Assembly (NCBI GenBank): GCA_965214705.1 | Contig: OZ243972.1 | Span: forward strand, 3,232,001 to 3,296,000 | Source of the DNA: Alphaproteobacteria bacterium | GTDB taxonomy: Bacteria > Pseudomonadota > Alphaproteobacteria > UBA828 | DNA length: 64,000 bases | Reading direction: 5' to 3' | Shown here: piece by piece, positions 1-64,000 of the stretch | Numbering within the stretch: the stretch's first letter is position 1 | Layout of the letters: each line of letters starts with the position of its first letter | Made by a program: the position numbers and the translations under genes | The notes under the pieces: model-generated | Told to the model about the DNA's origin: nothing | Seen by the model: the letters and a program-made list of their open reading frames with translations, nothing else | Databases searched by the model: none

Positions 1-62
1 TCATCATCTACCTGCTAGTGGACCTGATCTATTTCGCCATCGACCCGCGCATTAGGGGCTGA
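1..62 (+). CDS. C-terminal end of Dpp/Opp ABC transporter permease (DppB-like), partial
   Basis: Frame 3 reads IIYLLVDLIYFAIDPRIRG*, the typical DppB/OppB C-terminus; directly upstream of two dpp-type ATPases. Confidence 0.8.
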   Translation, partial: IIYLLVDLIYFAIDPRIRG

Positions 63-64
63 CG

Positions 65-1114
65 ATGGCCGCTACCGCAACAGACACGATGGCCCCGCAA
101 ACGAACGCGCCTTCCGGCAAGATTCCCGGTGACGCGCCTTCCGGCGCGATGCTCGACATCGCCGGGCTCAACGTCTCGTATCCGGTCTACGAGGAGGAGC
201 CGGTGCGCGCGGTGCGGGACCTCGACCTGAGCGTGCGGAGCGGCGAGATCGTCGGACTGGTGGGCGAGTCCGGCTCGGGCAAGACGACTTTGGCCCGCGC
301 GGTGATGGGGCTACTCACCCAACCTGGGCGCATCGACAGCGGCTCGATCCAGTTCGACGGCAAGGACATGCGGGCGCTCTCGCAGGACCAGTTGCGCGCC
401 ATACGCGGCAGGGACATCGCCATGGTGATCCCGAACCCGCGGAGCGAGCTCGACCCGCTGATCCCGGTCGGCAAGCAGATCGCCGCCGTCGCCCGCGCCC
501 ACCTCGACATCGGTCGAGCCGAGGCTGACGAGATGGCGCTCGACATGTTGAAGGCGGTGCACATCCCCGATCCGACGCGGCGCTTCCGCGCCTTCCCTCA
601 CGAGCTCAGCGGCGGCATGGCGCAGCGCGTGGTGATGGCAATCTCGCTGGTCTGCTCGCCCAAGTTCGTGATCTCGGACGATGCCACCAGCGGACTCGAC
701 GTGACGGTGCAGGCGCAGGTGCTCGACCTGTTGCGGACACTCGTGCGCGAGCACGATACGTCCATGCTCTTCATTACTCGCGACATCGGCATCACCGCGC
801 ACTTCTGCGACCATGTTGCCGTGATCTACCGCGGCGAAATCGTCGAGTTCGCGGAGACTGCGAGCTTCTTCGACAATCCGCAGCATCCCTACAGCGTGAT
901 GCTGCTCGCCGCCTTCGCCCACAATCCCGCGCTCCGCAACAAGTGGCACAAGCCGCTCGCGTCGACCGAGGCGCAGGCCGGGCGAGCCTGCCAGTACGCG
1001 CCCCGATGCGTCCACCGCGAGGACGAGTGCGACGAACGCCATCCCGACCTACGCGAACTTGGCGGCGCCCGCCACCTCGTTCGCTGCCACTTCCCGGTGG
1101 AGCGGGTGTCATGA
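65..1114 (+). CDS. Oligopeptide/dipeptide ABC transporter ATP-binding protein (DppD-like)
   Basis: Walker A GESGSGKT, LSGGMAQR signature, C-terminal Cys-rich oligopeptide ABC domain. Confidence 0.92.
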   Translation: MAATATDTMAPQTNAPSGKIPGDAPSGAMLDIAGLNVSYPVYEEEPVRAVRDLDLSVRSGEIVGLVGESGSGKTTLARAVMGLLTQPGRIDSGSIQFDGKDMRALSQDQLRAIRGRDIAMVIPNPRSELDPLIPVGKQIAAVARAHLDIGRAEADEMALDMLKAVHIPDPTRRFRAFPHELSGGMAQRVVMAISLVCSPKFVISDDATSGLDVTVQAQVLDLLRTLVREHDTSMLFITRDIGITAHFCDHVAVIYRGEIVEFAETASFFDNPQHPYSVMLLAAFAHNPALRNKWHKPLASTEAQAGRACQYAPRCVHREDECDERHPDLRELGGARHLVRCHFPVERVS

Positions 1115-2145
1115 GCGCCGTCCTCACCGTGGACGGGCTGGTGAAGCACTTCCCCATCGCGGGCTCGCGCTCGGTGGTGCAGGCGGTGAACGGGGTCAGC
1201 TTCTCCGTCGCCAAGGGCGAGACGCTCTCGCTGGTGGGCGAGTCCGGCTCCGGCAAAACCACCGTCGGCCGCTGCGTCCTCGGCCTCATCAAGTCGACGG
1301 ATGGCAGCATCGGCTTCCACGGCAAGCCCATCGACCGGCGGCGCAACATCCGCACGCGCGAGCTGCGCGGCAAGCTGCAGTTGGTCTTCCAGGAGCCCGC
1401 CGAATCCCTCGATCCGCAGGTGCGGATCGGCAACACCATCGCCGAGCCGCTGCGCTCCATGGGAGTCTCACGCCCTGACCAGCGCCGGCGCGTGCGCGAG
1501 GTAGCGCGGCGGGTGGGCTTGCGCGATTCGACACTAGAGCAGTTCCCGGCGGAGCTCAGCGCCGGCCAGCAGCAGCGCGTCGGCATCGCACGCGCCATCG
1601 TCACCGACCCCGAGCTGATCGTGCTGGACGAGCCCACCTCGGCCCTCGACCCCACGGCGCGGGCGGAGATCATCGACCTCCTGATTCGCCTCCAACAGGA
1701 GTTGGAGACCGCCTACCTCTTCATCAGCCACGACCTCAGCACGGTGCGCTATTTGAGCCACCGCGTCGCGGTGATGTATCTCGGAATGATCGTGGAGCTG
1801 GGTACCGCCAAGGAGCTCTTCAGCCACCCGCGCCACCCCTACAGTGTCGGCCTGCTCTCCTCCGTCCTGCTACCCAACCCGAACCTCAAGCGGGACAGTG
1901 CAGTCGATCTCGCGGGCGAGATCCCGAGCCCCATCGACCTGCCGACCGGATGCTACCTCGCCGGGCGCTGCCCCTTTGCCGACGATCAGTGCCGCAGCGA
2001 GATGCCGCCGGAAGACACGGTGGCGGAGGGGCACACCGTGAACTGCTTCAAGCATCGCGACGCACTCCGCGGCCACGAGGCGCTGGACTACTTCGACGAC
2101 TTCCAGGTAGAGGCGGAAAAGCTGCTCGGCGCCGGTCGCCGCTGA
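1111..2145 (+). CDS. Oligopeptide/dipeptide ABC transporter ATP-binding protein (DppF-like)
   Basis: ATG at 1111 overlaps upstream stop (ATGA); GESGSGKT, LSAGQQQR, LDEPT, HPY and Cys-rich tail. Confidence 0.92.
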   Translation: MSAVLTVDGLVKHFPIAGSRSVVQAVNGVSFSVAKGETLSLVGESGSGKTTVGRCVLGLIKSTDGSIGFHGKPIDRRRNIRTRELRGKLQLVFQEPAESLDPQVRIGNTIAEPLRSMGVSRPDQRRRVREVARRVGLRDSTLEQFPAELSAGQQQRVGIARAIVTDPELIVLDEPTSALDPTARAEIIDLLIRLQQELETAYLFISHDLSTVRYLSHRVAVMYLGMIVELGTAKELFSHPRHPYSVGLLSSVLLPNPNLKRDSAVDLAGEIPSPIDLPTGCYLAGRCPFADDQCRSEMPPEDTVAEGHTVNCFKHRDALRGHEALDYFDDFQVEAEKLLGAGRR

Positions 2146-2194
2146 AGCGTTTCCGTCAATAACGGACACGCTCCAAGGGCTTCCGAACCTTTGC

Positions 2195-3643
2195 TCAGCC
2201 GGCCGGCCGCTCGACGCTGCGGAAGGGGTGGCGGGCGCGGAGCGTGTTCACCGCGTCGAAGATGGCCGGGAAGGTCGGCCGCTCGACGTAGGCGCCGTCG
2301 CCCTGGTCGGCGCGGATTTCCGAGCCGTCCCAAACGTGCCGGCCTCGGCTCACGGTGGCGCGCGCGACGCCGGTCACGGTCATCCCCTCGTAGATGTTGA
2401 AGTCGTTGTTCTGCAGGTGGGTCTTGGCCGAGATCGTGCGCGTGGCCTTCGGGTCCCAGACCACGATGTCTGCGTCCGCGCCCACCTTGATCGCCCCCTT
2501 GCGCGGATAGATGTTGAAGATCTTTGCGGCGTTGGTGGACGTGATCGCGACGTACTCGTTGGCCGTGATCCGGCCGGTCTCGACGCCCTGGTCCCAGAGC
2601 ACGGACATGCGGTCCTCGATGCCGCTGGTGCCGTTCGGGATCCTGGAGAAGTCGTCCTTGCCCATCTCTTTCTGCCAGTTGCAGTAGGCGCAGTGATCGG
2701 TCCCCGTGGTCTGCAGGTTGCCCGATTGCAGGCCGCGCCAGAGGTCTTCCTGATGGTCCTTGGGCCGGAACGGCGGGCTCATCACGAAGCCGCGGGCGAC
2801 CTCCGGGTCGGGGTCGTAGTAGACGCTCTCGTCGATCACCAGGTGCTGCGCCAGGCACTCGCCATAGACCCGCTGCCCCTCCAGGCGCGCGCGCGTGATC
2901 GCCTCCAGCGACTCCCGACAGGTCACGTGGACGATGTAGATCGGTGCCTTGAGCAGCTGGGCGATACGGATCGCGCGGTTGGTCGCCTCGCCTTCGACCT
3001 CCGGCGGGCGCGACTGCGGGTGGCCCTCCGGCCCGGTGATGCCGGCCTTGAGCAGCTCCTGCTGCATCATCCAGACCAGGTGGCCGTCCTCGCAATGGAC
3101 GGTGCAGAGCGCGCCGAGGTCCCGCGCCCGCGCGAAGCTGTTCATCATCTTCTCGGCGTCGAGCATGACCTCGCCCTTGTAGGCCATGAAGTGCTTGAAG
3201 CTGTTGACGCCGTGATCGCGGGTCAGCGTCTCCATGTCCTCGTGAATTTCGTCGTTCCAGTTGGTGATGGCGACGTGGAAGGAGTAGTCCGAGGGCGCCT
3301 TCGCCGCGCGCTGCTGCCAGATGCGGTAGGCATCCATCGGCCGCTGGTCCGGCGCCGGAATCACGAAGTCGATGATCATGGTGGTCCCGCCGGAGAGGCC
3401 GGCGGCGGGGCCGGTGTAGAAGTCGTCGCCGGTCACGGTATCCATGAACGGCGTTTCCATATGGGTGTGGGGGTCGATGCCTCCCGGCATGACCAGCGCG
3501 TCTGCGGCATCCACCGTCGCCGTGCCCGCCGGCACGTCGAGCCCGGTCCCGATCTCCTGGATCTTGCCGTCCGCGCAATAGACATCGGCGACGTAGCGCT
3601 CGTCTGCGGTCACCACCGTGCCGCCCCTGATCAACGTCGACAT
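2195..3643 (-). CDS. hydA: Dihydropyrimidinase / D-hydantoinase
   Basis: MSTLIRGGTVV start, PGGIDPHTH metal motif, SFKHFMAYK, GTDHC, IPNGTSGIEDR. Confidence 0.92.
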   Translation of the reverse strand: MSTLIRGGTVVTADERYVADVYCADGKIQEIGTGLDVPAGTATVDAADALVMPGGIDPHTHMETPFMDTVTGDDFYTGPAAGLSGGTTMIIDFVIPAPDQRPMDAYRIWQQRAAKAPSDYSFHVAITNWNDEIHEDMETLTRDHGVNSFKHFMAYKGEVMLDAEKMMNSFARARDLGALCTVHCEDGHLVWMMQQELLKAGITGPEGHPQSRPPEVEGEATNRAIRIAQLLKAPIYIVHVTCRESLEAITRARLEGQRVYGECLAQHLVIDESVYYDPDPEVARGFVMSPPFRPKDHQEDLWRGLQSGNLQTTGTDHCAYCNWQKEMGKDDFSRIPNGTSGIEDRMSVLWDQGVETGRITANEYVAITSTNAAKIFNIYPRKGAIKVGADADIVVWDPKATRTISAKTHLQNNDFNIYEGMTVTGVARATVSRGRHVWDGSEIRADQGDGAYVERPTFPAIFDAVNTLRARHPFRSVERPAG

Positions 3644-3792
3644 GGCTGCCTCCCTTCCCGGCGCGGCCGATGCCGGCGTCACGGCGCAACCCTGGTTGGC
3701 CGAGCCGGACCGTTGCCGCGCGATATCCGCTGCCCCACACTACCCTATCTGCGGCACACAGTTGCGATTTTCGCCGAACCGGAGGGCCGAGG

Positions 3793-4245
3793 ATGGAGAA
3801 GAGCTGCGAGCGGGAGGTGCGGGAGTTTCATGCCTTCCTGCGGGACTGGCTGGCCGGCGCCGTGCCGCGCACGGCCGAAACGTTCGCCCGGTTCTCCGGC
3901 GTGATGGGCGAGGGGCTCGAGGTCATCGGACCGCGCGGTGGGGTGACCGGGCGGGAGGCGCTGGTAAGCGAGTTCGAGGGGCTGCACGGCGAACTCGCAG
4001 GCGATGCGGACGCCTTCGAGATCTGGATCGAGAGTTTCCGCTGCCGCTGGGCCGCGGGCGATCATGCGCTGGTGACCTACGAGGAATGGCACCGGCGGCA
4101 AGGCGCGGAATCGGCGCGCCTCTCGACAGCGCTCTTCCGCCGCGCGGAGGCGACGCCCTGCGGCGTGGCTTGGCTGCACGTTCACGAGACCTGGCTGCCG
4201 GGCCGCGCGCCCGGAGGCGGCGAGCGCTTCCCGGAAACCGACTGA
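3793..4245 (+). CDS. NTF2-like / DUF4440-type small protein
   Basis: RBS-preceded ATG; FHAFLRDWL, YEEW and WLHVHETW motifs typical of this NTF2-like family. Confidence 0.75.
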   Translation: MEKSCEREVREFHAFLRDWLAGAVPRTAETFARFSGVMGEGLEVIGPRGGVTGREALVSEFEGLHGELAGDADAFEIWIESFRCRWAAGDHALVTYEEWHRRQGAESARLSTALFRRAEATPCGVAWLHVHETWLPGRAPGGGERFPETD

Positions 4246-4271
4246 GCAGGCCGGAGCGACCGCGGCGCGCC

Positions 4272-5402
4272 ATGAATACACCGACGTCCATCGAGTCTTC
4301 GACCCCCGCGCCACCGCCCCCGGCCATGCCGCTCGACGCGGTCCACACCCGCGAGCGCCAGTTCACCCGCATCTTCACGACGATGTACGGCCAGAAGCAC
4401 CGCGCCCGAACCCGACTGCCGGTCAAGACGCAAGCGGTGCGGATGCACGAGGCCGGCGGCCCGGAAGTGCTGCGCGTCGAGGATCTCTGGATGCCGGACC
4501 CCGGCGCCACCGAGGTGCGCATCGCGCAGAAGGCGGTCGGCCTTAACTTCCTCGACACCTATCAGCGGCGCGGCACCTTCTCCTCGCCGGGGCTGCCCTG
4601 GGTCATCGGCTTCGAAGGCGCGGGCGTCGTCGAAGCCGTCGGCGGCGCGGTGACGACGCTCAGGGAGGGCGACCGCGTCGCCTACGCGAGCGCGCCGCCC
4701 GGCGCCTACGCAGGGCTTCGCACCATCGCGGCCGACGCGCTGGTCAAACTGCCCGACGCCATCGGCTTCGAACAGGCCGCCGCCGCCATGCTCAAGGGCA
4801 TGACGGCGGAGTACCTGGTCAACAAGAGCGGCGTGGTGCAGCCGGGCGATGCCGTGCTGGTCCATGCGGCGGCGGGCGGCACCGGCCTGCTGCTCTGCCA
4901 ATGGCTCGCGCATGCGGGTGCTGCCGTCATCGGCTGCGCCGGTGGCGACGAGAAGCGCGGGCTCGCCGAGGCGCACGGCTGCCGCCACGCGATCGACTAC
5001 CGGCGGGAGGACGTTGCCGCCCGCGTCGCCGAACTCACCGGCGGCGAGGGGCTCGCCGTGGTCTACGATTCCGTTGGCCGGGACACGACCGAAGCCTCCG
5101 TCGCCTGCCTGCGCGAGGGCGGCACGCTGGTGCTCTACGGCAGTTCGTCGGGCGCGCCAATGCAAAGCACCCTTGCCACCGCGGCGGCGAAGTCCTTGCA
5201 TGTCGTGCGCCCCGGTCTCTTCCAGGAGAACGACACGCCGGCGGCGCTCCAGGCGCGCGCCAGGGCGCTTTTCGAGGTGCTGGAGAGCGGCGCGGTCGCT
5301 CCCCGGATCGACCGGCGCTACGCGCTGGCCGATGCGGCAGACGCCCATCGCGACCTCGAAGCACGGCGCACCACCGGCCAGAGCGTGCTGATCCCCGCGT
5401 AG
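4272..5402 (+). CDS. qor: NADPH:quinone oxidoreductase (zeta-crystallin-like MDR) with N-terminal extension
   Basis: GGPEVL, GLNFLD, GFEGAG, LKGMTA, AAAGGTG, RRTTG motifs; start uncertain. Confidence 0.85.
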   Translation: MNTPTSIESSTPAPPPPAMPLDAVHTRERQFTRIFTTMYGQKHRARTRLPVKTQAVRMHEAGGPEVLRVEDLWMPDPGATEVRIAQKAVGLNFLDTYQRRGTFSSPGLPWVIGFEGAGVVEAVGGAVTTLREGDRVAYASAPPGAYAGLRTIAADALVKLPDAIGFEQAAAAMLKGMTAEYLVNKSGVVQPGDAVLVHAAAGGTGLLLCQWLAHAGAAVIGCAGGDEKRGLAEAHGCRHAIDYRREDVAARVAELTGGEGLAVVYDSVGRDTTEASVACLREGGTLVLYGSSSGAPMQSTLATAAAKSLHVVRPGLFQENDTPAALQARARALFEVLESGAVAPRIDRRYALADAADAHRDLEARRTTGQSVLIPA

Positions 5403-5492
5403 CTCCCGGTGCTTCCGGCGCGTTGAGAGTGCCGGGGATATGCACTATCACGGGGCCGCACTCACACCACCCTGCGGGCACGGGAGTCTTTC

Positions 5493-6251
5493 ATGAGCAA
5501 GCCGACAGTCATGATCACGGGCGCCGGAATCGGCATCGGCCACGCCACCGCCTTGGCCTTCGGCCGGGCCGGCTACCACGTCTACGTCACCGACGTGCTC
5601 GACGAGGAGGGGCAAGGGACCGTTGCCGCGATCGAGGCGGAAGGCGGCAGCGCGAGCTTCAGCAACGTCGACGTGACCGACAGCGCCAACGTGAACGACG
5701 CGGTTGCGGCCGCCGAAGCCGCCACCGGCCCGCTGGACGCCGCCATCGCCAACGCCGGCATCGCCCACAAGGTGCCGCTCACCGAGATGAGCGACGAGAA
5801 GTGGGACCATACCCTCGATGTCGACCTCTCGGGCGTGTTCCGTTTGTTGCGCGCTGCGGCGCCGGGAATGCGCGAGGCGAAGCGCGGCGCGATGGTGGCC
5901 GTCTCCTCGGTCATGGGTACAACCTGGGGCTGGCACGACCACGTGCAGTACAACGCGGCGAAGTCCGGCGTGGTCGGGCTGGTGCGCGGCATGGCCTGTG
6001 ACCTGGGCAGCGACGGCATCCGCGTCAACGGCATCGCGCCCGGCTTCATCAAGACCGCGCAGGCGCTCTCGACCGTGCACTCGCTCGGGATGGCGGGGCT
6101 GGAGGCGGCCGCTGAGTACATTCCCCTCGGCCGCTACGGCGAGGCGGACGACATCGCCGACGTGATCCTCTTCCTCTGCACCGACGGCGCGCGCTATGTG
6201 AGCGGCCAGACCATCATCGTGGACGGCGGGGTGACCGTGGGGCGGTATTGA
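5493..6251 (+). CDS. Short-chain dehydrogenase/reductase
   Basis: TGAGIGIG, NAG, YNAAK catalytic motif. Confidence 0.92.
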   Translation: MSKPTVMITGAGIGIGHATALAFGRAGYHVYVTDVLDEEGQGTVAAIEAEGGSASFSNVDVTDSANVNDAVAAAEAATGPLDAAIANAGIAHKVPLTEMSDEKWDHTLDVDLSGVFRLLRAAAPGMREAKRGAMVAVSSVMGTTWGWHDHVQYNAAKSGVVGLVRGMACDLGSDGIRVNGIAPGFIKTAQALSTVHSLGMAGLEAAAEYIPLGRYGEADDIADVILFLCTDGARYVSGQTIIVDGGVTVGRY

Positions 6252-6256
6252 GCGCG

Positions 6257-6883
6257 CTACCAGGTGGCAGGCTTGCGGATGGTCGTGCCGGGGATCGGGT
6301 CCGGCAGTTGAGACTGTTGAAGGACCGTCTTGTTGCGGATGCGTAGCGAAAAGTCGGCGTGTGCAGTCAATTGACGTGAGGGATGCCGGTTTCCCGGAGT
6401 CGCCAGACCGATCAGTTTGCGGTGCTGCTGTTTGACCAAGCGCATCGCCTCGGCGATGTCGCTGTCGTTGGTGACGACGACAGCACAATCGTACTCATCC
6501 AACCAACAATCGTTCAGTAGATGGACCGCTAGGTTGACGTCCGAGGCCTTCTCCTCGGTCCTGATCACCTCGGCGGTGCGCTGACGAGTGGTTGGTGCCG
6601 CCAGCGGCAACCGGACATTGTGGCTGAGGAAGCGGCCCAAGTGGATTTCGATTTCGGGTCGATAGCGCTGTAGCGCACGAAGGTAAACGTGCTGTCTTCG
6701 GGCTTTCGCCGGATCACTGGGCGTTGCCGATACGCGCGCCGTGAAATACTTGATGCTGAGTATTTGATGATGCGGTTGGAGCATGTTCTGAAACAGTGCG
6801 AACAGGTCCAACCACTTCCATGACGAGCCCTTGAGTACCCCGTAGTAGAGGTTGAACCCGTCGACGTAAACGTAAGTGCGCAC
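6257..6883 (-). CDS. NYN domain (LabA/DUF88, PIN-like) ribonuclease
   Basis: YVDGFNLYY, EEKASDV and TNDSD acidic motifs; GTG start preceded by GGAG; lower GC than flanks. Confidence 0.88.
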   Translation of the reverse strand: MRTYVYVDGFNLYYGVLKGSSWKWLDLFALFQNMLQPHHQILSIKYFTARVSATPSDPAKARRQHVYLRALQRYRPEIEIHLGRFLSHNVRLPLAAPTTRQRTAEVIRTEEKASDVNLAVHLLNDCWLDEYDCAVVVTNDSDIAEAMRLVKQQHRKLIGLATPGNRHPSRQLTAHADFSLRIRNKTVLQQSQLPDPIPGTTIRKPATW

Positions 6884-6904
6884 CAATTGCTCCAAATTGA
6901 AGAC

Positions 6905-6926
6905 GGGGCCTCCGAAGAGGCCCCGC
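6905..6926 (-). terminator. Terminator-like hairpin in the leader of the NYN gene
   Basis: CGGGGCCTC-TTCG-GAGGCCCCG perfect 9-bp stem with cUUCGg loop followed by TCTTCAATTT on the minus strand. Confidence 0.6.
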
Positions 6927-6961
6927 ACCCTGCGGTCGAAGCCCCAGGGGGAGTTGCCCGT

Positions 6962-6990
6962 GACATATCCCCGATCCCGTGAAGCGTCAA
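6962..6990 (-). promoter_or_regulatory. Putative sigma70 promoter for the NYN leader/gene
   Basis: TTGACG-N17-TATGTC on the minus strand. Confidence 0.5.
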
Positions 6991-7163
6991 GAGGGGAAAG
7001 GTCAGAGGGTGGCGTTAGTGCCCAGTTGCGCGAACCGTACGCGGTTCTGGATGTAGGCGCTGATGCGGGGTGGGACGATATCCTACCCAGAATATCGAGC
7101 AGTTTCGCTCCCGCAACTGCGGTCTGACGTCAACCAGCTACCGTGTGGGGCGCAAATCTCGTC

Positions 7164-8429
7164 TCAGTCGTCCTTCTCCGCGCCGAAGGAGCCGATGACG
7201 GCGCCGTTCGTGAACTGAGCGTCGAAGGTGCCGGCCACGCCGGACGGCAATGTGGACTGGTTCCCTGGCATCGTATTGTCGCCGTCGACGGCCACAGGTC
7301 CGAAGAACCGACCGTCCTATGAGCCCATCATGCCTTGGTCGCCCTCGGTCGTGCCACGGAACGTGCCGCCTTGTTGACTGCCGAACCGCGCTGCCTCCAG
7401 CTCGACACTCCAGCTTGTGTCGATGGGGCTGCCGCGCTGGTCCCCGAAATCCTCGATCGTGCCGACGATCGAGTAGTGCTTGTTGACGGCCACGTCGTCG
7501 CCGCCAAAGTAGGCCGTCAGCGTCGCATCGGCGATGAACTGGCCGCCCGTCCGGTTCTGGACTTCGCCGTCCAACGTGAAAGTTCTGATCACGTAGAGAC
7601 CCGTCGCCGCACCACTGTAACTGGCCTGACCCTCGAGGCTTTGAACGGTGCCGATTGCGGACTCGGCGGTTCCGCCGGCTATGGCGGCTGCCATGATGAC
7701 GGGCTGGTCGTTCACTTCCGCCTCATTCATCCAGTAGCCGAAATGGATGTAGTCGGAGTCAGGCACCGGCACTGGGAACTCATCGTCGTTGGGTGCGAAG
7801 ATCCAGTCGCCGCCGACGGCGTTCAATTCTGCGTCCATATTGGTTGAGAGAGTGCACATCGAGACGCAGGTGTAGGTGCCCGGCGCGCCATCGAACATGC
7901 CCATGAACGTATCGTCGTCCGTGAACGGCACGCCCACCTGATTGACAGCGGACGGGAACTCAGCCACGCCACTGACTAACCCCACGTTTGAGTTGTCGAC
8001 GATCAAAGAGTCATTCGCTGCGTCGTTGTCCGCGTCATAATCGAACGGATAAACATCGCTGAACGGCGTGTCCTCCGGCGCGTCTTTGTTGCTGTAGATC
8101 ACGAACGTATCTGTCGAATCCGACGCAGTCGTTCGCTCGTACACGATGTCGGCCCAGCCGGCGATTGTGGCTCTGGCCGCGTCGGCTGTCTCCTCGAGCA
8201 TCGTACCGTCCGCGGGCGTCCCCGAGCCGTCCGCGGTCAGCAGGTCGGGCGCCGTTGACGGCGGATCCGCAGTGATTGCCGCGTCGAGCGCCTCACCGCT
8301 GGCTGTGGGCATCGCCGGAGGGGACGACCCGTCACCGCCTCCGCCACCGCAGGCAGACAGGCCTCCGGCCAGGCTTCCAACCATCAGGAGTGCCGTTACC
8401 GAGCGAAGGGATTGGGTCTGGCGTCTCAT
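7164..8429 (-). pseudogene. Transferrin-binding-like beta-barrel lipoprotein with one in-frame TAG at 7317-7319
   Basis: Signal peptide and lipobox LSAC followed by GGGGG; SYSGAATGLY and FIADATLTAYF strands; reading frame continues after TAG (DGRFFGP...GTFDAQFTNGAVIGSFGA) to TGA at 7164. Confidence 0.75.
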
Positions 8430-8635
8430 GGCATCAGGTTCCTCGGCAGCGTGGGTGGGCCGGCGGCAGCGGCCCAATGGGGGAGTGCGACGCTCCGCCA
8501 ACTCCAAGCGAGTCTTGCAAGCGCGCGCCGTTCAGGGAGCGACCTCTCGAAGCATCCCGGCGGCGTCGCGACTCGAGAGAAGCATGCCGAAAACGGTGGG
8601 GCGCTCAGAACGGCAAGTCAACACGGCGCAGGGAG

Positions 8636-10837
8636 CAGGGCGAATTTGTCCAAGCCTGATTTTTGAGTTCTGCGCTACGAGTTGACCTTGGGTCTGGTCA
8701 GCGCGCGCCAACCCTGCTATGGATTGAGGCGACTGGATTCGCGGTGTTCTGCTGCGGATCGGCTTCGAGCAGGGGGACGGTTTCTACGGTGGATCTTTCC
8801 GAGGTCGATGTCGCTGCTGTCCGGCCGGAGGACGAGGCCCGGTTCCGCGCGCTGATGGAGGGGCATCACTACCTGGGTGCGTCTGCGAAGGTGGGGGCGA
8901 CGGCGTGGTACGTCGCCCATCGGCGCGGCGAGTGGCTGGCGCTGGCCGTGTTTTCGGCTGCGGCGCGCAAGTGCCGGGCGCGGGACGAGTGGATCGGCTG
9001 GGACTTCCGCACGCAGCACGGGCGGCTGCATCTGATCGCGAACAACGCGCGCTTCCTGATCCTGCCGGGACGGGGTGTTCCGAACCTCGGCTCGCGGGTG
9101 CTGGGGCTTTGCGCGCGGCGCTTGGCGCGCGACTGGCCGGCCCGCTTCGGCCACCCCGTGCTGATGCTGGAAACATTCGTGGACGCGGCGAGGTTCCGGG
9201 GCACGGTCTACCGGGCGGCTGGATGGCTGGCGGTCGGCCAGACCCGCGGCTTCCGGCGCCACCGCTCGGGCTATGTCGCCGGCTCGACGCCGAAGCTTGT
9301 GCTGCTGCGCCCCCTGGTTCCCGACGCCTGCCGCCGGCTGTCCGCTGCCGGGCTGGATCGGGAGTTGTGGAAGAAAGGAGTTCCGAGAACCATGATCAGC
9401 GCCGCTCAGCAAGAGTCGCTCTACGCCTACTTCAAGGACATCGACGACCCCCGCACGCGCAAGGGACGGCGGCATTCGCTGCCCAGCGTGCTCGCGCTTG
9501 CGAGTGGCGCGACGCTCTGCGGCATGCGAGGCTGGAAGGCCATCTCCGAGTGGGTCGACGATCTCGGCGAGAAGGCGCTGGCCCGCTTCGGCGTGCGGCT
9601 GCGCGACGGGGTGCGCCGGCCGCCTTCGATGTCGACCATCCGCAATGTGGTGATCCGGGTGGACCCGGACCAGTTGGACGAGGCGTTGCGCAAGTGGCAG
9701 GAGGCCCACGGCTCAGGCGACGCGGCGCTTGCCATCGACGGCAAGACCCTGAGGGGGGCCATCGACGAGGACGGGACCCAGGCTCATGTCATGAGCGCGG
9801 TCGGGCACGAGACCAAGGCCACGCTCGCCCAAAAAAACTTCTCCTGAAAGTCGGGGCCGACGAGGAGACAAAGCGCACCAACGAGATCGGCACCGTGACG
9901 GCGCTGGTGGACCTGATCCCGAACATCGCGGGCAAGACGGTCACGACGGACGCGCTGCTAACCCAGCGCAAGTTCGCCCGCTACCTGCTCGACCGGGGCG
10001 CGCACTTCATGTTCATCGTGAAAGGGAACCAGAAGACCATGCGGGACGATGTGACGCTGCTCTTCGAAGAGGCGCCGGAGCGTGAGCCTGACTTCGAGGA
10101 GGAGGCCGCGCTGTCGCACGGACGCATCGAGCAGCGGGCAATCTGGACGAGCACGGAGTTGAACGGCTTTCTCGACTTCCCGGGCGTCGGCCAGGTCTTC
10201 ATGATCGAGCGCTCCCGCCAGGACAAGAAGACCGGCGAGACCGGCACCGAGACCGCCTACGGGATCTCCAGCCACACGCCCGGCACGGCCAACGCGCAGA
10301 GCCTGCTCGCCCTCAACCGCGGCCACTGGTGCATCGAGAACAGCTCGCACCACTGCCTCGACTGGACCTGGGACGAGGACCGCAGCCGCATACGCACAGG
10401 CTTCGGCCCCGAGAACATGACCCGCCTGCGGCGCTTCGCCATCGGCCTGATCAAGGGCCGGGGGCTCGAGGTCGCCTCGACCGTGCGCAGGCTCGCCCGC
10501 AACGTCCGCGCCGTCCTCGACTTCCTGAAAATGACCGGGAACACCCAGCCGAGGACCGCAAAGCGCGCCGCGCCGGCCTGAACCCCGGCGCCCGGCAAGC
10601 CGGGCGCAAAGATCGTACCTGCCTCGCTCCCGACCACGCCGGTGGCGCGATCCATCATGTCGGGGCACCGCCAAATCGCGACGGCACCGCCCGCACCGCC
10701 CACACGGTAATGCCAGAACCCTCTGACCGAACCGGATGCTCGGCCAGACCCCGCCGCAAACCCCGCAACAAAGCCGATCCGCACAACCCGTGGCCAGAAC
10801 TCAACTGCCTACCAGCCGCTTGGACAAATTTGCCCTG
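8636..10837 (+). mobile_element. Complete ISAs1-family insertion sequence (2202 bp) with DUF4338 fusion
   Basis: 20-bp TIRs CAGGGCGAATTTGTCCAAGC (8636-8655) / GCTTGGACAAATTTGCCCTG (10818-10837), 19/20 identical; 10-bp TSD GCGCAGGGAG at 8626-8635 and 10838-10847. Confidence 0.93.
8789..10581 (+). CDS. DUF4338-ISAs1 DDE transposase split by a -1 frameshift at 9832-9838
   Basis: ORF A: HHYLG, RDEWIGW, NNARFLILP, LETFVD (DUF4338), then DDPR and AIDGKTLRG; ORF B (-1 frame): NEIG, TDALLTQ, VKGNQ, HWCIEN, EDRSR. Confidence 0.85.
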
Positions 10838-10897
10838 GCGCAGGGAGGGAGGTTCCGTACGCCGGCCTTGCGCCGAGACGACGATGCGCTGCCGGGA

Positions 10898-11503
10898 CTA
10901 AAGGACGGCGTCCTTGCCCAACAGCGCCGCGCGGAAGCGGTCCTTGAGGTAGGCGCCGTCGCGGGGCGGGAGGACGCGGGGCAGGGGCTCGGCGTGCACC
11001 TTCACCGTGAGGAAGGTCGGGCCGGGCGTCTCGTGCACCAGCGGGAGCGCGGCGCGGAGGCCGGCTTCGTCCGCGACCTGCTGCGCCTCGACGAAGCCAC
11101 AGGCGGCGGCTGCGGCGGCGAGATCGGTGCGGTGCGCGGTGTGGGTGGGCTGCATCCCGGTCTCGCCATGGCGCTCGTTGTCGAGCACGACGACGGCGAG
11201 ATTGGGCGGCGCCTGGGACGCGATGGTGGCGAGGCTCGCGAGCCCCATCAGCATGTCGCCGTCGCCCGTCAGCACCAGCACGCGGCGCGCGGGCTGCGCC
11301 AGGGCGAGACCGAGCCCGATCATCGACGCATTGCCCATGGCGCCCCAGAGCGAGAAGTGCAGCGGATTGTCGCCGAGCGCGGCACAGTCCCAGGTGGCAG
11401 AGCCCAGGCCGGGAACCACAAGCACGTCGTCGCGGCCTTCGAGCAGAACCGCCGTCGCCGTGCGCCGGTCCAGGGTCGTCTCGGGCCGTTCCCTGCCGCT
11501 CAT
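10898..11503 (-). CDS. TPP-dependent decarboxylase beta subunit (sulfopyruvate/phosphonopyruvate decarboxylase, ComE-like)
   Basis: GDGDMLM...DN TPP-binding motif; WGAMG. Confidence 0.8.
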   Translation of the reverse strand: MSGRERPETTLDRRTATAVLLEGRDDVLVVPGLGSATWDCAALGDNPLHFSLWGAMGNASMIGLGLALAQPARRVLVLTGDGDMLMGLASLATIASQAPPNLAVVVLDNERHGETGMQPTHTAHRTDLAAAAAACGFVEAQQVADEAGLRAALPLVHETPGPTFLTVKVHAEPLPRVLPPRDGAYLKDRFRAALLGKDAVL

Positions 11504-12024
11504 CCGTCGAAGCTCTTGGCGCCGATCACGCGCTGGCCGATGAGGACCGCAGCCGCCGCCTGGCTTTCAAAGGCGATGGCGGCGGCGGCGGCGATGGTTT
11601 CGAAGGCGTCATCCGCGTCATCCACACGGGAGACGATCACGCCGCATTCTTCGAGATGGGCTGCGGTCCCCTGGCCCATGGGGAGCTGCCACGGATTGGT
11701 CTCGCCCCACTCACCCCGCATGGTGACGAGGCTGAGGAAGGGGAAGCGGCAGGTGCGGATCAGCGAGAGCGCGGCGACGCAGTTGCCGGCCCCGCTCGAC
11801 TGCATCAGCAGCGCCGCGCGCTCGCCGCCGAGCCAGGCGCCGGCGATCAGCGCGGGGCCTTCCTGCTCATGGGCCAGCAGCACCGTGCGCATGGTCTCGT
11901 CGGCCTCGCACAGGCCGAGCAGCGCCGACAGGCCGCCATCCGGCACGTAGGCGACCTGGCGCACGCCGGCCGCGCGCAGCGCCCGGTGGGCGTGGGCGCC
12001 CCAGCCGGAGGCAGTTCCGCTCAC
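11500..12024 (-). CDS. TPP-dependent decarboxylase alpha subunit (ComD-like)
   Basis: YVPD, HEQEG, LMQSSGAGN, MRGEWGE motifs; overlaps beta subunit by 4 nt. Confidence 0.8.
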   Translation of the reverse strand: MSGTASGWGAHAHRALRAAGVRQVAYVPDGGLSALLGLCEADETMRTVLLAHEQEGPALIAGAWLGGERAALLMQSSGAGNCVAALSLIRTCRFPFLSLVTMRGEWGETNPWQLPMGQGTAAHLEECGVIVSRVDDADDAFETIAAAAAIAFESQAAAAVLIGQRVIGAKSFDG

Positions 12025-12067
12025 CGGCGGTTCCGAACGTCGAGGATGGAGGAGGTACGCGCGCGGG

Positions 12068-12388
12068 CTATTCGGTGCTGACCTGGCCCTTCGCCTCGTC
12101 CAGCAGGCGCTCCATCTGCGTGCGGATCAGGTGATCGTCGGCCTCGATGCCCTTCTGCGTCAGGTCGCCGACCACCTTGCGGACCACGTCGTCGTCGCCC
12201 GGCTCCTCGAAATCGGCCATGACCACCTGCTTGGCGTAGGCCTCGGCATCGTCGCCCGCGATGCCCATCTTCTCCGCCGCCCACAGGCCGAGAAGCTTGT
12301 TGCGCCGGGCGATGACCTTGAACTGAAACTCCTGATCGTGCTTGAACTTCGCCTCGGCGGCTTTCTTGCGGTCATCGAACGTGTTCAT
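12068..12388 (-). CDS. DUF1476 protein (F1Fo-ATPase zeta inhibitor subunit)
   Basis: MNTFDDRKKAAEAKF...ARRNKLLGLWAA...ADFEEPGDDDV. Confidence 0.88.
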   Translation of the reverse strand: MNTFDDRKKAAEAKFKHDQEFQFKVIARRNKLLGLWAAEKMGIAGDDAEAYAKQVVMADFEEPGDDDVVRKVVGDLTQKGIEADDHLIRTQMERLLDEAKGQVSTE

Positions 12389-12487
12389 ACCCCAGGCTCC
12401 CAGCCGATGATTGGACGCGCGCGCATTGTGCCAGAGCGGCCCGCGCCGGTCCACGGCGGGCGCGGCCCCTTCGGCGGGTAAGGCGGC

Positions 12488-13237
12488 ATGTGCACACTTG
12501 TGATCCTGCGGCGCCCCGGCCACGACTGGCCGGTCGTGATCGCCGCCAACCGCGACGAGATGATCGACCGCGCGTGGCGGGGGCCGGACCGCCATTGGCC
12601 CGACCGGGCGCACGTGACCGCAGGCCAGGACGAGCTCGCCGGCGGAAGCTGGCTCGGCGTCAACGACGACGGCGTCTGCGCCGGCATCCTGAACCGCACC
12701 GGCGCGCTCGGGCCGGCGGCGGGCAAGCGCTCGCGGGGCGAGCTGGTGCTGGACGCGCTGGATCATGCCGATGCCGCGGCTGCGGCCATGGCACTCGCCG
12801 ATATCGACGGTGCGGCTTATCGCCCCTTCAACCTCGTGGTGGCCGATTCCGATGAGGCGTTCTGGCTGCGCCATGACGGCGGCAAGGCCCCTGTGTTTCA
12901 TGCGCTGCCGGAGGGGCTTTCCATGTTCACCGCGCGCGAGCGCAACGACGCGAACTCAGCGCGAATCCGAACCCATCTCGAGGACTTCGAGGGCGCGGCA
13001 CCGCCCGATCCCGAGCGGGGCGCGTGGGAGGACTGGGCCGCGTTGCTCGCACGGGGGGCGCGCGACTCGGGCGGCGACCCGGAGGCCGCCATGTGCATCG
13101 AGCCCGTCGGCGGATTCGGGACGGTCAACGCCTCGCTGATCGCGCTCCCGCGCCCTGGCCGGCCCGACACCGCCCCTGTGTGGCTTTTCGCGGCAGGGCC
13201 ACCGAATCGTCATCCATTTGAAAAGATTGAGATTTAG
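12488..13237 (+). CDS. NRDE / TANGO2 family protein
   Basis: MCTL start, AANRDE motif, GGSWLG. Confidence 0.9.
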   Translation: MCTLVILRRPGHDWPVVIAANRDEMIDRAWRGPDRHWPDRAHVTAGQDELAGGSWLGVNDDGVCAGILNRTGALGPAAGKRSRGELVLDALDHADAAAAAMALADIDGAAYRPFNLVVADSDEAFWLRHDGGKAPVFHALPEGLSMFTARERNDANSARIRTHLEDFEGAAPPDPERGAWEDWAALLARGARDSGGDPEAAMCIEPVGGFGTVNASLIALPRPGRPDTAPVWLFAAGPPNRHPFEKIEI

Positions 13238-13387
13238 AGCGCCATCGTGGCGGCCGATTCGCGCGGTCCGACCGGCACGACCGACAACAGGTAATTGTAC
13301 TGGCCCCCTGTTCTGACTATGTTGGCAACGTAACGGGCGGGCACGGCGCCGACCCGGCGTGATGCCCCCACATCGAGGATCCCCACC

Positions 13388-14161
13388 ATGTCCCGTCGCA
13401 GGCGGATCTACGAAGGCAAGGCGAAGGTCCTTTACGAAGGGCCCGAGCCCGGCACCCTGGTGCAGTACTTCAAGGACGACGCCACGGCCTTCAACAACAA
13501 GAAGCAGGGCGTGATAACCGGCAAGGGCGTGCTCAACAACCGCATCTCCGAGCACCTGATGGCGCGTCTCAACGAGATCGGCGTGCCCACCCATTTCATG
13601 CGCCGGCTCAACATGCGCGAGCAACTGATTCGCGAGGTGGAGATCATCCCGGTCGAGGTGATCATCCGCAACTACGCCGCCGGCACGCTGGTCAAGCGGC
13701 TCGGCCTCAAGGAGGGCGTCCAGCTGCCGCGCTCCATCGTCGAGTACTGCTACAAGAACGACGAGCTCGACGACCCGCTGGTCTCGGAGGAGCACATCAC
13801 CGCCTTCGGCTGGGCGACGCCCCAGGAGCTCGACGACATCCTCTCCATGTCACTCCGCATCAACGACTTCCTCAGCGGGCTGTTCCACGGCATCGGCATC
13901 AGGCTGGTGGACTTCAAGCTGGAGTTCGGTCGGCTCTGGCACGGCGAGGACATGCGCATCGTGCTCGCCGACGAGATCACGCCCGACAGCTGCCGGCTCT
14001 GGGATATCGAGACCAACGAGAAGCTGGACAAGGACCGCTTCCGCCGCGATCTCGGCCGGGTCTCCGAGGCCTATCAGGAGGTCGCCCGGCGGCTCGGCCT
14101 GATGCCGGAGACGGTGGTGCAGGCAGTGAACGGCGCCGGCAACGACGACGAGCGCGCGTGA
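13388..14161 (+). CDS. purC: SAICAR synthetase
   Basis: [40 protein letters not shown]. Confidence 0.97.
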
Positions 14162-14167
14162 GACCGC

Positions 14168-14410
14168 GTGCGAGCCCGAGTCCACATCACCCTCAAGCCC
14201 GGCGTTCTCGACCCCCAAGGCAAGGCGATCGCGAGCACGCTCGCCCGCATGGGATTCGCCGGCGTGGAGGACGTGCGTCAGGGCAAGTACCTGGAGCTCG
14301 ACCTCGCCGAGACCGACCCGGCAATCGCGAGGGAGCAGCTCGACGCCATGTGCGCGCGCCTGCTCGCGAATACCGTGATCGAGGACTACACCATCGACCT
14401 CGCCGAATGA
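14168..14410 (+). CDS. purS: FGAM synthase subunit PurS
   Basis: LKPGVLDPQGKA, LLANTVIEDY. Confidence 0.95.
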   Translation: MRARVHITLKPGVLDPQGKAIASTLARMGFAGVEDVRQGKYLELDLAETDPAIAREQLDAMCARLLANTVIEDYTIDLAE

Positions 14411-14427
14411 GCCGGCCCGCCGCGTCA

Positions 14428-14676
14428 GACTCCCCGGACCTTGTTCCGGTGCACGGGGCGCGGCGCCCGCGCCACGATCGCGCCATGTTGCGCGAGGGAA
14501 AGCGGGGCACGGCAATCCGAAGCGAGGCGAACGAGCGCGGGGCGGGGGCTGCGTTGATGGCCGCGGATCGCGCTAACGCCGCGGCTATGGGCGGTGGTCG
14601 CATGTCCCCCGCAATCTCAGCCATCCCGCTTAATCCCGGCGTAGCCCGGATAAAATTTGTTTGCACGCTGTCCCAC
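14428..14676 (+). repeat. Dispersed element copy 1 (60-nt head + ~10-bp periodic tail)
   Basis: Head aligns without gaps to 31956-32015 and 59411-59352; tail ATCCCGCTTAATCCCGGCGT is shared with ~32126-32145. Confidence 0.7.
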
Positions 14677-14837
14677 CTCTCCCTGTCCCTCTCCCCCCGA
14701 AGGGCGGAGAGGGGACGTAGGCGGCGCAGCCCGTTCTTCCGTTTCTCTCCCTGGGGCGGAGAGGGGACGCAGGCGGCACCAACCTTTTCTCCCTCTCCTC
14801 CCCTCGGGGGAGGAGAGGGTCGGGGTGAGGAGGGGGG
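14671..14837. repeat. REP-like palindromic cluster (CCCTCTCCC...GGAGAGGG type)
   Basis: Three related hairpin units; inverted homolog at 35534-35638. Confidence 0.75.
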
Positions 14838-14870
14838 TCTTCTTCGCGCTTTCTCGGCCGGCAGTCCGCG

Positions 14871-15556
14871 ATGAGAGCCGCCGTCGTCGTCTTTCCCGGC
14901 TCCAACTGCGACCGCGACGTGATGGTGGCGCTGGAGGCCAGTACAGGCCGGGCGCCGGCGATGGTCTGGCACGACGAGACCGCGCTGCCGGCCTGCGATC
15001 TGATCGTGCTGCCCGGTGGCTTCGCCCATGGTGACTATCTGCGCGCGGGCGCCATGGCGGCGCGCTCGCCGGTGATGGCGGACGTGGTGAAGCGGGCGAA
15101 GGCGGGCGTGCATGTCCTGGCCATCTGCAACGGCTTCCAGGTGGCGACCGAGGCCGGGCTGCTACCGGGCGCGCTGATGCGCAACGCCGGGCTCCGCTTC
15201 GTCTGCCGCTGGGTGAGCCTGCGCGTGGAAGAGGCCGCCAGCCCGTTCACCACCGGCTACGAGGCCGGGCAGGTGGTGCGGATGCCGGTCGCCCACCACG
15301 AGGGCAATTACTGTGCCGACGAGGAGACGCTGGCCCGGCTGGAAGGCGAGGGGCTGGTGGCGTTCCGCTACGTGGGCGACGACGGCGCGGCCGATGGCGA
15401 GGCCAACCCCAACGGCTCCGCCGCCGACATCGCGGGCATCCTCAACTCAGCGCGGACGGTGCTCGGCTTGATGCCGCATCCGGAGCGCGCTGCGGAGCCT
15501 GCGCTGGGCGGCGCCGACGGGCGCGCCATGTTCGATCACCTGGTGGAGGCGCTCTC

Positions 15557-15560
<4 letters not shown>
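14871..15560 (+). CDS. purQ: FGAM synthase glutaminase subunit
   Basis: [30 protein letters not shown]. Confidence 0.97.
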
Positions 15561-17818
<2,258 letters not shown>

Positions 17819-17855
17819 GCGCACCCGCAGACCGCAACGCCTGAGAGAACCGCCG

Positions 17856-18095
17856 ATGCCCATGGACGTTCAGGAGATCGAGCAGCTCATTCGAGAGGCA
17901 CTCCCTGACGCCCAGATTCATATCGACGACCTGCGCGGCGACGGCGATCACTACGCGGCGCGCGTGGTTTCGGCCTCGTTCGCCGGCAAGTCGCGGGTGG
18001 AGCAGCACCAGATGGTCTATCGCGCGCTACGCGGGCGGATGGGCGATCAGCTGCACGCGCTCGCGCTTCAGACCAGCATCCCGACGGACGCGTAA
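17856..18095 (+). CDS. bolA: BolA family protein
   Basis: GDGDHY, FAGKSRVEQH, LHAL. Confidence 0.92.
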   Translation: MPMDVQEIEQLIREALPDAQIHIDDLRGDGDHYAARVVSASFAGKSRVEQHQMVYRALRGRMGDQLHALALQTSIPTDA

Positions 18096-18122
18096 CCATC
18101 TGAGAATGAAAGGGGATTTCGC

Positions 18123-18476
18123 ATGATCGAGGCCACGACCAGTGCGCCGGTCGAGAACCGAATCCGGGGCCTCATCGACGAGCACGATGTCGTCCTGTTC
18201 ATGAAGGGGACGCCCGTGTTTCCGCAGTGCGGGTTCTCCGCCACGGTGGTGCAGATGCTCTCGCTGCTCGGCGTCCGCTTCAAGGGCTTCGACGTGCTCG
18301 AGGACCCCGAGGTGCGTCAGGGCATCAAGAGCTTCAGCGACTGGCCGACGATCCCGCAGCTCTACGTCAAGGGCGAGTTCGTGGGCGGTTGCGACATCGT
18401 GCGCGAGATGTACGAGACCGGCGAGCTTTCGGAGTTGCTGAGCACCAGGGGCATCAGCGTCGAGCCCCGCGTTTGA
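18123..18476 (+). CDS. grxD: Monothiol glutaredoxin (Grx4)
   Basis: CGFS active site, [13 protein letters not shown]. Confidence 0.95.
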
Positions 18477-18817
18477 CCCCACCCGCGCCGGCGGTCATCG
18501 CCAGCTACCACGCCCACGTCTACTACGAGCCTGCGACGCGGCCGACCGCCGCGGTGGTCAGGACCGACCTGATCGCGCGCTTCCCCGTGCGGCTCGGGCG
18601 CTGGCGCGACAAGCTGGTCGGGCCGCACCCGATGCACATGTTCCAGGTGGCGTTCGAGCCGGCGCTGTTCGCCGCGTTCGTGCCCTGGCTCATGCTCAAC
18701 CGCCGGGGCCACTCGGTGCTGGTCCATCCCAACACCGGCGACGATCTCGCCGATCACCGCGACTACCCGCTCTGGCTCGGGGAAAAGCTCGCCCTCGACT
18801 TCAGCGTGTTCGATTGA
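18473..18817 (+). CDS. DOPA 4,5-dioxygenase family protein
   Basis: YHAHVYY, GPHP, WLMLNR, LVHP, WLG; TTG start overlapping grxD stop is inferred. Confidence 0.85.
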
Positions 18818-18852
18818 CGGCACAGGGAGATTGGCCTATGTTTGGCATATGT
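18814..18852 (+). promoter_or_regulatory. vapBC promoter with tandem 11-bp operator-like repeats
   Basis: TTGACG-N17-TATGTT; TTGGCCTATGT (18831-18841) and TTGGCATATGT (18842-18852) overlap the -10. Confidence 0.6.
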
Positions 18853-18879
18853 CGATCTCGTCGGGAGGGTGAGTAGGAC

Positions 18880-19122
18880 ATGTCGGTGCCCGCACGTCAC
18901 GCCCGCCTGTTCCGCAATGGTCGCAATCAGGCAGTGCGAATTCCACGCGAGTTCGAGCTGGCGGCTGACGAGGTCGTCATCTATCAAGAGGACCGCCGCC
19001 TGGTCATCGAGCCTGTCGAGCGCCGGCCTTCACTCGCCGCTGTGCTGGCGACGCTAGAGCCCTTGGACGAAGATTTCCCGGAGATCGACGATCCACCGAC
19101 GGAGCCGGAAGACATCTTCTAG
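18880..19122 (+). CDS. vapB: VapB antitoxin (AbrB/MazE fold)
   Basis: LFRNGRNQAVRIPREF motif, acidic tail. Confidence 0.9.
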   Translation: MSVPARHARLFRNGRNQAVRIPREFELAADEVVIYQEDRRLVIEPVERRPSLAAVLATLEPLDEDFPEIDDPPTEPEDIF

Positions 19123-19123
19123 T

Positions 19124-19528
19124 ATGGCCGCGCTTCGGTACCTACTTGATACCAACGTCGTATCTCAGCTTGTTCGGCACCCCGGCGGTAAAGTGGCCCG
19201 GCGCATAGCCGCTCTCGAGCCTGGAAGCGTAGCAGTCAGCGTGATCGTAGCAGCCGAGCTTCGCTACGGCGCCTACCGCCGCGGTTCCACACGCTTGATG
19301 GAACAGTTGGAAGTATTGCTCTCTGTGATCGACGTGCTTCCTTTGGAGGTGCCAGCCGATCAGCACTACGGAGAGATTCGAAGCAACCTGGAACGCAGCG
19401 GTAAACCCATTGGCCGCAACGACCTACTGATCGCCGCGCACGCGAGAGCGCTCGGCGTGACGCTGGTCACTAATAACGTCGGCGAATTCCGTCGCGTCCC
19501 TGATCTTGCGGTCGAGGACTGGCAGTAG
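19124..19528 (+). CDS. vapC: VapC PIN-domain toxin
   Basis: YLLDTN, AELRYG, NDLLIAAHA, LVTNN, EFRRV. Confidence 0.93.
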   Translation: MAALRYLLDTNVVSQLVRHPGGKVARRIAALEPGSVAVSVIVAAELRYGAYRRGSTRLMEQLEVLLSVIDVLPLEVPADQHYGEIRSNLERSGKPIGRNDLLIAAHARALGVTLVTNNVGEFRRVPDLAVEDWQ

Positions 19529-19562
19529 TTAGCTGGGCGTGGACTGAGGCTGGGGCTGGCGC

Positions 19563-20153
19563 TCAGCGCTCCAGCCAGAGCTCGGGCACCGGGCCACTGC
19601 CGCCTGCGAGCGGATCGGTCGCGGGCAGCGGGACCGCGGCGATGGAGGTCCTGATCGCGGGCATCTCCGCATCGCCCACGACCTTGAGCTCCAGGCCCTC
19701 GGTATCGTCCCGCGCGCTCGAGACCTCTGCATCCTGGTTCGACAGCACGCAAAGGTCCGGCTGCTGCCCCGGCGGGTAGGCGCCCACGCTGACGTAGCCC
19801 GGTTTGTCGTCGAGCCGGCAGTGCACGACGCCGGCGGGGATCAGCACGGCATCGCCGGCCTGCACGTCGACCACCGGCCCCTTCGGCCCGCCGAACTGAA
19901 GCTGCGCCGCGCCGCGCGCGCAGCCCACGACCTCGTGCGCAATCGAGTGATAGTGGTGAAAGGGGAAGGTATCGCCGCGAAAGCCGTCGCCCCAGCCGTT
20001 GGAGTCGAAGTGGCGCTCGACCGCAGCCTCCGGCTCATCGCCGTCTCCGACATCGATGGCGCCCCGATAGACGATCAGCGGCAGCGCCCCGTTGTTGGGG
20101 CTGGTGCCGGCTTCCTTCAGCAGATGATGCTCGAATGCCAACGTGCCCATCAC
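19563..20153 (-). CDS. Cupin-domain protein (YjlB-like)
   Basis: FHHYHSIAHEV, IPAGVVH, VGAYPPGQ. Confidence 0.8.
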   Translation of the reverse strand: MMGTLAFEHHLLKEAGTSPNNGALPLIVYRGAIDVGDGDEPEAAVERHFDSNGWGDGFRGDTFPFHHYHSIAHEVVGCARGAAQLQFGGPKGPVVDVQAGDAVLIPAGVVHCRLDDKPGYVSVGAYPPGQQPDLCVLSNQDAEVSSARDDTEGLELKVVGDAEMPAIRTSIAAVPLPATDPLAGGSGPVPELWLER

Positions 20154-20246
20154 GCTCCTCCCTTACCCTCTGAACCTGAGAGGGAGACAAAAGCCGGGAT
20201 GAAGCGCCCTGTCAATCGGCAGGGCGAGGCCGTGAGCGCGCGGGGG

Positions 20247-20861
20247 TTACCGCGAGTAGTATTCGATGACAAGGTTGGGCTCCATCGTCACCGGGTAGGG
20301 CACGTCGGCGAACTTGGGGGCGCGGATGAAGCGGCCCTCCATCCGGTCGTGGTCGACCTCGAGATAGTCGGGCACGTCGCGCTCCGGCGAATCGATCGCC
20401 TCCAGCACCAGCGGCAGCTGCTTCGAGCGCTCGCGCACCGTGATGCGGTCCTCGTCCTTAACCAGGTAGCTGGGGATGGTCACCCGGCGGCCGTTGACCA
20501 GGATGTGGCCGTGGCTCACGAACTGCCGGGCTGCGAACACGGTCGGCACGAACTTCATGCGGTAGACGACGGCATCGAGGCGCCTCTCCAGCAGCCCGAC
20601 CAGATTCTCGCCGGTGTCGCCCTTGCGGTCGCCGGCGATGTGGTAGTAGCGGCGGAACTGCTTCTCGGTGATGTTGCCGTAGTAGCCGCGCAGGCGCTGC
20701 TTGGCCGCGAGCTGCACGCCGAAGTCGGACGGCTTGCGCCGCCGCTGGCCGTGCTGCCCTGGCCCGTAGTCGCGCCGGTTGGTGGGGCTCTTGGGGCGGC
20801 CCCACAGGTTGACGCCGAGGCGCCGGCAAATCTTGTATTTCGACTGCTGTCGCTTGCTCAT
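20247..20861 (-). CDS. rpsD: 30S ribosomal protein S4
   Basis: Alphaproteobacterial S4: [25 protein letters not shown]. Confidence 0.97.
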
Positions 20862-20945
20862 CGTGCCCGTGCCGGTGGGAGAATCGCGTGCGCCCGCGGC
20901 CTCCGGCGGCGAGCCGGGCGCACTATAGCCCCCGCCGGTGCAGTG

Positions 20946-21758
20946 TCAATCGGCCGGGCCGGGCGGTTCGCGCCGCCGGAGCCGCTCCCCGGTGAGCGCG
21001 CGCACGACGCCCCGCAGGGTCTGCACGTCCTGGCGGGTCATCGAGATGCGCTCGAACATGGTGCGCATGTTCTGCACCATCTTGGGCCGCATCTCGGGCG
21101 TCGGGAAGAAATCGCGGTCGTCGAGCGCGCCTTCCAGATGCCGGAAGAAGTGCAGGATCTCGTCCTTGGTGGCGGGCCGCGCGCTCCCGGTGGGCGGGGC
21201 CGGCTCTGGCTCGTCCTCCGGCGGGGCGCTCACGAGGCGCCACTCGTAGGCCATGATCAGGACCGCCTGCGCGAGGTTGAGCGAGGCGAAGGCGGGGTTG
21301 AGCGGAATGCGGACGATGGCATCGGCGAGCACCAGCTCTTCGTTCTTGAGGCCGGCCTTCTCCGGCCCGAAGAGGAGGCCAAGGCGGGCGCCCCGACGCC
21401 CCGCATCGCGCAACGCCGTGACCGCATCGCGCGGCGCGAGCTCCGGCTTCAGCAACTCGCGCGGCCGCGCCGTGGTGGCGTGAACCAGGTTGAGGTCGGC
21501 CACCGCTTCCTCGACAGTCGAGCACAGCCGCACGCCGTTCAGCACCGCGTCCGCGCCGGATGCCGCGCCCAGCGCCTTCACGTTGGGCCAGCCGTCGCGG
21601 GGCTGGACCAGGCGCAGGTCGGAGAGACCGCAGTTCAGCATGGCGCGGGCGGCGGCGCCGATGTTTTCGCCGAGCTGGGTGCGCACGAGGATGACCGCTG
21701 GCGCCCCCGCATCGACGTGGGCCGCCGCGCAGGCTTTGCGCCGGTCGGTCCCCGCCAC
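20946..21758 (-). CDS. tRNA/rRNA SPOUT methyltransferase (TrmJ/LasT family)
   Basis: GENIGAAARAM, LFGPEKAGL, SLNLAQAV. Confidence 0.9.
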   Translation of the reverse strand: MAGTDRRKACAAAHVDAGAPAVILVRTQLGENIGAAARAMLNCGLSDLRLVQPRDGWPNVKALGAASGADAVLNGVRLCSTVEEAVADLNLVHATTARPRELLKPELAPRDAVTALRDAGRRGARLGLLFGPEKAGLKNEELVLADAIVRIPLNPAFASLNLAQAVLIMAYEWRLVSAPPEDEPEPAPPTGSARPATKDEILHFFRHLEGALDDRDFFPTPEMRPKMVQNMRTMFERISMTRQDVQTLRGVVRALTGERLRRREPPGPAD

Positions 21759-21799
21759 GGCTCAGCCCGTCAGGGCGCGGGTTGCGCGTGCGCCGCCTT

Positions 21800-23179
<1,380 letters not shown>

Positions 23180-23182
23180 GGC

Positions 23183-24844
23183 TTAACCGGTCCCGCGGTA
23201 GCGGTTGGTGATGGGGTAGCGGCGGTCCTTGCCGAAGGAGCGCAGCGTGAGCTTGATGCCCGGCGGCGCCTGGCGCCGCTTATACTCCGCGATGTCGAGC
23301 ATCCGCCAGATGCGTGCCGCAGTCTCCGCCGCGTGACCGCGGGCCACGATCTCCTCGGTGGAGCGTTCCTCCTCCACCAGGCCGCGCAGCACGTCGTCCA
23401 GCACCTCGTAAGGGGGGAGCGTGTCCTGATCGGTCTGGTCGGGGCGAAGCTCCGCGCTCGGCGGCTTGTCTATGATTGCCTCCGGAATCACCGCACCCTG
23501 CGGACCCTTGAGCCCCGCCATCCAGCTCCCGTTGCGCCAGCGCGCCATGGCGAACACGTCGGTCTTGTAGACGTCCTTCAGCACGGAATAGCCGCCGCAC
23601 ATGTCGCCGTAGAGCGTGGCGTAGCCCACCGACATCTCCGACTTGTTGCCGGTGGTGAGCACCATGTGGCCGAGCTTGTTGCTGATCGCCATCAGGATGA
23701 CGCCCCGTACCCGCGCCTGGATATTCTCCTCGGTCTCGTCCGCGGCGCGGCCGGCGAAGATCGGCGCCAGCGATTCGCCGAGCGCGTCCACCGCCGGCTC
23801 GATCCCCACCACCTCGTGGCGGACTCCGAGCAGGCGCGCGCACTCGGCTGCGTCGTCGAGGGAGGATTGCGCCGTGTAGCGCGACGGCATGGCGACGCAG
23901 AAGACCCGCTCGGCGCCCAGCGCATCGACGGCAACGGCGGCCGTCAGCGCGGAGTCGATGCCGCCCGACAACCCGATCAGCACGCCGGGGAAGCCGTTCT
24001 TTCCGACATAGTCGCGCAGCCCCACCGTCATGGCCCGATAGGACGCGGCATGGCCTTCCGGCAGCGTGGCACGGGTGGCCGGCGTGCAGGTCCAGCCGCC
24101 ACTCTCTCGCGACCAATGGGTGAGCAACAGCGACTCCTGGAAGGCCGGCGCCTGGGCGGCGAGGCTATGGTCGGCGTTGAGGACGAAGGAGGCCCCATCG
24201 AAGACCAGCTCGTCCTGGCCGCCCACCTGGTTCGCGTAGATCAGTGGCAGCTCGGTCTCACCAATCCGCGCGACGGCGAGGTTGAGGCGGGTGTCGCCCT
24301 TGTCGCTTTCGAAAGGCGAGCCGTTGATCACGATCATGATCTCGGCGCCCGATTCCGCGAGGCATTCGGCGACCTCGGGGAACCACATGTCCTCGCAGAT
24401 CATGGCGCCGAGGCGGACGCCGCGAAACGGGATCGGCCCCGGCAGGCCGGGGCGCGCGAACACCCGCACCTCGTCGAAGACGCCGTAGTTGGGCAGCTCG
24501 TACTTGTAGCGCCGCGCCGCCACCTCGCCACGTTCCAGCAGGAGCACGGCGTTGTAGAGCTTGCCGCCCTCAACCCAGGGCGCGCCGATGAGGAGCGCGG
24601 GCCCGCCGTCCGCCGTCGCCGCCGCGAGCGCTTCCACGACAGCCCGCGATTGTTCCTGGAACATCGGTTTGAGCACGAGGTCCTCGGGCGGGTAGCCGGT
24701 CACCACGAGCTCGGTGCAGACCACGAGATCGGCGCCTTGGGCCGCGGCCTCGGCGTGGGCGCGCAGGATCAGCGCCTTGTTGCCCTCCAGGTCCCCCACT
24801 GTGGGGTTGAGCTGGGCGAGCGCGATGGCGAGCGTGTCGGTCAT
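23183..24844 (-). CDS. nadE: Glutamine-dependent NAD+ synthetase
   Basis: N-terminal nitrilase domain (ICEDMW), GLSGGIDS, TTGNKSE, PPSAEL. Confidence 0.95.
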   Translation of the reverse strand: MTDTLAIALAQLNPTVGDLEGNKALILRAHAEAAAQGADLVVCTELVVTGYPPEDLVLKPMFQEQSRAVVEALAAATADGGPALLIGAPWVEGGKLYNAVLLLERGEVAARRYKYELPNYGVFDEVRVFARPGLPGPIPFRGVRLGAMICEDMWFPEVAECLAESGAEIMIVINGSPFESDKGDTRLNLAVARIGETELPLIYANQVGGQDELVFDGASFVLNADHSLAAQAPAFQESLLLTHWSRESGGWTCTPATRATLPEGHAASYRAMTVGLRDYVGKNGFPGVLIGLSGGIDSALTAAVAVDALGAERVFCVAMPSRYTAQSSLDDAAECARLLGVRHEVVGIEPAVDALGESLAPIFAGRAADETEENIQARVRGVILMAISNKLGHMVLTTGNKSEMSVGYATLYGDMCGGYSVLKDVYKTDVFAMARWRNGSWMAGLKGPQGAVIPEAIIDKPPSAELRPDQTDQDTLPPYEVLDDVLRGLVEEERSTEEIVARGHAAETAARIWRMLDIAEYKRRQAPPGIKLTLRSFGKDRRYPITNRYRGTG

Positions 24845-24932
24845 GGTCGGCCGGTTATACACAAAGGAGCCGGCGGTTGCCGGCCCCGATTACCAACGGC
24901 CGCCCGACTCTCGTGGCCCCGGCGAGCGCTCC

Positions 24933-26090
24933 CTAGCGCGAGCGGGGCGATCCGTCCGCGCCATTGCGCAGCAGGAACTCGCGGCCGAGCTTGACCCGTG
25001 CGGTGCCGTCGTAATCCACCACGTCTGCGGTCGCGAAGGTCTCGGACCAGTTCTCGGGCAGGAACGAGCCCGTGCCGATCACGTCGATGGGTGCATTCAC
25101 GCTGGCCATGACCCTGCACTTGGCCGGCCCAAAGCCGGAACTCGCGACGATCTTCACTTTCTCGAAGCCGGCCTCGTCGAGCGCCGCGCGCAGGTGGAAG
25201 AGCGCCGCGGCGCTGACGCCGGTGCCGTGCAGCCAGCGCAGCTCCGCCTCGGTGCGATATTCGCGCACGGCAGTCGGGCAGTAGCGCTCCAGCACGGCGT
25301 ATGACTTCGCCATGTCCAGGCCCTCGACGTAGCGGCTGCCGTGGGTATCGAGGCGGAAGCTCAGCTCGCCGCGCGCGACAAGCTCCGGGAAGCGCCGGCA
25401 CACGGCGAGCGCATCGGTGATCTCCTGCCCGTAGTAGTCGACGAGCACGGTCATCGGCTCGCCCGCGAAAATTTCGTGATACATCTCGGCGGCGCGGACC
25501 GTGGAGCCCGCGTAGCCGATGAAAGCGTGGGGCATGGTGCCGTAGCCCCGCTGATTGCCGAAGTAGTGGGCGGTCGCGTCGGTGGCGTTGCCGATGAAGC
25601 CGACGGCGCCGCACTCCTGCTTCGCTGCCTTCGAGCCCACGCTCGCCGCGTAGGCCATCATCTCGGCCATCTCGATGCCTGCGCAATGGCGCGCGTCCAT
25701 TGCCAGGAACGCAACCTTGGGCAGGCTGCGGGACATGGCATAGGCGTTGTAGGCGGCGACGCAGACGGCGCCCAGCCGCTGCAGGTAAAGCGTCTCCAGA
25801 TCGACGAGGTGGCGGAAAGAGCCCGAGAGATAGATGAGCGGCTCGCCGGCGCCGACCCACTCGCCTTCCTCGAACCGGCACTCGATGGTGAATTCGGTGC
25901 TGCGCTCGGCGGCGACCGAGTTCAGCCACTCGATCATCAGGCGGGGCGCGAAACAGACCGGCCGCCGCATGAACAGCGCGTAGGTGACCTTGGCGTCGCC
26001 GAAGCGGCCGATCGCCTTGCGCGTGCGCGTGAAGTAGTGGTCGGTGTAGCGGGTGACCTCGCTGTCGCGGGGTCCGTCGTGGGGCAACAT
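24933..26090 (-). CDS. Nicotinate phosphoribosyltransferase-like protein
   Basis: TDHYF, GTMPHA, LVDYY, RLDT, ASSGF; adjacent to nadE. Confidence 0.85.
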   Translation of the reverse strand: MLPHDGPRDSEVTRYTDHYFTRTRKAIGRFGDAKVTYALFMRRPVCFAPRLMIEWLNSVAAERSTEFTIECRFEEGEWVGAGEPLIYLSGSFRHLVDLETLYLQRLGAVCVAAYNAYAMSRSLPKVAFLAMDARHCAGIEMAEMMAYAASVGSKAAKQECGAVGFIGNATDATAHYFGNQRGYGTMPHAFIGYAGSTVRAAEMYHEIFAGEPMTVLVDYYGQEITDALAVCRRFPELVARGELSFRLDTHGSRYVEGLDMAKSYAVLERYCPTAVREYRTEAELRWLHGTGVSAAALFHLRAALDEAGFEKVKIVASSGFGPAKCRVMASVNAPIDVIGTGSFLPENWSETFATADVVDYDGTARVKLGREFLLRNGADGSPRSR

Positions 26091-26110
26091 CGCGACCCCC
26101 TTCCGCGCCC

Positions 26111-27493
26111 CTAGCCGTGCAGCGCCCTTGGCTGGGCGGTGGCCGCTCGCTCCTCCCTCAGATGCTCGGAGATGAGGAAGGCGAGCTCCAGCGCCTGCGA
26201 GGCGTTGAGCCGCGGGTCGCAGTGGGTGTGATAGCGGCTGGAGAGGTCCTCCTCGGTGATCGCCTGGGCGCCGCCCAGGCACTCGGTCACGTCCTGGCCG
26301 GTCATCTCGAAGTGGACGCCGCCGGGGTACGTGCCCTCGGCCCGGTGCACCGCGAAGAAGCCGCGCACCTCCGCCAAAACCTGATCGAAGACTCGGGTCT
26401 TGTAGCCGTTGGACGACTTGATCGTGTTGCCGTGCATGGGATCGCAGGCCCAGACCACGTGCCGGCCCTCACCCTGGACGGCACGCACGAGGGGCGGCAG
26501 CTTGGCTTCGACGGCCTCGTGCCCCATGCGCGCGATCACCGTGAGCTTGCCGGGCTCGTTATGCGGGTTGAGCCGGTCGATGAGGGCGAGCAGATCGTCC
26601 GGCGTGATGTTGGGGCCGGCCTTGAGCCCGATGGGATTGCCGACTCCGCTAAGGAAGTCGACATGCGCCCCGTCCACCTGTCGCGTGCGGTCGCCGATCC
26701 AGAGCATGTGCGCGCTGCAGTCGTACCACCCGCCGGTGGTCGAATCGACGCGGGTCAGCGCCTGCTCGTATTCCAGGATCAGGGCCTCGTGGGAGGTGTA
26801 GAACTCGGTCTCGCGGATCTGCGGCGAGGTCTCCTCGGTGAGCCCGCAGGCCGCCATGAAGTCGAGCGTGTCGCCGATCTGGTTGGCGAGCGCCTCGTAG
26901 CGCGCGCCCTGCGTGCTCTCGGCGACGAAACCGAGGTTCCAGCGATGCACGGCGTGGAGGTCGGCGTAGCCGCCGTGGGCGAGCGCCCGCAGCAGGTTGA
27001 GGGTCGACGCGGATTGGCCGTAGGCCCGGAGCAGGCGCTGCGGCACGGGCGTCCGCTCTTCCTCGCTGAAGGCCATGCCATTGATCATGTCGCCGCGGTA
27101 GGCGGGGAGCGTCGTGTCGCCCACGGTCTCGGTGTCCGACGAGCGCGGCTTGGCGAACTGACCCGCGAGGCGGCCGACCTTGACCACCGGCAGCTTGGCA
27201 CCGTAGGTCAGCACCACCGCCATCTGCAGCAGAACGCGGAAGGTGTCCCGCACCGTGTCGGGGTGGAATTCCGCGAAGCTCTCGGCGCAATCCCCGCCCT
27301 GCAGCAGGAAGGCACGGCCCTCGCTCACCCGTGCCAGGCTCTCGCGCAGCCTCCGCGCTTCACCGGCGAAGACCAGCGGGGGCGAGGTCTTGAGGCGCTC
27401 CTCGGCCGAGGCGAGTTCGGCCGCGTCGGGCCATTGCGGCTGCTGCTTGATCGGCAGCCCGCGCCAGCGGCCGGGGTTCCACGTGCCGGGCAT
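26111..27493 (-). CDS. Class II DAHP synthase
   Basis: [43 protein letters not shown]. Confidence 0.95.
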
Positions 27494-27608
27494 GTCGTTC
27501 TCCCGCGGAATTATGTCGTTGTTGCCGTGCTATACGCCCGAACCGTCCGTCGTGCCAGCATTTTCCTGTTTGGCAGCGGTATCTGCCGGCGCGGCGCGCG
27601 CCGACGAG

Positions 27609-28979
27609 CTATTGGGCGGCGTCGGCAACGGGCTCGGGAACCGGTTCGTACATGGTGACGAACTCCTCCGCCGCGGTCGGGTGCACCGCCATGGTCGCGT
27701 CAAACTGGGCCTTGGTCGCGCCCGCCTTGACGGCGATACCCAGTAGCTGCACGGCCTCGCCTGCGCCATCGCCCACCATGTGGCAGCCCACCACCCGGCC
27801 CGAGGCGCGGTCGACGACGAGCTTCATGAAGACGGTCTCTTCCCTCGTCGTGAGCGTGTGCTTGAGCGGGCGGAAGCGGGTCTTGTAGATGTCCACGGCG
27901 GGGTAGGCCTGCCGGGCCTCCTCCTCGGTGAGCCCGACCGTGCCAAGCTCCGGCGTGGTGAAGACCGCCGTCGCGACGTCGCGGTGGTCCGGGTTCTGCG
28001 GGTTGTCGTTGTAGAGAGTTTCGGCAATGCAGCGGCCCTCATGGATCGCCACCGGAGTCAGGTTGATGCGGTCAGTGACGTCGCCGATGGCATAGATGTT
28101 GGCGGCGCCCGTGTGCGAGGCCTCGTCGACCGGGATGGCGCCGCCGTCGGCGGGCTCGATGCCCGCGGTCTCGAGCCCGAGGCCGGCGACGCTGGGCTTC
28201 CGCCCGGTGGCGTACAGCACCTGGTCCGCCTCGATGATCTCGCCGGCTGTGGTCGTGACCGCGATCGCCGACCCGTTGCGCGCGAGCGAGGCCGCGTTGG
28301 TGTTGAGGCGGAGGTCGGCCCCGCCCTTGCGCATCTCCTCGCAGAGCACTTCGCGCAAGTCGTGGTCGAACCCTCGGAGCGGCAGGTCGCGCCGGTAGAG
28401 CTGGGTCACCTTCGAGCCCAGGCCCTGCATGATGCAGGCGAACTCGCAGGCGATGTAGCCGCCGCCCACGATCACGATGTGCTGGGGCAACGCCGGCAGG
28501 TCGAACATCTCGTCCGAGCTGATGGCGAGCTCGATGCCGGGGATGTCGGGCATGGTGGGCCGGCCGCCGGTGGCGATCACGATGGTTTCGGCGCGGTGTG
28601 TCTCGTCGCCGACGGCGACGGTGTGGGCGTCGAGCAGGCGGCCGGTTCCGGGGATATGCGTGGCTCCCGCATTGCGCAGCAGGCGTTCGTAGATGCCTTC
28701 CAGCCGGTCGAGCTCGGCCGATTTGGCCTGCACCATGGCCGACCAGTCGAAGATGCGCTCGCCGACGGTCCAGCCGTAACCGGCGGCGTCCTCGAAGTCG
28801 TGGCTGAAGTGCGAGGCGTAGACCAGGAGCTTCTTGGGGATGCAGCCGCGATGCACGCAGGTGCCGCCGAGCCGGTCGTTCTCGACCACCGCGGCCTTGG
28901 CGCCGTAGCTCGCCGCGCGGCGGGCGCAGGCAACGCCGCCCGAGCCGCCGCCGATCACAAGGAGATCGAAGTCCGCCAT
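27609..28979 (-). CDS. gor: Glutathione-disulfide reductase
   Basis: GGGSGG, GGTCVHRGCIPKK, GGGYIA, HPTAAEE. Confidence 0.95.
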   Translation of the reverse strand: MADFDLLVIGGGSGGVACARRAASYGAKAAVVENDRLGGTCVHRGCIPKKLLVYASHFSHDFEDAAGYGWTVGERIFDWSAMVQAKSAELDRLEGIYERLLRNAGATHIPGTGRLLDAHTVAVGDETHRAETIVIATGGRPTMPDIPGIELAISSDEMFDLPALPQHIVIVGGGYIACEFACIMQGLGSKVTQLYRRDLPLRGFDHDLREVLCEEMRKGGADLRLNTNAASLARNGSAIAVTTTAGEIIEADQVLYATGRKPSVAGLGLETAGIEPADGGAIPVDEASHTGAANIYAIGDVTDRINLTPVAIHEGRCIAETLYNDNPQNPDHRDVATAVFTTPELGTVGLTEEEARQAYPAVDIYKTRFRPLKHTLTTREETVFMKLVVDRASGRVVGCHMVGDGAGEAVQLLGIAVKAGATKAQFDATMAVHPTAAEEFVTMYEPVPEPVADAAQ

Positions 28980-29011
28980 GATTCGCTCTTGTTCGTTTCC
29001 CTCAATCGCCG

Positions 29012-29100
29012 GGCGCTCGCTCCGCTCACTTGGCTCCGCGCCTTCGGCGCGCGGCGCGGTCGCGCCGTCCGGGCCTCCGGCCCGGTTCCGGTTCGCGCGC
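29012..29100. repeat. Cluster of short GC-rich hairpins (REP-like)
   Basis: CGCGCC-TTC-GGCGCG and CCGGGCC-TCC-GGCCCGG; a similar hairpin cluster lies at ~56628-56712. Confidence 0.45.
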
Positions 29101-29183
29101 GTCAGGGGCGGTGCATATATGGTTTTGCGGCGGATTGCACCGGCCGGGCGCTTTTTGGCCGTAACCGCGGCCAGGATTTTGGA

Positions 29184-30071
29184 CTAATCCTCCGGCGGCG
29201 CTGCACAGACCCGCTCGTAGGCGAAGCGCTCGGAGATCAGGCCGTTGTAAGCAAAGATATCGAGCGATGCCTCATAAGCTGGGCGGGTAATCTCGATATG
29301 CGGCGCCCAGCAGCCGAGTTGTTGGTAGGCGGCGATGCAGCGTTCAAGCGCCGCCAGATCGATCTCCGGAAAGTAGGGTTGTTCGGCGCGAGCGACCTCG
29401 GCGGCCGGCGTTTCGTTGAGCCAGAGCCGGGCCTTGCGATACGCGCGTGTAAAGGCCCGCGCCATGCGTGTTTCCAGCCAATCCGGCCGGGTGCACAAGC
29501 TGGAGAAGCCGCAGCGGCCGATCTGGCGGCCGACCTGCGCCACGACATGGCCGATGCCCTCCGCCTCCAGCTGTTGGGGAAACGGTCCCTGTTGCTGGAC
29601 GTACTGGCCCACGCCGTCGCGAAAGGCGCGGTCGATCTCCGCGGCATTGCCCGGATGGATCGCCTGCAGCCGGCCGTAATCGATACCCGCCTTGTGGCAG
29701 GCATACCTGAACATGGCGAGCGGCTGGCCGCCGCCGAACAGCACGACCTCAGCGCCCTCCAGCTTCCGCCAGTCGAAATTGGGGTCCGGCGCCCGCCCGG
29801 TGAGGAAAAAGCCGTCCATCTCGTTGATCTGGGCGAAGTGAACGACGCCGGGGTCCTCGCCCTTCGACAGCGGCCCAAAAGCCTGGCTCGGCGCCGACTG
29901 CACGACATCGGCGGTGCCTTCCCTCAGGGCCGCGATGGCGGAACCTCCCGGCGACGCGACCGACCAGTCCGCCTCCAGCCCCTCCTCAGTCAGGAACCCC
30001 CCGGCCATCGTCGCGATTAGTGGCGAATAGAAGGCCGAGAACAGGGTGAACTGGATGTCGATACGAGTCAT
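29184..30071 (-). CDS. NMT1/THI5-like substrate-binding protein
   Basis: FYSPLIA, GFLTEEGL, DGFFL, QQGPFPQQL; no permease nearby. Confidence 0.75.
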   Translation of the reverse strand: MTRIDIQFTLFSAFYSPLIATMAGGFLTEEGLEADWSVASPGGSAIAALREGTADVVQSAPSQAFGPLSKGEDPGVVHFAQINEMDGFFLTGRAPDPNFDWRKLEGAEVVLFGGGQPLAMFRYACHKAGIDYGRLQAIHPGNAAEIDRAFRDGVGQYVQQQGPFPQQLEAEGIGHVVAQVGRQIGRCGFSSLCTRPDWLETRMARAFTRAYRKARLWLNETPAAEVARAEQPYFPEIDLAALERCIAAYQQLGCWAPHIEITRPAYEASLDIFAYNGLISERFAYERVCAAPPED

Positions 30072-30459
30072 CGGCGGCGCTCCCTCAGCCGGATTGCAGC
30101 CGGCACGGAGTCTAACCCGCATTTCCCACCACGGTCATGGTCTGCCGCGCGAGCGCACAAACTCTTTGTACGTCAATAGCTTGAGAGACCACGGACACGA
30201 GTGAGGCGCCCGATCAAGGAAAATATTCACCAAGTAAGCACCCCGAAGTAAACTCCCGACCATTCCTGACCTCCAATCGTGGTATTCGTTCGGCGAAGCC
30301 GTGGTAGTTTGGGTGAGCGGCAGTTGTGAACGACCGTGGTGACCGGAAACCTCTTGGCTGCGTGCCCTGATGTCATGCGCAGGCCCGGCGCTTCCACGGC
30401 TCGGCCGAATGGTTTCCAATCGTGCGAAAGATTCCCAACAAGCGAGGAGGCATTGACCA

Positions 30460-30581
30460 CTATTCGAAGTCGCAGGCGCTCGCGCTCGTCCCCATCCATG
30501 GCCGTCCACCCTCGCGCTCGCCGAAGCAACCCTCGCGCCACGAACCCTCGTAGATCGTGCCATCGGCCGTGGTGTAGGCCC
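30460..30581 (-). pseudogene. 3' remnant of a MORN-repeat protein truncated by the IS4 element
   Basis: GAYTTADGTIYEGSWREG matches a MORN repeat; frame runs into the IS left end. Confidence 0.6.
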
Positions 30582-31939
30582 CATAAGCGCTAACTTGTTT
30601 GTCATGTCGGCACTCCGTATTGTGGGTTGGTGCGCGCTGCGGGGAGGCTTGGCGGATGGACGAGGAGTGGGAAGTGGTGTCGTTGTTTCTGCCCGAGGGC
30701 TGGCGGGAGTTGGCACGGGAGACCGGGGCCTTGAAGGGTCTGCGCAAGGACAAGTCGGTCGATGCCCTGCTGCGCACGCTGTTGCTGCATCTGGCCTGCG
30801 GACACTCGCTGCGCGAGACCGTGGTGCGTGCGAGGAAGGCGAACCTGGCCGATCTGTCCGACGTGGCCTTGTTGAAGCGGCTGAGGAAGTCGGGGGATTG
30901 GCTTCACGCGTTGTGCGTCGCGCTGTTTCGCGAACAGGGGATGGCGATGTCGGCCGCTGGCGGGTTCCAGGTCAGGGCCTTCGACGCGACGACGGTGAAG
31001 GAGCCGGGCCGGACCGGGGCGCTGTGGCGCCTGCACTACAGCGTGCGCCTTCCGTCGCTGGCGTGCGACTTCTTCAAGCTCACGGCGAGCGAGGGACGGG
31101 GCACGGGCGAGGCGTTCTCGCAGTTCCCGGTCGGCGAGGGCGACTTTGTGCTCGCCGACCGGGCGTACTCGACTGCTGCGGGCCTCCACCACGTGGTGTC
31201 TGCGGGGGGTCACGTCACCGTGCGCGTGAACACCGGGTCGCTGTCGCTTCGAACGCGCGACGGCGCGCCGTTCGACCTGCTTGCACACGTCACGACGCTG
31301 AAGCGGGTCGGCAGCGTGCGATCCTGGCCCGTGCTGGCGGTCGGCGACGGCATCGCGGTGCCGGGGCGCGTGTGCGCGATCAGAAAGACGCAGGAAGCCA
31401 TCAGGCTGGCGCAGCGCAAGCTGCGCAAGGAGGCCGGGCGCAAGGGCAAGCAGGTTCGGCCGCGAACCCTGGAGTTCGCGCGCTACGTCATCGTGTTCAC
31501 GACCTTTCCCGAAGCGGCCTTCAGCGCGGCGCAGGTCCTGGAGTGGTATCGCACCCGCTGGCAGGTCGAACTGGTCTTCAAGCGCTTCAAGTCTCTGGCG
31601 CAGTTGGGGCATCTGCCCAAATACGACGACGAGAGCGCCAAGGCGTGGCTCTACGGCAAACTCCTGGTGGCGCTGCTGGTGGAAAAGCTGATCCGTCATG
31701 CCGGCACGGTTTCCCCCTGGGGATACAGCCTGGAGGCGCTGCCGGCCGCACAGCGCCTGGCGTGACTTCAGGTTCATGCTCAACCAGGGCGTGCGAGCCA
31801 TCGAACCCCATTTGTCCCTCGCCGAGGTGATCGACCAATGGAACCAGATCTCCAAATCCCTCTCCGAACCGTCCCGACGGCGCCTGACCCAAACCGCGGA
31901 ACGCTTCATCGAAGAACCGCAAACAAGTTAGCGAATGTG
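30582..31939 (+). mobile_element. IS4-family insertion sequence
   Basis: Perfect 14-bp inverted repeat CGCTAACTTGTTTG (30588-30601) / CAAACAAGTTAGCG (31920-31933), imperfectly extendable to ~20 bp; no TSD seen. Confidence 0.85.
30656..31765 (+). CDS. IS4-family DDE transposase
   Basis: GGGGAGG RBS; FDAT, LADRAY, YRTRWQVELVFK (YREK motif). Confidence 0.9.
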   Translation: MDEEWEVVSLFLPEGWRELARETGALKGLRKDKSVDALLRTLLLHLACGHSLRETVVRARKANLADLSDVALLKRLRKSGDWLHALCVALFREQGMAMSAAGGFQVRAFDATTVKEPGRTGALWRLHYSVRLPSLACDFFKLTASEGRGTGEAFSQFPVGEGDFVLADRAYSTAAGLHHVVSAGGHVTVRVNTGSLSLRTRDGAPFDLLAHVTTLKRVGSVRSWPVLAVGDGIAVPGRVCAIRKTQEAIRLAQRKLRKEAGRKGKQVRPRTLEFARYVIVFTTFPEAAFSAAQVLEWYRTRWQVELVFKRFKSLAQLGHLPKYDDESAKAWLYGKLLVALLVEKLIRHAGTVSPWGYSLEALPAAQRLA

Positions 31940-31955
31940 GGGAGGTGGGCCGCCT

Positions 31956-32178
31956 GACACCCCGAAACATGGTCCGGTGCGCGTCGTGCGGCGACTGTGC
32001 CAGGCTCGCGCCATGAGGTGTGAAGGTGGACGGAATACGGCGGGCAGGAGGAACGGGCGCTCCGCAATCGAGAGGCTGCCCCTCGCAGTCTGCAACGCGA
32101 TCGTCGTCCCAGCGGAATCCCGCCGATCCCGCTTAATCCCGGCGTGGCCCACAACAAAATTAAGGTTGTTTGTCCCAC
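31956..32178 (+). repeat. Dispersed element copy 2
   Basis: Head GACACCCCGAAACATGGTCCGGTGC...CGCGCCATG; tail ATCCCGCTTAATCCCGGCGT...AAAATT...TCCCAC. Confidence 0.7.
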
Positions 32179-32233
32179 GTGAGACGCGGGAGGGGTGGTT
32201 GCGCCCTGCCCGCGCAACCCTATAGTGCGCGCC

Positions 32234-33415
32234 ATGCTCACAAAGACCCTCGATCTCGGCCTCGCCAAGCCGCGCCGCGAGACGCGCGTGGTCGTCGCCA
32301 TGTCCGGCGGCGTCGATTCGTCCGTCACCGCAGCCCTGCTGGCGGAGGCGGGCTACGAGGTGGTCGGCATCACGCTCCAGCTCTATGCGGCGGGCGGTCC
32401 GCGGGCGCGCCCTGGCGCCTGTTGCGCCGGGGAGGACATCTACGACGCCCGCCGCGTCGCGGACCGGCTCGGAATCCGCCATTACGTGCTCGACTACGAG
32501 GCGCGCTTCAAGGAGGCGGTGATCGACGATTTCGCTGACTCCTACCTGCGCGGCGAGACGCCGATCCCCTGCGTGCGCTGCAACGAGCGGGTGAAGTTTC
32601 GCGATCTGCTGGCGCTCGCCCGCGACCTCGGCGCGGACGCGCTCGCCACCGGCCACTATGTGCGGCGCGTGGCGGGGCCGAAGGGACCCGAGCTGCACCG
32701 GGCGGTCGATGGCGCCAGGGACCAGAGCTACTTTCTCTTCGCCACCACGCGGGAGCAGCTTGAGTTCCTGCGCTTCCCCTTGGGCGACATGCCGAAGGAG
32801 CAGGTGCGGGCGCAAGCCCAGCTGCTCGGCCTCGCCGTCGCGGACAAGCCGGACAGTCAGGATATCTGCTTCGTGCCCTCCGGCCGCTATGCCGGCGTGA
32901 TCGAGCGGCTGCGCCCCGGCGCTGCCGAGCCGGGCACTATCGTGGACGAGGCGGGCCGGGTGCTCGGCCGCCACGAGGGCATCATCCACTACACCGTGGG
33001 CCAGCGCCGCGGCCTCGGCATCGCGGCGCCCGAGCCGCTCTACGTGCTCGCGGTCGATGCCGAACGCCGCGCGGTCGTGGTGGGCCCGCAGAGGGCGCTG
33101 CTGCGCGACCGCGTGTTCACCGGCCCGCTCGCCTGGATCGGCGGCGACGCGCCCGTGCCCGGCGAGGCGCGGGCGGTGGTGGCGCGGCTCCGCTCCAGCC
33201 ATCCCGGCGCGCCGGCGTGGCTGGTGCGCGGCGCCGACGGCACCGCCGAGGTTAGGCTGGAGAAGCCGGAGCCCGCGACCGCGCCGGGGCAGGCGTGCGT
33301 CCTCTATGACGGCGACCGCGTGCTCGGCGGCGGCTGGATCACCGGCACCGGGCGGAGCGCGGCGCTTGCCGAACGCGGCGGGCACACCGAGCCAGCCGCG
33401 TTGGCCGCCGCCTGA
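32234..33415 (+). CDS. mnmA: tRNA-specific 2-thiouridylase
   Basis: [37 protein letters not shown]. Confidence 0.96.
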
Positions 33416-33487
33416 CGCCGCGCTCGTGAATCCCAACCGATTGGCTTTCGTCCTGCGCGATCCTGCTTCGGAAAGCGGCGAGGGGCC

Positions 33488-34708
33488 GTGACCGAGCCCC
33501 GGCTGATTACCGAGAGCGCTCCGCTGGTCGAGCTCTGCGCGGCGTGGCGGGAGGCCGATTTCGTCACGGTCGATACCGAGTTCATGCGCGAGAGCACCTA
33601 TCGCGCCAAGTTGTGCCTGCTGCAGATCGGCCCGGCCGAGGGGGAGCCGGTCGCCGTCGATCCGCTCGCGGAGGGAATCGACCTCGCGCCGCTCTACGAT
33701 CTCTTGGTGCGCGCGCCGGTGCTCAAGGTCTTCCACGCCGCGCGGCAGGATGTCGAGGTGCTGCTGCCGCTCGCCGGCGGGGTGCCGCACCCGCTCTTCG
33801 ACACCCAGATCGCCGCCATGGTGTGCGGCTTCGGCGATTCGGTCGGCTACGAGACGCTGGTCGCCAAGCTCACGCGCGGGCGCATCGACAAGACCCAGCG
33901 CTTTACCGACTGGGCGCGGCGGCCGCTGACGGAGCGGCAGTTGCGCTACGCGCTCTCCGACGTAAGTCACCTGCGCGTGGTCTACCAGAAGCTCGCGGCG
34001 AAGCTGGAGCGTACCGGCCGGCGCTCGTGGCTCGACGAGGAGCTGGCGACGCTCACGGACCCCGCCACCTACGAGTCGCCGCCCGAGGAGGCGTGGCGGC
34101 GGATCAAGGTGCGCGGCGGCAACCGGCGCTTCTTCGCGATCCTGCGCGAGGTCGCGGCCTGGCGCGAGGCCGAGGCCGCCCGGCGCGACAAGCCCCGCCC
34201 GTGGGTGATGCGCGATACCGCGCTGAGCGAGATCGCGGCGCAGCGCCCGCGCACGGCGAAGGAGCTCGCCAAGCTGCGCTCGGTGAGCCAGCGCACCGCC
34301 GAGAGCGCCACGGGCGCGGCGCTGCTGGCGGCGGTGGAGCGCGGCCTTGCGCTCCCCGACGAGGACTGTCCCACGCTGCCGGCCCGGCCCGAAAAGTCTG
34401 CGGCGCCGGCGGCCTTGACCGACCTCCTCAAGGTGCTGCTCACCTTCAAGAGCGAGGAGTCCGGCGTCGCCCGAAAGCTGATCGCCAGCGCCGCCGATCT
34501 GGAGCGGATCGCCCAGGGGCAGACGAATGGCGTGCCGGCGCTGCAGGGCTGGCGGCGGGAGCTCTTCGGCGACGCCGCCCTCGATCTGGTGAACGGCCGG
34601 CTTGCGCTCACCGTGGAGCACGGCGTGCTTCGCCTGCTCGCCTGCGAGGATGCCGGTGATCGCGCGCCGGCGTCGGTTCAGCCGCTGGCAGCGGCGGAGC
34701 GGCGGTGA
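33488..34708 (+). CDS. rnd: Ribonuclease D
   Basis: DTEFMRE, HAARQD, DTQIAA, YALSDV, HRDC region. Confidence 0.94.
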   Translation: MTEPRLITESAPLVELCAAWREADFVTVDTEFMRESTYRAKLCLLQIGPAEGEPVAVDPLAEGIDLAPLYDLLVRAPVLKVFHAARQDVEVLLPLAGGVPHPLFDTQIAAMVCGFGDSVGYETLVAKLTRGRIDKTQRFTDWARRPLTERQLRYALSDVSHLRVVYQKLAAKLERTGRRSWLDEELATLTDPATYESPPEEAWRRIKVRGGNRRFFAILREVAAWREAEAARRDKPRPWVMRDTALSEIAAQRPRTAKELAKLRSVSQRTAESATGAALLAAVERGLALPDEDCPTLPARPEKSAAPAALTDLLKVLLTFKSEESGVARKLIASAADLERIAQGQTNGVPALQGWRRELFGDAALDLVNGRLALTVEHGVLRLLACEDAGDRAPASVQPLAAAERR

Positions 34709-35529
34709 ACGCGCGAGCCGCCTGGTTCGATCCGTCGCGGCTCAGCGCCGACGACCCGCGGCCCTACTCCCGCATCGGGCCGGTCAGTGTTCATCCGCAC
34801 TTCGTCCTGGTCTGCGACCACGCCAGCAACGCGGTCCCGGCCCACATGGAGCGCCTGGGCCTCGACCAGGCGGAGCTCGACCGCCACATCGGCTGGGACA
34901 TCGGTGCGGCGATGGTCACCAGATCGCTCAGCGCCTGGCTCGACGCGCCGGCGTACTTCTCCGGCTATTCGCGCCTGGTGATCGATTGCAACCGCCCGGT
35001 GGGGAGCCCCACGGCGATGCCGGCGGTGAGCGACGGCACGGTCGTGCCGGCCAATCAGTCGATCTCGCCGGAGGAGGCCGCAGCGCGGACCGACGCGTTC
35101 TTCCGCCCCTATCACGACGCCATTGCCGCATGCCTCGACCGAGCGATCGGCTTTGACGCGGTGCCGATCCTGGTGGCGGTCCACAGTTTCACGCCGGTCT
35201 TTGACGGCTTCGCCCGGCCCTGGGAGGTGGGGCTGCTCTACGAGCACGACGACCGGCTGGTGCAGCCGCTGAAGGAGGCGCTCGCCGCGCTCCGCCCGGG
35301 GCTCACCATCGGCGATAACGAGCCCTACGCCATCGTCGGCCCGTCCGACTACTCGATTCCGGTGCACGGACAGGGGCGCGGCCTGCCCCATATCGAGATC
35401 GAGCTGCGTCAGGACCTGATCGGCACGCCGGAGGGCGCCCAGTCCTGGGCCGAGACCCTTGCTGTCGCGTTCAAGCAGGTGCGAACAGCGTTGACGCCAC
35501 TCGCGATCGAGAACCGGGTGCCGCCGTAA
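34705..35529 (+). CDS. N-formylglutamate amidohydrolase family protein
   Basis: CDHAS, HIGWDIG, SRLVIDCNR, HSFTP, DNEPY, IELRQDL. Confidence 0.9.
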   Translation: MNARAAWFDPSRLSADDPRPYSRIGPVSVHPHFVLVCDHASNAVPAHMERLGLDQAELDRHIGWDIGAAMVTRSLSAWLDAPAYFSGYSRLVIDCNRPVGSPTAMPAVSDGTVVPANQSISPEEAAARTDAFFRPYHDAIAACLDRAIGFDAVPILVAVHSFTPVFDGFARPWEVGLLYEHDDRLVQPLKEALAALRPGLTIGDNEPYAIVGPSDYSIPVHGQGRGLPHIEIELRQDLIGTPEGAQSWAETLAVAFKQVRTALTPLAIENRVPP

Positions 35530-35533
35530 GTAT

Positions 35534-35638
35534 CCCCCTCCTCACCCCGGCCTCTCCTCCCCGGCGGGGAGGAGAGGGAGAACGGGCGGTGCAGCCACGT
35601 CCCCCCTCCGCCTTTGGGGGAGGACAGGGGGAGGTGGG
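35534..35638. repeat. REP-like palindromic cluster, inverted homolog of 14671-14837
   Basis: CCTCTCCTCCCC...GGGGAGGAGAGG hairpin; located between convergent genes. Confidence 0.75.
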
Positions 35639-35698
35639 TGATGTCCGAGCTGCGGTGATCCCGTCCGGTCGGAACGTGCTCTGGTGAGCCGTGCAGCC

Positions 35699-36358
35699 CT
35701 ACTCGGGCTGCGGCACGATCCTGAGATAGGGTTTCAGGGCCTTCCAGCCGTCGGGGTAGGCCTTCCTGGCCTCCTCGTCGGAGACCGCCGGCACGATGAT
35801 CACGTCCTCGCCCTGCTTCCAGTTCACCGGCGTCGCCACCTTGTGCTTCGCCGTGAGCTGGCAGGAATCGAGCACCCGCAGCACCTCGTCGAAGTTGCGG
35901 CCGGTGCTCATGGGGTAGGTGAGGGAGAGCTTGATCTTCTTGTCAGGCCCGACGAGGAAGACGGTGCGGACGGTGAGGTTGTCGACCGCCGTGCGCCCCT
36001 CCGAGGTCGTGCCGGCGCCCGCCGGAAGCATCTCGTAGAGGGTCGCGATCTTGAGCTCCGGGTCCCCGATCAGCGGGTAGTTGACCGCGTGGCCCTGCGT
36101 CTCCTCGATGTCCTTCGACCAGGCGTGGTGATCGCTCACGCCGTCCACGCTGAGCCCGAGGACCTTGCAGTTGCGCTGCTCGAACTCCGACTTGAGGCCG
36201 GCCATGTAGCCGAGCTCGGTGGTGCAGACCGGCGTGAAGTCCTTGGGGTGGGAGAAAAGAATCGCCCAGCCGTCGCCGATCCAGTCGTGAAAGTCGATCG
36301 AACCTTCGGTGGTGTCTGCCGTGAAGTTGGGTGCTTCGTCGCCGATCCGCAGTGCCAT
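35699..36358 (-). CDS. 1-Cys peroxiredoxin (Prx6)
   Basis: SHPKDFTPVCTTE, YPMSTGRNFDE. Confidence 0.94.
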   Translation of the reverse strand: MALRIGDEAPNFTADTTEGSIDFHDWIGDGWAILFSHPKDFTPVCTTELGYMAGLKSEFEQRNCKVLGLSVDGVSDHHAWSKDIEETQGHAVNYPLIGDPELKIATLYEMLPAGAGTTSEGRTAVDNLTVRTVFLVGPDKKIKLSLTYPMSTGRNFDEVLRVLDSCQLTAKHKVATPVNWKQGEDVIIVPAVSDEEARKAYPDGWKALKPYLRIVPQPE

Positions 36359-36535
36359 TGCCTGGTGTCTCCTCTTGAGCGACCGCGGGCCGGCGGTTGC
36401 GCAGGCCGCAGTCTTGTCAAACTGGGGTCGAGCGGCCCCTCGCGTGCCGTGGCGGCCGCCGATAGACGACAATGTGGTGAGCGCAGCCCGCCGCGCAAGC
36501 GCCTTTTGCAGGCGCCTGCGCGGGAGCAGATCGAA

Positions 36536-37021
36536 TTAGAGCTGCGTGAGCATGTGCTCCGCGCTGCTCACGTCCATCTCCGCCGGGTTCTCCTCCACGT
36601 TGAGGGCCGTGATCGTGCCGTCGTCGACGATCATGGAGAACCGGGTCGTCCGCTCGCCGAGCCCGAAGCCGGTGCCGTCGAGGGTCAACCCCGTCGCGCG
36701 TGCGAACTCGCCGTTGCCGTCCGCCAGCATGTCGATGGCCTCGCCGGAGCCCGTGTCCTCGCCCCAGGCCTTCATCACGAACGCGTCGTTGACCGACACG
36801 CAGGCGATCTGGTCCACGCCCTTGGCCTTGAGCGCATCGGCCTGCGCCAGGAAGCTCGGCACGTGCTTGGCCGAGCAGGTCGGCGTGAATGCGCCGGGGA
36901 CGGCGAAGAGCGCCGTCTTCTTGCCACCGAAATAGTCGTCGCTCGCTATGTCGCTGAGCCCGTCCGCCGTCAGCATCTTGAAGTTGACCGACGGCACCTT
37001 GTCGCCCGCGCTAACTGCCAT
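36536..37021 (-). CDS. Peroxiredoxin (Prx5/redoxin)
   Basis: PGAFTPTCS, VNDAFVM. Confidence 0.94.
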   Translation of the reverse strand: MAVSAGDKVPSVNFKMLTADGLSDIASDDYFGGKKTALFAVPGAFTPTCSAKHVPSFLAQADALKAKGVDQIACVSVNDAFVMKAWGEDTGSGEAIDMLADGNGEFARATGLTLDGTGFGLGERTTRFSMIVDDGTITALNVEENPAEMDVSSAEHMLTQL

Positions 37022-37242
37022 TGTCTCCCTCTCCTCTGGCACGTTGGATTGCCGGGTCCACCCCGGTTGGCGCGCACTATGCGAAGAGCGCCGCGGGAAT
37101 GCAAACCCCGCCGGTGCTGAAAGCGGCTACCGTATCGGCGTGTTCCGCCCGCTCCGTTTTCCGCCATGCGCGGCCGTGCTAGGGAATGCGACGGCGGCGC
37201 GTGGTAGTGCGACAGGGAGGGCCCGGCGCGGGCGAGGGTGCA

Positions 37243-39690
37243 ATGACCGAGGCGTTACCGACTCAGGCCCAGGTAGTGATCGTCGGCGGCGGCATCATCG
37301 GCTGCAGCATGGCCTACCACCTGACCAAGCTCGGTCTGCGCGACGTGGTCCTCCTGGAGCGGGGCCATCTCACCGGCGGCACCTCGTGGCACGCCGCGGG
37401 CCTGGTCAACCAGCTGCGCGCGACCTCGACCCTGACCGAGCTCGCGCGCTACGCAGTCGGCCTCTACGAGACGTTGGAGGCCGAGACCGGCCAGGCGACC
37501 GGCTTCCGCCGCAAGGGCAGCCTGCCCATCGCGCGCACTGAAGAACGGCTCACCGAGATCAGGCGCACGGCCGCGCTCGGCGACTGCTTCGGCGTCGAGG
37601 CCTACGAGGTCGGGCTGAACGAGGTGGCGGCGCTCTATCCGTTGATGGACGTCTCGCGGATCAAGGGCGCGATCTACATTCCCGGCGACGGCCAGACCAA
37701 TCCCGTCGATACCGCGATGGCGCTCGCCAAGGGCGCCCGATCTCGGGGGGCGCGCATCTTCGAGGAGACGGCCGTCACCGGCTTCGAGCGCAGGAACGGC
37801 GCGGTCTCCGCCGTCTGCACCGCGCAAGGCACCATCGCCTGCGAGACCGCCGTTAACTGCGGCGGTGTCTGGGCACGCGAGATCGGGCTGATGGCGGGCG
37901 TGAACGTGCCGCTCTACGCCGCCGAGCACATGTACGTGGTGACCGAGCCGATCGAGGGGCTTTCTCCCGATGCGCCGATCGTCCGCGACACCGACGGCTA
38001 CATCTACGTGAAGGAGGACGCGGGCCGCCTGCTCGTCGGCTCCTTCGAGCCGGTGGCCAAGCCACTGCCGCTGGACAAGCTGCCCGCCGGGGCCGAGTTC
38101 GTCGAGCTACCCGAGGACTGGGACCACTTCGAGCTGCCGATGACCAATGCCATCGAGCTCCTGCCAGTGCTGGAGCGGGCGCCGATCCGCCGCTTCATGA
38201 ACGGGCCAGAGAGCTTCACGCCGGACAACAAGTTCGTGCTCGGCGAGGCGCCGGAGCTTGCGCGCTTCTTCGTCGCCGCCGGCTTCAACTCGCAAGGCAT
38301 CCTTACCGCCGCCGGTGCCGGCAAGGTGATGTCGGAGTGGATCGTGGAGGGGGCGCCCACGGTGGACCTGGCGGAGCTCGACATCTCCCGCTTCGCCCGC
38401 TTCCAGAACAACCGCCGCTATCTGGTTGACCGCACGAAGGAGAGCCTGGGCCTGCTGTTCCAGATGCACTGGCCGCATCGCCAGGTGGAGACCGCGCGGC
38501 CCGTGCGGCTTAGCCCGCTGCACGCGCGCCTCGCCGCCCATAACGCCTGCTTCGGCGAGGCGGCAGGCTGGGAGCGCGCCAACTGGTTCGCGCCGGATGG
38601 CGTGGAACCAACCTACGACTACGCCTATGGCAAGCAGAACTGGTTCGATCACGTGCGGGAGGAGCACCGAGCTGTGCGCGCGGCGGTCGGCATCCTCGAC
38701 ATGAGCTCGTTCGCGAAATACCTGGTGCAGGGGCCGGATGCGGAGCGTGAGCTTCAGCGCCTCTGTGCCAACAATGTCGCGGTGCCGGCGGGCAAGATCA
38801 TCTACACGCAACTTCTCAACAGGCGGGGTGGGATCGAGGCGGACCTCACCGTGACCCGGCTCGACGACGACCGCTATCTGGTGGTGACCTCGGCGGCCTC
38901 CCAGACCCGCGACCTCACCTGGATCGAGCGGAACCTGAGTGACGGTGCGCGGGTCTACGTGACCGATGTGACCTCCGGCTCAGGCGTGCTCGCCGTGATG
39001 GGGCCCAACGCGAGGACGCTGCTCGGGCGGGTCAGCGACGCCGACCTCTCCAACGAGGCCTTCCCCTTCGGCACCTGCCGCGAGATCGATATCGGTTACG
39101 CGCATGCGCGGGCGATGCGGGTTTCCTACGTGGGCGAGCTCGGCTGGGAGCTGCATATTGCGACCGAATACATGGTGCCGATCTTTGACCGGCTGCTCGA
39201 AGCGGGCGCCGACCTCGGCGTCGGGCTGTGCGGCATCCACGCGATGGATTCGCTCAGGAGCGAGAAGGGCTACCGCCACTGGGGCCACGACATCACCCAG
39301 GCCGAGACGCCGCTGGAGGCCGGCCTGGGCTTTGCCGTCTCGTTCAAGAAGGATGCCGACTTCATCGGCCGCGCGGCGCTGGAGCGCCAGCGAGAAGAGG
39401 GGCTCACCGCACGCCTCGCGCACGTGATGCTGGAGAAGCCCGAGCCCTTCATGTTCCACGACGAGACCATCTACCTGGATGACAGGGTCGCCGGCCGTAT
39501 CACGTCTGCGGCCTACGGCTACGGCTTCGACCGGCCGGTCGGCATGGGCTATCTGCTTAGCGACGAGCCGCGCCGGTGGCAAGCGCTCGACGAGGGCGCT
39601 TACGAGGTCGATATCGCCGGCGAGCGCGTGCCGGCGACGATGTCGCTCACGCCTTTCTACGATCCGGCCGGCGAGCGGTTGCGGAGCTGA
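37243..39690 (+). CDS. GcvT-family FAD-dependent oxidoreductase (dimethylglycine/sarcosine dehydrogenase-like)
   Basis: GGGIIG, TSWHAAG, NGPESFTPD, GWER, SYVGELGWE, LRSEKGY. Confidence 0.92.
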   Translation: MTEALPTQAQVVIVGGGIIGCSMAYHLTKLGLRDVVLLERGHLTGGTSWHAAGLVNQLRATSTLTELARYAVGLYETLEAETGQATGFRRKGSLPIARTEERLTEIRRTAALGDCFGVEAYEVGLNEVAALYPLMDVSRIKGAIYIPGDGQTNPVDTAMALAKGARSRGARIFEETAVTGFERRNGAVSAVCTAQGTIACETAVNCGGVWAREIGLMAGVNVPLYAAEHMYVVTEPIEGLSPDAPIVRDTDGYIYVKEDAGRLLVGSFEPVAKPLPLDKLPAGAEFVELPEDWDHFELPMTNAIELLPVLERAPIRRFMNGPESFTPDNKFVLGEAPELARFFVAAGFNSQGILTAAGAGKVMSEWIVEGAPTVDLAELDISRFARFQNNRRYLVDRTKESLGLLFQMHWPHRQVETARPVRLSPLHARLAAHNACFGEAAGWERANWFAPDGVEPTYDYAYGKQNWFDHVREEHRAVRAAVGILDMSSFAKYLVQGPDAERELQRLCANNVAVPAGKIIYTQLLNRRGGIEADLTVTRLDDDRYLVVTSAASQTRDLTWIERNLSDGARVYVTDVTSGSGVLAVMGPNARTLLGRVSDADLSNEAFPFGTCREIDIGYAHARAMRVSYVGELGWELHIATEYMVPIFDRLLEAGADLGVGLCGIHAMDSLRSEKGYRHWGHDITQAETPLEAGLGFAVSFKKDADFIGRAALERQREEGLTARLAHVMLEKPEPFMFHDETIYLDDRVAGRITSAAYGYGFDRPVGMGYLLSDEPRRWQALDEGAYEVDIAGERVPATMSLTPFYDPAGERLRS

Positions 39691-39707
39691 GGGCGGCAGG
39701 GCGCGGC

Positions 39708-41360
39708 ATGGGCGACTGGTACCCGAAGGAGCGACTGGGCGACCTGCCGGCGGAGGCGGCCCGGCGCTGGGGCGCGCGCGAGGCGCTGGTCTGCGACGGC
39801 AAATGCTGGACCTATCGTGACTACGACCGGGAGGTGGATCGTGTCGCCAAGGGGCTGATGGCGCTCGGCGTGGAGACGGGTGAGCACGTCGCGCTCTGGA
39901 TGAACAACCGGCCGGAATGGCTCTTCCTCACCTTCGCGATCGCCAAGATCGGCGCCGTGCTGGTGCCGCTCAACACCCGTTACCGCACCGACGACGTGGC
40001 CTACACGGTGCGGCAATCCGATAGCGGCACCTGGATCAGCGTCGACCGCTCCGGCCCGGTCGACTATGCGGCCATGCTGGCGGAGGTGTTGCCGGGGCTC
40101 GCGGAGCAGGACCCGCGCGCGGCCGCCATCGAGGGCTTTCCCCGGCTCCGCCGCCTTGTCGTCGTGGGCGAGAGCGACGTGCCCGGCACGGTGGGCTGGG
40201 AAGCGATGCTTGCCGATGGCGACGAGGTAAGCGATGCCGCGCTTGCGGCCCGTGCGGCGGCGGTCGATCCCGACGAGCCGGTGATGATCGGCTACACCTC
40301 CGGCACCACCGGGCACCCCAAGGGCGTGCTCCACACCCACCTGATGATCCGCAACATGCGCGAGCGGGCCAACCGCATCGGCCTCACCTTCGAGGACGCG
40401 ATCATCAACCCGCTGCCGCTCTTCCACATGTACGGCTTCAGCGAGGCCGGCTTGATCGCCGTGATCGCGGGCTGCAAGCACGTGCTGCTGGACCGCTTCG
40501 ACGCCGATGAGTGCATGAGGCTGGTCGAAGCCGAGGGCGGCACGATCACCCACGGCTTCGATACCCACTACAAGGAGTATCTCGATTCCCTGGAGCGGAC
40601 GCCGCGGGACATCACCAGCCTGCGCTTCGGCACCTTCCCCTCCGGCATGACCAGCTCGGCCCGTATCGCCCGGCGGGTGCAGACCGAGATGGTGCCCACT
40701 TTCACCGGCTGGGGCATGACCGAGACCTTCACCTTCGCCACCATGTCGTTCGGCAACTCGACGCCGGAGCAACGCTCGGATGCCTCGGGCTTCCCCGCAC
40801 CGGGCTTCGAGATCAAGGTCGTGGACCCGGAGACCGGTCAAGAGATCGCGGTGGGCGAGGAAGGCGAGCTGCTGATTCGCGGCTACATGATCACCCAAGG
40901 CTACTACAAGAAGCCCGAGGAGACTGCCGAGGCCATCGACGGCGACGGCTGGCTGCACACCGGCGACACGGTGGTGCTTCGCGCCGATGGGCACATTCGC
41001 TTCGTCGGCCGCTTCAAGGACCAACTCAGGGTCGGCGGAGAGAACGTGTCGCCGGCGGAGGTCGAGGCGTTCCTCATGGCGCACGAGGCCATCGACCAGG
41101 TGGCGGTGGTGGGCTATCCCGACCCCCGGCTCAACGAGGTCGCCGTGGCCTTCGTCGTCACCGCGCCGGGCGAGACCGTCACCAACGAGGAAATCGCCGC
41201 CTATTGCAAGGGCCGGATCGCGAGCTTCAAGAGCCCGCGCCACGTGCTCTCGGTCGAGGCGTTCCCCATGACCGCGAGCGGCAAGGTGCAGAAGCACAAG
41301 CTCCGCAAGCTCGCGCTCGAAAGGCTGGGCGACCCGACGGCCGATCAGGCAGCCGAATAG
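39708..41360 (+). CDS. AMP-dependent acyl-CoA synthetase
   Basis: YTSGTTGHPKG, WGMTE, GWLHTGD, GKVQK. Confidence 0.92.
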   Translation: MGDWYPKERLGDLPAEAARRWGAREALVCDGKCWTYRDYDREVDRVAKGLMALGVETGEHVALWMNNRPEWLFLTFAIAKIGAVLVPLNTRYRTDDVAYTVRQSDSGTWISVDRSGPVDYAAMLAEVLPGLAEQDPRAAAIEGFPRLRRLVVVGESDVPGTVGWEAMLADGDEVSDAALAARAAAVDPDEPVMIGYTSGTTGHPKGVLHTHLMIRNMRERANRIGLTFEDAIINPLPLFHMYGFSEAGLIAVIAGCKHVLLDRFDADECMRLVEAEGGTITHGFDTHYKEYLDSLERTPRDITSLRFGTFPSGMTSSARIARRVQTEMVPTFTGWGMTETFTFATMSFGNSTPEQRSDASGFPAPGFEIKVVDPETGQEIAVGEEGELLIRGYMITQGYYKKPEETAEAIDGDGWLHTGDTVVLRADGHIRFVGRFKDQLRVGGENVSPAEVEAFLMAHEAIDQVAVVGYPDPRLNEVAVAFVVTAPGETVTNEEIAAYCKGRIASFKSPRHVLSVEAFPMTASGKVQKHKLRKLALERLGDPTADQAAE

Positions 41361-41378
41361 ACGCCGGCAACCGGGCGC

Positions 41379-44075
<2,697 letters not shown>

Positions 44076-44265
44076 CGGGTTGCTCCTTCTTCCGGCACGA
44101 CACGCAGGGCGGCTTCTTGCCGCGTGCGCGCGCCGCCGATAGGCTGGCATCCCCCAACTTCTAGGCTCGACCGGAGAGGGGTGCAAGATTCCCGGCCCGG
44201 CTAGCCCGCATACCTCACCAGAGTCACGCACTGCGCCGCGCGCCGCCTGTTTCGAGGCGCACGAC

Positions 44266-44913
44266 GTGGTTTGCATCCGCGGCGAGCGCCCGGTCTTCTC
44301 CGGAGTCTCGTTTCGCCTCACCCGTGGCGGGGCGCTGACGCTCGTCGGACCCAACGGCGCCGGCAAGTCGAGCCTGCTCCGTATCCTTGCCGGCCTGCTG
44401 AAGCCGGCCGACGGTACGCTCACATGGGAGGGCACGCCGCTCGACGAGGACTGGTCCGCTCATCGCCAGCGGCTCCACTACGTGGGTCACCTCGATGCGG
44501 TGAAACCCACGCTCACGGCGGCGGAGAACTTGCGCGACTGGGCACGGCTCAGGGGCACGGCGCGGGCTGCGCCCGGTGCCCTCGAAGCGCTCGGAATCGA
44601 GGATCTTGCCGACGTGCCGGGGCGCTTCCTATCGGCGGGGCAGCGACGGCGACTCGCGCTTGCACGTCTGGTGGCGTCGCCTGCGCCGCTCTGGCTCCTT
44701 GACGAGCCGACGGTGACGCTCGACGCCGACGCATCGTCCCGCGTCGAGACCATGATCGCCGCGCACCGGGCGGATGGAGGCATGGCAATGGTGGCGACAC
44801 ACGGTGAGATCGCCCTCGACGGTGCCGACCGCCTCGATCTCGGAGATCATGCGGTCCCCGCCGACATGTTGATGGCCGCAGACGACGGGGAGTCGGAGGA
44901 GGAGAAGTGGTAG
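44266..44913 (+). CDS. ccmA: Heme ABC exporter ATP-binding protein
   Basis: [22 protein letters not shown]; start uncertain. Confidence 0.92.
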
Positions 44914-45575
44914 GCGTCTTCCTCCGCCTCATCGGTCGCGAGCTCACCCTCGCGGTGCGAGGCGGCATCGGCACGTTGATGGCGGTGGTCTTCTTCGTCA
45001 TCGCCGTCACGCTGTTTCCGCTCGGGGTCGGGCCGGAGCTCGGCCTGCTCAGCCGCATCGCGGCCGGCGCCGTCTGGGTCGCGGCGCTGCTCGCGGCTCT
45101 CCTGTCCCTGGATCGCCTCTTCGTCGCCGACCATGAGGACGGCAGCCTCGAGCAGCTGATGCTCGGCGTGCTGCCGCTTGAGTTCGTCGTGCTGGCCAAG
45201 GCCGTGGCGCACTGGCTCACCACCGGACTCCCGCTGGCCGCCGCCGCACCCGTGCTCGCACTCCTCCTGAACATGAGCGTGGACGGGTTGGTCATCCTGA
45301 TCGTCTCGCTTCTGCTGGGCACGCCGATCCTCAGCCTGATCGGCGCCGTGGGGGCGGCGCTCACCGTGGGCCTGCGCCGCGGCGGCGCGCTCATCGCGCT
45401 TCTGGTCTTGCCGCTCTATGTTCCCGTTCTCATATTCGGCGTGGGCGCGGTGGAAGGCGCCGTGCTCGACGTCGGCGTGCATGCGAACCTGTCGATTCTG
45501 GCGGGCGGGCTCGTGGGAACGCTGGTGCTGGGACCGCCGGCGGCGGCGGCGGCGCTGCGCATGACGGTGGAATAG
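44907..45575 (+). CDS. ccmB: Heme exporter protein B
   Basis: EDGSLEQL, LPLYVPVLIFG, hydrophobic. Confidence 0.94.
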   Translation: MVGVFLRLIGRELTLAVRGGIGTLMAVVFFVIAVTLFPLGVGPELGLLSRIAAGAVWVAALLAALLSLDRLFVADHEDGSLEQLMLGVLPLEFVVLAKAVAHWLTTGLPLAAAAPVLALLLNMSVDGLVILIVSLLLGTPILSLIGAVGAALTVGLRRGGALIALLVLPLYVPVLIFGVGAVEGAVLDVGVHANLSILAGGLVGTLVLGPPAAAAALRMTVE

Positions 45576-45598
45576 GTCTGGGTAGGTCGAGGCCAGGC

Positions 45599-46372
45599 AT
45601 GGCGACACGGACAACGGGCGCGACGAGGCGAGGGAGGGTCGGATGGACCAACATCCACTTCTTCGCCAACCCGGCCCGCTTTCTCCGCGTGGCACGCGCG
45701 GTCTATCCCTGGGCGGCGGGTGCGACTGCCGCACTGATCGTGGCCGGCCTGGTGCTCGGCCTCTACGTGGCGCCGCCTGACTACCAACAGGGCGACGCCT
45801 ACCGCATCATCTTCGTCCACGTGCCGGCGGCGTGGATGTCGCTCTTCGTCTATGTCGTGATCGCGCTCTGCAGCGTGGCCAGCCTCGTCTGGCGCCATCC
45901 GCTTGCTGACCTGGTAGCAAAGTCGAGCGCACCGGTGGGTGCTGCCTTCACCTTCATCACGCTCTTGAGCGGGTCCCTCTGGGGGCAGCCGATGTGGGGC
46001 ACCTGGTGGGTGTGGGACGCGCGCCTCACCTCGATGCTGATCCTGTTCTTCCTCTATCTCGGCTACATCGCGCTCCATGCCGCCTTCGACGATCCGGCCA
46101 AGGGCGCCCGCGTCGCCGCGATCCTGGCGCTGGTCGGCGTCGTCAACGTGCCCATCGTCAAGTTCTCGGTCGACTGGTGGAACACGCTGCACCAGCCCGC
46201 GACGATCTCGAAGATCGATGCGCCGTCGATCGACGGCTCCATGATCGCGCCGCTGCTGCTCATGGCGGCGGGCTTCATGGCCTACTACGTGACGGTGCTG
46301 ATTCCGCGCGTACGCGCCGAGATTGCGAGCAGGCGTATCCGAAATTTGCGAATGGCCCAGGTCTCTCGATAG
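45599..46372 (+). CDS. ccmC: Heme exporter protein C
   Basis: HVPAAW, WGQPMWGTWWVWDARLT (WWD domain), WWNTLHQ. Confidence 0.95.
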   Translation: MATRTTGATRRGRVGWTNIHFFANPARFLRVARAVYPWAAGATAALIVAGLVLGLYVAPPDYQQGDAYRIIFVHVPAAWMSLFVYVVIALCSVASLVWRHPLADLVAKSSAPVGAAFTFITLLSGSLWGQPMWGTWWVWDARLTSMLILFFLYLGYIALHAAFDDPAKGARVAAILALVGVVNVPIVKFSVDWWNTLHQPATISKIDAPSIDGSMIAPLLLMAAGFMAYYVTVLIPRVRAEIASRRIRNLRMAQVSR

Positions 46373-46405
46373 GGCCGCGCGGGTACAGGTGAGGCGGGTG
46401 TCGCG

Positions 46406-47362
46406 CTAGCTTTCGGTGACGGCGCCCAGCTCAAGGTACTTCTCCCGCCGCTGGCTGCGCAGGGCCGCGCCGTCGAGGCCGCGCAGGTCGGCGAACGCTT
46501 CCTCCAGCGCCGAACCGGCCCGATCGATCATGCTTGCTGCATCCCGGTGGGCGCCGCCCACGGGCTCCGGCACGATGCCGTCGATCACGCCGAGCGCGTG
46601 CAAGTCTTCCGCCGTTAACCGCAGCGCCTCCGCCGCCGTCTCCGCAAGGGCCGCGTCGCGCCACAGGATCGAGGCACAGCCCTCGGGCGAGATCACCGAA
46701 TAAATCGCGTGCTCCATCATCAGCACGCGGTTGGCGACGCCGAGCGCAATCGCTCCGCCGGAGCCGCCCTCGCCGATGATGAGCGCAACCACGGGGACCC
46801 TGACATCGAGACAGGCTTCGATGCAGCGGGCGATGGCCTCGGCTTGCCCGCGCTCCTCAGCGCCGATGCCGGGATAGGCGCCCGGCGTGTCGATCAGCGT
46901 CAGCACAGGCACCTGAAAGCGCTCCGCCAGCCGCAGCAGGCGCGACGCCTTACGGTAACCTTCGGGGTTGGCCATGCCGAAATTGTGGGCGACCCGGCCC
47001 TCGGTATCGGACCCCTTCTCCTGGCCGATGACCATGGTGGTGTGGCCCTGGAAGCGCCCCAGCCCTCCGATCACCGCCCGGTCCTCGCCGAAGGCACGGT
47101 CACCGGCAAGCGGCAGGAAGTCCGTGATGAGGCGCGAAATGTAGTCGGAGCAGTGGGGCCTGAGCTGATGGCGGGCGACCAGCGTCTTCTGCCAAGGAGT
47201 GAGGCGGCTGTAGGTCTGCTTGAGCAGGCGGTCGACCTTGCCCTCGAGGCGGGAGACCTCGTCGAGCATGTTGACGCCGCTGTCGTCGCTGAGGTGGCGA
47301 AGCTCCTGGAGCTTGCCTTCGATCTCCGCGATCGGCTTCTCGAAGTCGAGATAACTGTTCAT
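46406..47362 (-). CDS. accA: Acetyl-CoA carboxylase carboxyltransferase alpha
   Basis: [29 protein letters not shown]. Confidence 0.96.
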
Positions 47363-47555
47363 CGACTCGCCCACTAACCCGCTTCATGTATAGCACGAGG
47401 CAACGATTCGACAATCGGAACCTCGGATTATCGGCGCCCGTCTCTCGTCGCGACGGTCGCTCCTGGCAACCGGCCCCCGCTGCTGGCGCCATATGGGGTG
47501 CGCACTGGCGACGTGCAACCCGGCCCTTGCAGCGCGTGCGAGCGGGGCCGTTGCC

Positions 47556-48842
47556 TCAGGCGTCGTGGCCTCTGGCGGCTCGGGAGCGCGGGATTACCCG
47601 GAGCTGGGTGATCTGATTTCGCCTGCGGGCGCGGACCTCGAATGTGAAGCCGTAGAGCGAGAATGACTCGCCGATCTCGGGAATCTCCTGCGCCTCGTTC
47701 AGCACGAGACCCGCGATGGTGGCCGCCTCCTCGTCGGGAAGATCCCAGTCGTAACGCCGATTGAGGTCGCGAATCGCGACGGTTCCCGGGATCAGGAACG
47801 AGCCGTCGTCGCTCTCCACCACCTCGCTGAGCGCAACATCGTGCTCGTCGACGATCTCGCCCACGATCTCCTCGATGATGTCCTCCAGGGTCACGAGACC
47901 CATCAGCGAGCCGTATTCGTCGACGATCAGCGCGAAGTGGGCCCGACGCTCGCGGAACGAGTGGAGCTGCTCGTCGAGCGGCGTGGTCTCGGGCACGAAC
48001 CAGGGTTCGGTCACGATCGACATGACGTCGAGTCGGTCGAGGTCGGCGAGGTTCGCATGCATCGCCCGTAGCAGGTCCTTGGCATGCAGAACGCCCACGA
48101 TGTTGTCCGGCTCGCCCTTCCAGACCGGCAGGCGCGTGTGGGGGCTGCGGACGACCTGGTCGAGGACGTCGGCGGGCGCCGCGTCGGCGTCGATCATCTC
48201 CATGGTCTTGCGGTGGGTCATGACCGCGCCGACTTCGATCTCCTCCAGGTCGAGGATGCTGCGGAGCATGTCGCGCTCATGCTTGACCATGGCGCCTTCC
48301 TGCGCCTGCAGGGCGATGGTACCGCGAAGCTCCTCCTCGGCGGCGCTCGCCGTCCTCGGTCCCTGCGAGGCCCCGGCCGCACTAAGCGTGGCCGAGACGA
48401 CCAGCCTTACGGCGCCGACGATGGGGGAGAGCAGCCACACGATGGGGCGCAGCACCGGCGCCACCCTGAGCGCGACCCGGTCGGCATCGCGGATCGCGTA
48501 GGTCTTTGGCAGCACCTCGGCGAAGACCAGAATGACCAGAGTCATGCCGATCGTCGCATAGGCCACGCCGGCGTCCCCGACCACCGAAATCAGAACGCTG
48601 GTGGCCAGTGCGGAGGCGAGGATGTTGACGGCGTTGTTGCCGAGCAGAATCGCGCCGATCAGTCGCTCCCGATCGTCGGTGAGCCGCTCGACCGCACGCG
48701 CGCGCCTGTCGCCGGCGCCTGCCAGATGGTGCATGCGCGGGCGGGAGGCTGCGGTCAGGGCCGTCTCAGAGCCTGAGAAGAAGCCCGATAACGCGATCAG
48801 CAAGCCGATCGCGCCGATGGTGATGGCAGTCTCGGTCGTCAT
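47556..48842 (-). CDS. HlyC/CorC (CNNM + CBS) transporter
   Basis: FFSGSETA, EVLPK, VDEYG, LEDIIEEIVGEI. Confidence 0.92.
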   Translation of the reverse strand: MTTETAITIGAIGLLIALSGFFSGSETALTAASRPRMHHLAGAGDRRARAVERLTDDRERLIGAILLGNNAVNILASALATSVLISVVGDAGVAYATIGMTLVILVFAEVLPKTYAIRDADRVALRVAPVLRPIVWLLSPIVGAVRLVVSATLSAAGASQGPRTASAAEEELRGTIALQAQEGAMVKHERDMLRSILDLEEIEVGAVMTHRKTMEMIDADAAPADVLDQVVRSPHTRLPVWKGEPDNIVGVLHAKDLLRAMHANLADLDRLDVMSIVTEPWFVPETTPLDEQLHSFRERRAHFALIVDEYGSLMGLVTLEDIIEEIVGEIVDEHDVALSEVVESDDGSFLIPGTVAIRDLNRRYDWDLPDEEAATIAGLVLNEAQEIPEIGESFSLYGFTFEVRARRRNQITQLRVIPRSRAARGHDA

Positions 48843-48894
48843 GGGTGCGTCGTTGAGGATTGTGGAGGGATGTAATTCGGAGGCGCCGTGAACC

Positions 48895-50040
48895 TCATTC
48901 GCCGAAAGCTTGGTCGAGCAGGGCGCCGAGCGCCTCCGGCGGTACGTCCCGGCTGAGGAAGGCGTGCCCGATGCCGCGTGTCAGGACGAACGTCATCCGT
49001 CCGCCCTGAACCTTCTTGTCATGTTTCATTCGCTCGATCAGTGCGGCTGAGTTCCACCCGATCGCGGGAAGGGCATCTGCCTCGCTGGGCAGCCCGACCG
49101 CGCGGAAATGGGCCGCGACCCGCGCGGCGTCATCCTTGCTGCACAGGCCGAGGGCTGCGGAGAGTCGGTGCGCCAGCACCATGCCATAGGCCACCGCCTC
49201 GCCGTGCAGGAGCGATCCGTCGTAGCCGGCCTCCGCCTCCAGGGCATGGGCGAAGGTGTGTCCCAGATTGAGCAAGGCCCGGCTGCCGCTCTCGCGCTCG
49301 TCGGCGGCAACGATGCGCGCCTTGGCACGGCACGAATGGGCCACGGCGGTCCGCAGCACGTCCGGATCGCCATCAAGGAGTGCCGGGCCGTTGGTTTCAA
49401 GCCAGGCGAAGAACGCCGGGTCGTCGATGAGGCCGTATTTCACGACCTCGGCGTAGCCTGCCCTGCGCTCGCGCAGCGGCAGCGTGGCGAGCGTCGCCAC
49501 GTCGGCGAGCACCAGGCGCGGCTGATAAAACGTCCCGATCAGGTTCTTGCCGTGGGTGCTGTTCACGCCGGTCTTGCCGCCGACACCGCTGTCCACCTGG
49601 GCAAGAAGCGTTGTCGGTATCTGAACGAAGGGAACACCGCGCAGCAGGATGCTCGCGGCGAAGCCGGTGAGGTCGCCGACGACCCCGCCGCCCAGTGCCA
49701 CCAGCGCGGTCGACCGCTCGATCCCGCGGTCCAGGATGTCGTCCAGCACGCCACCCAGCGTCGCCAGGTCCTTGCTGCGCTCCCCCGACTCGACGATCAG
49801 GTGGGAGGGCGCGAAGCCGGCCGTCCGCAGGGCGTCGAGTGTCGCGTCGAGATAGAGCCCAGCCACGACGCGGTCGGTGACCACAACCGCAGAGCGGCCT
49901 GCCAGGAGCGGCGCCATGAGCCGTCCCGCCTCGCTGACGAGGCCGGCACCCACCACGACGTCGTAGCTGCGCGGTCCGAGTTCGACACGCACCGTCTCCC
50001 GGTCATGGTCGGTTCGTGGGTCGGGGTCCGCCGTACTCAC
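48895..50040 (-). CDS. aroB: 3-dehydroquinate synthase
   Basis: GGGVVGDL, PTTLLAQVDS, GKTG, LNLGHT, HGEAV. Confidence 0.96.
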   Translation of the reverse strand: MSTADPDPRTDHDRETVRVELGPRSYDVVVGAGLVSEAGRLMAPLLAGRSAVVVTDRVVAGLYLDATLDALRTAGFAPSHLIVESGERSKDLATLGGVLDDILDRGIERSTALVALGGGVVGDLTGFAASILLRGVPFVQIPTTLLAQVDSGVGGKTGVNSTHGKNLIGTFYQPRLVLADVATLATLPLRERRAGYAEVVKYGLIDDPAFFAWLETNGPALLDGDPDVLRTAVAHSCRAKARIVAADERESGSRALLNLGHTFAHALEAEAGYDGSLLHGEAVAYGMVLAHRLSAALGLCSKDDAARVAAHFRAVGLPSEADALPAIGWNSAALIERMKHDKKVQGGRMTFVLTRGIGHAFLSRDVPPEALGALLDQAFGE

Positions 50041-50044
50041 CGGG

Positions 50045-50638
50045 TCAGGCCTCGACGCTCGCCGATGACGGATCAGGACCCGGCTCTCGCCGCTGCGCCT
50101 CGACATGCGCGCCGAGCGCGCCAAGCACCGCCTCCACCGTTTGTTCGTGCGGTCCGTCCCCGCTTTCCACGACAACGTCGGCCTCGGCGTAGATCGGGTG
50201 ACGCTCATTCATCAGCCGCTGCAGGATTTCGCGCGGATCGCCGCCGGCCAGCAGCGGACGGTTGTTGCGCCGCGAGACGCGGGAGACCAGCAAGTCTAGG
50301 TCGGCGCGCAGCCACACCGATATGCCGCACGCCCGGATCGCCGCGCGCGTTTCGGGGTCCATGAACGCCCCTCCGCCCGTAGCCAGAACGTGCGGCGGGC
50401 GGGTCAGCAGCCGGGCGATGACCCGCCGCTCGCCGTCGCGGAATGCCGCTTCGCCGTGTATTTCAAATATGTCAGAGATCGAGCATCCTGCGGCGCGCTC
50501 GATCTCTTCGTCCGCATCGACGAACGGAATGCCGAGTCGACTGGCGAGCCGACGGCCGATCGCGCTCTTGCCCGCACCCATCAGACCCACGAGGACGACC
50601 GAGCAGTCTATCCGTGGGCACCCCAATTCTGCCGTCAT
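50045..50638 (-). CDS. aroK: Shikimate kinase
   Basis: [23 protein letters not shown]. Confidence 0.95.
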
Positions 50639-50805
50639 CGGCTCAGCGGCACACTCCGCCCCGCCCGGCCGCGGGTCGTTGAAGCGCCGCGCCCGCGCCG
50701 ATAGACTGCCACACCATCGCCATAATCCGATTCTAACACACAAGCGTCGAATGCCTCGCGGCTGATTCAGCGTCGACGCGTGTTCAGGAGTGAAGGCACG
50801 TCCCG

Positions 50806-50934
50806 TTGAAAGTCCTCGTCATCATCCTCTTGCTCATCATCGGCGGCGGAATCGGATTTCTTTTGACCTGGGACATCCCCCCGCCGCCCGGTCCGGTCGA
50901 AAAGGTGCTGTCCAATGATCGCTTCGAGAAGTGA
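50806..50934 (+). CDS. 42-aa small membrane protein missed by the ORF track
   Basis: TTG start; [42 protein letters not shown]; single TM helix; stop overlaps the next ORF's GTG. Confidence 0.65.
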
Positions 50935-52832
50935 GAGCACCCCCGGGTAGTCGGATGTTCCGACTGCCTCTTTGCCGCTCGCGAGTTGGCCGAAAGCCAT
51001 GGTCCGCGCTTGTCGGCGCATTCCTTCCGGCTGTTCTGCTGCTGATCGCGTCCGTAGGCGAAAGCATCGCTCAGGATTCCGATGAGCCGTTGCGGCTGAT
51101 CCCGCAGCAGCAGAGCGAGGACGTCGACGAGAGCGGCGCGGAGCTTGGCGAGGGCGAAGACGCGTCCCCGAACATCGATTCGGTCGTAGGCGCAGAGGGC
51201 GACGACGCGACCGCTTCGGCCGCTCCCGCATCGGCCGAAGGCGGCATCCGTGTGGGCGCGCTCGAGGCCATCGATCCTGATGCGGCTGGCATTCCGGTCG
51301 AGGGACTTGAGCCGTTTCCTGGCGATCTCTGGTCGGGCTCGCGTCGCTCAAGGATCGAAGCCTTGCTGCCGCGCCTGCCCGTCGCGGCGCCTTCTTTCGT
51401 CATGCGGCGGCTCGCGTTGGGGTTGCTCACCTCGCCGTCGCAACCGCCTGCTGGTGAGGGCGAGGCCGGTGCGCTCGCCCTCGCGCGGGCCGAGCGCCTG
51501 GTGGCCATGGGTGCGCGCGACGCTGCTCTCGCGCTGCTGGAGAGTGCCGGTCCGGCCGGGGGTCAAAACCTCACCGCCCGGATCGAGAACGACCGCCTTC
51601 TCGCTGCGTTCGACCTCGACGCCGCTTGCGCGCAAATCCTTGGCAAGGCAGGGCGGGCCGGCGATGGTTATTGGCGCCGCGTGCGCATCCTGTGTCAGGC
51701 GCACGCCGGCATGATTGAGGCCGCGACGCTCGGCCTGGAGCTGCTGCTGGAAACCGATACCGCGTCCGACCAGGTGTTCGACGACACCATCTATGCCATG
51801 GCGGGGTTGGCCGAGCCGGTCGTGGATTCGATGGCCGATCCGACTCCCCTGCGCGTCGCCGCCTGGCGGCTTGCGCAGCTCCCGATCCCGGTGGAAGCGG
51901 TGGCGAGAGCAGCGCCCGATGTGCTGCCGGCGATTGTCGTCGCGCCGGAATCCCTGCCGGGGGCACGGCTGCTGGCGGCGGAGCGCGCGGCGGCGACCGG
52001 CACGCTCCCCATTGAAGCCCTTCGCGATCTCTATCGAACCATGTCGTTCTCGTCGGAGGAGCGCGCCGATGCCCTGGCGCAGGTCGAATCGCTGGAACCG
52101 CCGCTCGGCCGCGCCTTGATGCTCCAGGCGATCGAGACAGAGACGGCGCCTGCGCTCAGGGCGGAGCTGCTGGCGGAGGCCCTTTTTCTTGCCGAGGCTC
52201 AAGGGGCTCACGGGACTGCGGCGCGCGCGTTCGCGCATCTGGTGGGCACGGTGCCGCCAGCGCCCGCGCACGTCTGGTTCGGCGCGGCGGCCGGGCGAGC
52301 TCTCATTGCGGCCGGCGAGCTCGATGCGGCTGCACGCTGGTACGCACTGGCCACGGACCATGGCTCGCGCAACCCCGAAGCGTTACGCGCCTCGTTGCGG
52401 CTCTGGCCGTTGATGCTTCTGAGCGGCGATGACGACCATCTGACGAAGGCCAAGTTCGACGCGTGGCTTTCTCTGCGGGCCGACGAAGGCGGGCGCACCG
52501 TGGCGGTCGCGCGAGCGAACTGGCTGGCGATTCTGGTCGATGCGCTCGGGGGCCGCGTAGACCCGGAGGTCTGGGATCGCCTGTTGCTCGACGAGCCACC
52601 TGTGGCAGCGCGAGGGCCGGCGCTGGCGCCGGCGAACGCATTGCTGAAGGCGGCCGAGGGCGGGCAGCTCGGCGAAACCGTCCTGTTGGCGCTGCTCCTG
52701 CTCGGCGACGCCGGCCCTGCCGCTGCAGGCATCGCGACCGTCGGGCCCGTGGTCTCCAGCCTCGTTTCTGCCGACCTGCAGGAGGAGGCGCGGGCGATCG
52801 CCCTGGAAGCGGCGCTCGCGGCGGGGCTTTGA
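50931..52832 (+). CDS. Exported alpha-helical hypothetical protein upstream of xerD
   Basis: Signal-like hydrophobic segment, acidic linker, Ala/Leu-rich helices; start uncertain (ATG 50955 possible). Confidence 0.75.
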   Translation: MRAPPGSRMFRLPLCRSRVGRKPWSALVGAFLPAVLLLIASVGESIAQDSDEPLRLIPQQQSEDVDESGAELGEGEDASPNIDSVVGAEGDDATASAAPASAEGGIRVGALEAIDPDAAGIPVEGLEPFPGDLWSGSRRSRIEALLPRLPVAAPSFVMRRLALGLLTSPSQPPAGEGEAGALALARAERLVAMGARDAALALLESAGPAGGQNLTARIENDRLLAAFDLDAACAQILGKAGRAGDGYWRRVRILCQAHAGMIEAATLGLELLLETDTASDQVFDDTIYAMAGLAEPVVDSMADPTPLRVAAWRLAQLPIPVEAVARAAPDVLPAIVVAPESLPGARLLAAERAAATGTLPIEALRDLYRTMSFSSEERADALAQVESLEPPLGRALMLQAIETETAPALRAELLAEALFLAEAQGAHGTAARAFAHLVGTVPPAPAHVWFGAAAGRALIAAGELDAAARWYALATDHGSRNPEALRASLRLWPLMLLSGDDDHLTKAKFDAWLSLRADEGGRTVAVARANWLAILVDALGGRVDPEVWDRLLLDEPPVAARGPALAPANALLKAAEGGQLGETVLLALLLLGDAGPAAAGIATVGPVVSSLVSADLQEEARAIALEAALAAGL

Positions 52833-53827
52833 CGCGTCGAGGGCGGCCAGGGACGGTCGAAGCCGCGCTCCGCGAGAGCGACGCGGCCGCCATCGAGGCG
52901 TTTCTCGAAATGGCTGCGGCAGAGCGCGGGCTCGCCCGCAATTCGATCGACGCCTACCGGCGCGATCTCGCCTGCTTCGCCGCCTATCTCGCGCCCTCGG
53001 GTGTGGCGCTGGTTGAGGCCGACTCTGCGTCGATCCGGGGGTTCGTGGCGGAACAACGCCGCTCCGGCGTTGCGGCGCGCACCGCGGCGCGTCGGCTCTC
53101 CTGCCTGCGCCAGTTCTATCGGTTCCTGCTGACCGACGGCCGGCGTGACGACGATCCGACCGCGACGGTGGATTCGCCGACACTCCCTCGCACGCTCCCC
53201 GGCGTGCTGAGCGAGGAGGAGGTCGAGAGGCTGCTGGCGGCAGCGTGGCCTGAGGACGATGGAGCGGAGGTGTCGCCCAAGCGCGAGGCCGACGGGCTTC
53301 GCCTGCGGGCCATGATCGAGCTGCTGTACGGCAGCGGTCTCCGCGTCTCGGAGCTGGTGTCGCTGCCGCTCCACGCGGTCTCGGCCGAGACGCAGAGCCT
53401 GCTGGTGCGGGGCAAAGGCGACAAGGAACGCCTGGTTCCGCTCGGGGCGCCCGCCCGCCGGGCGCTGGACGCCTATCTCGCGGTGCGCGATCGCCACCTG
53501 GCGGACGGAGCGCCGTCCCGCTGGCTGTTCCCCTCGCGCGGCGCGAGCGGTCACCTGACGCGGCATCGCCTTGCGCAGATGCTCAAGGCGTTGGCGCAGG
53601 CAGCGGGGATCGAGCCGAGCCGGGTCTCGCCCCATGCGCTGCGCCATGCCTTCGCCAGTCACCTGCTCGCCCACGGGGCGGACCTGAGGGCGGTGCAAAA
53701 GATGCTCGGCCACGCCGACATCGCGACGACGGAAATCTACACCCATGTTCTCGACGAGCGGCTCAAGCGGCTGGTCGAGGCCGGGCATCCCCTTGCCGCC
53801 GCGGGCCGCGCGCGCTCGGGCGGCTAA
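52829..53827 (+). CDS. xerD: Tyrosine recombinase XerD
   Basis: AYRRDL, GLRVSEL, GKGDKER, PHALRHAFASH, LGHADIATTEIYTH. Confidence 0.92.
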   Translation: MTRRGRPGTVEAALRESDAAAIEAFLEMAAAERGLARNSIDAYRRDLACFAAYLAPSGVALVEADSASIRGFVAEQRRSGVAARTAARRLSCLRQFYRFLLTDGRRDDDPTATVDSPTLPRTLPGVLSEEEVERLLAAAWPEDDGAEVSPKREADGLRLRAMIELLYGSGLRVSELVSLPLHAVSAETQSLLVRGKGDKERLVPLGAPARRALDAYLAVRDRHLADGAPSRWLFPSRGASGHLTRHRLAQMLKALAQAAGIEPSRVSPHALRHAFASHLLAHGADLRAVQKMLGHADIATTEIYTHVLDERLKRLVEAGHPLAAAGRARSGG

Positions 53828-54012
53828 AGACATGCTCGAGCGGGCATATTTCAGGTCTGTACCCAGGCCGCCGGTTGTCGGCCTGCGGCGCGCTGTACTA
53901 ATGTGCCCGACTGCCGCGGGCCATGTAGCCGTCGCAGGGGAAGAGCCGTCTGGATGGGCCTGCGAGCGATCATGGAGCACAGACTCGGCGTTCCGGGGAT
54001 GACGGACAGGCG

Positions 54013-55170
54013 ATGAGCGGGCAGCGGCCATTCCTGATTCGCATGAGCCTCTTCCTGGCCCTCGTGGTCGGGGTGGTGGTCGTGCTGAGCGACACCCTGG
54101 GCGATGCGTTCTTCGCCAATTCGATTCTGAACGGCGTCATCCTTGGCGCGCTGGTCATCGGCATCGTCTACAATTTCCGCCAGGTCCTGCTGTTGAAGCC
54201 GGATACCGCCTGGCTCGCGGCGGTGAAGAGCGACGACGTGCCGGGCGCCGCGCCGCCGTCGTCGGCACGCAAGCCGCGCCTTCTGGCGCCGCTCGCGACG
54301 ATGCTGGCTGACCGGCGCGGCCGCATGACGCTCTCCGCCGTTTCGCTCCGCAGCCTGCTCGACGGCATCGGCTCGCGACTCGACGAATCGCGCGATCTGT
54401 CGCGCTACATGATCGGCCTGTTGATCTTCCTGGGCCTGCTGGGTACGTTCTGGGGCCTGCTCCAGACCGTGACCTCGGTGGGCGACGTGATCGGCGACCT
54501 CTCGGTGGCCAATCAGGACATGCTCGGCGTCTTCGACGACCTCAAGGGCGGCCTCGAAGCCCCGCTCGAAGGGATGGGCACGGCCTTCAGCTCCTCGCTC
54601 TTCGGACTCGCGGGCTCGCTTATCCTGGGCTTTCTCGACCTCCAGGCGAACCAGGCGCGGAACCGCTTCTACAACGAGCTGGAGGACTGGCTCTCCTCCT
54701 ATACCCGGCTCACCGGCGGCACGCTCGGCGTGGAGGGCGACCAGTCGGTTCCGGCCTACGTCAGCGCCCTCCTGGAGAAGACCGCCGACAGCCTGGAGGA
54801 GCTGCAACGAACGCTCGCGCGCGGCGAAGAGCAGCGCGCAACCTCTTCGGCCAACCTCCTCTCGCTGACCGAGCGCTTGGCCACGCTCACCGACCACATG
54901 CGCTCCGAGCAGGACCTCATGGTCAAGCTGGTGGAGAATCAGCTGGAGATGCGGCCGGTGCTTGAGCGCCTCGCGGCGGGCGCCACCCGACAGGGCGGTC
55001 TCGACGAGCCCAGCCGCGCGCATCTGCGCAACCTGGACGTCTATCTCCAGCGGCTCCTGGAAGAGATGGTCTCCGGCCGCGAGCAGTCGGTCGCCGAGCT
55101 TCGCAGCGAGATCAAGCTCCTCGCACGGACCATAGCGGCGGTCGCCGAGAACGAGCGGCGCCAAAGCTGA
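54013..55170 (+). CDS. MotA/TolQ/ExbB-like membrane protein with long cytoplasmic tail
   Basis: LGLLGTFWG and GMGTAFSSSLFG channel helices. Confidence 0.8.
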   Translation: MSGQRPFLIRMSLFLALVVGVVVVLSDTLGDAFFANSILNGVILGALVIGIVYNFRQVLLLKPDTAWLAAVKSDDVPGAAPPSSARKPRLLAPLATMLADRRGRMTLSAVSLRSLLDGIGSRLDESRDLSRYMIGLLIFLGLLGTFWGLLQTVTSVGDVIGDLSVANQDMLGVFDDLKGGLEAPLEGMGTAFSSSLFGLAGSLILGFLDLQANQARNRFYNELEDWLSSYTRLTGGTLGVEGDQSVPAYVSALLEKTADSLEELQRTLARGEEQRATSSANLLSLTERLATLTDHMRSEQDLMVKLVENQLEMRPVLERLAAGATRQGGLDEPSRAHLRNLDVYLQRLLEEMVSGREQSVAELRSEIKLLARTIAAVAENERRQS

Positions 55171-55188
55171 GCGCGGGAGGCTCGCCCG

Positions 55189-56619
55189 GTGTTTGCCGCA
55201 TCGCGCCTGAAACGAAGGGGCTCTAGCGCCGACTACTGGCCGGGCTTCGTCGACCTGATGTCGACGCTGCTCCTGGTGATGATCTTCCTGCTCGTCGTCT
55301 ACATGCTGGCGCAGTACTTCCTGCAGCGGACCCTGTCCGAGGAGACCGAGGCGAAGGACGACCTCAACGCCCAGCTCAACAGTCTCGACGAAACGCTCGC
55401 CCTTGAGCAGCAGGCCAACGCGGATCTCAGGATCAATATCGCCCAGCTCGCGGATCAGCTTCAGAGCTCGCTTTCGGTTCGGGACCAGCTCATCGCCGAG
55501 CTTTCGATGATCACCGGCGAGCGCGACACGCTCCAGCTGCGTCTCAGGGAGATGACGGGGGAGGGGCAGTCCGCGCTCGCCGAAGCAGCCCAGGCCTCCA
55601 TCAGGGCGGATGCCGGCGAGGAGAAGGTCAAGGTCCTGCTTTCCGACGTCGAGCGCCTGCGCCGCGACATCGATGCGCTGAACGCGGTGCGCCGGGATCT
55701 CGAGTCCAAGGTCGGGATAATGGCGGCAGCGCTGATCGAGAGCCGAGGCGAGCTCGGCCAGAGCGAGGAGGAGACGGCAGCCGTGCGGGCCGATCTCTCG
55801 GCGCTGCGCGACACCACGGCTGAGCTCGAAGCACGCCTCTCCGACGAGCAGGAGCGCACGGTGCTCGCCCAGCGCACGCTGGAGGAGCGGGAAATCCGCC
55901 TCGCCGAGGTGCAGGCCCTTCACCTCGCGGCCCAGTCCTCGTACGACAGCACCCAGGCGGCACTGGACGAGAACCGCCAGCTCAGCGCGCGCCAGCGCGA
56001 CCAGATCGCCGTGCTCAACCAGCAGATCGACGCGCTGAGGGCGCAGCTCGGGCGCGTCGAGCAAGCCCTGCAGATCTCGGAGCGCAAGACCCAGGAACAG
56101 GACGTGACGATCGCCAACCTGGGCCAGCGCCTCAATATGGCGCTTGCCGCCAAGGTGGAAGAGCTCGCCGCCTATCGCTCCGAGTTCTTCGGCCGGCTCC
56201 GGGAGGTGCTCAGCGACCGCCGCGACTTCACCATCATCGGCGACCGCTTCGTCTTCCAGTCCGAGGTCCTGTTCGCCCCCGCCTCCGACGAGCTGGGCCC
56301 GGAAGGTCACGACAAGTTGGCGAAGTTTGCGCAGGTCCTCAGGGACGTGATGGTTCAGATTCCGTCTGATCTGCCCTGGATCCTGCAGGTCGACGGCCAC
56401 ACCGACAGCCGGCCGATACAGACGGCCCGCTTCCCCTCCAACTGGGAGCTCTCGGCGGCGCGCGCGATCTCGGTGGTGAACTTCCTCATCGCCCTCGGCA
56501 TCCCGCCCGCGCACCTGAGCGCCGCCGGCTACGGCGAGTTCCAGCCCCTCGACGCACGCGAGGACGAGATCGCCTATCGCCGCAACCGCCGCATCGAGCT
56601 CAAGCTGACTCAGCGTTAG
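55189..56619 (+). CDS. MotB/OmpA-like peptidoglycan-binding protein with long coiled coil
   Basis: WPGFVD TM motif with conserved Asp, coiled coil, GHTD, NWELSAARA, NRRIE. Confidence 0.88.
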   Translation: MFAASRLKRRGSSADYWPGFVDLMSTLLLVMIFLLVVYMLAQYFLQRTLSEETEAKDDLNAQLNSLDETLALEQQANADLRINIAQLADQLQSSLSVRDQLIAELSMITGERDTLQLRLREMTGEGQSALAEAAQASIRADAGEEKVKVLLSDVERLRRDIDALNAVRRDLESKVGIMAAALIESRGELGQSEEETAAVRADLSALRDTTAELEARLSDEQERTVLAQRTLEEREIRLAEVQALHLAAQSSYDSTQAALDENRQLSARQRDQIAVLNQQIDALRAQLGRVEQALQISERKTQEQDVTIANLGQRLNMALAAKVEELAAYRSEFFGRLREVLSDRRDFTIIGDRFVFQSEVLFAPASDELGPEGHDKLAKFAQVLRDVMVQIPSDLPWILQVDGHTDSRPIQTARFPSNWELSAARAISVVNFLIALGIPPAHLSAAGYGEFQPLDAREDEIAYRRNRRIELKLTQR

Positions 56620-56739
56620 AGCGAGTCCGTCTTTGACGGACTCGCGACAGGCCGCGACCGCGGCCCGCCGCTCCTGCGGCGCCCTCGCGGAGGCGCCGGC
56701 CGTAGGCCGGCTGCCGTGAGCGACAAATGCTTCAAGGGA

Positions 56740-58614
56740 TCACCCGGCCGCGCTGCGGGGCGCGGCGGCGAGAGCGTCGCGCGCCGAATCCTCTTCGCGC
56801 CCGTCGTCGAACTGGAGCGCCGCGAGCCTCGCGTAGAGCCCGCCGCGCGCCATCAGCGCCCGGTGCGTGCCCTCGGCGACCACGCGGCCTTCGTCCATCA
56901 CCACGATACGGTCCGCCTTCTGCACGGTGGCGAGGCGATGCGCGATGACGATGGTGGTCCGCCCTGCCATCAGCCGCTCCAGCGCCGCCTGCACTGCGCG
57001 CTCGCTCTCGGCATCCAGCGCGCTGGTGGCCTCGTCGAGCAGCAGCACCGCCGGGTTGCGCAGCACGGCGCGGGCGATCGCAAGCCGTTGCTTCTGCCCG
57101 CCCGAGAGCCTGGTTCCCTTCTCGCCGAGGAAGGTATCAAAACCCTCCGGCAGGCTGTCGAGGAAGGCCGCCGCCCCCGCCGCCTCTGCTGCGGCGCGGA
57201 CCTCGTCGTCGCTCGCTTCGGGCCGACCGAAGCGGATGTTTTCCCGCGCGCTCGTCGCAAACATCACCGCATCCTGCGGCACCAGCGCGAAGGAGCGCCG
57301 CACCGCCTCCAGCGAAGCCTCCCGCAGGTCCACCCCGTCGAGCACGACGCGCCCGTCCTCGGGGTCGTAGAAGCGGAGCAGCAGATTGAACACGGTCGAC
57401 TTGCCCGCACCCGAGGGGCCCACCAGGGCCACCGTCTCGCCCGGCGCGACGGCGAGCGAGAACCCCTCCAGCGCCGGCGCGTCCGGCCGCGCGGGGTAGT
57501 GGAAGGTGGCGCGGTCCAGCTCGACGGCGCCCTGTTGCGGCTCCGGCAACGGCTTCGCCATCGCAGGCGAGGGCGCAAGCGCGGGCTCCTCGTTGAGCAG
57601 CTCCGCCAGCCGCTCGGCCGCGCCCGCCGCATGCTGCAGGTCGCCGTAGACCTCGCTGAGCGAGCCCACCGAGCCCGCGACCACCACGGCGTAGAACATG
57701 AAGGCGGTCATCTCGCCGCCGGTCATCTCGCCCTGCAGCACGGTGGTGCCGGCGATCCAGAGCACGAGGCCCACGCCGCAGAAGACCAGCAGGATGACGA
57801 TCGCGGTCAACATCGCCCGCGCCTGCACGCGCCGCAGCGCCGCGCGGAACGCCGCCTCCACGTGGTCGCCGAAGCGCTCGCCGCTCCGCTCCTCCTGGCC
57901 GAAGGCCTGCACGGTGCGGATGCCGCCGAGTGCCTCTTCGAGGTGGCCGCCGACATCGCCCACGCGGTCCTGGGCCACGCGGGAGAAGCGCCGCACGCGC
58001 CGGCCGAGCACGACGATGGGGATCACCACCACGGGCACCATCAGCACCACGAAGCCGGTGAGCGTCGGGCTGGTCACCACCAGCATCGCGCTCGCGCCGA
58101 GGAAGAGCAGCAGGTTGCGCAGCGCCGAGGACGCCTGCTGGCCGATCACGGTCTGCAGCAGGGTGGTGTCGGTGGTGATGCGCGAGAGCAGCTCCCCCAC
58201 CTTGTTGATCTCGAAGAAGGCCGGGCTCAGCCCCACCAGGCGGCGGAAGATCGCGCGCCTGATGTCGGCCACCACCCGCTCGCCGAGCCAGGAGACGAGG
58301 TAGAAGCGCGCAAACGAACCGCCCGCCAGCAGCGCCACCATGCCCGCCATGTAGATCAGCGCATGGTGGAGCCGCGAGATCTCCTCCGCGCTGAGGCCGT
58401 CGTCGATCAGGACCCGGAGCCCCTGGCCCATCGCGAGCACCGCCGCGGCGCTGACGCAGAGCGCGAAGACCGCCGCCACGATCACTCCGCGGTAGGGCCG
58501 GAGGAAGCGGAACAGGTAGCGGATGCGGCGGATCTCGCCACGGGGCGGCAGGGCTGACGCCGCCGGCGAATCGCCGGAGCGCCGCCGCCTCGCTTCCGAT
58601 CCGAAGATGCTCAC
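56740..58614 (-). CDS. ABC exporter, fused permease/ATPase (MsbA-like)
   Basis: Six TM region, [25 protein letters not shown]. Confidence 0.92.
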
Positions 58615-58730
58615 CGCTGCCGCCCCCCGTTCTGGTGGCGGCACGATATCCGAGTCGCGGCGGAGCCAATAGCCGCTTGCGCCGGGCGCGCCGCGTCTAT
58701 ATGAAAGCCGCGCGACAAGCGGGGCCCGCC

Positions 58731-58955
58731 ATGAAGAAAGACATTCATCCCGATTACCACGAGATCACCGTCGTCCGGACCGACGGCAGCACCTTTACCA
58801 CGCGGTCCACGTGGGGCAAGGCGGGCGACACGCTCACCCTCGATATCGATCCCCTGTCGCACCCGGTGTGGACCGGCGGGGCCCAGCGCATCGTCGACCG
58901 CGGCGGCCAGGTCTCGCGCTTCAACAAGCGCTTCGGCGACTTCGGCCTGAACTAA
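58731..58955 (+). CDS. rpmE: 50S ribosomal protein L31 (Cys-free type)
   Basis: [24 protein letters not shown]. Confidence 0.95.
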
Positions 58956-58957
58956 GT

Positions 58958-58983
58958 CTCGCACGCGCGAAGCGTCGTGCGAG
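58958..58983 (+). terminator. Hairpin after rpmE
   Basis: CTCGCACG...CGTGCGAG stem; no clear U-tract. Confidence 0.4.
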
Positions 58984-59019
58984 CGAAACCAAGAGTCCCG
59001 AACGCCTGACTTCCCCCAC

Positions 59020-59051
59020 CGTCATGGCCAGACTCGTTCCGGCCATCCATG
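59020..59051. repeat. Alphaproteobacterial REP-like unit (GTCATGGCC...GGCCATCCA type)
   Basis: Imperfect palindrome; degenerate inverted partner at ~59434-59463. Confidence 0.55.
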
Positions 59052-59120
59052 TCCCGCGCGTCTGAGGCTCGTGTGCCGAAGGGTCATGTGCCCAAGAGCG
59101 GCCTTGTGTCTCGTCGGCCC

Positions 59121-59431
59121 GGTGGGATTATCCCAAAAGTTAATTTTAGGCGGCCTATTCCGGCCCACTCCGGCCCAAAGTGGCCCAAGGTGGTCCGAGG
59201 CGGGCGGCCCAAGGTGGCCCAAGGTCGCCCACGCGACAAAATAATCGCAACCACGGAAGCAGAGGCCCGCCTGCCCATCGATCTTGCTTGCCGTGACCCG
59301 CTCGCTTTCGCACTGCGTCGCGCGGATACACGCGCGGGAAAATAATCGAACCATCTCGCGATCCTGACGCAGTCACCCCGCCCTGTGCACCGCACCATAG
59401 TCCGGGGAGTCGGGAGGGGAGGAGTCCCACC
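59121..59431 (-). repeat. Dispersed element copy 3, bounded by GGTGGGA/TCCCACC
   Basis: Head at 59411-59352 aligns with copies 1 and 2; tandem GGCCCAAGGT-like 10-mers at 59162-59230. Confidence 0.7.
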
Positions 59432-59506
59432 ATGTCTTGCCCCGACCAGGTCCGGCACGACGGCATGTGACAGCGATTGGAATGGAAAGAGCGCCCCGGC
59501 TCTTCC

Positions 59507-59755
59507 CTAAATGCAGTCGAAGTGGAAATGTTTGATGGTGCAGGCCTCGTCCTTGCATTGAACCCTGGTGGGCTGCGCGACCTTGCCGTGAACTGCGCAT
59601 CCCCTCTCGGCTGCGCTCCACACCCTTTGTTCTTGGGTTAAGTGACCCGCCTTTATGACGATGTTGCCGCTGTCGAGGTGTTCGACGACCGACGCGGACT
59701 GAGCGCAACCGGCAACGGCCAAGGCGACGATCCCGACAACCAGCAGGCGTCTCAT
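59507..59755 (-). CDS. Small lipoprotein (82 aa)
   Basis: GGAGG RBS, signal peptide with lipobox VAGC, four further Cys. Confidence 0.7.
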   Translation of the reverse strand: MRRLLVVGIVALAVAGCAQSASVVEHLDSGNIVIKAGHLTQEQRVWSAAERGCAVHGKVAQPTRVQCKDEACTIKHFHFDCI

Positions 59756-60133
59756 CGTTCCCTCCCTGCGTTGATCGCGCGCGCCTCGGACTTGCCGCCA
59801 AGGGTCGCAGGCGATGCGCGGCGCGTCAGGCTGGCCTCATGCTGCACCGCTCGCGCCGCTTACCACCATTATAGGGCTGTCCCTGGCCCCTCGTGTCTCG
59901 TTTTGAAGGTTTGCCGGAAGCTGGGTCTGCGCGCGCCCGCTCCACCAGTTATTCCTCACATCGTTATGGCCGTGTGTGGACGCCTCGTGTGTGGAGTCGT
60001 TCCGGGCAGCTCTTTCGATCAGTCCGACCGCGCGTGGGTGGGCACGGGGGTTGCGCGCAGGTCGGCGCGATAACCTATTGAAATGGGGTGATACGACGAG
60101 GTCGAATTCGCACGCCAAACAACAATCGGGGAC

Positions 60134-61387
60134 TTACACGGCGGCCCAGTGGGAGCCTTCGATCCCGCCCACCCGCCGGCCGGCCTTGATGTGAATACGA
60201 CGGCCGGGGAGGCGCCGCAGGACATCGACCAGGTTGGTGGCCTCAAACACCACCAGGTCGGCGGGGGAGCCTGCGGCAACCTCGGGCACGGGCGCGCCGA
60301 TGATCTTCGCCGCGCGCGTGGTCACCATCTCGAAGCCCTCGCGGACCTCCTCGTCGAGCCTCATGCCGGCGCTGTGCACGGTCATGTAGGCGAGCTCCAC
60401 CGGGTCCATCCGGTTGAAGCGGTACCAGATGTCGTACATGTTGTCGGCGCCGGCGGCGACGTTGATGCCGGCGTCGAGCATCTCCTTCACCCGCGACGAG
60501 CCCCGGTTCTGGGGCGTCCGGCCCTCACCGCCCAGCATCTGGAGGTTGGCGATCGGCAGCACGGTCACCGCCATGTCGGCGTCCAGCACCTTGTCGATCA
60601 CCCGCGTCGCCTCCTCGTCGGGGTAGACCGCGAGCGCGTTGCAGTGGCTGGCGACGACCCGGCCCTGCATGCCGTGGGCGACGGTGGCCTCGGCCAGCAT
60701 CTCCAGCGTCTTGAGCTCGGCCCGATCCATGTAGTCGGCATGCATTTCCACGCCCACGTCGAACTCGGCGGCGAGATCGAGCACCGTCTCGACGTGCGTG
60801 CGCTGGTCTTCCACCGAGGCCTCGACCTCCGGCAGGCCGCCGACCGCCGCAGCGCCCGTGCCGAGCGCCTCGCGCAGCAGCGCCGGCGCCTCCGGGTCCG
60901 CGACGATCCCTTCCTGTGGGAAGGCGACGAGGGTGACGTCAACGACGCCGGCGAAGCGATCGCGCGCGCGCATCACGCCTTCGAAGGAGACCAGCTTGGT
61001 CGCGAAGTCCACGTCGATCTGGGCGTGCAGGCGGCCGATGCCGTGGGCTGCGGCGAGCCTGAGGGCGGTGCTGGCGCGCTCCTCCACGTCGGCGACGGTG
61101 AAATGGATCTTGGCCTCGCGGGCGCGGTCCAAGGCTTCCTGCGGCCCGCGCGCTCCCAGCAGGTCGCGGCTCAGAACCTTGTCGATATGAAAATGGGGAT
61201 CGACGAAGGAGGGCGTGACCAGCCCGCCGCGCGCATCGATGCGCGCCGCCGCGTGGCCGTCGAGGGTAGGCGCGACCGCCTCGATACGGCCGTCGCGGAT
61301 GCCGATGGAGACCGGCGCCGCATCGTCGAGACGCACCGCGTCGTGAATAAGAAGGTCCCACTCGGGGCCCGGAGCCGCGTCCGTCAT
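60134..61387 (-). CDS. Cytosine/creatinine deaminase-like metal-dependent amidohydrolase
   Basis: DPHFHIDK, VAFPQEG, MHAD, SHC, GADN. Confidence 0.88.
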   Translation of the reverse strand: MTDAAPGPEWDLLIHDAVRLDDAAPVSIGIRDGRIEAVAPTLDGHAAARIDARGGLVTPSFVDPHFHIDKVLSRDLLGARGPQEALDRAREAKIHFTVADVEERASTALRLAAAHGIGRLHAQIDVDFATKLVSFEGVMRARDRFAGVVDVTLVAFPQEGIVADPEAPALLREALGTGAAAVGGLPEVEASVEDQRTHVETVLDLAAEFDVGVEMHADYMDRAELKTLEMLAEATVAHGMQGRVVASHCNALAVYPDEEATRVIDKVLDADMAVTVLPIANLQMLGGEGRTPQNRGSSRVKEMLDAGINVAAGADNMYDIWYRFNRMDPVELAYMTVHSAGMRLDEEVREGFEMVTTRAAKIIGAPVPEVAAGSPADLVVFEATNLVDVLRRLPGRRIHIKAGRRVGGIEGSHWAAV

Positions 61388-61426
61388 GTCTCCTCCGCCG
61401 TCATTGATTTCGTCGAGGCCGCGTTG

Positions 61427-62632
61427 TCACTCCCAGTAGATCGGCGAGGTGGTGATGACCTCGACGCTGTCCTTGTGGACGATCAGGTTCTGCTCGAAGC
61501 CCACCGCGCCGACCCCCTCCCAGGCGAGGAAGGCCTCGGAGCTGCAGACCATGTTCTCCTGGATGAGCTGGTCCTCGTCGCAGGTCGAAAGGCCGTACAT
61601 CGGGTTCTCGAACATCATGTCGCAGAGGTGGCCGTAGAGCGGCCATTGCAGGCCGGCCTGATCGACCGTGTCGCCGCCGCCCGCTTCCCTGGTCAGCCGG
61701 TCGCCCTCGCGCGCGAGCTCGTGGGGTGAGACGCCGGGGCGGATCTTCGCCATCACGCCGTCGACGATGCTCATGCAGGCTTCCATCAGCTCGCGTTGCG
61801 TGTTGCTCGGCCGGCGCCCGCACACCGCCGTCCGCCCCGGATCCAGGAAATAGCCGTGGCGCATCGGCCCCATGATCCAGGCGCGCACGAAATCGCCGTC
61901 TGCGGGCGCGGAATCTGGATCGGCGCCGCTCAGCGGATAGCGGCTGAAATTGTTCATCTCGTCGCCGGTGCCGTGGGAGAGGCGGATGATCGCGGGAATG
62001 CCGCCTCGGCGCACCACTTCGGCAGCGCCGGCGGCGGCGGCCTCGGCCTCGGTCTGGCCCGAGACGAGGCCCTCCATGATGAGCGTCAGCGCGCGGCTCG
62101 CGATGTCGCCGGCCTCGCGAAAGACATCGAGTTCGCGCGGACTCTTGACGTGCTGCACCGACTTGACGAGGTCGTCTTCGGGGCACCAGTCGATGCGCGG
62201 GCACCATTCGCGCAGCCAGTCCATGTACTTGCAGGGCAGAAAGTCCGTGCCGACGATGGCGACCGGCCCGGTGATCCCCTGCTCGTTGAGCGCGTCGGCG
62301 GTGCCCTTGATCGGGTTCTGGTGCCAGTGCCAGTTGTCCGTCGCGAGCCAGTCCGCCGGCTCCAGGAGCTCGTCGTTGTGCAGCTCGGGCTCCCGGCCCG
62401 CGCGCATGATCACGGCGTTGTGGCCGCGCCCCTGCCAGAGGTTGTTGTCCGGCGTCTGGCCTGGGTGCCCCGAATAGTGGTTCACCAGCCAAAGAAGGTT
62501 GGCGCGGCGGTCGTATGAGCTCGCGCCGCGCGACCAGATGACGGCGGTCTCGTAGCCGCGCCGCGCCATCTCGCCGTGGACCTTGGCCCAGCGCGCCTCG
62601 TATTCCTCCCTGGGAAAGACCTGGCTCGTCAT
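61427..62632 (-). CDS. M24 (pita-bread fold) hydrolase, creatinase/Xaa-Pro peptidase-like
   Basis: Creatinase_N-like N-terminus (FPREEYEARW), VKSPRE, GYFLDPGRT, VGFEQN. Confidence 0.82.
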   Translation of the reverse strand: MTSQVFPREEYEARWAKVHGEMARRGYETAVIWSRGASSYDRRANLLWLVNHYSGHPGQTPDNNLWQGRGHNAVIMRAGREPELHNDELLEPADWLATDNWHWHQNPIKGTADALNEQGITGPVAIVGTDFLPCKYMDWLREWCPRIDWCPEDDLVKSVQHVKSPRELDVFREAGDIASRALTLIMEGLVSGQTEAEAAAAGAAEVVRRGGIPAIIRLSHGTGDEMNNFSRYPLSGADPDSAPADGDFVRAWIMGPMRHGYFLDPGRTAVCGRRPSNTQRELMEACMSIVDGVMAKIRPGVSPHELAREGDRLTREAGGGDTVDQAGLQWPLYGHLCDMMFENPMYGLSTCDEDQLIQENMVCSSEAFLAWEGVGAVGFEQNLIVHKDSVEVITTSPIYWE

Positions 62633-62701
62633 GGCCGCCCCCTTCGACCTGCCGCCACGGAAGGTTACTTCCATCGGCGGCTTTCCACCAATGGGCGGGA
62701 G

Positions 62702-63067
62702 CTAGCGCTGCCTCCTCGACCACGGCGGGGCACCTGAGCCATGTTCTTGGGTGACGCTGAGTCGCCCAGCCGCAATCAGGGCGTCCAGCGCCTCCCGGAG
62801 CGAGCGGCCGGACACCAGGTATTTGCTGATCTTGCCGGGCGGGAGCGTCAGATCGCGCTGCTTGAGTGCGCCCGAGACATACGCACGTATCTCCGCGAAG
62901 GAGCGGAGCTCGGCGAGGATCGGTGCGAGCAGCCCGTCGAGCTCGTCGAGCGCAAGCGATGTCTCCCATTCGACCGTGATTTTCTGCTCGAAGCTGTAGC
63001 TGCCTTCGAGCAGGATCGCATCGGGGCGCGGCCGGTCGGGCCGCCTAGCGCGCCGCGCCTGCGCCAT
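62702..63067 (-). CDS. Hypothetical protein (121 aa)
   Basis: ATG overlapping the LysR 3' end; coding-like composition. Confidence 0.55.
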   Translation of the reverse strand: MAQARRARRPDRPRPDAILLEGSYSFEQKITVEWETSLALDELDGLLAPILAELRSFAEIRAYVSGALKQRDLTLPPGKISKYLVSGRSLREALDALIAAGRLSVTQEHGSGAPPWSRRQR

Positions 63068-63989
63068 GGGCCACCGCCTCGGGTCCCAGCACCTTCGTCC
63101 TGGTGAGCCTGCGGTCGAGCACCTCGACAATGGCGGCCGTCAGCGCGCGAATGGCGCCGGTCGCCCCGGCAGGATTCCAGAAGAGGCCGATATCGAAGTC
63201 GTCGAGAGCGGGCAGCTCCGGACACGGCGGCAATGGGCGGAGCGTGGGCGGTACGGTGCTCTGCGAGATCGCGGTGAGCCCGAGCCCGCTTTCGATCGCC
63301 GCCTGATTGCCGGCGAGATTCGAGCTGGAATAGACGATCCGGTAAGGGATGTCGCGGCGCCGCAGCGCGCTGAGCACGCGCAGTCGGTACTGGCAGCCAT
63401 CCGGGAACAGGACCAGCGGAAGCGGGCGCCGCACGCGCAGATCGTGGGCCTGGCTGCCGACCCAGGCCATCGGCTCGCGCCATTGATCCGTCAGATGTGC
63501 GGTCGATCTGTCGTCGTGCACGGCCAGCACAACGTCGAACGCGTTCCGGGCGAGGCCGCCGACCAGGTCGCGGCTCAGCTCGCAGGTCACGTCGAGCGCG
63601 ACATCCGGGTGGGTCTCGGAGAACCGGCCGAGCAGTTGGGGCAGGAACGAGAGCGCGAAGTCGCTGGGAATGCCGACGCGGATCGTCCCGGTCAGGATGC
63701 CGCCGTCCAGGCGACCCACGCATTCGTCGTTCAAGGCGACGATCTGCTTGGCATACTCAAGGACGATCTCGCCCTGCGGCGTGAGACCGAAGGACTTGCC
63801 TGAATTGGTGAGGATCGGCGAGCCGACGATCTGCTGCAGCCGCCGCATCTGCAGGCTTACCGCCGACTGCGAGCGGCCGATCTCTTCGCCAGTGCGCGAG
63901 AAGCTCTGCGTCCGGTCCAGAACGAGCAGCGTTCTCAACAGGTCGATCGGGAGGATGCGTTCCATTCGTGCATCATGAGAGACACTCAT
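63045..63989 (-). CDS. LysR-family transcriptional regulator
   Basis: LRTL...SFSRTGEEIGRSQSAVSLQMRRL HTH, LTPQG; alternative start 63965. Confidence 0.93.
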   Translation of the reverse strand: MSVSHDARMERILPIDLLRTLLVLDRTQSFSRTGEEIGRSQSAVSLQMRRLQQIVGSPILTNSGKSFGLTPQGEIVLEYAKQIVALNDECVGRLDGGILTGTIRVGIPSDFALSFLPQLLGRFSETHPDVALDVTCELSRDLVGGLARNAFDVVLAVHDDRSTAHLTDQWREPMAWVGSQAHDLRVRRPLPLVLFPDGCQYRLRVLSALRRRDIPYRIVYSSSNLAGNQAAIESGLGLTAISQSTVPPTLRPLPPCPELPALDDFDIGLFWNPAGATGAIRALTAAIVEVLDRRLTRTKVLGPEAVAHGAGAAR

Positions 63990-64000
63990 GGAACTATATT

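Follow-up and report, generated by a model that had tools for sequence, protein, structure and literature searches.

A small RNA gene precedes a NYN ribonuclease gene

We analysed a 64,000-nucleotide stretch of DNA (the window; contig OZ243972.1 of the Alphaproteobacteria bacterium assembly GCA_965214705.1, positions 3,232,001 to 3,296,000), in which a gene for a NYN/PIN-like ribonuclease is preceded on the minus strand by a sigma-70-type promoter and a small structured RNA. The features of the locus are collected in Table 1. The RNA is ordered as a 5′ tail, a first hairpin (P1), a 1-nt pyrimidine linker, a second hairpin (P2) and a U-rich tail. In the window, P1 begins after a gap of 12 nt from the −10 box and a single U forms the linker. 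P2 was the sole terminator-like site called between 5900 and 7700 by a terminator scan; the tail that follows it, CUUCAAUUU, is weaker than the family consensus UGCUUUUU.

Table 1. Features of the RNA–NYN locus, in coordinates of the window
Feature	Position	Strand	Description
Sigma-70-type promoter	6962..6990	(-)	TTGACG (6990–6985), 17-nt spacer, TATGTC (6967–6962); read from the sequence
Small structured RNA, NYN-associated two-hairpin motif, ~60 nt	6894..6956	(-)	Match of covariance model R1
Hairpin P1	6928..6949	(-)	CCCUG/CAGGG, G/G 1x1 internal loop, GG/CC, loop CUUCGA
Hairpin P2, intrinsic-terminator stem-loop	6903..6926	(-)	10 pairs, 8 of them G-C; UUCG loop
U-rich tail CUUCAAUUU	6894..6902	(-)	Weak U-tract
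GGAG ribosome-binding site	6890..6893	(-)	6 nt 5′ of the start codon
NYN/PIN-like ribonuclease gene, 208 aa, PADLOC HEC-09	6257..6883	(-)	GTG start at 6883, stop codon 6259–6257

Transcription in the window would start near A 6955/6954. A scan of the window with a strict promoter consensus made no call at TTGACG-N17-TATGTC, because the TATGTC hexamer is without the final T. The covariance model R1, described below, scored the RNA at 61.3 bits (E = 8e-18). When the 93-nt leader was folded alone, a z of −2.06 was obtained, and 6 of 200 shuffled sequences folded equally well or better. The single-sequence fold is therefore only mildly unusual, and the evidential weight comes from the comparison with relatives. 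No tandem repeat was found in the region 6800–7350, the window RNA being a single unit, and Rfam gave no match at the window leader. The GC content was 0.575–0.61 across 6200–7000, as compared with about 0.70 in the flanks. The neighbours of the NYN gene are an SDR gene, a lipoprotein-like ORF and an IS; no small protein antitoxin gene adjoins it.

The first-pass annotation of this DNA, made from its letters, had listed the promoter, a first hairpin with a CUUCGA loop, a UUCG terminator hairpin with a weak U-rich tail, a GGAG ribosome-binding site before a standalone NYN gene with intact acidic motifs, the lack of a neighbouring protein antitoxin and a GC content below that of the flanks. All of these were found again at the same places. 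As described below, the promoter boxes with their register, the acidic residues and the lack of a recurrent protein neighbour also extend to the relatives.

The NYN protein and its family

The longest ORF of the NYN gene begins at GTG 6928, which lies inside P2. This start was rejected on the lengths of the homologs and the positions of the profile matches: the NYN homologs are mostly 207–208 aa among the matches listed, and the Pfam NYN and PADLOC HEC-09 profiles both match from residue 17 of the longest ORF. Therefore, we took GTG 6883 as the true start.

The protein is a member of Pfam NYN (PF01936; E = 2.2e-10, 41.7 bits against a cut-off of 24.2) and also of the candidate defence family PADLOC HEC-09 (E = 4.2e-46), the latter with a full-length match over profile positions 3–202 of 203. 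In the available part of the preprint that introduced it, HEC-09 is Hma-embedded candidate 9, a NYN/MARF1-like putative RNase located inside Hma systems (bioRxiv 10.1101/2024.01.29.577857). NCBIfam had no model for the window protein, and a sequence search of the PDB with the NYN family profile gave no match. An AlphaFold model built on 36 sequences reached a pLDDT of 93.7, and its top Foldseek matches were VPA0982 (2qip; E = 8.8e-9) and the NYN domains of MARF1 (5yaa and 6fdl; E = 1.7e-5). In the 36-sequence alignment, D8, E110, E111, K112, S114, D115, D140 and D142 are invariant and N139 is nearly so. By analogy with the family, the acidic residues among them would be expected to bind metal. 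The NYN/HEC-09 protein family comprises 6922 clusters at 90% identity.

The RNA is a conserved and covarying family linked to NYN

We took 12 homologs in related genomes and compared the 260 nt that precede each of them. The promoter, the two hairpins and the tail were all shared, and no similarity among the 12 was found in the region 5′ of the promoter. NYN paralogs that are only 38% identical were preceded by hairpins of different sequence in an identical layout.

For a wider comparison, 80 loci from genome contigs were retained out of 572 relatives; at least a dozen phyla appear in their record titles. The covariance model R1 (61 positions, 18 pairs) was run over 96 sources amounting to 562,695 bases and returned 99 matches. 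The motif was located on the NYN strand just 5′ of NYN in 75 of the 80 loci, and the distance from its end to the NYN start, measured over 82 loci including relatives, was 2–52 nt with a median of 12. Among the other five loci, one had the motif before an NYN stub, three were without upstream sequence, and the fifth (L084) was convergent: its contig stops 23 nt past the NYN stop, and the motif was found on an overlapping contig. No NYN without the RNA was found among the assessable loci.

A structure derived with RNAalifold from a MAFFT alignment of 31 trimmed leaders showed compensatory change in 14 of 16 pairs. In the model-fitted alignment of 95 distinct sequences, which favours the structure by construction, 95.7% of 1683 cells were paired, as compared with 76.2% after shuffling and 36.8–52.0% when the structure was slid; none of 500 shuffles reached the observed fraction. 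The covariation score was 0.574, against 0.06–0.13 in the slid controls. Double-sided changes were observed in 16 of the 18 pairs (7 of 8 in P1 and 9 of 10 in P2). The covarying two-hairpin motif that the first-pass annotation had proposed to look for upstream of homologs is thus present, and the promoter/structured RNA/terminator/RNase layout that it had described is real and strongly conserved.

G-U pairs are frequent in the motif, which fits its acting as an RNA made from this strand. Outside the helices, the conserved positions are A3, C7, the UUCG loop (letters 93–99% conserved), the pyrimidine linker and the U-tract (tail columns 84–96% U across the family); a bulged U near the base of P2 is conserved at 85%. 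Conservation at the P2 base could partly reflect terminator function rather than recognition by a protein. Rfam gave no match at the leader in 10 diverse loci, and in eight plasmid and phage loci the sole match was ColE1 RNAI, with nothing at the leader. As judged from these alignments and searches, the leader is a conserved, covarying RNA family without an Rfam counterpart.

Two other identities were considered for the motif. A repeat element or tRNA fragment was dropped, as the genome has only two copies and the loop is a UUCG tetraloop rather than a T-loop. A small-molecule riboswitch is unlikely, the conserved unpaired positions being almost confined to the tetraloop, the linker and the tail.

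The same comparison bears on the reading of the motif as a DNA-level element, such as an attachment site or cassette boundary, or as an ordinary terminator beside a chance hairpin. In its favour, one locus has a motif copy on each side of a P4-type integrase gene, integrases or transposases occur nearby in a few others, and the single-sequence fold is only mildly unusual. However, the G-U pairs occur on one strand only, the promoter stands in a fixed register and a U-tract follows, the covariation is far above that of the slid controls, and the motif tracks NYN rather than integrases. We regard this reading as barely credible.

The promoter and terminator suggest a short RNA as the main product

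In 60 of 82 loci, the sequence ahead of the motif contains a sigma-70-like promoter with a score of 8.5 or more out of 12.5. In many relatives it is TTGACA-N17-TATAAT or close to this, and in 38 of those 60 loci the −10 box ends 4–7 nt before model position 1. This register would set the transcription start at about the conserved A3 and the length of the RNA at roughly 60 nt. As the median distance from the U-tract to the start codon is 12 nt, NYN in the upstream-RNA arrangement would be transcribed only by read-through. With a strong promoter and a terminator in immediate succession, most transcripts would probably be the short RNA; in the window, read-through may be substantial, the U-tract there being weak.

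Such a layout could also be that of a purely cis-acting leader, with the hairpins attenuating transcription and damping translation of a costly RNase, and NYN may then autoregulate by binding or cutting its own leader, much as RNase III, RNase E and Regnase-1 autoregulate on their own mRNAs. The motif does stand as a 5′ leader in the window and in the 75 relatives with the short spacing given above, the terminator lies directly before the ribosome-binding site, and the minimum-energy fold, computed for the window sequence only, pairs a 5′ CUCC with the GGAG of that site. On the other hand, a near-consensus promoter followed by a terminator would be an odd means of merely keeping expression low. 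We consider a pure cis leader fairly unlikely, and the evidence that weighs most against it comes from loci where the RNA is not a leader at all.

The RNA is also found on the other side and the other strand of NYN

In about 11 loci, mostly from one phylum, the RNA gene is found 3′ of NYN and on the other strand. The HEC-09 profile matched 20 of 301 genomes in that phylum, which is the phylum of an Acidimicrobiaceae MAG. In nine of the 20, the RNA is convergent with NYN; it is upstream on the same strand in six by the model and in three more by eye, and of the remaining two genomes one is odd and one is without a clear arrangement. A Mycobacterium prophage and a Paenarthrobacter plasmid also carry the motif (51 bits) just 3′ of NYN on the opposite strand. 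All the convergent copies have their own −10 box in the usual register. Finally, in one viral contig the RNA is divergent from NYN, behind TTGACA-N17-TATCGT.

On the sequence evidence, the RNA is an independent gene and cannot be only a 5′ leader, because its sequence, structure and promoter are kept while its side and strand change. These convergent and divergent copies with promoters of their own tell directly against the pure cis leader. Taken together with the alignments, they establish, as far as comparative analysis reaches, that the RNA family exists, has the structure given above, is obligately linked to NYN and is an independent gene.

The convergent loci raise the question of control by RNA–RNA contact. 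At the nine of them with a placeable stop, the prophage and the plasmid included, the end of the RNA's U-tract falls between −2 and +18 nt relative to the NYN stop, and no U-tract follows the hairpin in the NYN direction. NYN read-through could thus be antisense to the RNA, and duplex formation or transcriptional interference might control the pair in a type I-like manner. However, in most loci, the window among them, the RNA is sense-oriented and cannot pair with the NYN mRNA, and the same sequence and structure in all three arrangements argue for recognition of the RNA itself. This kind of control is in our view highly improbable as the general explanation.

Tandem arrays of the P1 unit on small plasmids

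Some plasmid relatives carry the RNA in repeated form. ColE1-type plasmids of E. coli and Klebsiella, 4.5–4.6 kb in size, have 3.5–3.8 tandem copies of a 33-nt unit (loci L129 and L135, period 33). The unit consists of the tail ACAACCCU and a P1-like hairpin, and the array is followed by a terminator and then by NYN. The plasmid array folds much more stably than its shuffled versions do (z = −7.24). Two complete units each were present in a 3.4-kb E. coli plasmid and in one viral contig. The array type occurred in 10 of 5426 complete E. coli genomes, every time on plasmids. Tandem arrays of P1 units would be needless for attenuation. The independence of the RNA, its covariation and these arrays favour a putative trans-acting RNA partner over a pure cis leader.

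In distant plasmid NYN subfamilies (28–35% identity), inspection by eye showed that the start codon likewise follows immediately on a structured RNA with a strong terminator. As to the window itself, its single RNA unit, with no array, counts against a type III-like reading.

Neighbours, mobility and decay of the module

We examined the 76 nearest ORFs on both sides of NYN in 38 loci and found no recurrent neighbour family; the neighbours span rpoD, pdxA, relaxases, integrases, transposases and methylases. Three relatives (L029, L052 and L102) lie beside N6_N4 methylase or ResIII genes. The NYN gene is present on 444 plasmid records and three phage records. Several of the plasmids are only 3.4–4.6 kb, with 3–5 annotated features, and in the prophage copy NYN stands between the integrase and the repressor.

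The gene is patchily distributed and was present in 8 of 20 genomes from the genus of the window. In 13 of 61 related genomes we observed 16 strong RNA copies: eight before an intact NYN, two before a broken one and six with none or a stub. At the chromosomal site of the window, a clean internal deletion in one relative has joined the promoter and the RNA to the final ~8 codons of NYN, and in another DUF6602-like fragments replace NYN. The window genome itself contains a second, orphan RNA copy (57.6 bits) 3′ of a higBA-like pair. Out of 76 NYN frames, 66 were intact, 8 were interrupted and 2 run off their contigs; several of the interrupted frames were read from metagenome assemblies, and errors of sequencing or assembly may account for them.

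A pattern scan of viral contigs yielded 19 loci, nine of which were true motif matches (42–80 bits, six distinct elements), and no intact NYN was found within 900 nt of these nine copies. Among 32 viral contigs that encode NYN relatives, 24 had a model match immediately 5′ of the gene (17 weak, the other 7 with 44 bits or more) and one was divergent. Ascertainment accounts for part of this retention of the RNA where NYN has been lost, as the NYN-less copies came from searches with the RNA.

The pattern of orphans bears on whether the RNA restrains the RNase or helps it. The RNA could be a positive partner, that is, a cofactor, a scaffold, a specificity element, or a decoy or sensor that switches the RNase by being lost or modified. 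Linkage, covariation and independence apply equally to this reading, and the conserved A3, C7, pyrimidine linker and bulged U suggest that the RNA is specifically recognised, whatever the sign of the effect. Moreover, with its compact form, its high G+C content and its two closed ends, the RNA is likely to be stable, which would suit a cofactor better than a labile antitoxin. However, orphan RNAs are frequent and, as noted, NYN was always accompanied by the RNA in the assessable loci, which is the asymmetry to be expected of an RNA that protects against the protein. The layout of a repeat array with a terminator also matches that of known RNA antitoxins. We find a positive role decidedly unlikely.

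Classical antitoxins are labile. The predicted stability of this RNA counts against an antitoxin reading.

A model in which the RNA restrains the RNase

We would give an even chance to the reading that the RNA binds and restrains the NYN RNase, which would make the pair a type III-like toxin–antitoxin or abortive-infection module with a PIN-like toxin. In this model, the RNA gene of the window would be transcribed from a constitutive sigma-70 promoter, starting near 6955, into a product of about 60 nt made up of a 5-nt tail, P1, the pyrimidine and the terminator P2. The gene for the 208-aa, presumably metal-dependent NYN RNase follows 10 nt past the RNA gene. Since there is no space for a second promoter, the RNase would be made only by read-through of P2, and because of this requirement the RNA is expected to be greatly in excess of the RNase mRNA. 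The RNA would be a dedicated partner of the RNase, binding it and holding it inactive in the manner of a type III RNA antitoxin. A disturbed balance, such as might follow the loss of a plasmid or a halt to transcription in phage-infected cells, would release the RNase.

From the conserved layout we infer, as the first-pass annotation did, that the RNA may be an antitoxin or part of an anti-phage system; binding, inhibition, toxicity and a role in defence or plasmid addiction are all predictions of this step.

More tentatively, with rather less than even confidence, the NYN/HEC-09 proteins and the two-hairpin RNA may constitute a large unrecognised type III-like family, the first with a PIN-like toxin, in which phage-borne and NYN-less orphan RNAs would serve as disarming decoys. 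This broader proposal, held with the same reserve, would cover members from many phyla, from small plasmids and from prophages, with the RNA either as a single terminated unit or as an array.

If the RNA restrains the RNase, a large family with a different toxin fold would be added to the RNA antitoxins, and a function could be assigned to a common gene of small enterobacterial plasmids. The pair, about 60 nt of RNA and 208 aa of protein, would also offer a minimal natural RNA–protein pair for structural and engineering work. In addition, it could explain an inert test of HEC-09: with its putative native promoter region, HEC-09 gave no protection against any coliphage tested, according to the available part of the preprint (bioRxiv 10.1101/2024.01.29.577857), and the gene was maybe cloned together with its own inhibitor. 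Taken at face value, this one published phage test counts against a functional reading. Even under another mechanism, this would be an RNA family new to Rfam, with strong covariation across many phyla, and directly testable.

Comparison with known systems

In the literature searched, which left subscription journals and the supplements of the HEC preprint outside its scope, no RNA partner was described for NYN proteins. The available part of that preprint describes HEC-09 as a single protein gene and mentions neither an RNA nor toxicity (bioRxiv 10.1101/2024.01.29.577857). The window protein is like HEC-09 in being a full-length member of the family that resembles the NYN domain of MARF1. Unlike in the definition of HEC-09, the window copy is not embedded in a helicase–methylase–ATPase (Hma) system.

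VapBC is a type II toxin–antitoxin system in which a PIN-domain RNase toxin is paired with a protein antitoxin. The NYN module is similar in having a small PIN-like, putatively metal-dependent RNase and in being compact, mobile and patchily distributed. In contrast to VapBC, it has no recurrent adjacent small protein gene, and an RNA gene occupies the position of the partner.

Among self-regulating RNases, control elements are known in the RNase III rnc leader, the RNase E rne 5′ UTR and the Regnase-1 mRNA stem-loop. The NYN module shares with these a conserved stem-loop RNA 5′ of the RNase gene, which the enzyme could in principle recognise. Unlike them, the NYN RNA has its own promoter and terminator and sometimes lies on the other strand.

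The type III systems (ToxIN, CptIN and TenpIN; AbiQ) consist of a promoter, a non-coding RNA, an intrinsic terminator and an endoribonuclease gene, without a protein antitoxin, and are found on plasmids and prophages. The window has the same order of promoter, RNA, terminator and RNase, also without a protein antitoxin, and its relatives occur on plasmids and prophages. The 3.5–3.8 tandem 33-nt units of the E. coli and Klebsiella plasmid relatives resemble ToxI repeats. Several differences stand beside these likenesses. The RNase has a NYN/PIN-like fold and not the ToxN/AbiQ fold; to our knowledge, none of the known type III toxins (the ToxN, CptN and TenpN families) is a NYN protein, in agreement with the first-pass annotation, and our literature searches gave nothing to the contrary. 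The RNA of the window, like that of the large majority of sampled loci, is a single two-hairpin unit with its own terminator; an RNA of this type would need no processing, as it is one unit ended by that terminator. Furthermore, the NYN-associated RNA gene is sometimes convergent or divergent, and it matched no described antitoxin RNA family of Rfam in the window, the 10 diverse loci or the eight plasmid and phage loci. Hence the module, as it is known from sequence, appears type III-like in layout, and we would not file it as a member of type III: its RNase belongs to another fold than the type III toxins, and the RNA of the window is a single two-hairpin unit in place of a tandem repeat.

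Probable gene remnants and an insertion sequence upstream of the leader

We examined the region preceding the leader, the small structured RNA that stands 5' of the NYN RNase gene in the window. The features found there are listed in the table below. The gene end ...GSFGAEKDD* lies ~150 nt past the stop codon of the lipoprotein-like ORF and in a different frame, and in a relative (L015) the closely similar end ...GSFGAEKED* is located immediately 5' of the leader. The lipoprotein-like gene of the window is probably frameshifted or truncated.

Features upstream of the leader in the window
Feature	Position	Strand	Remark
CCACCCTCTGACC	6995-7012	-	just 5' of the small-RNA promoter
Gene end ...GSFGAEKDD*	7163-7200	-	
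Lipoprotein-like ORF, 396 aa	7317-8507	-	
ISAs1-type transposase, DruA-like N-terminal domain	8663-10581	+	Pfam DruA + DDE_Tnp_1_assoc

The segment CCACCCTCTGACC resembles the final codons and stop of the gene that abuts the leader in two relatives, L012 and L013. The window homolog of this gene ends at 10898. This suggests that ~3.9 kb, comprising the lipoprotein ORF and the IS, was inserted between the latter gene and the leader. The transposase of the window is broken across two overlapping frames; in L032, from an unrelated MAG of the Gammaproteobacteria, an intact 615-aa transposase having the same three domains stands directly 5' of the NYN module.

Further arrangements were observed at three other loci. 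In L030 (1162-2988), two copies of the RNA motif flank a P4-type integrase gene, and NYN follows the second copy; this arrangement may be a trace of cassette movement or targeting. In L049 (2380-3001), the promoter, the RNA and the first NYN codons are present as three tandem copies ~270 nt apart; these precede an NYN gene whose own reading frame breaks after 23 codons. In L077 (2389-3606), a 338-aa ORF comes after the leader and an NYN start, and in this ORF a DUF1016 N-terminal domain is joined to the remainder of the NYN domain; this ORF is an insertion or a fusion.

Distribution of the RNA motif outside the module

The window's own genome carries two distant NYN paralogs (L004 and L005, both on G000:C3; HEC-09 profile E-values of 1.5e-11 and 2.3e-5, respectively). 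Neither had a match to R1, the covariance model of the motif, and the RNA appears to be specific to the HEC-09-like clade.

Copies of the motif lacking an NYN gene were also found. One of these, outside the window in the same genome (57.6 bits; G000:C1:2110576-2110636, locus L107), is located 3' of a higB/higA-like pair. Locus L110 and a set of four viral contigs that are nearly identical to one another (L164, L165, L171 and L181) likewise have orphan copies next to higBA-like genes. In L035 (5518-6494) and L038 (2187-2670), a second RNA copy lies ~90-220 nt 5' of a small ORF. In L035 an ORF of the Fic/DOC family comes after it (Pfam E-value 9.6e-17), and therefore the motif is located in toxin-antitoxin-rich islands.
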